Shown here in pieces: positions 1-64,000 of a DNA stretch of 64,000 bases (position 1 is its first letter; each line of letters starts with the position of its first letter). The stretch lies in assembly GCF_009914755.1 (NCBI RefSeq), contig NC_060935.1. One strand, 5' to 3'. The notes below the pieces were generated by a model that saw only the letters and a program-made list of their open reading frames with translations, did not search any database and had not been told where the DNA came from. Made by a program: the position numbers and the translations under genes. The DNA comes from the human T2T-CHM13v2.0 reference genome, Homo sapiens.

Positions 1-140
1 GCCTTGTTCTAGATCTTGGAACAAGAACACTCAGCCTTTCACCATGAGTTATAATGCTACCTGTAAGTTTTCCTTGGATGCCCTTTTTAGATTGAGTTTC
101 TTTCTATTCTTAATTAGTTAAGAATTTTTATTATCAGCCC
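1..140 (-). mobile_element. Old L1 (L1M) ORF2 fragment, antisense
   Basis: 'gccttgttctagatcttgga...cagcctttcaccatgagttataatgctacctgtaagttttcc' resembles antisense L1 ORF2. Confidence 0.55.
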
Positions 141-635
141 CTGAACTGGAACCAAGCGACGAAAAGCAGAAAAAGAAAGTGAGTTAGGGATTGTGGAACT
201 AAAACCTATTTCTTTGTGATTGCAGTAACTATAGTTTCTATACAAATCTTAAATAATCTGGTTGAACTAGAAATTTCAAGCTATTATTTCCCTGTTTAAA
301 ATCCTTCATCCATGTATCATCTTCTATAGGATGAAATCTAGTTCACTTTGAATGATGCTTATGGCCCTCAGTACTACGGCCTAGGCCTTCAGCTGCATCT
401 CATTTCTCTTGATTCTCCTGAATGCATTTCTGCACTCTTGCTGTTTGAGCTATGTGCATTTTTAAAAACATACTATAGCTGTCAACTCTATTTTGTAACT
501 GCCATTTATTCTGTCTGGAATGCCTTTTTAGTTAGCACTATGGGGAAAACTTCTACTTCCTTAATTTGAAACATTTCTATGAACCAGTCCCAAATCTTCC
601 AAACCTTATTGTAAACATTTTTTTTCAGTGCACGA

Positions 636-731
636 TGAAGCAGAATATTTCCCTGACCCCTTTGCAGGACTTACGACAGGCGTGCCTCATGTACTCAGCC
701 CATCACTCTCAATTCCTCGTGGGAGGGAACG
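636..731 (-). mobile_element. Terminal ~96 bp (U5 end) of the 3' LTR of the ERV1 provirus
   Basis: About 80% identical to 2209-2305 ('tgaagcag..tatttccctgacccctt'). Confidence 0.85.
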
Positions 732-2208
732 TTGGTTGCCCATTCCGAGACAGAGGGAAATAGGCATCCCTAATTTTCTTTCCCTCTTTCAGTGAAAACT
801 CAGGGTGTAAGCAGAAAGAAAATAGGCATCTCCCTTTTCTCTTCCATCATTTTATTCCTGAGTCCCAGCAACCTTAGATGGATGCCACCCATGGGTGCTA
901 TTGTGGCCTGCACCTGTGAAGCAGGGAGGGCCTAGAAAATAGGAGTTACCTGCACTCACATACGCCTCCATCCCCCCTACTGCTGGCCACCTTTGGGTTC
1001 CTTAGGGCCTTACCTATGCCATGGAGCATGACTTCCTTCCATGAAGGGGGGGCTTAATCAGCAAGAATTAGTCCTGCCCATTTACACTTTGCTCAGTGTC
1101 TGGCTTTGGATCCCTCGGGTCTCATTTTCCCTTCCTGGGCTTCAACCAAAGTTTACAATTAGTTTGGAAAAAAAGGTGTCTCAGAGGGTGCATGGATTAA
1201 TTTAGATTAAGTCCCAGACGGGCCTTGCCAAATTTGCAGTTATTAGCCAGTGGGGTCACTCCTTTGTTGTTTACCTACCATAAGCAGAGTGCTAAGGTGG
1301 GAAAGAAAACTCTCTCACACAGAAAAGGGAAAAAGAGAAAAACAGCTTAAGTGCAATGCAGGGACTTGCTCTATGCAAATGGGTTCCTTTAATTGTTGTA
1401 TCTTTCCTCTGGACCAAGCTAGACCCCTCAGCCAGGGGAAGAAAGACTCTATGGGAGCATTGCGGGACGGGGACAGTGAGCAGAAAACATTGGCCAACTA
1501 GTCGTGTGAGGTCCCTGGCCCTGAGACTGCCTGGGGCCTTGGAGGCAGCCAGGGTTCTCTCCCGCCCTGCATGGCTGTTGGGCACAGCTGCGGACGTGCC
1601 CAAGAGCCTCAGCCAAGAGAGGAGGAGGCGAGAAGGGGAGCCACTGTGCACGGTGGGCACCTGCAGTTGTTGGGGTTGGGGTCAGGGTCGCACCTCTAAG
1701 AACAAATGGAAATCACATTGTTCTGTATTGCATATCTGGTTGCTGGGCCAAATGCTTATTCTACCTACTAACGTTTCTGCAGTTTGTGGCAAAACCCTTA
1801 ACATTATAAAAGAAGAAATAGGAGCCATTTCAAACTGTGAAAGAAGAAAAGAAAGATACCATAGAAAAGTCTAGGGGTCTTGGCCCATGCCTTAATGGGC
1901 GATCGGGAACAAGGTCCAGTCCAGGAGCCTTCCAGCTACACTGAGGAATGGCCTTGGCTAGATGCCTTCAGTTGCCCCGGGACTTATTCTGGTCCCACGC
2001 GTTGGCTAGATTTCCATGAAGGGAAACAGACCCAACTTTCCTTTCACCCGAAAGAAAGAGAGATGTGGCAGAGTTGCATCTTGTTCTCTGAAAATGGCAT
2101 AGCTCAGAGGAAAGTCTGAGGACAAGACGTCTTGGAAAAAAGTGAAGAGACAGATCCGGCAGATCCTCATTTACTCAACCTTCTGCCGAATCTTGGACAA
2201 GCCCCAGA
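732..2208 (-). mobile_element. ERV1 (HUERS-P-like) internal leader/pre-gag region, non-coding remnant
   Basis: Lies between the PBS and the 3' LTR remnant; GC-richer retroviral leader-like sequence with no intact ORF. Confidence 0.75.
2190..2206 (-). promoter_or_regulatory. Primer-binding site, tRNA-Pro
   Basis: Minus strand TGGGGCTTGTCCAAGAT 2 nt after the LTR terminal CA, versus canonical Pro PBS TGGGGGCTCGTCCGGGAT. Confidence 0.8.
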
Positions 2209-3089
2209 TGAAGCAGGGTATTTCCCTGACCCCTTCGCGGGACTCACAACAGGGGAGTGCCTCGTTTACTCAGGCCGCTGCTCTCAATTCCTTGCAGGAG
2301 TGAGCGTGCGAGCAGACAAGGCGGGAACTGGAGTGCACGAGCGCTGGAACCGGATGGCCACTTTGATGCCGGCAGGAGCGAACTCTGTGTGGGTCCTGCG
2401 GCACCGTCCAGTAGAGGTACCTGCAACTCCGGAAGCCCCAGAGGGCGCATTACAGTGCTCTTTTAGCTATGCCAACCGTGAGTGGCTGAGGTGTTAACAG
2501 CTTAGTGGGCACTTTGCCTCATCGCATGGGAAAACTGCCCTCCAGACGCCAGTGGCGGCAAAGGGCCAGTGTGACAGCATTTTGTATCTTCACTCGTGGC
2601 TCCTGAGTTCCCGTCTGCCACCCAGGGAAAATGAGGTCACATGAGTGAAATGAAGGATGGTAAATGCAGGGGATTTTATTGCCAATGATGAAAGTGGCTC
2701 TCAGCAGGAAGGGGAGCTGAAAAGGGGACGGGGGTAAGTAATCTTCCCCTGAAGTCTACCCATCTCCAGCTGGATTCTTCTCCGAAGTTATGCCATCAAG
2801 CTGTCACTCTGAAGTCAAGCCGCTTCGTTCTGACATCCAGCCATAGTCTCTGATGTCCAGCTGCTTCTCCTCTCTGCCAGCTGAGTTTGGGGTCTTTATA
2901 GGCACAGGATGGGGCAGGGCAGGGCAGGTCCACGGGTCGTTTAGGAAAAGGCAACATTCAAGCGGGAATATAGGAATGTAAGTTCTCACTCTGGGCTGCG
3001 GTTTCAGGCTTTTTGGCTTGAGGGTGGGGTTGTCACCAGGGACTCGCCCTTTTCTGCCTAGAATTTCTCTGCCTCCTGTCCCTATCACA
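2209..3089 (-). mobile_element. Full 5' LTR, ERV1 LTR1/LTR27/LTR28/MER61 group
   Basis: Minus strand starts TG(TG)ATAGGGACAGGAGGCAGAGAAATTCTAGGCAGAAAAGGGCG, has TATA-like 'cctataaag' and ends ...GCTTCA; putative 4-bp TSD ACGA (632-635)/ATGA (3090-3093). Confidence 0.85.
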
Positions 3090-4661
3090 ATGACAATTAC
3101 TATTTGTTCTCTTGCTTGACTTATCCACTCAGCTATGAACTTCTTAAAAGATTTGGCCCTAGATGCTTTTATTTGTGTCCTGAAGGCTTAACTTACTGAT
3201 GTCTAACAAATGGCACATGCTGACAGTTTAGAGTGAATCATCGAAGGAAGGAGACAGTTTCCCTGGATTTGCTGAGGCTGAGAACCAGTGTCTTGACAGT
3301 AACAGTCAAGTAGGATTGGCTTATCCTTGTATTTACATATGGAAATACCTGAAGGAATTCTGAACTTGATAGAATTACTAATGTCTGATTATTAATTTTG
3401 AACAAGTATGAAATATGTTTAAAATACATTATCAAAATAGGGTTAATTAATGCAATTGTTGACATAGAGCATCTGAAACAACTTCCATCTCTTCCCTTTC
3501 AATACTCTAATGAGGCAAAAGAAATGACATTCAGTTGGAATATATCTATAAAACTTTTCAGCTATGTGAATTCCAAGAATAAATATAATTATTGGTCACA
3601 CTTGAAAATGTATTTTCCATATTCCTAAACATTAACAAGAAGTTGACTTTATTCCACTCTTTACTTTCCCCATTATTAGCATCCTGAAGAATAACTTCTC
3701 TTATTTGATTTTAAATGAAGCATAGTCTGGGTGTCAATTTGTGCAGGATGATTTTCCAGGAATAGATCAACTTGTAAGTAGATTTAAGGCAATGAAAACT
3801 CAGATATGCCTATTTTTGTTTCAGGGTATGAAACAAGAGGTAAACCACAGTAACTGCCTACATAAGATTGGCAAATAAATGGATGAAGGGGACTGAAATA
3901 TGTCAGATGGATGTGTCAGGCTGGAGGAGTGAGTTTCCTGACATGGAAGAAATAAAGCCACTGCTTCCTTCAGTTACATGTTCAGTAAAGAACTGCATAG
4001 ATTTCAGCCATGAAGCTCCATGTGGGCTGGTAATTCTGTCCTATTCGAAGCCAATCTCTCCTACCCAGCTGGTGAGCTAAGGGAGTTTTCTAAGACTCTC
4101 AGCCGATCTGTGGCACATATCTTGTATCAATGTTTTGTACAATATATAGTTTTATGGAGCCTTTAGTCCAATTTTGCTACAGCCAACGGAGATTTCTGTC
4201 ACATAATATTTAACTTCTTTTCAGAAAGGACCATTCTGAAGCAAGGCACACTTTATCCTCAATGCTGCCACTTTATTTTGATGAGGTGTAAGGGTGTGCT
4301 ATCTAGGAAACGCATGACAGAATGTCATAGCAATGAGATACTGTGTTGATGCTATCGGATGTTTCTCAAACACTAAGTTTCCCATTAGTACTTGTAGAGA
4401 TTCACAGAAAAATTTCTCCAAGAATGCCACTCAGATTCCCATGATCACCAATTATATCTTTTACTTATTTTTCCAGATATTTAATTTTCCTCTTTAAATT
4501 TTAATCAAGTAACCTTGACACACATACATTTTTAAATGAAGTCATACATAGGAATGTCTAAACAACAAAGCTTTTTTTTCCTTTAGTGTCTTTCTCTTTT
4601 TTTTTGAAAGAATAATTATGATTGAAGACTGAATGATAAATCATTAAGAAATAACAGGTAT

Positions 4662-5147
<486 letters not shown>

Positions 5148-5640
5148 CTATAAGGCAAGCTTACACATTGTGGGAAGAAAATAAAGCAATATAAAACAAA
5201 ATAAATGCCACTATATATAATCAAAACATCAATAATTATTTTTTCACATTGGAATAACCTCCAACTGTTGTTAAGAACATGACTTCTTTTGACTTTCTGT
5301 AAACGTAGTCCAAGAAAATGTCTTTGGATAGAAGCATAGCCACTGCTTGAATACTGACAATCCGAGAGCAAATTAGCAGTAGACTTGATTTTTAAATAAC
5401 TTCTGTCTTAGACAATTTAACATTTGCTGTGTTTTTAGTGATCTGAGAACTTCAAAGTTTTTCCTCACATATTGTCAAGATTTTAAACCCTGAGTTTTGA
5501 GTGCAGGTGTGTATCATTAATGAACCACAGGTAATGATACTGAATTAGCATTGCCTAATCAATGCCAGAAAACATTGGCTTCTCAATAAAGATTTGATAC
5601 AAGACTGGAAACTGATTATCATACAGTTAAATTCTGGAGG

Positions 5641-5826
5641 GCACTATTTCCCAAAGTTTAGTCCAAAATGATCTGAGGAGGAATCAACTAAAATGCAGTT
5701 TTCTAAGCCCCACTGTAGAATTTCCAAACCAGAATTTCTGAGGGTACAGTGCTAAAGAGAGGAAATAAGTACTATTAAGTAACTCCTCCAGAAAACTTTT
5801 TCACACTAAAATTTGACAAACATTGT
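5641..5826. mobile_element. MER5-like hAT-Charlie MITE
   Basis: 'aaaatgcagttttctaagccccac...cagaatttctgagggt...cacactaaaatttgacaaacattg'. Confidence 0.6.
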
Positions 5827-5959
5827 TCAGAATTATATTAGGCAAGTAATGCAAGTTATTCTGTTATTTCCTCTTAAATTTTCATACTTTAAAGTTAGTA
5901 CTCTTTCTTATCCACACCAACAGCATGCTGTGACTCAGACTCTTCTTAATTCTAAGTGA

Positions 5960-6865
5960 CTGTGCCTGCACTATTTATTATAGTAGCCACTAATTACATG
6001 TGTCTACAGAGCACTTGAAATCTGGCTAGTGTGACTGAGAAGTTGAATTTTTAAACTTTTTAAAATTTAATTAATTTAATTTTAATCCTTTCAATGAATA
6101 GTTACTTCATACACTGGGAAGCTTTTAAGTGCATTTGAACCAATTTGGAATTATGAATTTGCCTTTTCAACTTATGACTTTATGTAATCTCAGTATAAAT
6201 CAAAATTTCAGATGGGAATTTAGCATCCAAATTAGATGTTCTGTAAGTTAAAATATACAGCATGTTTTCTCTCACATGTGGGAAGGTAAAGACACCTTTG
6301 GAGAGGAGAATGATAGACACCAAAGGCTAAGAAGCGTATATAGATCTGTGAGGTAGCGTGGGGGGAGAGGATGTGAGAGAGATTGATTAAGGGATATAAA
6401 CATACAGTTATATAGAAGAAATAGGTTCTATTGTTGATAGCAGAGTTGGGTGACTATAGTTAAGAACAATGTATATTTCAAAACAGCTAGAAGTGGGGAC
6501 TGGAAATGTTCTCGGCACATAGGAATGATAAATACTGGAGGTGATAGATACCCCAAATACCCTGACTTAATCATTACACATTCTATGTATGTAACACAAT
6601 ATTACACGTAACCCATAAATATGTCAGAATATTATGTATCAATAAAATTATGCAGCAGATCTCACAAGAGTTAGTGTGGAAAAAGAATGCAAAATATCTC
6701 AATAAATTTATATTGCTTACATGTCAAAATAATAAATTGTATATATTGAATTAAGATATATTTTAAAACTCAACTTAGCCCATTTTTAAAATATTTTTAA
6801 TGAGGCTACTGGAAACATTTTATATTGCATCCATGGCTTTCATTATCTTTTTACTGGAAAGTAGT
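5960..6865. mobile_element. Charlie1/MER33-type hAT transposon interrupted by an L1MA 3' end
   Basis: 'gtagccactaattacatgtg...gagcacttgaaatctggctagtg' left end; 'gaggctactggaaac...ttactggaaagtagtg' right end. Confidence 0.75.
6258..6650 (+). mobile_element. L1MA 3' UTR fragment
   Basis: 'gtgactatagttaagaacaatgta...ccctgacttaatcattacacattc...tatgtatcaataaaa'. Confidence 0.85.
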
Positions 6866-7119
6866 GTCTCGGAGTAAAGTGAAGAAGCAGATTATCATTG
6901 CGAACAGGACCATCCTTATCCATTAGTGGAAGAGATATGATTTCCAAAATGCCTAGAAGATATGGGGAAAAAATAGAAGAGACAAGAAGCAACATGGGGC
7001 TGGTAGGCAGAAAAATTTGAAACATGTATGTTCACCTACCTCACATTTTAACTTAGAGTTAATGGAAATACTAATATCAGATTTGTTTTGCTACCTATCG
7101 CTTAAGAATTTTTGCTCAG

Positions 7120-7538
7120 TGGATTAGTCTGTTTTGTATTGCCATAAAAGAATACCTGAGACTGCATTATTAATAAAGAAAAGAGGTTTATTTGGCTCTT
7201 GATTCGTCAGGCTGTATAAGAAGCATGACGCTTGCTTCTTCTCTGCTTCTGGTAAGGGTCATGGGTAAGGGTCATGGCAGAAGGCAAAAGGGGAGCAAGC
7301 ATGTCACATGATGAAAGAGGAAGCAAGAGAGAAGGGAGGAAGTACCAGTCTCTTTTAAACAACCAGATCTTGTGTGAACTAATAGATTGAGAACTTACTC
7401 ATTACCATGAGGAGGGCACCAAGCCACTCATGAGGGATGGCCCTCACAGCCAAGCACCTCTCACCAGGCCCTACCTCCAACACTCGGGATCAAATATAAA
7501 CATGAAATTTAGTGGGGACAAATAGCCAAACTATATCA
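7120..7538 (-). mobile_element. MST-type MaLR solo LTR
   Basis: 'tggattagtctgttttgtattgccataaaagaatacctgagact...ggggacaaatagccaaactatatca'; 5-bp TSD ctcag/ctcaa. Confidence 0.9.
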
Positions 7539-7704
7539 CTCAATATACAGTATTTCCCAGCCCTCTAACAGAAGACTGGCACCCAGGAAAAATAAGGGAT
7601 CAAGAAGTGCCAATCTACAAATTATTATTTGGGCATGTAAGCAGTATAAACTTATGGATATATTTTGCATTCTTTTTTATGCTAACTCTTGTGAGATCTG
7701 CTGC

Positions 7705-7928
7705 ATATTTTTACTGATACATAATATTCTTACATATCAATTGGTTACATGTAATGTTGTGTTTCATACATAGAATGTGTAATGATCAAGTCAGGTTATT
7801 TGGGGTGCCTATCACCTCCAGTACTTATCATTTCTGTGTGTTGAGAACATTTCAAGTATCCTCTTCTATCTATTCAGAAATACATAAAACATTGTGCTTA
7901 ACTATAGTCATCCAACTCTGCTATTGAG
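7705..7928 (-). mobile_element. L1MA 3' end, antisense
   Basis: 'tgtgtaatgatcaagtcagg...aactatagtcatccaactctgctattga'. Confidence 0.8.
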
Positions 7929-8259
7929 TGGGAATTATTTTCTTTACAGTGTAAAATCATGAAATATTTCAGTCATTCAGGTTTATAATAAACATTATTA
8001 CTGCCAATTCTGCTCAAGAGGTTATCCTCATTAATTGTCCTTCAATTTTATACAACAGTCATTTAAGGAAGACAGACCAAAGGAGGATAAAAATTTGAGA
8101 GGAGGGCCTATGGAATAAACAAATATATATGTGTATTGAAATCATAAGAATTGCCCTTTCTCTCCTTCTTACCCTACTCCTTTCCATCACTCTTCTACCA
8201 TTTCTATCTCTTCCTTTCCCTTCCTGAGCCATCCAGTCCTAAATCCAAGCGAAGCAGTA

Positions 8260-9765
8260 GTCTGCACTAAGTGGAAAAGAGCCACAGTGATCAAAACAGT
8301 GTGTGAGAGCCTGGGGTAATGGGGAAGGTTTTCACATAGGAGGGAAATGTTAGTAAGGTACAGAAGTCCAGTAAACTAAGCAGGGACGTCCAGTATGAGA
8401 TATTGAGTTTTGAGTGAGTCAAAGCTGTGTCCACATGGCAATGTGGCAGGCAGCCCTTTGCAGGGTGCCAGAGCCTCGACTGGGTGGAAGGGGCATCTCT
8501 GCTATGAAGGCTTTTTTGGCACAGAGTTAGGCAGCATGGGAAAAATAAGAAGGAACTACATCATGGGTAGTATTTGAGGCTACACAGACTGCCAGCGCTA
8601 AAGTAAGGTGAAGAGGACACATACATAGGAGAATGAGTGTTGTAACGAGGATTTTCATTAATTACATATGTTAAGGGTGATGGAAGTTAGTATCAGGGAA
8701 TAGAGTTGCAAGCATGGGACCGAAAATGTTAAAAGGATAATGGTGTTTGACTGAATTTGAAAGTACTAATGGAAACTCATGTTATCATATATGCCTGCCT
8801 CCTAGATTTTAGCTTCTGTACGCTATTCTCTTCTTCAAGAAATGGGGATTCTTAGATAAATGACTGAATTCAAAGATAGGGCAACCAATCTTGAATATAA
8901 GCCTGACACTGCTTTTGACAAGTGAGGAAATGTTCAAGGAATAATATCTGGAGGACACAGAAACCAGCTTTCTCTGGGACAATTTGAGCACAAAAATAAA
9001 CATGATAGTAATGGATAATTATCTATTGAAAAAGATGGGAAACTGATCACTTTAGGTTAATAAAAACAGATACATAAGTAAATGTATTTGTTTGATGAGA
9101 AACATAATATTTATGTATCTTCAGAATGCCTCTCTGCCAAATATTTAATAACTACAAAGGGCAAAATATTTTACTTTTTTGAAGCAATCACTGGTAGTGA
9201 TTATTTATCTCAAGTTACCAAACATTATTTGCAATGGGACATTTGAAATCTTGTGCCCCTGATGGGCTACAATGAGAAAAACGCAGTATAATTGTTGTAG
9301 TATCTAGCCAAAGATACATTACCTGCATCTACTCATGAGGAAACATCAGATGAAGCCAACTGAATAACATTCTATAAAATAATTGGCCTATACACGTCAA
9401 AAGTATCAGAGTCATGAAAGTTATGGACAGACTATGGAACTGTTCCATCTTGAAAATGACTAAAGAGACAGGACAACTAAGTACAATCATGATTCTGAAG
9501 TGTATTTTTGAGTTGTAAAAGACATGTTTTGGACCATTCCACATTTGCTGGGGTCTGAGTGTTAGATTGCTAATGACTCAATATTAACTTCCTGATTCTA
9601 ATATTTTGTTGTTATGTAAGAAGAAATCTAAAATGCTATAAAGTGTTTGGGGATGATGGGGCATCATGTTCTCAAATTACTAACAAATAGTTCATGAAAA
9701 AATAAGCCGTTTTTCCTGTTCTTCCAACTTTTCTTTGCATTTTTTAGTGCTTCCAAATTAAAATT
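8260..9765 (+). mobile_element. L1MC4/L1MC5-type 3' UTR
   Basis: 'catgaggaaacatcaga...aacattctataaaataattggcctatac...gactaaagagacaggacaactaa'; 5' boundary approximate. Confidence 0.75.
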
Positions 9766-12700
9766 ATACCACAAAATCATGAGAAATGAATATGTCTTTA
9801 TTTTTTTAATCTATCATCCATTAAATGAGTGGTTTTTATTTTTTTTTATTTATTGATTTATTTTCCCTTCAAATAAAATGTTGTTAGGAAAACCCGGAAT
9901 AAAGCAAATAAAACTGGAGCTGCTCAGCTCTCTCTGTCACCCCTGTGGGGTGCTCATCAGACCTATTCTTTGTGAGACTAATGAAACAAATAGGCAAACT
10001 ATAGAGTGGGTCAAATAGTGTATTTTCAACATAATTATTATGGAGAAAAATAAATTCATGATGAGAGGTAGGGAATTTGGGAGTGAAGGTGACCATGTGG
10101 AGTGTGGGGTTTTGGAGATTTGAAAAGAAAAGACAAATCTGAGATTTCTATCTAGGAGAACAGGAGAGAGAAAAGACTGGAGGAGAAACAAAAGATTAGG
10201 TCAGAGAAAAGATAGAAAAGTCTGATCCTGGGCAACATTAGGGGCCCACTGGAGCATAGATGTAGTACATTTAAAGTGGGATCGGCACTATTTCTTCAGT
10301 TATGTTCATCTGCAAAGTTGCAGGCACAAGTGGAGAGTTTGATTAACTTGGATTGTGTTTCTTTTTCAGAAGTGTATAGCAAAACAAGTAAGGAAATGAC
10401 AGTTGAGGATGTTTGCAAGGGAGTTGTAATAATTGACTGTGATAATATAAGCTGTTATAGGTTATAAACAAAATGAATGTTATTGAAGAAGAATGTACTT
10501 CCTTTCCTGTCTCAGACTTACTACTGCAGGTGTTCCTGAAATCCTTCTTTTCCTAATTGAAGAAAAGCATAGTTCTGTAAAAGATGGAATGCAGTATCTT
10601 CCCCATATTACTCCGCATATCACTAATGTCATTACATTGTTTAATAATTCTCTGTTTCTGGGTTTGTCTTCCAAACACTGAGAGGTGATGAAAGTCTCTC
10701 TTTTTTAAGTTCCTAGCACAGAGCATGATACATAGTGATGTATCAGTTTTACAGAAAATTATTTTTTGCAACAGAATCACAATTTTGTGGCAAGATGTTA
10801 TATTTTCAGAAATTATTTTATCTCTCTTTTTATTTTCCTCTCTACATATTTTTCATATGATCCTTCAAAATGTTTCACAATGAGAATCCCTGCCCCGTTT
10901 CTATATAAAGTTATTTGTTTGAAATCTACTGACTAATCTACACAATCCCTGTGTTCTAATCCTAAAATGCAAAAAGATCTAGTTGGCTCACATAATCTCC
11001 TCTCAACAGGCTTGTCTAAAGATGAGCTTCTTATTTGATCAGTTTTTCTCTCCTGGTTCATTAGTTGTGGTCAAAAGAGAGGTTAATAATTTACTGGCCA
11101 TCCAGAGGGAATCTGTGAGAACGTCTGTTACAGCCAAATTAGAGAAGCAGAACCCCTAAGAAAGAATATTATGAAGTAAGGCAAATTAGACCTTACACAA
11201 TTGTGGAAGAAATAGATCAAGAATGAAGACTTGCAGGGTCTGAGAAAAATAAAATAAAATAAAATAAAACACCTGTCAGCTTCCAGAAGACTTTTACAGC
11301 ATTAAATTTAAAAGACTATCATGGAGATGCAAATTTGGTCCTAGGGATCCGGTGAGGAATGCTTATAAACTGGTTGGTTTGGAGTTGTTGTTTTCTGCTA
11401 CTAAATCCTCTTTGAGCAACACATTGCCTTGAATTTGGTGTAGGTTTCTGGCTTCTTATAATGCAATACATATTAACAATAAATCATCCATGATACAACC
11501 ATGAATTTGTGCTCATGTGAATTTTCATCCCTGGAATTTCCCATGTATCTAAGAATACTGTGAGGCTTTTGTTTGCTTGATTGTTTTTGGATATTAAATG
11601 ATATAGATATCCTGTATCATGAGTTTGAGAATATCCGTACATAGATTTCTGAAGAATCTTCTGGAAAGTGGCATACTCAGCCATTGTTTAAAGGCCTGAG
11701 ATTATCACTGAAGAGAATGCTGAACATCAACTGGAATTTTTTTCACAACAAAATATTCATGAAGTCTAAATTGGCTATGATGTATAGGAAAGAGATATTA
11801 TGGAGGAGAGTTTAGCTATAAATATTTATGGGTGAATTTAAAAGCTTTCCAACCAAGAGAATACAAAAAAAAAACAAAAAAGGAAAAAGAAAGTCAAGTA
11901 AATTTTATTGCCTTTTATAAAGTTGCAGAGTACTGGGCAAAAAAGACTGTAGAGGCCCTTACCCTATAAGCTTTGAATTTGTCATCCTCAACTTTATTTG
12001 ACTGAACAGGGACAGGACGGAATTGGATTGCTTTTTAGCAGTTTGTGGTAAGAAGAAATATCTCCTTTAAATCACATAGCGAAAGGGATGGAATGATCTG
12101 GAACAATCGGTCTTAGTTTCTGGTACTATAATATTTCCTACAAATCTGCTCGTAAAATAGAGAAGGTTGCTTTCTAATTGCAGGGCACAGATGCCTAGGT
12201 AAAGTCCTATAACAAATAGTTTACAGGATGCTCATCTCTTTGTTATTTTCTATTTACCTTATCTGAATATGAATTGGGGGGGGGTGGTAAATGTACTATA
12301 AGCCCATGCTTATGTTCAGTGCTGAGTATAAACTAAAAGAAAAAGAGGTCACATTAAAATGGTGTCCCTGTCTAGTCAAGAGCTGCTTTTGGATATTTGT
12401 AATCAAGTCTATGGCTATGAAATATAAAAGTATCAGAGAAATCATGCTAATTTAAATGTACAAAAATAGAACAGTGACTAAAGTTAGCAATACTTGTCAT
12501 ACCAAAGGGTATAAAAGGGCTGCAAAATATACCTTAAAATCTAAAGTATCTACCAGGTATATACCAGGTAAGAACAACCTGCCAAAACTTGATGTCAAAG
12601 GAAAGTTGATGTCACCACAATAAATGGTGTTTGTGTGATAATATGACACTACTTTAACCTGCAGCAAGTGAAATTACATGTCAGCTGTAACCAATTATTT

Positions 12701-13289
12701 CTCAGCAGTTATGGGTACCCAAATTGATTCATTAAGGTGTTTCTATTTTAACCACCCCCAATCACAGACACTTTCTCAGTGCAGTCTTCCTCCTGATTTC
12801 CACTTTTGCTCTATCACTGTGTCCTTGTCAACCAGTATTTCCTGCATTCTCTCACTTTGATCCAAATCTTTCTCTTGCCCTGAATGATGATTGCTTAGAT
12901 GTGTCAGTAGCTGCATCACCTAAGTGGAAGCTCATTATCATCTAGCATCAGGGATCAGAGTATTACTGGACACCATTCTATCCTCAGATAATTAGTAATA
13001 ACTATAACTGAACTCCACATGGAAATTACTACTAAATACAAAAATATTTCATTCATCTCAAAATAAGTGTACATTGTAAACCCAAATTACCTTTAATGCT
13101 ATCCCAGGAGTTTATTTTGCTACTCCAAAGCCACTGACTGGATGAGAAATATGATGACGGGGAGTAGAAATAAAAAGACAAAAAAGTTTTAACTGATTTT
13201 GGTTAAACCACCTTATGTGGAAAAATTTATGGAAAGACATTAATAAAGCCTCCTTGGAAGAGTCCCCATGTGATGGAAAGACCCTGATG

Positions 13290-13405
13290 CTTTAATTCTA
13301 TTCGATTCCCATAAATCTGCCTCTCACTGTAAGCATAGCACCTAGATGGGTGCCTGGAACATAGAAGGTCCATAAAAATTAGATGTTAAATGCATAGATT
13401 AATAT
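13290..13405 (+). mobile_element. L2 3' end
   Basis: 'agcacctagatgggtgcctggaacatagaaggtccataaaaattagatgttaaatg'. Confidence 0.6.
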
Positions 13406-13429
13406 GTGAAAATGAAGAAGAAAATAGAT

Positions 13430-14355
13430 GTAAGATTAGATGTCAGAATCACTGCTACTAGAATCTATATGACACATTCCTCTAGAAGTGAGGGATCTCT
13501 CCTGATCTGTTTTGTCCACCACCAACTCTTGATGTATTTTAGGAAAATTTTTCCTTCTCCCAATGTGAATTTCCCTGAATGCATGTCCAGACTCAGAATG
13601 CAAGCCCTGATAACCTGGAGATACCTCAGCCTCACAGTCACCATCCTGACTAGCACCTGCATCTTTATCACCCCCAGCATGGTATGTCAGCCAATAGTAG
13701 ACGAAAATTCTGTCATTATTAGACGAAGCAACTTGATCCTTAATGACACGTCCCCATTCCAAAACAGGATGGTGATTGACTTTTTCATGGCAAAAAGACC
13801 TAATTAAAGTATTTTGTTTAGTAGTCCCATACACAAAGGAGCTGTAGCTGTTCTGCCTCTCCCCTCCTCTAGCAAAGGGGTAAACTTTACCTGGTAGAGG
13901 AAGTGGGAAAACAACCTAAGAACCTTGAACAGAAGTATTAGATACCAGTCTCAAAGTATCCCATTAATCTACTTTAGAAAGTGCAATGAAATGGGACCTG
14001 AAGGAGGCGACTGCTAAAAGTAGAGTTCCGAGAAGAAACAATCCACTTACCCTGTTGGAATCAGATAAATCTGGTGATTGGGGCTGCAGATAAAATTAAG
14101 TACAGAGCTCCATTAGTGAGTGGAAGACAACAATTTGGCTAAAGCCAAATACCCGAATTTCTCAACATCATTCTAGAAGAGTTTGACTATTTGGTGGGCA
14201 ATAAGCAGCCACAGAAAGTTTCTATGAATCAGGGATAGAAATGAAAGATACACTATCCACAATGAGAGATGCTAGAGGGGGAGGAAACAGAACTACTAAA
14301 GAGACATCTGTCAAAGTGAATTCGAGTTCAACTGAGAGCAACTCAAGAAGCAATG
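13430..14355 (+). pseudogene. Candidate endogenous bornavirus-like L polymerase (EBLL) fragment, N-terminal region, decayed (copy A)
   Basis: Collinear peptides LLMYFRKIFPSPNVNFP...LTVTIL (ORF 13406-13807), IDF/SWQKDLIKV and NLVIGAADKIKYRAPLV...IPEFLNIILEEFD resemble BoDV-1 L as recalled ([63 protein letters not shown]); multiple stops and frameshifts; manual alignment only. Confidence 0.5.
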
Positions 14356-14455
14356 TTGCATGCCTGTTTCCAAACATCTCATATACCCCACAAATATATA
14401 CACCTATTATGTTCCCACAAAAATTAAAAATTAAAATTAACAAAAATAAAATAAA
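14356..14455 (+). mobile_element. Terminal ~100 bp of L1MA1-3-type 3' UTR plus A-rich tail fused to copy A
   Basis: 'ttgcatgcctgtttccaaacatctcatataccccacaaatatatacacctattatgttcccacaaaaattaaaaattaaaa'. Confidence 0.85.
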
Positions 14456-15369
14456 TTTTTTTAAAAGAGGCAAGAGCAAAGGGGAATATGGGAAGAGTCT
14501 AGATACCAGAGACTTGAGGTTGACTTTCACCAGAAAAGTATCAGGATGTAGGTACTTGACAGTAAAGTTAAGTGCTAAAGTTATTAGAGTAAAACACAAT
14601 TCACTCTCATGTTCATATGAACTTCCATTAGTGTATAGGTATTATCAGTATCAAAATGTAGCTATACCTATATTTCTGTGTGCTTAATAATTTGGGGGCA
14701 GAGGAGGTGGCTTGTCTTTGTATTTTAACCATAGTGCAGTCCACATACAAGAATCATAATTAACAGGCATTAAGGTAACTTGCCAGAGGTAAATTTGGTT
14801 CATTCTGCCATCATAAATGAAAGAGCAGTCAATATTTTTTTTCAAATGAACATATATAGTATCATACATGAATCTGAATAAAATGTTCAACTTAGTCATG
14901 GAGATTAGCGATTTTGTTCAGTGATAGCTGAAGATCACAGGATGCTCAGTTAAATTCTAATAATTTCAGTAAAATTATAATAGTTTGTCTACTAAAAATC
15001 ATTTTGCTTGATAGCTCTGGGAACTTAGAAATTTCATGGGAAAATTATTTTTCTCCCTTTCAGAGAATAGAAAGCAAAGCCAGTAAACAGTCAGGCCTTC
15101 TGCCAAAGGAAAATTATCTATGCCTAGAATGGATAAATTCCCAGCTCATAAAGATTTTTTTCTTCATCTCCATGGCATAGTCACGTCTTATTCTAAGAGC
15201 CTCTGGCAGTTGCTGGAAAATTGTTGGACCACTGGGTATGTCATTAAGACCATCTTCACCCTTAAAAAGAATTGTACATCAAAGTAGTGCATGCACAGTG
15301 AAACTTCTCATGATATCTAAAGCCTGAAAATAATTATTCAGAATATAGGAGAGAATAAATTTATACCTG

Positions 15370-15570
15370 TTGAGTTGCTAATGCATGCTAGGGAGTGTGC
15401 TCAATGATTTACATTCACAATCTCACTTAATGCTTGAAAAAGTCTATTGAGTTACTTATTACCATCCTGACTCCATACATGAAGGAATTGAATCACAGAA
15501 GTTATGAAATTTGTCCAAAGTTATGAGGCTTCTAAGTGAGGCAAAGATCTGGATTTGTGTCCGTTGGATT
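15370..15570 (-). mobile_element. MIR
   Basis: MIR core-like 'catacatgaaggaattgaatcacagaagttatgaaatttgtccaaagtta'. Confidence 0.6.
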
Positions 15571-15867
15571 ACATAGCATGAATGTTTCTGTAATATCACA
15601 GTTTGGAAATCAATATTTATTGAATGCCTTACAAGAAGGAACTTTTAGTGTTAAACACTGGGATGGAAAAACAGTTTTTGATTTGTCTGTTCTTTAGCCT
15701 GCTTTAAAAAAATAAATGAAATATCACGGTGCTATTCAGGGTAATATCTCCATTGTAGTGTATTAACTATATGACATTCTCAAAGTATATTAAATATATC
15801 ATACTTTCATCAGTATTCCTATTTCTATCAATTCACAAATATTTAATTAATTGCATGCTAATTTAAA

Positions 15868-17602
15868 CCACTATATCTAGCCTGTACCACTGCACATGTA
15901 TCCTAAATGTCTTCCCAATTTCCAGTCTTGACCCTCTATACTCAATTTCCCCAAATCAGTAACAGCAAGATTTTAAAAATACAAATCAAATCATATCATA
16001 CTCTGCTCAAAAACCTACAAAAATTTCCCACTAAATTTTGATTTGACTCTGGCTCCTTCCCTGGCCTCATTCCTTATCCCTCTTCCTGTCCTTCACTATG
16101 TGGCTATACTTGAAACAAACTAAAAATACATGTAAGCAAACAGAAAAAATACATATAAAAACAACTTCAGTAAAAATCCAGCTAATAATTTGATCTCCCA
16201 GTGAGTCCAAAAATGCTTTAAAAATTATAGCCTTGACAGAAAATACAAGTTAATCATTCTTTATTCATTTTTTAAATAACTGATATGTACAGTTATATAC
16301 AGGTAATAGAGAAGGTAGTTATATTTCTGATTCCAGTATGGGTATGTGGATTGTTTCTTCCCTGAACTCTACTTATAGCCATCTCCTTCAGTCATTGGCT
16401 GAGATACGATTCTGGATGTGGTGAAGATGCAAGTCAGGATGATGACTGTGAGGCAGAAGTATCACCCGGTTATCAGGACCTGCATTCTGAGTCTGGACAT
16501 GCATTCAGGGACATTCACATTGGAAGAAGGAGAAATCTCCCTGAAGTACATCAGAAGGTGGTGGTGGACAAAATAAACACAAGAAGATCTTATATTTTGT
16601 TTTTAATTTTTATTTTTTGTGGGTACATAGTAAGTGTATATATTTGTGAGGTACATGAGATGTTTTGATACAGGCATGCAATATTGCCTCTTGAGTTGCT
16701 CCCAGTTGAACTTGAACTCACTTTGACAACTGTCTCTTAAGTAGTTCTGTTTCCTCTCCTTCTCGCTAGCAACTCTCATTCTGGATAGAGTAATTCTGAT
16801 TTCTATTCCTGATTCATAGAAACTTATTGTGGCTGCTTATTGCCCACCAAATAGTCAAACTCTTCTAGAATGATGTTGATAATCTCAGGGATTTCATTTA
16901 GCCAAATTGTCTTTCACTGTTGTCTTCCACTCACTAATGGAGCTCCATACTTAATTGTATCTGCAGCACCAATCACCAAATTTCTCTGATTTCATCAGGG
17001 GTAAGTGGATTGTTTCTTCCTTTTACTCTACTTTTAGCAGTTTTCTCCTTCAGGTACCATTTCATTGCACCTTTCATACTAGATTAGTGGAATACTTTGA
17101 AACCAGTAACTACTCCTTCTGACACGTTCAAGGTCCTAAGGTATTTTCCTACTCCCTCTAGCAGATGAAGTGTACCCCTTTACCAGAGAAGGGAAGAGGC
17201 AGAACAGGGACAGCTTCTTTGTGTGTGGACTACTAAACATAATACTTCAAGTGGGTTTTTTGGGTTTTCTTTATTTTTATTTTTTTACAACGCAAAAGAA
17301 ATATCCCTTTTTGCTTGCATGTATCTTTAGTTTGTTTTAGTAGGACTACACTGTTCCTGCTAAAAATCAATCCAACCAGTGATCACCCTTGCCTCAGATC
17401 ATTTTATTCTGCCCAGAATGCTTTTCCCATGATTTTCACCATTTTACATGGAAGTCACTTCAGAAGGGTCCTACCTAATTTTGTACTAAGAAGAGCACAC
17501 TTGAGACTTTCTATTTCTAGTCATTGCTTAATTTATCTTCATATGTCTTGTAAGGTACATAACAAAATCCTAATAAATATTTCCCGTGTGAATAAATGAA
17601 TG
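15868..17602 (+). mobile_element. L2 split by the mosaic insertion (pieces 15868-16108 and 17341-17602)
   Basis: 'aaatcaaatcatatcatactctgctcaaaaacct...cactatgtggctatac' resumes as 'ggactacactgttcc...ctgcccagaatgcttttcc...aataaatatt...gaataaatgaatg'. Confidence 0.7.
16109..17340 (-). other. Complex locally templated insertion (five pieces) containing inverted copy B of the candidate EBLL-L1 chimera
   Basis: 16109-16322 = rc(18335-18550); 16323-16391 = rc(~13997-14070); 16392-16590 = rc(~13493-13695); 16591-17262 = rc(~13790-14445); 17308-17340 = direct copy of 18518-18550. Confidence 0.93.
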
Positions 17603-17829
17603 GGTCAATGAAAGAGGAAAGGATACCAAGTATGACTCTTTTTATGTGGTTTCACAAGCTTTCTGAATCCAACAGGGGACCCTGTAAGGATCATGTCATC
17701 CACTTGCCGTTGTAAGAAGGCAGCTTTAACTCCAGAAGTCTTGGCAAACCTAGGAGATTTTTAAAAGTTGTTGTAGTTTTAATAGTTTTATTTTTTACAT
17801 TTAATAATATCTATTTATTCACCAATGCT

Positions 17830-17968
17830 ATTTTTCAGATTTATTGAAGTATAATTGATAAATATAAATCATATTTCTAGATATTAGATGTACAATGTGA
17901 TGTTTGATATATTTATACATTGTGAAGTGATTAAAATAATTAAGAAATTAACATATTCATTACCTCAT
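17830..17968 (-). mobile_element. L1MA8/9-like 3' end, antisense
   Basis: 'tttattgaagtataattgataaat...tgtacaatgtgatgtttgatatatttatacattgtgaa'. Confidence 0.75.
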
Positions 17969-18007
17969 GGGTAATGAATAACTACAGCGCACGGCCCCCC
18001 TGCCCCC

Positions 18008-18008
<1 letters not shown>

Positions 18009-18051
<43 letters not shown>
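18009..18051. repeat. (CA)n microsatellite, ~21 units
   Basis: Direct reading. Confidence 0.97.
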
Positions 18052-18052
<1 letters not shown>

Positions 18053-18074
18053 CCTCTCCTCGACTATCTTCCCT

Positions 18075-18288
18075 GGGACAACCACGCCTGGAAGGCTGTG
18101 AGCAGTGCCATGAGAGAAGGCAGCCTGAGAGAACCGCAGAACGACATAGCAAAAACCTGATGACTCTGAACCCTATTACAACTAGTAAACCTACCCTACC
18201 TCTGACTTCTGAGTTACATTTTTAACCTCTAGTACTAAAATCACTGGGACTTTTATTACTTGCGATCAAAAGCGATTTAGCTAATACC
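18075..18288 (+). mobile_element. MLT1-type MaLR LTR fragment
   Basis: 3' end 'ttttattacttgcgatcaaaagcgatttagctaatac'. Confidence 0.55.
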
Positions 18289-19840
18289 TGTTTATATCAT
18301 ATATCTGGTTAATTAGTGAAAATAGCTCCTCATCATAACTACCTCCACTGTTACTTGTGCATAACTGTACATGTCAGTTATTTTAAAAATGAATAAAGAA
18401 TAATTAACCTCTATATTTCTGTCAAGACTATAACATTTTTAAGCATTTAGGGACTCATTGGGAGGTCAGATCATTAGCTGGATTTTTACTGAAGTTGTTT
18501 TTAAACTTATTTTTTCTGTTTGCTTATATGTATTTTTAGTTTGTTTCAAGGAACTTCAGTTCTAAAAGATTCTGCTATCTTTGAAGTGTGATAGTCATCA
18601 CAGGTTAAATAGGTCTCTTGGTTTTATGAGAAATGAGACTGCAATTTCCAAGATAAATACAAATTAATCTGGCTTTAAAAAATAAACGGCATATGCTACA
18701 ATAGAGAGCAAAACTTGAAAATTATAGAAATGAGAGGAAGGTGAAACAAATGCATAAATAGATACAAGGAACATTTTTTAAGAGATCATATGCAAAAAAA
18801 TCACAATAGATATTCATGGGAAATACATGCAGGAAGCCAAACCAGCTTCCTCCTTGACTTGGATTCTTTCTGAAATTCAAACCAGTTATGTGTGATAATT
18901 TTAGGGAGAAAGAGAAAAGGATGATTTATTCCCATGAAAACATGACAAAAGTTAAAATGACACAAGTTAAAGCAACATGAAACATAAAATGGCAAGGAAA
19001 ATAATATGTGCAGAGGACAATGAGAAAAATAGGGGTCAAATTCCAAACAGGACTATGTAGTATGAGAGTTAGTGACAGCATTATATTTGTACTCACAGAA
19101 TTGACAAGTACATAGTGAAAATGAAAACATTTTTATGCTATTAAATTCTTTCATAAGCAAAGGTTATGGACTGGCCCAGTAAATCATTATATTTTGATCC
19201 TAGAATCTACCTTCTATGAAAGCTGAATTTTACTTTGATAATTTATATTAATATTAACGAGTCTGAACATTTAAAAATTATTATGATAAAATGGCAGTTG
19301 GTTATGTGATTTTCTCCTACTTGTTACTTGTCATATTGATGACAGTCTGGTTTAATGAACTCAGCTTTTCCCACACAGTGCTCTACAGTACACTGTTACC
19401 AAAATGCTAGTAACTGCTCATCCAAAAAACAGGGAAAAAAATAGTGGATCTGGATCTGTTTTTGGATACATAAATTGGAGAAATACTAAATTTTAATCTA
19501 ACTAATACTGAATGTCAATCTAACTATTTCCTGCAAAGCATTTCAGAAATTTTAACATTCTTATGGGCATTTTAATATCCCCCAAGGGACTTATATTATA
19601 AATGTATAAAAACATTTTTGACATTTAAAGATAATAGTATTCTATGGAACACAGTTTGGAATCTACTTATATATGTTCTTTTTAAAGAACTGAGTGATAG
19701 ATCAACCATTCATAGGCATTTTCATCATTTTTTTTAACCATTTGGTTTGTGAATTTGAGGATCACCCGCTCTCTCTCTCCCCCATCTCCCATATCCTCTT
19801 TCCTTGTCTCCATTTTTACACCAACATGCTACGGTTGCAA

Positions 19841-20155
19841 TTTTTTTTTTATTTATTTTTATTTATTTATTTTTTTGACGGAGTCTGGCTCTGTCGCCCA
19901 GGCTGGAGTGCAGCGGCGCGATCTCGGCTTAATGCAAGCTCCGCCTCCCGGATCCACGCCATTCTCCTGCCTCAGCCTCCAGAGTAGCTGGGACTACAGG
20001 CGCCCGCCACCATGCAAGCTAATTTTTTTGTATTCTTAGTAGAGACGGGGTTTTACCGTGTTAGCCAGGATGGTCTCGAACTCCTGATCTCGTGATCCTC
20101 CTGCCTTGGCCTCCCAAAGTGCTGGGATTACAGGCGTCAGCCACCGCACCCGGCC
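19841..20155 (-). mobile_element. AluY
   Basis: 'gcaagctccgcctcccgg..cacgccattctcc', 'gttagccaggatggtctcg'; TSD around 'ggttgcaa'. Confidence 0.95.
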
Positions 20156-21649
20156 TTGTGGTTGCAAATTTCATACATTTATGGCTATTCAGGAAGTCTC
20201 ATTGGCTACACTTGCCCCTATAAATATGGGGAACCTTCTTAGTAAAAGCTCTTTAAAAGTATATTTCCATCAATATTGAACCCAGAGCCTTCACATAGTT
20301 CAGAGCATCGTCAACTACTTGTTGAATACCCTGAAGGTTAGAGGCCCACAAAAATCATGATATAGCACATAAGCTCTAATTTCTATGAAGGCATGGATAA
20401 ATTTTGGAACTAGTTGCAGTCCTGGCTTGCCTGACCAAAACAAGCACCTTGATTCGTTTAGCTTACAGACACCCAGAATGATTTTAGTGTCAACTAGACC
20501 TTTGATCACAAGTAAGAAAACTCTCTGATATGAATTTTAGTAGATTTCAAAGTCATATAGAAATGTTAAGGAAGTTTAGACACGGCCAGTGAAAACAAAG
20601 TTTTGGAATAGGACAAAAAATGACATGGACATTGTTTGAGATTGTGTATTACCAAAGTGCTAGTAGATTATGTAATTTTTGGCTTGTCTGAGAGTGTGAG
20701 CTAGAGATCTCTGAAGAGCCCTTCAACCAAATACTTAAAGGAGAAATAATGAACATCCCATATCTCTTACCAAAAAAACATTACAAAGTAACAACCATTT
20801 GAAAAAGTGGAAATAGTCAAAAGGTTTTTGTCTAAGTGATCCTCAAAGAATCTGAATTATTTTAAACTCTGTTAGGTGAATGAAGCAACAGGTTCTTGTA
20901 GTACTGTGATACTACAGATGAATATAACTCAATAAGCTGGTCAACCATTAATCGATCCTTTCATTTATTTGTAACTCTGAAATTAATTACTTTGCAATAG
21001 CTGAGAAAGTACATGGATTCAGTATTCACAGGAAGAATTTGGTCTTATTCATGGTAACTTGGGAGTTCAAAGAGTAGAGAGAACTTTTACTTTCCATTCA
21101 CCTAATGTTATCTGTCCACTGGAGTTTGACAACCCCTCATGGTTACTCCAAGTCCTCTCATCCTACATTGCCCCGCATGCACTTTGTTCCTCACTTTTTT
21201 CACACCAGGATATTCTGTATTTTCTCATATTTTTTCCTTTAGCGGTTGCTAATATTACTCAGAGTGGAGCACCTACAAGGGACATATAAATATATTTTGT
21301 TGATATTGATTGTCTCTCATACTTTGCATGATAGTGATGTGTTAATATGCTAAAAGACTTTAATCTTATGAGGTAAGACAAAGTAGAAAAAAGGAACACC
21401 GACTCCCATTTGGGTACAGAGCCTTCTAATACCCACTTTCTCTGTCTTCCTCAGTAACTGAAATCAATTGAACAATGTATCTAAGTCATCTCCTTTAGGC
21501 TTCTGTGGCCATATAACTGAATCTTGGTTAAAAAAAAAAGAAAAGGTGGGGGGGAATTAAATTGCAAAGAGAAACTTAGAGTCCTTTTTATTGGAGAAAA
21601 TAAATACTTGCATTACCTTTTTCTTTATTGTTAAGTGCGCTGCTGATGT

Positions 21650-21860
21650 TATGGCTGGAGCTAGTCTCACATCCTGACTCCTTATTTACTACATGAGTAA
21701 ACTTGGAATGTAACTTTACCTCCCTCAACCTATCTCTCTCTGCAAAGTAGACATTGAAAAAACTCTACTCCTTTTGTGATCACTGTGAGATTATAAAAGT
21801 GCACTTCAAGTGCTTATTTGAAACATGTTACATTTACACACTCAAATGTTAGTACTTATT
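21650..21860 (+). mobile_element. MIR
   Basis: Degenerate MIR core and tail. Confidence 0.5.
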
Positions 21861-22152
21861 ACTCATCAATGGATTGAGTTCGTATATGAAATAAATGCCC
21901 CCAAAATTTATTAGATAGACTTTTAGATCCTTGCCTGAAAAGGCCATCCAGAAACTGCAATACGTTTTCCACATTTTAGAATTATCAAACTCCACCTAAT
22001 GATATTAATAACCACCTTCACAATCCTATACTATTGAAGAACTTGGCTGACCTCAAAGAAAAATAAAGGATCTAAAATGATTAAGGCATGGGCAAAGTTT
22101 TGAATTATATTTCTCTGTTACAATATTTAAATAACTAAGTTAAAAATATACC

Positions 22153-22449
<297 letters not shown>

Positions 22450-23101
22450 TATATACTAAATGTAATACTGAAAACACGTTTTTCCCATTATTTGGCTCAA
22501 TATGACTTAGGACACAAACTGATTATTAAATTGGTAGCAAATACAAAAATTCCATCTGACATATAAAGTATTCTTCTTGTGTTTATTATATTTTAAGTCA
22601 CTTTAAGATCTTCATGAAGATTAGATGATTTTTTAACTGCTACTACTTCAAAAGAATTCAGTTGTTGCTCAAAATTAATCTGTATTTCTGTATGACACAC
22701 AGACATGAGTAATAAATAGGATTTAAATATTGTTTGATACACAACAAACCTAGTTAATACATTCTGCTGCTTTCCTTTCCTCCAATTTAATATACTTTCT
22801 GATGAATTCTGTCACCTAAAAGCCACCACATAGTTCCATTTCTGAGGCATATTTTATCTAATTCTCCTACCTGGATTAGTCCTTTCTGTTGGTACCTATA
22901 TTCAATCTATAACCAGTGATATTGTAACTGGCAAGACTGAAACTCATTTTGAAATGTAAAAAACATTGGAAGGAGCCCACAAGGATAATTTAGTGAGAGT
23001 TCTCTCATCATTTTATCTGCTGTAGTTCTAAGAAGTGATATGGTCTTAGCAACTCTGGCAAGCAATTTCTGGTTTGATTAAGATTTAAGTCACATATAGA
23101 A

Positions 23102-23285
23102 TGGGCGTGGTGTCTCACGCCTGTAATGCCAGCACTTTGGGAGGCCGATGTAGGCAGGAGGCTGAGGCAGGAGAATCACCTGAACCCAGGAAGCGAAAGT
23201 TGCAGTGAGCCAAGATCACGCCACTGCACTCCAGACTGAGCAGCAGAGTGAGACTGTCTCAATAAAATTAATTAATTAATTAACT
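23102..23285 (+). mobile_element. Internally deleted AluS (left-arm head fused to right arm)
   Basis: First ~55 nt joined to 'ggaggctgaggcaggagaat'; TSD gatttaag(t/a)cacatata at 23082-23098 and 23286-23302. Confidence 0.85.
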
Positions 23286-23959
23286 GATTTAAGACACATA
23301 TAAGACACATATGATTGATCAACTTATATCCTACATGGCAAATTTACTGTTAGTGAGTTGATCTCCAAAAATCCAGAAAGAATCAGCCAGCGAGTTCACA
23401 CAACTATATCACTATAGTACAAATCACATTTTCTCTTACTAGTTTCAAACTCACTCAATTTTTTTTACTATTTAATGTAATTGACTGATAACTATTACCT
23501 AATAAATAACACAGAGCTATCACTTTTAAATAGCTAATAGTAGTGTTATTTGGATACATTGACATACAATCATATTTAAACAACTAGATTGTATACATTT
23601 TGGAAATAATTTCTAGTAACTGCAAAATTGTCCTGTTTTGAGATTAAAGCAATATCAAAAATATTATTGCTTTGAAATCTACCGGATTAGTTACTAAATA
23701 CAAATTAATCAAAATTTATTTTTTTACTAATCAATATTATTTATCTGAATTTTGGAATCCAGAAATTGAAAGATCTCCCTGGAGTCATATGCAACTTTGA
23801 ACAAATAAAAATACTTTTTGTGTAAATTTATTGTTATAAGTCTTCATTTCATTTTCCGTGCTATAAGGTTTCATTTCAGCGATTTCAAGTAGAAAGTTAT
23901 TTTCAGTTCAATATCTTTGTCTCTTCTTACAGGAAAATTTAAATTTTAAGACTTGACTC

Positions 23960-27871
<3,912 letters not shown>

Positions 27872-29409
27872 AAGACTTGCCTCTGCATCTTCATTTGATA
27901 TTTTTATATTCTAAAACGTTCTGTGAAAACAATTCTCATTCTGTAAAACAGAACTTTTTTCTAGTGCTCAAAACACAACCTGATTTCTTAAACAAATGAT
28001 TTATGCCAGGAAAGCTACTCAATAGTAGCTTTAATTAGGTGTCACCTGTTAGTATGACTTTTCCACTTTGCAGTGTATACACTATTTTAACTGTTCACCT
28101 AAGACATTTTATCAAATTTTCATAAATCACAAATCAAGTTAGAGCCTCTTTCTGTCCTTCCTGTCATCCCTCCATATCTATAATAACCATTTTCTCTGCT
28201 TTTCCTCTAAAACACAAATTTATTGAACCCAGGTTAAGGACTGGTATTATTCTGCATTCAGAAGCTACAAAAATGAAGAAGAAACAACCTCAGCTCTCAA
28301 ATTCTTCACAGACCTACAACAGAGGCTACACAAAATTACAGAGAGAAGTGTTACAAGTTCTACAGTGGAGGCATAATCATGGGGCAGGTATGACAGAGAG
28401 AGAATCAGCTCTGCTTAATGAGTAGAGAAGGGCATCAGATGTATTATTTTTTAAAGAGCCTTTAATGGAGCCAAATGTTTATGAGTAAAGAAGTAAGATA
28501 GGATTGTTTAGATAAAAGTGTCCTCTGGAATGGAAAAATGCAACAAGTTTTTAGACTCTATGTAGGATTTAAGGCTATGAGAATACAGTGAACTACTACA
28601 TAAAACTATGAATCCTGGATGGGTATAAGAACTTTATTCTGGCAATGGGGTTTGAATAATCTCCTTCTACTATTTTTTACCTAGAAAGTTCTGGGTAAAG
28701 AAAGTAAAATGAGTCATGAATGGTCTTTTTTTACTGAAGATCTTTTTTTAATGTAACATTTATTATTACCAATATAAATAAATCATTAACCATTACTTTG
28801 ATTTTTTTTCAAAATTATAAATCTGGAATAAATCTCAAAACACTTATGTCAAAATATTAAAAGTGGTTGATTCTGGAAGGTGAGACTATGGACATTTAAA
28901 CATTTTCTTCCTTGAACTTTTAAAAACATCTTGTAAATCATCTAAAAATACAAATTTGCCCATTCCCAAAGATAAATTATGTAATTAGAAATTTGAATGA
29001 CAGATTAATGAAATTAGAATAAGGGCAGTGATTGATACCAAGTGGGAAATAAAAACAATCCTAGTACGAAAGGATGCGTTTCTGAATGAAAGCAGTGGAG
29101 TGGAAGGAGATTAAGTTTACAAACTCACTGTTATGTTATACAAGAGAAGCACTTTGCACCATGTAATTTCTTCTATTACAATCCCTTGGAGGTGTCACTT
29201 TATGTAATGACACTCATTTTTATGTTAAGATTTGTAGTTAACATTTTACAGTGTCTAAATGGAGATAATAGTACATAATAACCAAGAGTCATATATGACA
29301 ATTTTAAAATAATTCCTTGATTTTCATAGGAGCCAGTCTACATGTTTAAAGGAACGTTTATGTGTGGAAGCCATAAAGCTGAAAACTAAAAGGAATCAGG
29401 CCACCTTTA

Positions 29410-31205
29410 AAAAATATTATTTTAGCTTCAGGGAATACATCTGCCTATTACGTGGGTATATTGCATACTGGTGGGGATTGAGTTTCTAGTGTACCCATTA
29501 CTCAAATAGGGGACATTGTACCCAACAGGTAATTTCTTTTCAACCATCTTCCTCTTCCCACTTTTCAAGTTCCCAGTGTCTATTATTTTCATCTTTATGT
29601 CCACAGGTACCTATAGTTTAGCTCCCACTTATGAGAAAATATAGTATTTGATGTTCTGTTTTTGAGTCAGTTCACTTAGGATAATGACCTCTACCTCCAT
29701 CCATCTTGCTGCAAAGTATTTGATTTCATTTCTTATGGCTGTGTAGTATTCCACGGTGTATATATACCATAATTACTTTAATCAGTCAACCACTGATGGA
29801 CACCTAGGTTGGTTCCATGACTTTGTTACTGTGAATATAGGAGTGAGATGAACATAGGAGTGCAAGTGTCTTTTTTATGTAATGATTTCTTTTCCTATGG
29901 GTAGACACCCAGTAGTGGGATTGCTAGGTTGAATGGTGGGTTTTATTTTTGGTTATTTTAGAAATCTCCACACTGTTTTCCACACAGGTTAAACTAATTT
30001 ACATTCCTACCAATAGTGTAGAAGCATGTCCTTATTTTCACATACATGCCAGCATCTGCTGGGTTTTTTTTTTTTAACTTTTTAATAACAGCCATTCTGA
30101 CTGGTATAAAATGATATCTTAATGTGGTTTTAATTTGTGTTTCTCTGATGACTAGTGACATTGAGTATTTTTTTCATGTGTTTGTTAGTTGCTTGCATTT
30201 CTTCTTTTGAGAAATGTCTGCTCTTCTCCTTTGGCCAATGTACATAAGTCAGTAGCATTTCTATACACCAATAATGTTCAAGCTGAGAACCAAATCAATA
30301 GCTCAATCCTATTTACAAATAACCACAACAAAAACAAAAATACCTAGGAATACATTTAACTATGGAGGTGAAAGTTCTCTACAAAGAGATCTACTAAACA
30401 CTGATGAAAGTAATTCTTGATGACAAAAATGAACAACAACAAAAAAACCATCCCATGCCCATAGATTGGAAAAATCAACATTGTTAAAATGACCATACTG
30501 CCCAAAGCAAACTACAGATGCAATTCAATCCCTATCAAATTACCAACATGATTTTTCACAAAATTACGAAAGAAATAATACTAAAGTTCACATGGAATCA
30601 TATGGAACCAAAAAAAAAAAAAAAAGCCTGAATGGCCAAAGCAACCCTAAGTGAAAGAAGCAAAGCTGGACATACCAAATTGCCTGACTTCAAATTATAC
30701 AAGCCAATAGTAATTAAAACAGCATGGTACTGCTACAAAAATAGACGCATAGATCAATGGAGCAGAATTGAGAACCCAGAAATAAAGCCACAAATCTACA
30801 ACCAACTGATTTTTGACAAAGTTGATAGAAATAAAAACAATGGGGAAAGAACATCCTATTCGATTCTATAAATGGTGGTGGGAAAATTTGCTAGCCAATG
30901 CAGATGAATGAAACTGGAACCCTGTATCTCACCATATACAAAAGTTAAGCCAAGATGAATTAAAGACTTAAATGTAAGACCTAAAGCTATAAAAATACTA
31001 CAAGAAAACCTAGGAAAATTGTTCCTGGACATTGGCCGAGGCAAAGAATTTATAACAAGACCCAAAAAGCAATGAAACAAAACCAAAAATAGACAAATGG
31101 AACTTATTTAAACTAAAAAGTTTCTCAGCAGAAAAAAAATATTCAACAGAGTAAACAGAAATACTACAGAATGGGAGAAAATATTTGCAATTTATGCCTC
31201 CAACA
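29410..31205 (-). mobile_element. L1PB/L1PA15-16-type element with 5' inversion (3' part minus 29410-30237; inverted ORF2 part plus 30240-31205)
   Basis: Antisense 3' UTR, then sense ORF2 ([15 protein letters not shown]); outer end lies ~85 nt upstream, in L1 coordinates, of the inner breakpoint. Confidence 0.88.
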
Positions 31206-32544
31206 TGAGCTGATGCCATTAGTATGAGATTTTTCATATATGTAGTTCATTCAAAACTAACTGAAATTGGCAGATATTATTAAATGGGGAATAAGTGCTG
31301 GACTTAAGATGCCTAAGATTAAGTTTTATCTCTAACACTTAACCTCAGGATTATTTTAAGTTACTTTGTACTAATCTTAGTTTCATATGTTTTCAAAACG
31401 GAGAAATAAAACTTTTTCTGACATTGTTGTCAGAATTAGATAGGAAACACATGGAAAAGCAAGTAGCAAATTCTAAGCTGAAATGCAAAAGGCATTATTA
31501 CAGGCAATAAAATCTGCATTTTATTAGAATGCTAAATTCCAGGCACCTTTAAAGTACATAAAAACGTTAATCCAGCTGTAAATTTTTTTCAAAAAGAAAA
31601 CATCAAAAATATTTGCTTTTCGATTTAAAAATTCTTCTTAGAATTTTGTGATTCATCAATCTTTAGAATGTTTGTATAGTTCACTGATGTTCAAGAGATA
31701 GCAGAACTCTTAAATAAGATTTCTAGAGTTTTGGAAAGAAAGAAAATTCTAATTTTATCCCAAAAAATCCCTTTAAAAAACAAAACAAGGGAAGAACAGG
31801 AAATGCATATTTCTAGAACAGAGGATGCCCACAAGTTTCATGCAAATAAGATGTATTTTAAAATGTTAAATTCAAGAATTCTGATTGAATTATACACTTG
31901 GGAAGTGAAGATTGATTTTCCAGCAAGAGAATTATAGGATCCTATTTTGTGCTTGTTATTAATTTTAAAAATAAAATTTCATTAGTATTTACCACGTTGT
32001 AGCTTCTTAATATTTAACACAGTTAGTTCTGACAATAACAGTAGAAGATAGTCTTCCCAACTTTAGAGATGAGGAAACCTAAGCCCACAAGTTTAAGTGA
32101 CTTGCCAAAGGTGGACCCAGGACATGGATTTAGACACTCTTACCCCAATGATTTTGCTCTTAGCTATACAGTTTAATATATATTTGTGATACTATCTCCT
32201 CTTTTACATTCTAGGGGCATATTAGACCCTTTCTAATCCCTCCCAGAACATGTGAGACACAAACCCTATTCGTGGACTTCTCCCTTTGCCTGGAAGTCTC
32301 TTCCTCTGGATATCCACAAAGCATGCCCCCCGTCTTTCCTTCTAGTTTCCAGGAACACACTACCTCTGGAATCCTTTCTTGACCAGGCTTTCACATGTTG
32401 TCTTCTTACCTGCTCTGAGTATGTTTGTATCTGTGTGTGTGTTTTAATGATGCCTACAGTTCTTTATGTTACATTATATGTTTATTGGCTTTATTCTATA
32501 TTTTCCACTGTTTTGCTAAACAATGCTTAAACCAATGACTTGTA

Positions 32545-32623
32545 TTAGGTTGGTGCAAAATATTATGTTTTCTGCCATTAAATTCAATAATAAAAACTGC
32601 AATTATTTTTGTATCGCATCAAT
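32545..32623. mobile_element. MADE1 mariner MITE inside an L2 tail
   Basis: 'ttaggttggtgcaaaa...ctgccatta...aaaaactgcaattatttttgtatc'. Confidence 0.8.
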
Positions 32624-34319
32624 ATATTGCAGATGCTCAATATATGTGTGTTGAATGAATAGTCATGATTCAGAAATTATGTTAGCAATTTTGAGCATAT
32701 TATCTCATGTACTGTTAAACCTGCTAGGCATGGGTATCAATATTCCACTTCTAATACATGGGGAAACAAATTCAAATAAGTAAAATAAATTTAACGGACG
32801 CACGTAAGTACTAAATACGTAAAACAGAATTTGAATCTAGGTCTATGTGGTTTTAGATTTCTCACTTTTTCCACTGCAATGTGCTGCCTACCTAGTCATT
32901 TTGGCTGAAAAGTTAGAAAAATGCACATTTTTTTATCTCTGTTACAAGCCACTATTTTATAGCATGACAACATTGTTTAGTGTAAGATATCAATTAAACC
33001 AAGTTTGTGGTTTTACAAGGATGTTTATTTTTTCCCAATATACTCTCATCTGTCTTGGTAACTGTACTGAGATATGAAATAAGTTATTTGGTAAAACATA
33101 ATGTTCAATTTCTTGAATTTGGGGACTTCAGGAGATACATTTATCCTTAACCATATGATGCCCAGAGCTAAGTCAGAATTATAAAGCATTGTATAATAGA
33201 ACTAAAACTCTGTTCCACAATTGGCCAGTTATATCTGTACTATATCATAAAAATATCAATGTTCCCTTTTACTTTTGTTGTTTAAACTTGTTTTATGAAG
33301 CCTGTATATCTTTCAATATACAATCATGATATGCCCTGGGACTTTCTGATAAGTCCGTGATTGCTTGGCACTAATGCTCATTTTTAGGAACACGGATATA
33401 ATTATATTTCCTGTACTAGAATGCATCTTTGGTTTAAAATAAGAGTTAAATAATGACACAAGTGCAGGTGTGGTCTGACAAAAAGTTTTGTGCCTATCTT
33501 TCGTCGGAGATGGAATGGGCAGCTAATGCATTCAGTTATTTCCAATGAAATAATTTCCAGTGAAACTTGTGCTAAGTTGAATATTTCCAACTGTAAGTGG
33601 AGTTTGTAAATATAATTTGTCTTGTGGAATTGATTCCCAAAAGTTAATTTTTGAAAGCTCAATTGAGAAACTTAGGAAGCAAATACCCAGGGCTTTGGGA
33701 ACATGCATTAACTATATGAACTGTAATGCAGTGTTATGAGAACACCTTTTCCTCTATTAGCCTCTGGTGGAGTTGCAAAAAATGCATTTGGATGTGCTGT
33801 CCAATTTGATTGATTGCAGGGCTTTGAGTAATTCTGATTCGATGTGTGAATCTGTTATATGTGAGGTATTACATAAAATGATATCTGGAAAATAGCCTAG
33901 GTGGGTTAAAATGATGAATCAATAGATTTAGGATCAAAAGCCATGTTAAGATAAAATAACATTCAATAAAGTTAAAGTTGGATACCAAGTAAAATAAGTT
34001 GTTTTAAGGCTTATATTAATTTTCTTTCCTTTTGTTCTGGCTGTAAGTATACCAAAAGCTTTTTGATTCCAGCTGGAGTTGCCTTGGTTCTTTTTCAGAA
34101 CTCATTCTGGAAGTTTAGGCAAATCAGCTCATTTTTATGGAATTCTGCTATAGAATAAACAAAATTTCAGGTAATATAAATGCAGGGCATATAGTACTGA
34201 AAGACAGTTACGCCAGGATTATGGGAGCTATTTTTAAGAAATATATTCTAATGTTACAAACATCAATCGGTCCCTCTACCAGACTCTGTGTGAGATAGTT
34301 TTATGTATGATATCTTAAA

Positions 34320-35470
<1,151 letters not shown>

Positions 35471-36386
35471 TATTGCCCCATAGTCAAAGCTGATCTAGTA
35501 GGCATATCATTTTTAACATTGTATATATAGAGAGAACACATACGTATATAATTTATTTAACATCCTATTATATGTATAGACATACACACATATGTCTATA
35601 TACATACATATACATGTCCTTAACCATTATATTATATTAAATTTTGTGATTTGTACCTTTTTTCAATATGAAGCAGTTTATTTATCATAAATAACGTTTC
35701 CACTTGGAATTTGGAATATGATTTGGAATGTGTATGGGAGCGAGAGGGGAAAAAGAGGGAGTAGAGAAATTCTGAGTCCTTCTCTGTTTTGTGTGATCAT
35801 TTAACCCACTTTCACTGAGATTTTACTTATTTGTTGAAATTTTTACGTTATCATCCTTTTTATTATTTCCTTTTAATTAATTAATTGGCCTTATGTTTTC
35901 TTTAGTGATAAGCTTTCCTTTATCCTAAATTTTGTTAAAATAATCTGGATTTTAAAATTATGAAATCTTCTAATATTTGCAGTTACAGAATTGAACTTTT
36001 AGCAATTAATTACTCATAAATGAGTAATTTATGAGCCTTTCTTATTAGACTGTTTTGCTTACCATTTGCTATAATTCTTTTATTTTTGAGTCCCTTATTC
36101 TGATTCATATTGTTTGTTTTCCCTTTTGGATGGAGTACTTCCTCAAATAATGTTTTTAGCGATGACATGGGTTACATATTTTTGAGTCTTCTTTGTCTCA
36201 TAAGGTTTTAATTGTTGCCATGTTTTTTAATTATGGAGACCTGATCTTTCTAAATCAGATACATATAAACTTTTCTTTATATTTTTGTATCACTTAATGT
36301 TGAAGATAGGAAGTCCTTCATTCTATCAAATTTGCACAACATCCCTCCTATCGCTCTGAACGTAATCTTAAACCTTCTTAGATGGA

Positions 36387-36656
36387 CTGTAATCCCAGCA
36401 CTTTGGGAGACAGAGGTGGGCAAATCACAAGGTCAGGAGTTCGAGACCAGCCTGGCCAACATAGTGAAACCCCGTCTCTACTAAAAATACAAAAAAATTA
36501 GTAGCTGGGCATAATGGTGGGCGCCTATAATCCCAGATACTCGGGAGGCTGAGGTAGGAGAATCACTTGAACCTGGAGGTGGAGGTTGCAGTGAGCCTTG
36601 AGCCAAGATCTCACTACTGCACTCCAACCCCAATGAAAGAGTGAGACTCTGTCTCA

Positions 36657-36687
<31 letters not shown>
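36387..36687 (+). mobile_element. AluSg-type, slightly 5' truncated
   Basis: 'atcacaaggtcaggagttcgagaccagcctggccaac'; TSD aaa(c)ctt(c/g)ttagatg. Confidence 0.92.
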
Positions 36688-37017
36688 CTTGTTAGATGTT
36701 GCTTTAAATCTTGGAATTGACATCATAACATCATATCAAGATATGTTTGGTTTCAATTGTATCTTCTATCAATTGCTACCTTTGCCTGAGATTAACATAG
36801 TCATTTAAATTTGAAAAATCAGCACCTATTTTCTCACAATAAACCTTTTGTTTTCATTTTCTTATGCTTTCATCATAGTTTCCATTAATTTTTTGTTTGT
36901 ATTTTATACCTATTGCACTTTCTATCTTTACTGTCTCTATCATAATTTCCAACCTTAACATTTTTACTCTGTATTCAAAATAAATTATTTAATTATCAAT
37001 TAAAATTGATTTTCTAA

Positions 37018-38178
<1,161 letters not shown>

Positions 38179-38404
38179 AGGTAGCTATTAAAGGCATGCT
38201 TTTACTTATTTTCAACAACTTTATTTTGCTCTGATTTTTGTCTTTTCCTAGTAGCATGTTTTTACTAACCTATGCGTATAATATTCTCTCAAATCTAATT
38301 GAAGCTTGGAAGTAAAATTATGTTTTGTTTTCAGCATTTACTATGAGATGATAAAGTTTATTTGATCTAAATGTTCAATTTAGTTTCTAAAGTATTAGTT
38401 CTCT

Positions 38405-38409
<5 letters not shown>

Positions 38410-38441
<32 letters not shown>
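38410..38441. repeat. (TC)n microsatellite
   Basis: Direct reading. Confidence 0.95.
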
Positions 38442-38445
<4 letters not shown>

Positions 38446-41400
38446 TCTCTTTCTTTCTTCCTCTCTATCCCATTCATCAGTAGATCTGATCTGGTCAATA
38501 TTGATACAGTGTGAAGTGTGAGTTTTATTACCTACCATTCCTATTACTCTTGCTAGAATATCTGGACCGGTTTCACACAGGGAGTGGTGAGTAGATCAGA
38601 ATGGGTTCAAATGTAGGATTCCCTTCAGAGTGCCTAAGCTGGAAATCAAACTATCAGAACACCACAGTTCAAATGAGGTGGAGATACTCTGGTTGGTAGG
38701 CAATTACCTGCATTTTACTTAACACATGATTTGTGCTGATTGTGGAATTGCCTATTATTCAATTTGTTCAGCACTCACCTCCACCATAAATTCCAGGGTT
38801 TTCTCAAGTTTTCTGAGACTTTACTGCTCAGCACTCTTCTTTAAAATTTTTTTTCTTCAGTTAATGGCATTCTGGGGGAAATAATGGGGTTAAACTTATG
38901 GGTTCAAAGAGTCATTCTGAAACCAGAAAAATAATAAACATAAGTCTAGTGAATTGTCTCACACAATGTTTAGGAGAGCAAAGGATCTGTGTTAATGAAA
39001 ATATACTGCCTGACTTAAATTCCCAAGAACTGTTTATTTGGTGTCCTGTAAATATAGTACATGGAAAACTGTGCAGAACAAGCTTATTTCTCCTCTCTAA
39101 AAATGTATTGTTATGGTTAAGTTAAAATTGCCATTACTTACAATAAGTTCAACCATTTTCAAAATAAAATAAAGTTAGTTTGGCCCATTGAAAAAAACAA
39201 AATAGATTATATCAAAATTAAGCATGCCTGAGAAAGAGAAGGATTCATAAATGTAGTTTATGCTTTGAAATGAATGGGAGACCAGAGACCTGACTGTTTT
39301 ATAACTGCCAGCCAGTGGTTACTATTGTAATAGAGACCGACAGATCCAGATTAAGCAAAATATATATTTGTGTCTAGACCACATCAACACGTTTGGTCAA
39401 ATATCAAAGGGAAGATGTTCATGTACAGCATTTCCTACCACATTCTGTTTGCACACTAAGAAAGAAAAATTGGAAGAATTCTGCATATCATGAAAATGAC
39501 ATGAGTAACAAGTTTACACAGGTATTTCCTAAGATTTTCAGACAGCTGTTCTAAATAAAAGTGCCAGCCAAGAGTTTATGGAAAATACATCATTGAAGTC
39601 CACTTGGGGCTGGATGCAAGTTAAAAGAGTCTCAGCAAAGACCCAGGTATAGAGATATGCTGAGAGTTCCCATTCTAGAGTATCCACATTAACTATCAGT
39701 TCTTCATTACCAACATTCTAGAGACCTCCGGGAATGTTTGTACTTAGGTCACTAGTAGAAAAGAAAAATGAGGTGAATTTGTAGAGAGAATTTGCTCATC
39801 TATATTATACCTATCAGTGAAATGTTAATCTTTATATATTTCTCATGTATTATGGAATAGTAATTTCCAATTTGTTATTACATATGCCACATCAAGTAAT
39901 TGCACAGAGTTGAAAAATGGACCTGTATGTTATCAATTGCCTTAGAGCAAAATCAGTAGCATTTCTCACACACGAACAAATTTTCAAAGGTATATACGTG
40001 AATAAAAAAAGATAGTAAATTTCTCAAGAACTTTTACATGATTATTAATTAATTTTTATATATCAATACTCAAAATATAATAGTATCATATGTAAAGAGA
40101 TAAAATATTCTTTTTTTCCCAAAGATGTCCCATTCTTAAATAATGTAAGAGCTGCTGCTAGAGAGAATGAGACTGTCCTGTGAGCTCAGCTATCATTCCC
40201 CTAGGGAAATCATTTATCAGATGATCGTAATGACACTTCTCATGCCAAATCATATTTCTATGTTATCACATTCTATAAAGCATAATTTGAAAGAAAAAGC
40301 ACTTCAAGATTTGGGCAAATGTACCAGAGGTATATAGAGTAGAAGTTTCCTGGTAGTTAAACCTCATTGACCAACTCGCAAATGAAACCATTTAGATTTC
40401 ATCTTTCAGAAAGTGTCCTTGGCAATATTTCATAACAAATACTTCAGCTGAGAATTTTAAAGTCTATCTTTCCTGATTCTAGAATCTACTTTATTTCTGT
40501 AAACTTTGTTTGTACCTTTCACCATTTACTCATTTCCCTACATTTGTTTTCCTTTTAACTACCAACTGTCTTTTCCTCAAACTGAATTATCATTCATAAT
40601 TTGGATCCTGCTTTCAACTTCTTATCTAAGCAAAATGTCATATAATTACCAGTAGAACATGTCCATGTTAGCCTTTTTTAGTCAAAGATTTTCATGCCTG
40701 TTTCGAAATAGTGGTGGCCTAGGCTTGCACAACATACTTTGTTTGCTGTTCATGCTGTTGGAATGACAATCATTTCCCTGCCTGAGTGATAGTTTATGAA
40801 GGCACATAGAGCAAAGAGTCAGTTTCTTTACTCGTTTTTTTAATTATTGTAACTATGAGTAATACATGTCACCTTTTGTCCAGAATACATTTTATATTAA
40901 CAACTGACTTGCAAACTTTATAAATATAAATATAAATATACATAAATGTATAAAATATATATTCCATAGTATATATCTATATATACACAAATACTCTTAT
41001 AGGTACATGTATATGTATCTGTGTGTGTGTATGTGTATCTTTTTCAAAGAGTGCTGAGCCAAAAAAGTAAGAATGCTTTAAATATGCTGTTCAGCAAATT
41101 AATGAATAACTAATGGTTTAAAATGCACCATGAGGGAAATACCTGGACCTCATCTAGTATGGACCCCTAAACTAATGATAACTTTTACTAAATTAGTCTC
41201 TGACAAAACATCAGTGTGCACCTCTGGCAGTCTACAGCGGATGCATGGACTAAGGAGCAGTGCATGAATAAAGGTGAAATCTTACATTAAATTTTCTAAG
41301 GCAACCCATACAGCTATTTTACCTCTCAGTTAATTCAAGAATACCAGCTCCATCAGTTGCCAACTTTTTAGCAGTTTGCTCTTCTTATGGATCACCTGCT

Positions 41401-43500
41401 TGTATTGTGAAATCTCACGTTTTGTGTTTCTCAGGCTGTATATTTTATTTGACCACCATTTAAAAAGAAATCTTTTCTTTTCCACAATCACAGTCATGTT
41501 TTAATAAGCAGTAGGCTACAGTCTCACAATCTGCATCCAGGAAATATCTTTTAGTATTAACTTCCTTCCAATTAAAACATTCCTCTGATGAGCTGCCCAG
41601 TGGAATAAAGTTGCTCTCCCTGACAGTCTTTAGCCCCACCCAGCTGATCTCTTGCATACAGAAATATGAGTGAGAACTTCTAGTACCAGCTTACTAAAAG
41701 CATCTCTCTGCAGCCTTGCCTATGTCTTCACTTAGCCCATTTTACTTTTCACTGCAGCCTCTCTGAGATGGGATAAGTGCTGCTGTGGTTTAAAGGCAAA
41801 ATATATCTTCAAGAAAAAAGACTCTAAAATTCATCCATCCTATTGAAGTTAATTGTCTAGGAAAGGCATTAACACAGAAAACCTCTTAGAGTCAGCTCTG
41901 CATGTTTTATTTCCTTTGGATTTCCAAGTGAAAATAATTACAGGAAAGCCTATAGTTATGACTGATTAGAATACTGTGATTTTTTTTCCTATCCCTTAAT
42001 TTTAAAGAATTCAATAGTGTGAACTTTACTTTACATAGTTATATGGGAATTTTGCAATGTCAGTTTTAAAATTTGAACTGGATAATTTTTCTCCTGAAGG
42101 CTTCAGACATGAGCACGCTTCCAACTCATGTTTTGCTTTACCCTGTTTGACTGAACTCTCTGGTGATTCTAGTCAACTGGAACTTCAGCACTCCAGTTCT
42201 GTCCCGACTGGTAAGCTAACCTTTAGATTGATATGTATGAGTATCTTAACTTATGTTTGTACTTCTTTAATGTCTGATGTGTAATAAATAAATGTTGATG
42301 TCATCCATTTTCTGGTGGTATAGCTGATGCCAATTTTAGTTTCTTTAGTTTTTTCCCAAAATGTATAAATAGACTTTTGAAATAAAAAATAGAGGGCTGA
42401 AGTTTTTGTGCATAGAATTAAATGTCAGAAAACAAAGTCAGTAAACTCAGAAAAATGTTAATGATGTAATAGACTTTGTTCCTCTGAATGCTCAGGCCTA
42501 TCAAGGCTTAGTTTTGTATGGCATGACCGATGAAATCAGGAATCTTAACCATAAACTGCAAAGAAAACACTTGCCATTTTAATTCATCTCTTTTATCTCT
42601 CATTCGTATGCACAATTATATAAAGGATAATATATTATTTATGTTCTCATTAAGAACAAGAGAATATTCATTTTAGTTATTTTATGATCTGATTTAGATT
42701 CTATATGAGCTGACAGTGTTAATATAATTAAATGTGAAGAATAATTTTAAACCTTTGAGTGTTACCTGCTTAGAATCTCACAGTTTTTGTTCTTGCTCTG
42801 CAGGTTTGAGGGAACAATACTATACACTAATAGTTTGCATTCATCAAAAAATTCTGAGGGTCTGATTTATAATGAATAGCTCTTATATGTCAACAGTGAA
42901 TTAATTGTGCTTTGTAAAAAATGTTTGCCTGATGGATATTTTAAATGTTGTACTAAAGTAAAACAGCCATAATTTGTTTATCCTTCCTTATAAAAGAAGG
43001 CGTTGTAATGGGAACGTAAAAGTTAAGCAAAGCTATTATAACTCTGGATATTGTTGGACACTGATCTTTGTCACATGAAAAATCTTGTAGAAATAATAAA
43101 TTCCATTACACAACAAGAGGATTCTTCTAAGAATTTTGGCAAACTTCTTTATTATATAACCCCCAGTCAATCTCTGATTTATTGCTCATAGATTATTATG
43201 TATTATATGAGTTGTTTTACAGTATAAGAGTTCTTATACTGTAAACAGGAGATAAGACATTCTTTTATAAATTTTCATTCAACTATAAGAAAAAAATCTC
43301 TATGCTGTTATTTTGTCTTCTAAAATTGAGACTTACTAGATATTGAACCTAAAATTTCATAGAAGTAGGGAAATTAATTTTTTACAGATGTACATAGCTT
43401 TTTACAGTAGACTTGGTTAGAAAAATAGTTTAATAAAAAATTGATAGTTTAAATATTCATGTCTTTTTCACCATTTTTTTTGTCTTCTAGTCATTTCTGT

Positions 43501-43618
43501 CAGAGTTAGCACATCCATTCCATTAGATTCAACTATTGTCTTTATGCCGTTAGATTCAACTATTGTCTTTGTGCAGAGTTAGCACATCCATTCCATTAGA
43601 TTCAACTATTGTCTTTAT
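43501..43618. repeat. Local A-B-B-A-B duplication
   Basis: A = cagagttagcacatccattcc (x2); B = ttagattcaactattgtcttt (x3). Confidence 0.9.
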
Positions 43619-43955
43619 ACACATCTATAGTGCAGGTATAATGTCATTTCCAGAGATGCATACTATGAACAGCCTAGAAGACACTTCCACCTTGCTATTC
43701 TGGCTATGCCTCAAAGTCAACACATCCCAGTTGAAATCCCTTGAAATGCTTCCTCCTTTTTGCTTCCATATTTTTCTATGACTTCTAAGTAATCTCAATA
43801 TTCCTTAACATTTATTGCAGTCGCATTTATGTGTTTATTTGTATGCATATTGGTTAATATCTATCTTCTCTACCTCTATCTCCACCATGACAGCCTCTGT
43901 ACCCAATAGGATGTCTCACAATAAAACATTCTTAAAAATATATTTTCACTCTTCT

Positions 43956-44208
43956 AGACCAGCCTGACAAACATGAAGAAACCCTGTGTCTACTAAAAAT
44001 ACAAAATTAGCCAGGCGTGGTGGCACATGCCTGTAATCCCAGCTACTTGGGAGGCTGAGACAGGCGAGAATTGCTTGGACCCGGGAGGTGGAGGTTGTGG
44101 TGAGCTGAGATTGCGCCATTGCACGCCAGCCTGGGCAACAAGAGCAAAACTCCATCAAAAAAGAAAAAAAAACACATATATATATACACACACACACATA
44201 TATATATA

Positions 44209-44252
<44 letters not shown>
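43956..44252 (+). mobile_element. AluSp-like, 5' truncated, tail expanded into (TA)n(CA)n
   Basis: 'cctgacaaacatgaagaaaccc', 'ccattgcac..gggcaacaagagc'. Confidence 0.9.
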
Positions 44253-44253
<1 letters not shown>

Positions 44254-45799
44254 TTGACTCACTGACTGACTGGCTGAGGAACTGAAACACCGCTCTCTTC
44301 ATTTCCCTCAATGCAGACACCTGTATCGACTCCTAACTGATCTCACCTTCTCCAGATTTTTCGTAACAAACCTCCTGCCCATGGATGGCTAGGAAATATT
44401 TCCCGAAGCACAACTCTCACCCATTTCCATCTTTGTTCACTATTTCAATGATTCTGTATAACCTGTGTTATAAACCTGGTGCTCTATGATTTAAGCTCTG
44501 TTTTTTTCCAAAACATTTCAAGCCCCATGTAACCTACACATATTCCACAAGTATAATTTACACTCTTTAATCACTGATAATATTCTTTCAAAATAATCTT
44601 CAATAATTATTTTCCTCTGCCTCCATTTATTATGATGTTGTTGAGATCAAATGCTCTCTTTTTCCGAAATGCATATGGCCATATCTCTGTGTAAAGGGAT
44701 TTTTTTTCCTGTTGCCGAACATCTGTAGGTATTTGTCCTATATATGAAAATGTTTACATGTCAATTTCTATTATAACTATATAGTATGCCAATGACTTTT
44801 ATTAGACTATGTTTCTTGAAGATAAGTATCACTACCCAAATGTTTGTGGCTTATGCATGATACACATATAAAAATTATGATTAAATAAATAACCAAATAA
44901 CACATCATAGTATACTTTTTAAATGAGTTTTCTGCCATAAGGTATATTTGTTTAAGTCAAGTTATATATGTTCTGCATTAGATTTTCAAAGATATTGTGT
45001 GGAAATTATCACACAATTTGCCGCCTGATATCATCATTCAGGATAGTAACAATATGGAATTTGTCATTCATTTGAAACTTTATGGAACATTGAACTTTCC
45101 AGAATCTATTTTGTATGCTAGGAATTTTTACCTTATTTTTAATAGAGTCAAGTTTTATTTATTCATTCATAATGTATTTATTGCAGGCTTAGCACTGGGA
45201 TTAGTGGTAGGGGTGTGTATATGAAAATGAGGTGATAGCCAAAGTAGAAGAGAGGTCTACCTTTTTAATCTCAGTGGTGTGGCAGTATGTTCTCAACATT
45301 CATGTACACATATTCCTAGCAGGGGAAAATAAAATATAACTGATGAAGGTTAGTCCATAGAAATTTAACCACGTATGTCTAAAAGGAAGTGTTCCATTGT
45401 TATCAAAAACAGTGTTTATACCTTTCATTTACATAGTAACTATTAGGTATCTCATAATACAGAATCTCAATCATTCTCACAAAATATCTATAAGGTAGTA
45501 TTCATTCATCTTAAATTCCGTGCATTAGAAGGAGAGTCCAAAGCTCAAAGAAGTAATGTAATTGGATTAAAGTCACACATATAGTAAGTGTGTATGGGTG
45601 AGGGGGAGCAGGACAGCCGAGAGAGAGCTGAATTGGAGAGTTTTTAATCTGTTCTGTCTGTAACTTTACTGTTCTTTTTTCTCCCCAGTATTACTTGAAA
45701 ATTAAGTTTAGAAATAGTCCAGTGAGGGAAATTGCCTCTTTGTGTTCCAGAGATTGATGTAATTAAAAATAAGTAATCAGTAACTAAAGTATAAATGTC

Positions 45800-45975
45800 T
45801 TTTTTTTATTATACTTTAAGTTCTGGATACATGTGCAGGACATGCAGGTTTGTAACATAGGTACATATGTGCCATGGTGGTTTGCTGCACCCATCAACCT
45901 GTCATCTAGGTTTTAAGCCCCGCATGCATTAGGTATTTGTCCTAATGCTCTCCCTGCCGTTGCCCCCCACCCCTC
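45800..45975 (-). mobile_element. L1PA8-like 3' end
   Basis: 'tattatactttaagttctgg...ctaggttttaagccccgcatgcattagg'. Confidence 0.85.
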
Positions 45976-46007
45976 AAAGGCTGCTATTATTGATAGTGGG
46001 ATTTTGA

Positions 46008-46348
<341 letters not shown>

Positions 46349-46777
46349 TAAACTATCTGTGTTGTCCATGTTTGTATCTTACTTCCACATTCTCATGTTT
46401 CAGCTTTAATTTTGATTGCCCTTTACTTTTTCCTAGTCTATAATTTGAGATCTCAAAAGCAAATATACTTATTTATAGTCTCTGAAAATTCTACCCAGAA
46501 AGTTCTTCCTTCAGTATGAGCAGAAAGTATAAGCTAGAATGATAATCTGATATTTGATATTCTTATTTTTTTACAATTCATAAATAAATGCAAAAGTCTA
46601 TGTCATTTATTTTTGTACTTTTCTGAGCTACATATAATAATTGAATACTTATAATAATTGAATACTGGTTGGGACAGAAGTAGAAGTTGCCTACCTAGGA
46701 ATGCAACCTATCAGGTAATTCAGGATTCCCATGTAAATTAACATTTTTACTGTGTAAACTTTGCAGCAGATAATTAC

Positions 46778-46992
46778 CTGGACTCTAGAGCCAGACTAGT
46801 ATTGAGTTTGCTCTGCTACTAACTGCATGACTTCAGAAAGTTAAATGAATCACTCTGTGTTTCTGACTCCTCATATATATTAAGGGTGTAAAAAATCCCT
46901 ACCTCATGGAGTATTTAAGAACATTAAATGATAGAATGTCAAAAACCATTTAGCACAATGCCTGCAACTAATATCTAGCATATGCTAACTAT
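46778..46992 (+). mobile_element. MIR
   Basis: 'ggactctagagccagac...ctctgtgtttctgactcctcat...tacctcatgg...ttagcacaatgcctg'. Confidence 0.8.
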
Positions 46993-47260
46993 TATTCAAA
47001 ATACACTAAGGAGGTGAGGTCACTTATTATAATGGTTTTCCAGAAGGTGATGATTAACCATGTGCTGGGGCTCACAATTTATATGAGGCAAATTGCAAAA
47101 TCCTATGTAGTACAAACTGAGCTTCTCAAACTGACACAGTTATCCCCAGGAATATCTGACAGTGTGTATAAAATATATATCACACAGTGCAGGAGCATTT
47201 ATGTTACTGATGAGTAATTTTATTCATTTTAACATTAAAGAAGGACTTGGTAGGAAGTGA

Positions 47261-47882
<622 letters not shown>

Positions 47883-50211
47883 CTGATGAAATGTCAGACT
47901 GCAAAGAAAAACTCCTTTTGACCTATAGATGTCTGTGGGCATTCCTGTTTTTCTACCAATAGAAGTATTTCTAAAAGAATGTATGTGAGGCAATGGAAAG
48001 AAAACAGAAAGGTGGTGGCTGCACGAGGACCTTGGTTTCTGTTGGCTACTAGGGTGTTGATGCCTGATGATGATAGTGGCATCACCATGGTCTTAATGAG
48101 GTCAGTAATTTGTCTTGAATTCAGTGTGGCTGTGTTAGCTTTAAGTATTAGCAACATGCAACAGTGTTCTGAAGATATCAGGAGTCCTTGTAAAGTAGCT
48201 GGAAATTTTACTTTACTTCAGTGGAAATTGGAAAAGGAAAATGAGGTTATGTATGTACCAGAAATTAAATTTCTCTATTTTGTTCCCAGTCCGGACAAAA
48301 AGGAGCCAGAAAAAAAGACTTCCTGCTTTCATAATTAAGAGTTAATGTAGCCTTTAGAAATGAGATGCCTTCTTTGAATTATGAATAATGCATTAAAGGA
48401 GGAAACGGAGAGAGTAACAATAACAATCATGCATTATCTAGACCAAAGTGACTAAGTTGTAGATGGGCATAGCTAAATTTATAAGCTTCTTTTATATGAG
48501 AATATGACAGTGAGGCCAAAAGAGTGGCTTGTCTCAGGTCACTCAGATAATTAGACATAAAGGTCAGCCTATAATTCTCTATATCCTGAATTGTTATACC
48601 CTTATGTGTCTTCTTACTCCCAAGGGTCATCATTACATAATATATGACTTGGACTTTGACATAGAACAACTACGAATGTAGCTCAGACACAGGAGATTTT
48701 AGAACTTGTGCAAGTTATTTAAAACTTCTCTCTGCCTATTCTCAGTGAGACACCTACTTTGTAGAGTTAACTGTGGAATTAAAAAAATGTGCGAAAAATA
48801 CCTTGTGCAGGGAAGGGGCCTAGAATACACATTTAATGGGTGAGATGTTGCCCCATTTCTTTTTTTCCATTGTTCTGCCTATTTATCTTATTCTCTTGTG
48901 ACTTCTCAACCTCCAGATTCCTGGGCCATTCATATGAGTTGCTATAAGGACAAGAGATACATATTGAATCTGAAAACCAAAAAAGTCTAACAAATACTCA
49001 TATTACCCTGAGTTTTCTAGTTAATTCCTGCAACTACATGACTTTTAGACCAAACAAATGCTCTCGAGAGTGAATTGTGTTAATTGCAAAAAATACAAAG
49101 ATCTGGGAGTCAGTCTAACCATCTTTAGTAATATAAGAATCCCCATCTCATCATTTCTTTATTTTCCTCTAACATTAAATAAATTATCTTTTTCTTCTAT
49201 TTGTCCTGCAGATGTTTTCTTCAGAATTCTTATCTGATTCCACAGTAGATAAGCACAACTCAGCATTTTATAGTTCTTCTTTTCCACTGAATAATTGACT
49301 CTAGCTAGTGAAATTTCAGATTTCATGCTCCATTTTCAAGGCCATCATGAAGCCATTTCTCAAAGCAAAAGCATTTACAGAAGTAGTTAATTCTCCAGTA
49401 GAGCCAAGTAGTGGGTTTTGGAAATCATGGCTTCCACAAACAAATACTACATATTTTACAATTTCTGGTAAACACAAGGATGACCACAGAGAGCTTGGAC
49501 ATTTTTTCATCTTGTTTGGCTTTGAAAATCAAATAAAACTATTCTCAAAAATTCCCTCATATACTTTTATATGTATACTTCATAAGATTCATTAAAACAA
49601 AATAGAGCTTTATTAACTTCATAAAATACATACACAGTCACATAGATTTGAACTGAAATTGGCAATTTTATCACCAAAAAAGGTGAGCAGAATAAGAATT
49701 AGTGAAAGTTCCAGTGTATAAAATGTTCACTATTTGTAAGTCAACAGTATAATGTAGGACCTACCAAAATGCAAGACATTGTACAAGCATAAAAACTCAT
49801 TAAGAGAGAATAAAACATAGCCCCTGATTTTAGTTAATATTAGAGAAGACATTCACTCATTACATTAGTACTTATAAAGTAGCTATATATGCTATGTGCT
49901 TTGACACACACACATGCATAACAGTGTATATGTGTAAGCACACTGCCTAAACTGGTAATAATATTATTCCAGGAATCACTGGCATACCCTGGCTCCTCCT
50001 CATCCATGGGTGTCCAGCAATAATTAACAGTCATTCTTTCAACCTTATCTTCATACTCTCATCTCACCTTGTAGAAGTCAGTATCAGTACCTTATGTGAT
50101 AGATGGTTACAAAGAAGGAGAAGGCAACAGAAAACAAAAAAGATCCTACATGAGGAAGGTTCGCAATAGAAAACACTGTCTGTATTGAATGAAATTAAAC
50201 TATATGGGTAG

Positions 50212-50530
<319 letters not shown>

Positions 50531-50715
50531 TAATATAGTTTAATTTCAGACTTTCATCTCCTAAAATGTAAGCTTTAGAAACGTCTCTTCCAGGGTTTAC
50601 TCCATGGTCCTAAGTCATACTACCTCTTTATTCTTGTCAGCCTTCCCCTACCGCTTCTTTCTAATGAACACTTTTCTGAGCCCTGCCTTGGCCTCTGTTT
50701 TAATCCTCATCCACA

Positions 50716-50789
50716 TTAGGCTTCTTTTCCCTAATGAATATAACATTTTTCTTAGGCTTCTTTTCCCTAATGAACATAACATTTTTCTT
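50716..50789. repeat. ~36-bp tandem duplication
   Basis: ttaggcttcttttccctaatgaa(t/c)ataacatttttc x2. Confidence 0.9.
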
Positions 50790-51504
50790 TTGCATCCTCT
50801 GACCCCATGGCATCTCACTCAAGCCCACCTGTGGAGCCCCTGTGCCTTCTCTGTGACTCCAGTCTCTTCAGTGCTGAAGATCTTCCTCAGGTTTTGGGAG
50901 CCATCAAAAATGGTGGTGAGTGAGGACCTCCTCCCATCACCCAGTTTCAGCAAGGCAAATGGTGGGTGGAAGCAGTATTCCCTCTCCACCATAAGAGGCA
51001 CATGTTAGGGAGGACTAGGGGATTGAGGATGGTTCTGGAAGTCAAATTAAAATGTTAATGTTGTACCTGAGTCACACAATGAATTAATTAAATTCATTTC
51101 CTGGAATTTGGATTAAATTCATATTCAGGAAATGAATTAAATTCATATCCTGGATATTGTCACTCTGTATTATCCTGTTTCTAAGTGGAAATTTTTTCCA
51201 TCTTCCATGCTATGGACTTCTGAATTTACCTCTTGTAGCACCCATGAGCTGTTTGTAACTCCGGAATGGTCATTTAAGGGAGAAATGAGGTAGCTATTCA
51301 TTATAGTGTATGCTGAAGGAAAAATAAATGATAAAGTAGAAGCGTTCTGGCCTTTTGGTAGAATAGATAAATATGGTCCAAAGAAGATAGAAACGGAAAG
51401 AAATTATAAAGAAAGACAGACTTTTATAAAGAAAGGAGGAGGGCATTCCTGGAGAATGAAATGACAAGAACAAAGAGCATGTTATCACAAAGCATTCATT
51501 CGTG

Positions 51505-51791
51505 TGTTTGTCAGTTTATTTTTTGCCATCCCTGCATACATACCTTTCTTTCCAGTATGAATATTCTAATGTTCTCTTGGAAAGTTATCCCTTTTCCAAG
51601 GGATATCCTGTGGCTATGGAAGTTGTTGACATAGTTTATGCCCCATATTTAAGCTACGCCTGAAGCCATTCTGCCTTCCAATGCAGACTTCCAACTTACT
51701 GGCTTATCGTTGAGCCAGTACGTTTCTTAATGTTTATGCCTAATTTGAGTTGACACTTCTGTCACTTGCAACAGTAAGAGTTCTCAGTGAC
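51505..51791 (+). mobile_element. MLT1J-like MaLR LTR, internally deleted
   Basis: 3' end 'ttctgtcacttgcaacagtaagagttctcagtgaca'. Confidence 0.6.
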
Positions 51792-54700
51792 AGATGTGAT
51801 AATGAATTTCCAGTTTTTGTGGATGGCAGCAAGATCTACCTGGCTCATACAAAAGATGCATGTTCTAAAGTAGTGGGAGGTTAAGTCAAATGTGGATAGA
51901 AAAGCAAACCTCAAATCCTAATTAATAGCATTGGCCAGTAGCCTTGATAGTTATCTTACTATTTCTGGGAGATCAATTTTAGGTTTCCACTTTTTTTTTT
52001 TTCCTGTTCAAGGCCTGGTAACATTAATCTGTGCCCGCAGTCAAGCAGTCACTCATCATTTATGGAAATCTAACAAACTGTGGCCTTGACCTCTGCTCTC
52101 AAGGTTCCTGACTCCATATCCTTTTGCAGCTAAAATAGATGGAAACTGAGCCTCATATAGAAATTTAATGGGTCCCTAAGGCAACATTTTACTTTTCTCT
52201 TCCTCCTACTAAAGAGAAAATTTTATTTAATTTGTAGGGGGAGGAGGAGCTGCTTAATCTTGGGCTGTTTACAGAAATTCCTCCAGGGGTCTCAGATTGG
52301 CCAAGCCTGTCTGATTCAGTTCTATTTCAGGGCAGAATTCACGTGGGTCTTTTATGTTCCTGTTTGTGATTTCATGCAGGGATGGGACACAGGAATAAAT
52401 TTATACTTGTATAACCACTGAGATATGTCATATTTAACCATCTGGTTAGGAACTGGGCCAAAGATTCTTTTACACTCTGAGAAACTGGCTATGGAAGTTG
52501 TTGATATTAATGACTATCCTTTTCTTCTGTATTTTCAGGTTACTTAAGGGGCAAATGCCCATGGATTTTTATCTTCCTTAGTATGAGGAAACATTTTCTT
52601 CAGTGGATGGTTTTAGGTTAAAATACATAAGGCCTACCTTGGCAGTTGCAGCATATAACTACATCAGTGCTCATCGTCTTCCTTATGGAAACAGTGGCCA
52701 TGTTTTTTGTTTCATTTTGTTTTGTTTTAAGAAACCTTCCTTTGTCTCTTTCTCAATTGTAATGTTAGTAGATAAAACCACAGTGTCTGGGAGTTAGCCT
52801 GACTAATTTATGACCATACAGTATGTTATAGATTTAGAAGGGAGCCTAAGTTTATCCAATCAGAGTGAACTTTAAGGCTTTGGTAATTCTGGACTTACTT
52901 TCTGGGCTTGGAAAGACTATGAGGCTTCGAACTGAAACTTGACGCAGTCATGAGGAGAGAGCCTGGTATTGTCAAAAATGACCTGGGGAGCCTGAAAATG
53001 AAGAAAACCCAAAAGAAACAGAGCCGAGATTGCTTTTACTGTAATGTTGGAGCATAAATCAGGCTCTGCCCGAAGCTAACCTGAACTAGGAGCTCATAAA
53101 AATTTAGTTCATTTTATTTGCTTAAACCAATTTATATCAAGACATGTAGCTATTTGTAGTTTGGTAACATAGGAAATATTTTCTCCTTCTGCCTCTTCTC
53201 TTAGAACACTTTCCTTTTCTTCAAAATTTCTCTCAAATATTGTCTCATCTGTGAGGCTTTCTTTGGCACAGGTGTATAGTTGGTCACTCTATTATAATCT
53301 TTATCATATGCTATGTCTGCTTATCTGTATCTTGTGTTGTAAATTACTACAATTTGTTGTAATATATTTATTTAGCACCTCTTCTGTGCCACACTGGGTT
53401 AAGCTTTAGAGATTTGATGCTGAACAAGGCCAACGTGGTTTATGCCCTATGTGTACTATTTTAACTGATAGGTTATTGATAATTAGAGATATGATGTGTT
53501 TCAGCAAAAGGAAGATACAGAGAACCAGGGCAGCCATGCAAGAGGAATATTACAAACAAAATATTACATGTATGATATATCTTGGGGTTAGCAAAAGAAA
53601 GTTGCATAATACTAAATGTGATCATTCCTAGAGAGTATTGTCCTCTTGGTAATAGTGTTTCATTTGCTTTGTTTTAATCACTGGGAGCTGTTTTAATTAC
53701 TTGTATATAACAGAAATTTTTAAAAAATTATTGAATTTGTACATGATTCAAAACATATTTACCTCTGAACCTTCCTTGATTAACACCCCTCCACAAAAAT
53801 CTTTCCTGCTTTAAATTCTCAAAGTTTAATTTTTATTGAATATCCACATTGCCTTTATTTTATTTACTTACATTTAGAGAGTTGATGCTTGGCATTAATA
53901 AGCCTTATATCTAAGATCTTCAAAGATGTCCAAAATCACAAATGCAGAAATTTTACCAAAGCTGGCACATTCTCCCTGAATCACAGTTTCACCAAAAGTC
54001 ACATATATAAGCACCATGTGCCCACAGCACAAGCTTAACATCTTTTCAGTATTCACCAACATTTTATCTTCTATGCTGTAAAAGTACAACATTGACTAGA
54101 GCACTCAGTGAAAAAAGGAAAATACGTTTTCTGATTTTCATACACCCCATATTATGGGTTTCGTTCAAATGGTAGGCCAACACTGAGTTTAACAATTCAC
54201 TCTTGAGAATATCTAAAACTTTTATATTCAAGATAAGAACCAAGAATTCATTTTATCATACCTATTGACTTTGTATTTCCTTCTTCTAAACCAGTTTCTT
54301 CAGGTAGATTTTATTCTGCCTTATGCCAGGGATATTTTTTTCCAAATAAAAGTCGGCATATGTGACTTTACAAGAGCTACCATTTACTCAAATTACAAAT
54401 AGAGAAAAGATGAGAAGAGATAAACATATGAAGAGCTGACTGACTCTGACTTCGATCAAAAGCTAAGTGACTCATACTACTTAACTTTGTGACTTAATAA
54501 ATAACAAGTGAATCATAAGTGGATTTGCAATATGTTCAAGAATATAGAAACCCTGAATACTAAGCTCATGAATGTCATGATAGTGGAGTAGTAATATGTT
54601 TCATTCAATAGACTATAAGTTATTTGAAGGAAGTTTTGTTTTGTTTTTTTTTTAACATTCAAGCTATGTGAATAAAGCACTGACTCTTTCTTGGTCTCAG

Positions 54701-55089
54701 TTTTTCATCTGTAGAAGAGGTGTAAGATTTTCAATTTTTATTACTATCCCTGAGAGCCTGCCAGTTCTGAACATATAGCTATCAAATGGAAGCTTGATTG
54801 CCAGTAAAAACCTATTACAGTTGTAATGATTTTAGGCAGAATATTTACATTTACACTTACGATATCTGTTACTTATTTATTCATTTGCAGAAAGGTCAGT
54901 TTAAATTTGAGATACAGCTTGCATTGGAAAAAAAAGTGAAGCAAACTGATCCCCTGGAGATTGGGTTCAAGATATTAATTAGTTAGGTTTAGGGTAGGAC
55001 TGTCATATACTAAAATTTCTTAAAAATATTTTATACAAAATTTCTAACTGACCTCACATAATCTTTTAAGTTATATTATTTCCAAAATG

Positions 55090-55260
55090 TCATTCCTTTT
55101 ATATTTATATATATAAATATATATTATATTATATATTAATATCTATATAATATATATTATATATAATATAGATACATATTATATATATCATATAGATACA
55201 TATGATATATATAATATAGATTATTATATATATTATATATGTGTATTTTATATATATATC
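55090..55260. repeat. Degenerate (TA)n-rich tract
   Basis: Direct reading. Confidence 0.9.
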
Positions 55261-56199
55261 TTAAGAATCCTACATGATGGATCTTATTCAATGAAACAAA
55301 TTAGGCACAGTCTAGTGGGAAGACAGCCACTTAAATCTTTTCTTTTTTTAAGGCAACATTATTTGTGCTATAGTAAATTTGTGAATGATGTGTTGTGGAA
55401 ACACAGGGCGGGTAATTAAATTCTGCAAGATGGGTAGGAAAGAAGCTGTAGAGAAAGTATACAGTGGAGGGGACATTTGAACAGAAACCTTATGAATGAA
55501 ATTTCTGTATAAAGTTAAAATATAAAGGGGAAAATGAAGTCCAGGTAAAGGGAATGTCATGGTCAACCACACGAAGGCATGAGAAAGCAACACACAGTTG
55601 AGGAAAAAAAAAATCAGTGTTTAATGCCAACCCAGAAACCATCAGAAATAGTCAATCATTCCTCTGGATGTCTAGAATTTTCAAAATATATTTAGGAGAA
55701 TAGTTTATTTATGATTATCTTAGGCTAACTCCCTTCAACACACTCTACATTCTTCAAAGCAGGGATCATTTCTGATTTACCAAGCGTAACACCTGGCCAT
55801 AGTAGCTGTTCAACAGACAGTCGTTAAATGAGTACTAATGGAGCTGGACTTTGGGTTGTGTGAGACAGAGATGGAAAACAAGAAGGTTACATTGAGCCAA
55901 TTTGTAATAGGATTTAAACATAAGACAAGCAGTTTAGCCTTTATTCCTCTAGTGAAGACATGCCACCAAGGGTGTCTAATTAGGATAGTGACATGGTTCA
56001 AGCTGTGCTATTGATAGTTTCAAAAGAAGAAATCTTCCTTCCCTGCTCTTGAAATATAACACAGGTCAATTTTGCTTATTTTGCCAATCACATTCAAGTT
56101 TATAAAAGTCACTTTGAAGATTAGAAAGTACAGAAATAATATGATTTTAAAACTTTAAACTTTCATACAATTCAAAATTTAGGAGAGGCAACATTGTAC

Positions 56200-56706
56200 G
56201 CTACCTTTTTAGTGCTTTTTCCAAATTGGGTCCAAGAATTAAATTAGCATAAGGTAGAGCAACAGGAGGAAGGCATAAAATTCATTGAATGCAAGTTTTA
56301 CATGGCACAGGAGCCTTTATAAAGAGATAAAGACTCAAAGATGCAGTTGGAGTTGAAAACCGATATACTGAATTACACAAAGATCAATAAACTATGAAAA
56401 TGTGACAAGGCAAAGGGGCTTGGGCTATAGTCATTGATTTGGGGGAGAGGTGGCTAGAAGGATAAGTGTTCATCTAACAATGGTTGTTTGTACAGATTAC
56501 TTTTGGCCTCAACTTCCTGTCTTTGATGACACTTTTCTTCTAGTATAGGAAGCACATCATTCACATGTGAGTTTTATCTCCCGCTTTTAGGAAACTGAAG
56601 GTCAGAGTTATAATCTTGCATCTGCTGTTTGTCATGTGCCTTTAACTAAAAATAGTTAATATGCCAGGGTGGTATATTTTGGAGTGGCACAGTCTTAACT
56701 CCTACA
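56200..56706 (-). mobile_element. ERV1 MER34/MER67-group solo LTR
   Basis: Ends 'taaaaatagttaatatgccagggtggtatattttggagtggcacagtcttaactcctaca' (reverse complement of the group's 5' signature). Confidence 0.75.
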
Positions 56707-57754
56707 AAAGTTTCTCTCATCTTCTCTTCTTGGGACTGGAAACAGCAGAACAACAGCAATGGACAAGAGGGAAGGGGTATAATGTGACCTGGTTATTCAC
56801 CATTTCTTCACTTGCTTTTCCACTCTTTCTCTCACAGTTTTTACAACATGTGGATTATTCCAGAGCTGGTAGAGGATGAGAGGAAGAACATAAAGGTGTC
56901 ATATGACTAGTACTATTGTAATCTGACCTTTGAGTGCCCAAATGCCATCTTTTTCTTATGGAATGGTTTTTTTAGTGTTTTCTGGAGACTTTCCCTGATC
57001 AAAACCTCTACACCCCCTCTGGGGAGCTTGGGGAGTTCCTATACCGCATTCCCTGGGAGGCTGCTTACACTCAGAACTTGCAATTCACACACACCCCTTA
57101 TTATAGAGTTTTATTTACCTTGGCAGGCACTCTTCTTAAGTAGGTCCCTTTCAATATGTCTGGAGTTCATTTACCTTTCTAAGTACCCACTTATCCCCCA
57201 GGACAACACAGTAGTAATACCTGCAACACATTCTAGAAGGGCAAGGAGCTAAGTAGCTACTCTTCAGCTCTCTCCTTGCTTCATCATGAGGACACCTCCA
57301 ACTCTGTCCTTCCAAACTTTCAAGGAAAAAGTAGGCGTGGATATCTATGCTATGGGAACTCCAGGAAATACAGGTCAATTTTCCCTGAGAATAATTTTTT
57401 CACTTATCACTCTGGTTCTTTGGAAGCCCTAAGAACCTTTCATTTTTGTAGTTCACATGCGCATGGGTGAGAATCCCATCCTCCTCCTTGCAGTCACACT
57501 CACTCTCTGGAGTAGTTTTCCTGATGCTGCTCTTATTTGGTTTGAGATAGGGGAGATGTACACTGAGAGAGGTGTATGGCGTATACAGCAGGCCACACTT
57601 TTCTTATAGCAGTTCTTATTCTTCCCTTTTATCTCCCATATTATCTGATAGCTGCAATGAAGCTGCAAGATGTGCTAAGGGAATCAGATGTGTGCTTCAT
57701 GTTCTATAAATGTGCCTAGCACCTTTCTTTAGAATGTGGGAATAATTTGTACCT

Positions 57755-58116
57755 TGTGTTAATCTGTTCTCATACTGCTATGGAGAAATACTCGAGACTG
57801 GGTAATTTATAAAGGAAAGAGGTTTAATTGACTCACTGTTTTGCATGGCTGGAAAGGCCTCAGGAAACTTACAATCATGGCAAAAGAGGAACCAAACGAG
57901 TCCTTCCTCACAAGGTGGTAAAAGAAGTACCAAGCAAAGGGGGAAGCCCCTTATAAAACAATCATATCTCATGAGAACTCACTCACTATCACGAGAACAG
58001 CATGGGAAAAACCACCCCTATGATTTAATTATCTCCACCTGGTCCTGCCCTTAACAAGTGGGAATTATTACGATTCAAGGTGAGATTTTGGTGGGGACAC
58101 AGAGCCGAACCATACT
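57755..58116 (-). mobile_element. THE1 MaLR solo LTR
   Basis: 'gagactgggtaatttataaaggaaagaggtttaattgactcac...ggggacacagagccgaaccata'. Confidence 0.92.
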
Positions 58117-59834
58117 GTTTGCAACTTTGGGCATCTTTCTAAACTGGAGAAGAGAGAAAATCCTCATTTGCATCCTGTTAGACATTGTACAGCTTATTTA
58201 ATACTCACACTGGTCCTAAGACTTAGGTATCATTATTCCCATTTTACAAATGTGGAAATTGATGCAGAGCACATAATCTATCCTAGTGGCAGAATTCAAC
58301 TATAAACCTGAGTGTGTCTCATTTTAAAGTCCAACACAATTCTGCTCAGTTCTGAAATGTTTGATCAAGAAGCCTACTGACAGAGTAGATAATAATTTGG
58401 GACTAAAAGGTCATTGTCTGAACAATGGATATTTTGATGTATGGTCAGCTTTGGCCAGAGCAGTCACTCTATTCTAGCAGTCACCTTATTCCAGAAGGTT
58501 CCTCCGAAAACCTGGGGAACTTATGGCCTTCACTATCAAGCTGTTTTGAATATACCTGGCTTTTAAGCATAAGACCCAATCATCCTCATAAACGATATAC
58601 TGTATAGTCATATTTCCAAGTAAAATGGCAGTTGAATGAAAGCTACTAATCCATGCCCAAGCTTAGGCATTGTCTAAGTCCCGAGCTAAAGCTTAAGTTT
58701 CATGAGTGTCCTCTAATGGTCTTTTTATACCGGCACATGTTAAAAGAAAATACAAAAGCCTTTTAAGAAAAACTGAGATACCTCTATACATGCAAAGGGT
58801 AGAGACAGCAAGAAACATCGGCAGCCAACAACAGTGTATTGTTGCAGTTTCTCAATTATAATTCAAATTTTATGCTTTAAGTTTTTATTGAATATATCAT
58901 AGAAGCTTACAAATATGCTATTTCTGGTTGCAGTAAAGAATTTATCAAACAGGATTTTATTGCAGATTTTGAAATTTGATTTTATTAGTGATTTGGAACT
59001 ATTTAAATACAGGTTTATGTGGATGCAATACTTGTTCAATTTCTAAATTACTAATTTGAGCATTTAGTTGACATCATTTAAATTTTACATATGTGTGTAG
59101 CATCCAGTTTATACTCAAAATTTTACCTTTCCCTGATCTCCAAACATGAGTTAATCCAACCATCTTCAAATGCAAACATTATATTGTTTGAAGTACTACA
59201 TGGTTATAATTATTCTTCTCAAAAAATCAGAAATCTGCCATGTGTAAATAAACTTGCTATGTGTTTCTGAGTAAACTTATTTTCTTTATCTCTGTTTTCA
59301 TAACTACTATTAAAATAGCACTTATATTATTTCCTTCCTAGACAATGTCAAAAAATTAGCTTCTATTTTAATAAGAACTAATATCTTCAAGGAAAAGACA
59401 AGGTGGTGTAGGGAGGACATCAGTATAATTATTACTTCACAAATGAAAATTATTTTAAGTCTGTGATACAAAGCTATTTCAGAAACTGCAGAGAAAAACA
59501 TGTACAAGGACAAATTAATCAGAGTATTCTCAATCAAAATGGTATAGCTCAAAGTTAATAAGTTATTTATTCTCATTTAGGGAATATTACTGAAGTTTTG
59601 GCATGCAATAAGTGCACTGAAACATTAAGCTGGTCATTGAGCAGATGAATGAACATTCCAGCAAGGAGCATTTTAGTGTCACACTACATTTTTGCTTCAC
59701 TAATTTAAAAACTGCGCCGTTTCAGTTTATTATAGGTAATTTCTAAAATAAGTCAAGTTAATAGGAAATGTAGTACCCAGAGAAATCACCCAACAGGGAT
59801 TAAGGGTTTTTAAAAAGTGAAGCTTAATTTAAAA

Positions 59835-60125
59835 GTATGAAGGGCAAATATTACGTGATATCATTTGTATGAGGGATCTAAAACAGTTAGAGCAGGGTGG
59901 TGGTTTCCAAGATCTCGGGGAAGTAGAAAATGGGAAGGGATTAGTCAAAGGATACGAAGTTTCAGTTGTGCCAGATGAGTAAGTCCTAAAGATCTACTGT
60001 ACAGCACAGCGTCTCTAGCTAATAAGACTATATTGCATACGTAAAAATTTGCTAATAGGGTATATCTTATGTTAAGTGTTCTTGTAACAAATAGTAATCA
60101 ATAAAGAAGGCAGGAGAAAAAGTAA
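59835..60125 (+). mobile_element. L1MB 3' end
   Basis: 'gtcaaaggatacgaagtttcagtt...gatctactgtacagca...aaaatttgctaataggg..tcttatgttaagtgttct'. Confidence 0.85.
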
Positions 60126-60379
60126 ATAAATAAGTAAAAGTATAAATGGCTTACAAAAAATCAGTTTCTTAAATGCATAGTTAATATTCTAGGTGTTTGT
60201 GTGTTTGCTTTTTAGAAGTCTGAAAGCAAAAGCTCAGCCATAACTCTTTTCTGTACTTACGGTCCAATTGCCTCATTACGTGTTAAGATACGGGTTTGCA
60301 TTCACATATTTCTACTAAGCATCTTGCATGAACAAATACCTTCAACTTCTTCACCCTTTCAAACAATCTCCACCTTTAA

Positions 60380-60570
60380 TAATGATAATAATAATTACTC
60401 ATTAAGTACTTATTCAGTACGAGGTACTATTCTGCATGCTTTTATAATTTATTTAATCCTCGTAACGACCAAATGAGAAAGGCACTCTAATTAAAAAAAG
60501 AAACTGAGGCACAGATATATTAACAAGATCACACAATTTGTAAATGGTAGAGCAAAGTGGGATTTTTAAA
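60380..60570 (-). mobile_element. MIR
   Basis: 'atttaatcctcgtaac...gaaactgaggcacaga'. Confidence 0.7.
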
Positions 60571-60772
60571 AATGGATAATGCTCTTAAGACCTAACTAGA
60601 TTACAGTAAAACTGACCGTAGTACATTTTCTTTTTAATACGTTTTGTAATAGGACAACATTGAAATCTCTGCAAATGAATGATGCTAAAATCCTTTAAAA
60701 TAGTATGTAAGATTGAAGGCATATTTTCAGTAATGCTACTTAACAAAATAGGAGGATTTATATAATAAATAT

Positions 60773-61453
<681 letters not shown>

Positions 61454-61884
61454 TCAAGGCTTTTGCACTTTACTTGCTGAACACTGAGAATGGAGGCTCT
61501 CCAAAGATAGCCACACTCTGTGGATCATTTAACCTCAGGGAATTGAATGATTCATGAAATACTAAAATTAATATCAAAACAAAATATGTCCATATATTCT
61601 GAAAATATTTTTAGCCCTCATTGACAGAAAAAGAAAATAAAAAACCTAGACTGCTCAAAGAAACTTTTTAATGATGATTTTGATAAATATTTTTTAAAGT
61701 TTTGTACTAACATTTGTTGAGTTTTGAAGACATAAATATATTTTTTAAACTGAAGGCAGATAGCAGATCATATGATCCTGGAAATGTAAGATGTAACTGT
61801 GTGGGAAATAGTCTTAAGAGTGCTCTTCCTGTGAATGAAAAAGCTAACTTCAAGGTGAACATAAGAAGAAGTCAAGTTTTCTCA

Positions 61885-64000
61885 TTTTTTAAAATTATAC
61901 TTAAAGTTCTGGGTTACATGTGCAGAATGTGTAGGTTTGTTACATAGGTATACACGTGCCATGGTGGTTTGCTGCACTCATCAACCCATCACCTACATTA
62001 GGTATTTCTCCTAATGCTATCCCTCCCCTAGCCTGCTACCCCTTGACAGGCCCCAGTGCATAATATTCCTCTCCCTGTGTCCATGTATTCTCATTGTTCA
62101 ACTCCCAATATCAGTGAGAACATGCAGAGTTTGGTTTTCTGTTCCTGTGTTAGTTTGCTGAGAATGATGGTTTCCAGCTTCATCCATGTGCCTGCAAAAG
62201 ACATGAACTCATCTTTTTTATGGCTGCAAAGTATTCCATTTTGTATATGTGCCACATTTTCTTTATTCAGTCTATCACTGATGGACATTTGGGTTGGTTC
62301 CAAGTCTTTGCTATTGTGAACAGTGCTGCAATAAACATATGTGTGCATGTGTCTTTATAGTAGAATGATTTATGATCCTTTGGGTATATACCCAGTAATG
62401 GGATTGCTCGGTCAAATGTTATTTCTGGTTCTAGATCCTTCAGGAACTGCCACACTGTCTTCCACAATGGTTGAACTAATTTACAATCCTATCAACAGTG
62501 TAAAAGCGTTCCTATTTCTCATCTTCTCCAACATCTGTTTATTCCTGACTTTTGAATGATCACCATTCTAACTGGTGTGAGATGGTATCTCATTGTGGTT
62601 TTGATTTGCATTTCTCTAATGGCCAGAGATGATGAGCTTTTTTTCGTGTTTGTTGGCCACATAAATATCTTCTTTTGATAAGTGTCTGTTCATATCCTTT
62701 GCCCACTTTTGGATGGGGCTGTTTGCTTTTTCTTGTAAATTTGTTTAAGTTCTTTGTAGATTCTGGATATTAGACTTTGTCAGATGGATAGACTGCAAAC
62801 ATTTGCTCCCATTCTGTAGGTTGCCTGTTCACTCATGGTAGTTTCTTTTGCTGTGCAGAAGCTCTTTAGTTTAATTAGATATCATTTGTCAATTTTGGCT
62901 TTTGTTGCAATCGCTTTTGGTGTTTTAGTCATGAATTCTTTGCCCATGCCTATGTCCTGAATGGTATTGACTAGGTTTTCTGCTATGGTTTTTATGCTTT
63001 TAGGTCTTATGTTTAAGCCTTTCATCTATCTTGAGTTAATTTTTGTATAAGGTGTAAGGAAGGGGTCCAATTTCATTTCTCTGCATATGGCTAGCCAGTT
63101 TTCCCAACACTATTTATTAAATAAGGAATCCTTCCCATTGCTTGGTTTTGTCAGGTTTGTCAAAGATCAGATGGTTGTAGATGTGTGACATTATTTCTGA
63201 GGCCTCTGTTCTGTTCCACTGGACTATGTATCTGTGTTCATACCAGTACCATCCTGTTTTGGTTACTGTAGCCTTGTAGTATAGTTTGAAGTCAGGTAGC
63301 ATGATGCCTCCAGCTTTGTTCTTTTTACTTAGAATTGTCTTGGCTATATGGGCTCTTTTTGGTTCCATATAAAATTTAAAGTAGCTTTTTCCAATTCTGT
63401 GAAGAAAGTGAATGGCAGCTTCATGAAGATAGCATTGAATCTGTAAATTACTTTGGGCAGTATGGCCATTTTCATGACATTGGTTCTTCCTATCCATGAG
63501 CATGGAATGTTTTTGCATTTGTTTGTGTCCTCTCTTATTTCCTTGAGCAGTGGTTTGTAGTTCTCCTTGAAGAAGTCCTCCACATCCCTTGTAAGTTGTA
63601 TTCCTAGGTATTTTATTCTCTTGTAGCAATTGTAAATGGGAGTTCCCTCATGATTTGGTTCTCTGTTTGTCTATTATTGGTGTATAGGAATGCTTGTGAT
63701 TTTTGCGCATTGATTTTGTATCCTGAGAATTTGCTGAAGTTGTTTATCAGCTTAAGGAGATTTGGGGCTGAAACTCCCACATAATAATAGTGGGAGTCTT
63801 TAACACCCCACTGTCAATATTAGACAGATCAACAAGACAGGAAATTAACAAGGATATTCAGGACTTGAACTCAGCCCTGGACCAAGTGTATCTAATAGAC
63901 ATTGACACAACTCTCCACCCCAAATCAATGGAATATACATTCTTCTCAGCACCACATCACACTTATTCTAAAATTGACCACATAATTGGAAGTAAAACAC
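61885..64000 (-). mobile_element. L1PA7-like element: minus-strand 3' part (61885-63771) joined to a plus-strand ORF2 endonuclease segment (63772-64000, runs off the window)
   Basis: Antisense 3' UTR and ORF2 (ORFs 62091-63629), abrupt switch to sense 'actcccacataataatagtggga..tttaacacccc'. Confidence 0.92.

What the first reader, a model, noticed from the sequence alone, without database searches (positions are those of the whole stretch)
16109..17340. 1.23-kb insertion stitched from five locally templated pieces
Seen: an L2 is interrupted by DNA that maps back to neighbours on both sides: 16109-16322 = rc(18335-18550); 16323-16391 = rc(~13997-14070); 16392-16590 = rc(~13493-13695); 16591-17262 = rc(~13790-14445, including the L1 tail); 17308-17340 = direct copy of 18518-18550. 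About 45 bp of T-rich filler (17263-17307) is unassigned. The ~13997-14070 segment was copied twice, giving three copies in total. Copies are roughly 80-85% identical by eye, so the event is old. Inference: a fossil of serial template switching during break repair (MMBIR/FoSTeS or Pol-theta templated insertion). A possible short target duplication is ggctatact (16102-16110) / ggactacact (17343-17352).
Basis: seen in the sequence. Interest (0 to 1): 0.8.

Follow-up and report, generated by a model that had tools for sequence, protein, structure and literature searches.

The report
Old patchwork insertion copied from neighbours
A 1.2-kb block that splits an ancient L2 repeat upstream of ANO3 is a patchwork of mostly reverse-complement copies of unique DNA lying 1-3 kb away on both sides, most likely one old DNA-repair or replication accident of a known kind with no sign of function.

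Summary
Window 16109-17342 interrupts one old repeat (L2 by recall) whose two halves are collinear with a profile of other copies. The block consists of reverse-complement copies of 18335-18550, 14001-14070, 13494-13695 and 13790-14452, then 42 nt of unassigned filler, then a direct copy of 18516-18546.

- **Divergence:** substitution divergence is 11-15% and does not differ between pieces (chi-square p = 0.75).
- **Copy number:** the T2T genome holds no other copy of the non-L1 pieces. A positive control shows the search does find dispersed families at 78-82% identity, so this is not a mobile family.
- **Direction:** the copied L1 3' tail sets it. The left locus has both copies of the L1's 9-bp target duplication; the insert has only the upstream one.
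- **Target-site duplication:** That motif is the L2's own continuation.
- **Mechanism (inferred):** one multi-jump templated insertion, tens of millions of years old. Serial template switching is the best fit. Re-insertion of a circle or of fragments, or several steps, are not excluded. Pol-theta end joining does not fit the sizes.

This is a new member of a known kind, with moderate interest. Primate orthologues could not be examined.

The parts
15869..16108 (+). Left half of the interrupted old repeat (L2; the name is recalled).
   Evidence: A profile of 26 other genomic copies hits 15869-16032 at E 5.3e-10 and 15976-16096 at E 1.1e-6. The motif at 16001-16020 occurs 76 times in the genome against 0 for the reversed control.
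16109..16322 (-). Piece A: reverse-complement copy of 18335-18550.
   Evidence: E 7e-73; 24 mismatches in 214 sites and 2 indels. The first two bases, CT, also fit the L2 majority sequence, so they are a candidate 2-nt junction microhomology.
16321..16391 (-). Piece B: reverse-complement copy of about 14001-14070, a stretch that is copied again inside piece D at 16985-17053.
   Evidence: 10 mismatches in 67 sites; three-copy alignment.
16394..16588 (-). Piece C: reverse-complement copy of 13494-13695.
   Evidence: E 2e-53; extension to 16588; 28 mismatches in 194 sites.
16589..17264 (-). Piece D: reverse-complement copy of 13790-14452. It includes the copied L1 3' tail (about 16589-16683) and the upstream copy of the L1 target duplication (16684-16692).
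   Evidence: 694 bits; 79 mismatches in 555 non-L1 sites and 10 in 90 L1-tail sites; only query 458-576 has copies elsewhere; the 9-mer at 16684.
17265..17306 (.). Unassigned filler of 42 nt; the first half is T-rich.
   Evidence: The best match is a low-complexity T-rich run at about 19847-19870. The second half scores no better than 98 of 200 shuffles.
17307..17342 (+). Piece A': direct copy of 18516-18546, possibly reaching 18555 with an indel. With 16113-16143 it forms a 31-nt terminal inverted repeat.
   Evidence: (D3 and I11, 90% complementary).
17343..17603 (+). Right half of the interrupted L2. It resumes with GGACT and ends in the family's 3' motif.
   Evidence: joined flanks collinear with the majority sequence. 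(3' end 17550-17603, E 2.7e-5). (3' motif 280 times against 0 for the control). The internal profile hit is weak (E 0.61).
13494..13695 (+). Donor of piece C.
   Evidence: No other genomic copy.
13790..14452 (+). Donor of piece D; its sub-stretch 14001-14070 is also the donor of piece B.
   Evidence: No other genomic copy of the non-L1 part.
14345..14473 (+). 5'-truncated L1 3' tail (about 14354-14456) at its native site, flanked by its target duplication: AAGAAGCAA at 14345-14353 and AAGAGGCAA at 14465-14473.
   Evidence: homology to 15 other L1 tails starts at 14353-14356. (in locus L012, DNA upstream of such a tail encodes LINE-1 ORF2 residues 942-1131, E 1.7e-67). (9-mers).
18335..18550 (+). 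Donor of piece A and, at its right end, of piece A'.
   Evidence: No other genomic copy.

Best explanation
A single ancient germline accident inserted about 1,234 bp into an L2 element, between ...ATACT and GGACT..., with no loss or gain of L2 bases that I can detect.

**Proposed course of events.** A 3' end that left the L2 (at a stalled fork or a resected break) primed on the + strand at 18550 and copied 216 nt leftwards. It then jumped three more times to the + strand of a second region 1.7-2.6 kb on the other side: 14070->14001, then 13695->13494, then 14452->13790. It added about 42 nt of untemplated or unrecognisable filler and copied 18516->~18550 in the forward sense. Finally it rejoined the L2 at an imperfect GGA(A)CT match. 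The donors stayed intact, so the event is a copy-number gain.

**Order of events.** L2 insertion (oldest), then a short L1 3' end inserted at 14354, then the patchwork insertion. Copy-to-donor K2P distance of 0.12-0.17 puts the last event at roughly 35-75 Myr ago if neutral rates are 1-2.2e-9 per site per year (rates recalled).

**Shown:** the templated nature of the block, the piece order, the direction of copying, the absence of a dispersed family, and homogeneous divergence.

**Inferred:** one event, polymerase template switching, and the date.

No function is indicated. The block is intergenic, about 24 kb upstream of the first annotated ANO3 exon. Its only structural legacy is two pairs of inverted repeats: about 0.94 kb with a 1.9-kb spacer, and 0.21 kb with a 2.0-kb spacer.
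For: 1. **Templated pieces.** See, with E-values from 1e-12 to below 1e-70.
2. **Not a repeat family.**
   - A search of the whole T2T assembly with 16690-17262 found 2 candidates, both local.
   - With 18300-18560 it found 2, both local.
   - With 13440-13920 it found 3, all local.
   - With the whole insert, 38 of 42 matches lie elsewhere, and all 38 cover only query 458-576, the L1 tail.
   - Positive control: the inverted pair 6437-6744 / 7613-7924 gave 2477 candidates, and 38 of the 40 scored lie elsewhere at 78-82% identity.
3. **Insertion into a pre-existing repeat.** The flanks are collinear with the majority sequence of 26 other copies.
4. **Direction of copying.** The donor locus carries the L1 tail with both 9-bp target duplications. 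The insert carries the upstream one plus the tail, and then runs straight into piece C. AAGAGGCAA occurs only 3 times in the window on both strands, and 2 of those are these sites.
5. **One time point.** Per-piece mismatch fractions are 0.112, 0.149, 0.144, 0.142 and 0.111; chi-square p = 0.75. In the triplicated stretch I count 3, 3 and 5 changes unique to each copy (my reading of the alignment).
6. **Same orientation.** All four long pieces are copied in the same reverse-complement sense (1 in 8 for random orientation), from donors within about 3 kb in ancestral coordinates.
7. **Precedent.** Iterative template switches with templated insertions are described in PMC5120786 (passages read) and PMC8421209 (passages read). 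Cis-biased gap filling at under 5 kb with a median 2-bp microhomology, including human cases, is described in PMC8277862 (abstract and section 8 read).
Against: - Junction microhomology is weak: candidates are CT (J0), AT (J1), ATTG with an 8-nt gap (J2), 0-1 nt (J3) and GGA(A)CT with a gap (J6). With about 13% divergence none can be verified (my reading).
- Homogeneous divergence cannot separate events a few Myr apart. The standard errors are 1.5-4.4%.
- The D-then-C order is a circular permutation of 13494-14452 lacking 94 bp. A circle or a tandem intermediate explains this without a template switch.
- The first jump starts and the last piece ends at the same donor point (about 18550). A simple one-strand model does not predict this.
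- The genome search misses old repeats: it did not find other L2 copies. The donors may therefore contain very old repeats, although that would not alter the local-copy inference.
- No other primate genome was available.
Confidence: 0.55

Rival explanations
1. Capture of ready-made DNA. A roughly 960-bp circle (or tandem dimer) of 13494-14452 was opened near 13695-13790 and joined, with other small local fragments, into a double-strand break in the L2 by end joining. This is eccDNA-mediated, 'structurally modified' duplication.
For: - In the insert, read in donor sense, 13790->14452 runs directly into 13494->13695. That is a circular permutation of one 959-bp segment missing only 94 bp.
- Such permuted duplicates have been reported in the human genome: 3 strong eccDNA-type and 20 'lariat'-type cases (PMC7188851; abstract, methods and results read).
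- Junction microhomology is minimal, and there are 42 nt of filler.
Against: - One circle does not explain piece B (a second copy of 14001-14070), piece A or piece A'. At least three further fragments from a second donor are needed.
- All four long pieces share one orientation.
- The closeness of C's end to D's start (94 bp within about 960) has roughly a 0.2 chance under random switching (my estimate), so the permutation is weak evidence.
Confidence: 0.2
2. Several separate events close in time. For example, first an inverted copy of 18335-18550 with a fold-back end, then one or more insertions or rearrangements of copies of 13494-14452 inside it.
For: - Piece A (0.112 +- 0.022) is nominally less diverged than C and D (0.142-0.144).
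- The terminal inverted repeat (I11) would be natural for a first fold-back-type event into which later DNA fell.
Against: - The A-versus-rest difference is not significant (p = 0.33); overall p = 0.75.
- Repeated independent hits at one spot, all from donors within 3 kb and in the same orientation, are less parsimonious than one chain.
- The three-copy segment shows no pair sharing extra derived states (my count).
Confidence: 0.17
3. A DNA transposon or other mobile element with 31-nt terminal inverted repeats and a 9-10-bp target duplication, carrying captured host DNA.
For: The ends 16113-16143 and 17307-17337 are 90% complementary (I11).
Against: - No other copy of the ends or the body exists in the genome, while the search does detect dispersed families.
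- The target duplication is not supported.
- No Pfam family in 4 of 4 open frames tested.
- The 'inverted repeat' is itself a copy of unique DNA at 18516-18550.
Confidence: 0.03
4. L1-mediated retro-insertion of a chimeric RNA (template switching by the L1 reverse transcriptase).
For: The insert contains an L1 3' tail with an A-rich run.
Against: - The tail is internal, not at an end of the insert.
- It comes with the donor's unique upstream flank and the upstream target duplication.
- There is no poly-A at either end and no target duplication.
- The piece order is not collinear with any transcript of the locus.
Confidence: 0.02

Closest known systems
Templated insertions from iterative template switching (FoSTeS/MMBIR; 'MMB-TI', chromoanasynthesis-type junction insertions)
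   Same: - Several templated segments from nearby DNA are strung together at one site.
- Copies are mostly inverted and the donors are retained.
- Junction homology is short or absent.
- Sources: PMC8421209 and PMC5120786, passages read.
   Different: - MMB-TIs as defined there are 10 bp to read length, with templates within 100 bp (PMC8421209). Here the pieces are 66-676 nt and the templates lie 1-3 kb away.
- There is no accompanying large copy-number change.
- The event is fixed and tens of Myr old, not a patient or tumour allele.
Short-range template switch mutations (four-point model, Loytynoja & Goldman; Walker et al.)
   Same: A switch-and-return event that writes a reverse-complement copy of nearby sequence and creates inverted repeats (PMC5453318, passages read; PMC7954356, listing and abstract only).
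   Different: That model deliberately covers one short switch-and-return. The authors state that it does not attempt long-range or multiple successive switches (PMC5453318). Here there are at least 4-5 jumps at kb scale.
Transposition-independent gap filling ('single-copy Pack-TIRs')
   Same: A break inside a resident repeat is filled with a copy of nearby host DNA. That work reports a cis bias mostly under 5 kb, a median microhomology of 2 bp, and 33 human cases whose breakpoints were examined (PMC8277862, abstract and section 8 read).
   Different: The host here is an L2 (a non-LTR retroelement), not a TIR transposon. The filler is a five-piece chain from two donors. The inverted termini were made by the event itself.
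eccDNA- or lariat-mediated duplication with structural modification (Takahashi & Innan 2020)
   Same: The order of two donor parts is circularly permuted (D before C). There is also an orthogonal (inverted plus direct) pair of copies of one donor end (PMC7188851, abstract to results read).
   Different: Those cases came from segmental-duplication tables (over 1 kb, mostly over 90% identity) and involve one donor. Here there are two donors, an extra internal repeat of 14001-14070, and lower identity.

Membership tests
Serial template-switch templated insertion (FoSTeS/MMBIR-type) | The inserted DNA is a copy of other genomic sequence and the donors are retained. | tested here: met
   The donors at 13494-14452 and 18335-18550 are intact.
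Serial template-switch templated insertion (FoSTeS/MMBIR-type) | Two or more consecutive jumps between templates lying close together. | tested here: met
   Five pieces from two donor regions, all within about 5 kb (about 3.8 kb before the insertion).
Serial template-switch templated insertion (FoSTeS/MMBIR-type) | Microhomology at the junctions. | tested here: inconclusive
   Candidates of 0-6 nt (CT, AT, ATTG, GGA(A)CT) read. About 13% divergence and the lack of an outgroup prevent verification.
Serial template-switch templated insertion (FoSTeS/MMBIR-type) | All pieces laid down in one event. | tested here: inconclusive
   Divergences are homogeneous (p = 0.75) and the three-copy pattern is star-like. 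This is consistent with one event, but time resolution is poor. Primate presence/absence was not available.
Serial template-switch templated insertion (FoSTeS/MMBIR-type) | Dependence on replication or break-induced synthesis. | not testable with these tools
   A fossil event; no experimental handle.
TIR DNA transposon | Terminal inverted repeats. | tested here: met
   16113-16143 against 17307-17337, 28 of 31 complementary (I11). Both are copies of unique DNA at 18516-18546.
TIR DNA transposon | Target-site duplication. | tested here: not met
   the right-hand motif aligns as the L2's own continuation. The score drops from 98-100 to 91.5 when it is treated as a duplicate.
TIR DNA transposon | Multiple dispersed copies. 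| tested here: not met
   Searches gave only local copies. One search is the positive control for detectability.
L1-mediated retrocopy (TPRT) | A poly-A at the 3' end abutting a target-site duplication. | tested here: not met
   The A-rich L1 tail is internal (16589-16620). There is no terminal poly-A and no duplication.
eccDNA-mediated duplication | The copy is a circular permutation of one donor segment. | tested here: inconclusive
   Met for pieces D and C (13790->14452 | 13494->13695, 94 bp missing). Pieces B, A and A' are not explained by that circle.
Pol-theta end joining (TMEJ) templated insertion | Short inserts (tens of nt) templated within tens of nt of the break. This criterion is recalled, not taken from a call. 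| tested here: not met
   The pieces are 66-676 nt, copied from 1-3 kb away.

The most novel reading that the evidence does not exclude
Both ends of one break in the L2 primed, through 2-5-nt matches, on the same strand at adjacent positions (18549-18555) of a unique sequence 1 kb away, and both were extended in the same direction.

The longer extension then wandered through a second donor, or through a circular copy of it. When the two extensions were joined, the product had terminal inverted repeats created from scratch around captured host DNA. This would be a transposase-free route to a TIR-flanked, Pack-element-like structure in a primate genome.
Probability: 0.12. Interest if true: 0.55.

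Novelty: new member of a known kind. Interest (0 to 1): 0.35.

Why it matters
- It is a fully resolved, fixed, kb-scale germline example of a multi-jump templated insertion. Such chains are otherwise known mainly from patients and tumours.
- A built-in polarity marker shows which copy is the donor: an L1 tail with its target duplication.
- An event of this kind can mimic a transposon, with inverted termini and an apparent target duplication, and can seed long inverted repeats. That matters for repeat annotation and for models of how hairpin-forming DNA arises.
- It has no visible bearing on ANO3 or on any function.

Tried and rejected
- **Coding relic in the donor.** The 159-codon open frame at 13439-13915 (-) and three other frames gave 0 Pfam families. 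A six-frame search of the genome gave only the local copy plus two hits at E 0.16 and 0.35. The protein atlas gave no usable hit. I treat the frame as chance.
- **Naming the L1 tail through Pfam.** 0 of 3 and then 0 of 28 upstream frames matched. I sent 28 of the 93 frames listed, chosen as the longer ones. PDB sequences then gave the answer. A second frame matched only unrelated proteins weakly.
- **Finding L2 relatives.**
  - Direct DNA search found nothing but self.
  - Single-sequence nhmmer on about 110 kb failed.
  - A first profile from 3'-end motif loci covered only the last 50 nt.
  - Pairwise profiles from two loci did not reach the site.
  - A second motif finally gave 30 loci. Four were dropped as copies 90% or more identical, leaving 26.
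- **Templating of the filler.** None was found.
- **TIR transposon and L1 retrocopy readings.** Both were rejected; see the rival explanations.

Full report
**What is there**

| Piece | Insert coordinates | Donor | Orientation | Support |
|---|---|---|---|---|
| A | 16109-16322 | 18335-18550 | reverse complement | E 7e-73 |
| B | 16321/16326-16391 | 14001-14070 | reverse complement | E 1e-12 |
| C | 16394-16588 | 13494-13695 | reverse complement | E 2e-53 |
| D | 16589-17264 | 13790-14452 | reverse complement | 694 bits |
| filler | 17265-17306 | none found | - | |
| A' | 17307-17337 | 18516-18546 | direct | 27/31 |

Piece ends were refined from alignments extended 25 nt past each BLAST end. 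The 14001-14070 stretch is present three times. The two ends of the block, 16113-16143 and 17307-17337, form a 31-nt inverted repeat, because both derive from the same donor end (I11). For the filler, the only match is a T-rich low-complexity run, and its second half scores no better than 98 of 200 shuffles.

**It is an insertion into an older repeat**

A motif from the right flank's 3' end occurs 280 times in the genome against 0 for the reversed control. A motif from the left flank occurs 76 times against 0.

From the 30 loci fetched with the second motif I dropped 4 that were 90% or more identical to another, leaving 26 for alignment. Their profile hits the left flank at E 5.3e-10 and 1.1e-6. 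The right flank's internal part is only weakly hit (E 0.61). Its 3' end is hit at E 2.7e-5 by the other profile.

A global alignment of the joined flanks to the majority sequence is collinear across the junction. The family name L2 is my recollection of this 3' end; no library here names it.

**No target-site duplication**

In that alignment the right-hand motif (GGACTACACT) pairs with the bases that follow the left flank in other copies. Keeping it scores 98.2-100.2 and removing it as a 'duplicate' scores 91.5. The L2 therefore appears to be split cleanly between ...ATACT and GGACT..., within about 2 nt. A duplication combined with a 12-nt deletion cannot be strictly excluded, but it is the less economical reading.

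**Not a mobile family**

The assembly holding the window (3.1 Gb, 24 contigs) was searched with several parts of the structure.

| Query | Result |
|---|---|
| Whole insert | 1405 candidates, 40 scored, 42 matches: 4 local; the other 38 cover only query 458-576 (window about 16566-16684) |
| 16690-17262 | 2 candidates, both local |
| 18300-18560 | 2 candidates, both local |
| 13440-13920 | 3 candidates, all local |

- **Limit of the tool:** it found no other copy of the L2 flanks, so repeats that old are invisible to it.
- **Positive control:** another inverted pair in the window (6437-6744 / 7613-7924) gave 2477 candidates. Of the 40 scored, 38 lie elsewhere at 78-82% identity. A dispersed family as similar as the local copies are to each other (83-88%) would therefore have been seen.

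**The one repeated part is an L1 3' tail, and it gives polarity**

In locus L012, the DNA about 0.7-1.3 kb upstream of such a tail encodes residues 942-1131 of LINE-1 ORF2 protein (E 1.7e-67).

At the left locus, homology to 15 of the 16 fetched tails starts at 14353-14356. The tail is bracketed by AAGAAGCAA (14345-14353) and AAGAGGCAA (14465-14473). The insert copy preserves AAGAGGCAA in front of its tail (16684-16692, minus strand). After a shortened A-rich run, however, it passes directly into piece C. The 9-mer occurs only three times in the window on both strands, and two of those are these sites.

So the L1 landed at the left locus, and the insert is the copy. The order of events is L2, then the L1 tail, then the patchwork. 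Relative to the majority of the other tails, the two local tails share 7 differences and have 6 (left) and 2 (insert) private ones in 94 columns. The comparison tails were chosen as best matches to the insert copy, which biases the last number downward.

**One event?**

| Piece | Sites | Mismatch fraction |
|---|---|---|
| A | 214 | 0.112 |
| B | 67 | 0.149 |
| C | 194 | 0.144 |
| D, non-L1 part | 555 | 0.142 |
| D, L1 tail | 90 | 0.111 |
| A' | 31 | 0.129 |

- The five larger classes do not differ (chi-square 1.9, 4 d.f., p = 0.75). A against the rest gives p = 0.33.
- In the triplicated stretch, my count on the alignment, after correcting its misaligned end by eye, is 3, 3 and 5 private changes. 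That is star-like. The raw tally printed is 6/3/13.
- This fits one event but cannot exclude events a few Myr apart.
- K2P distances of 0.12-0.17 imply roughly 35-75 Myr at recalled neutral rates of 1-2.2e-9 per site per year.

**Mechanism**

Four long pieces share one orientation, the donors are within about 3 kb, the donors are retained, and the target is split cleanly. These features are what a wandering 3' end predicts.

Junction matches are short: CT; AT; ATTG with a gap; 0-1 nt; GGA(A)CT with a gap (read). They cannot be verified at this divergence.

Two features are not predicted by the simplest model:
- The first jump begins and the last piece ends at the same donor point (about 18550). 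This could mean that both ends of a break primed there.
- D followed by C is a circular permutation of 13494-14452 lacking 94 bp, as expected for a re-opened circle or a tandem intermediate. Such cases are reported in PMC7188851 (read through the results).

I rank the explanations as follows: serial template switching 0.55, circle or fragment capture 0.20, several steps 0.17, transposon 0.03, L1 retrocopy 0.02.

**Comparison with what is known**

- Iterative template switching with templated insertions is established in patients and tumours (PMC5120786, PMC8421209; passages read).
- Short single switch-and-return events are established in ape evolution (PMC5453318, passages read; PMC7954356, abstract only).
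- Cis-biased gap filling inside transposons occurs in animals including humans (PMC8277862, abstract and section 8 read).
- The present case differs in scale (66-676-nt pieces, kb distances), in the number of jumps, in its age, and in its host element.
- I found no paper on this locus, but I made no search aimed at it. My four literature searches were about mechanisms.

**Function**

None is indicated. No Pfam family was found in the open frames, and the frames have no relatives. The hub's table places the block about 24 kb upstream of the first ANO3 exon.

Noticed in passing
window 6437-6744 and 7613-7924: An inverted pair, 85% identical over 313 nt and about 870 nt apart. Unlike the finding, it belongs to a dispersed family: 2477 genomic candidates, with 38 of the 40 scored lying elsewhere at 78-82% over query 90-312 only. 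The local pair also shares the first ~95 nt, which the other copies lack.
   Followed up: partly
window 13439-13915 (- strand): A 159-codon open frame spans donor C, the 94-nt gap and the start of donor D. It has no Pfam family, no genomic relatives and no atlas look-alike. The atlas holds the same sequence from residue 28 as a record, which shows nothing about expression. It is probably chance.
   Followed up: yes
window about 18006-18052: A (CA)n microsatellite of about 23 units lies between the insertion and donor A, about 285 nt left of the donor. It is a possible fork-stalling site but was not examined.
   Followed up: no
window 14457-14463: A run of 7 T sits between the A-rich end of the L1 tail and the downstream target duplication. 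It is unexplained.
   Followed up: no
window 25945-27855 vs 61885-63774; 26759-27857 vs 37074-38166: Long matches at 87-92% in direct and inverted orientation. These are presumably copies of a younger interspersed repeat and were not examined.
   Followed up: no
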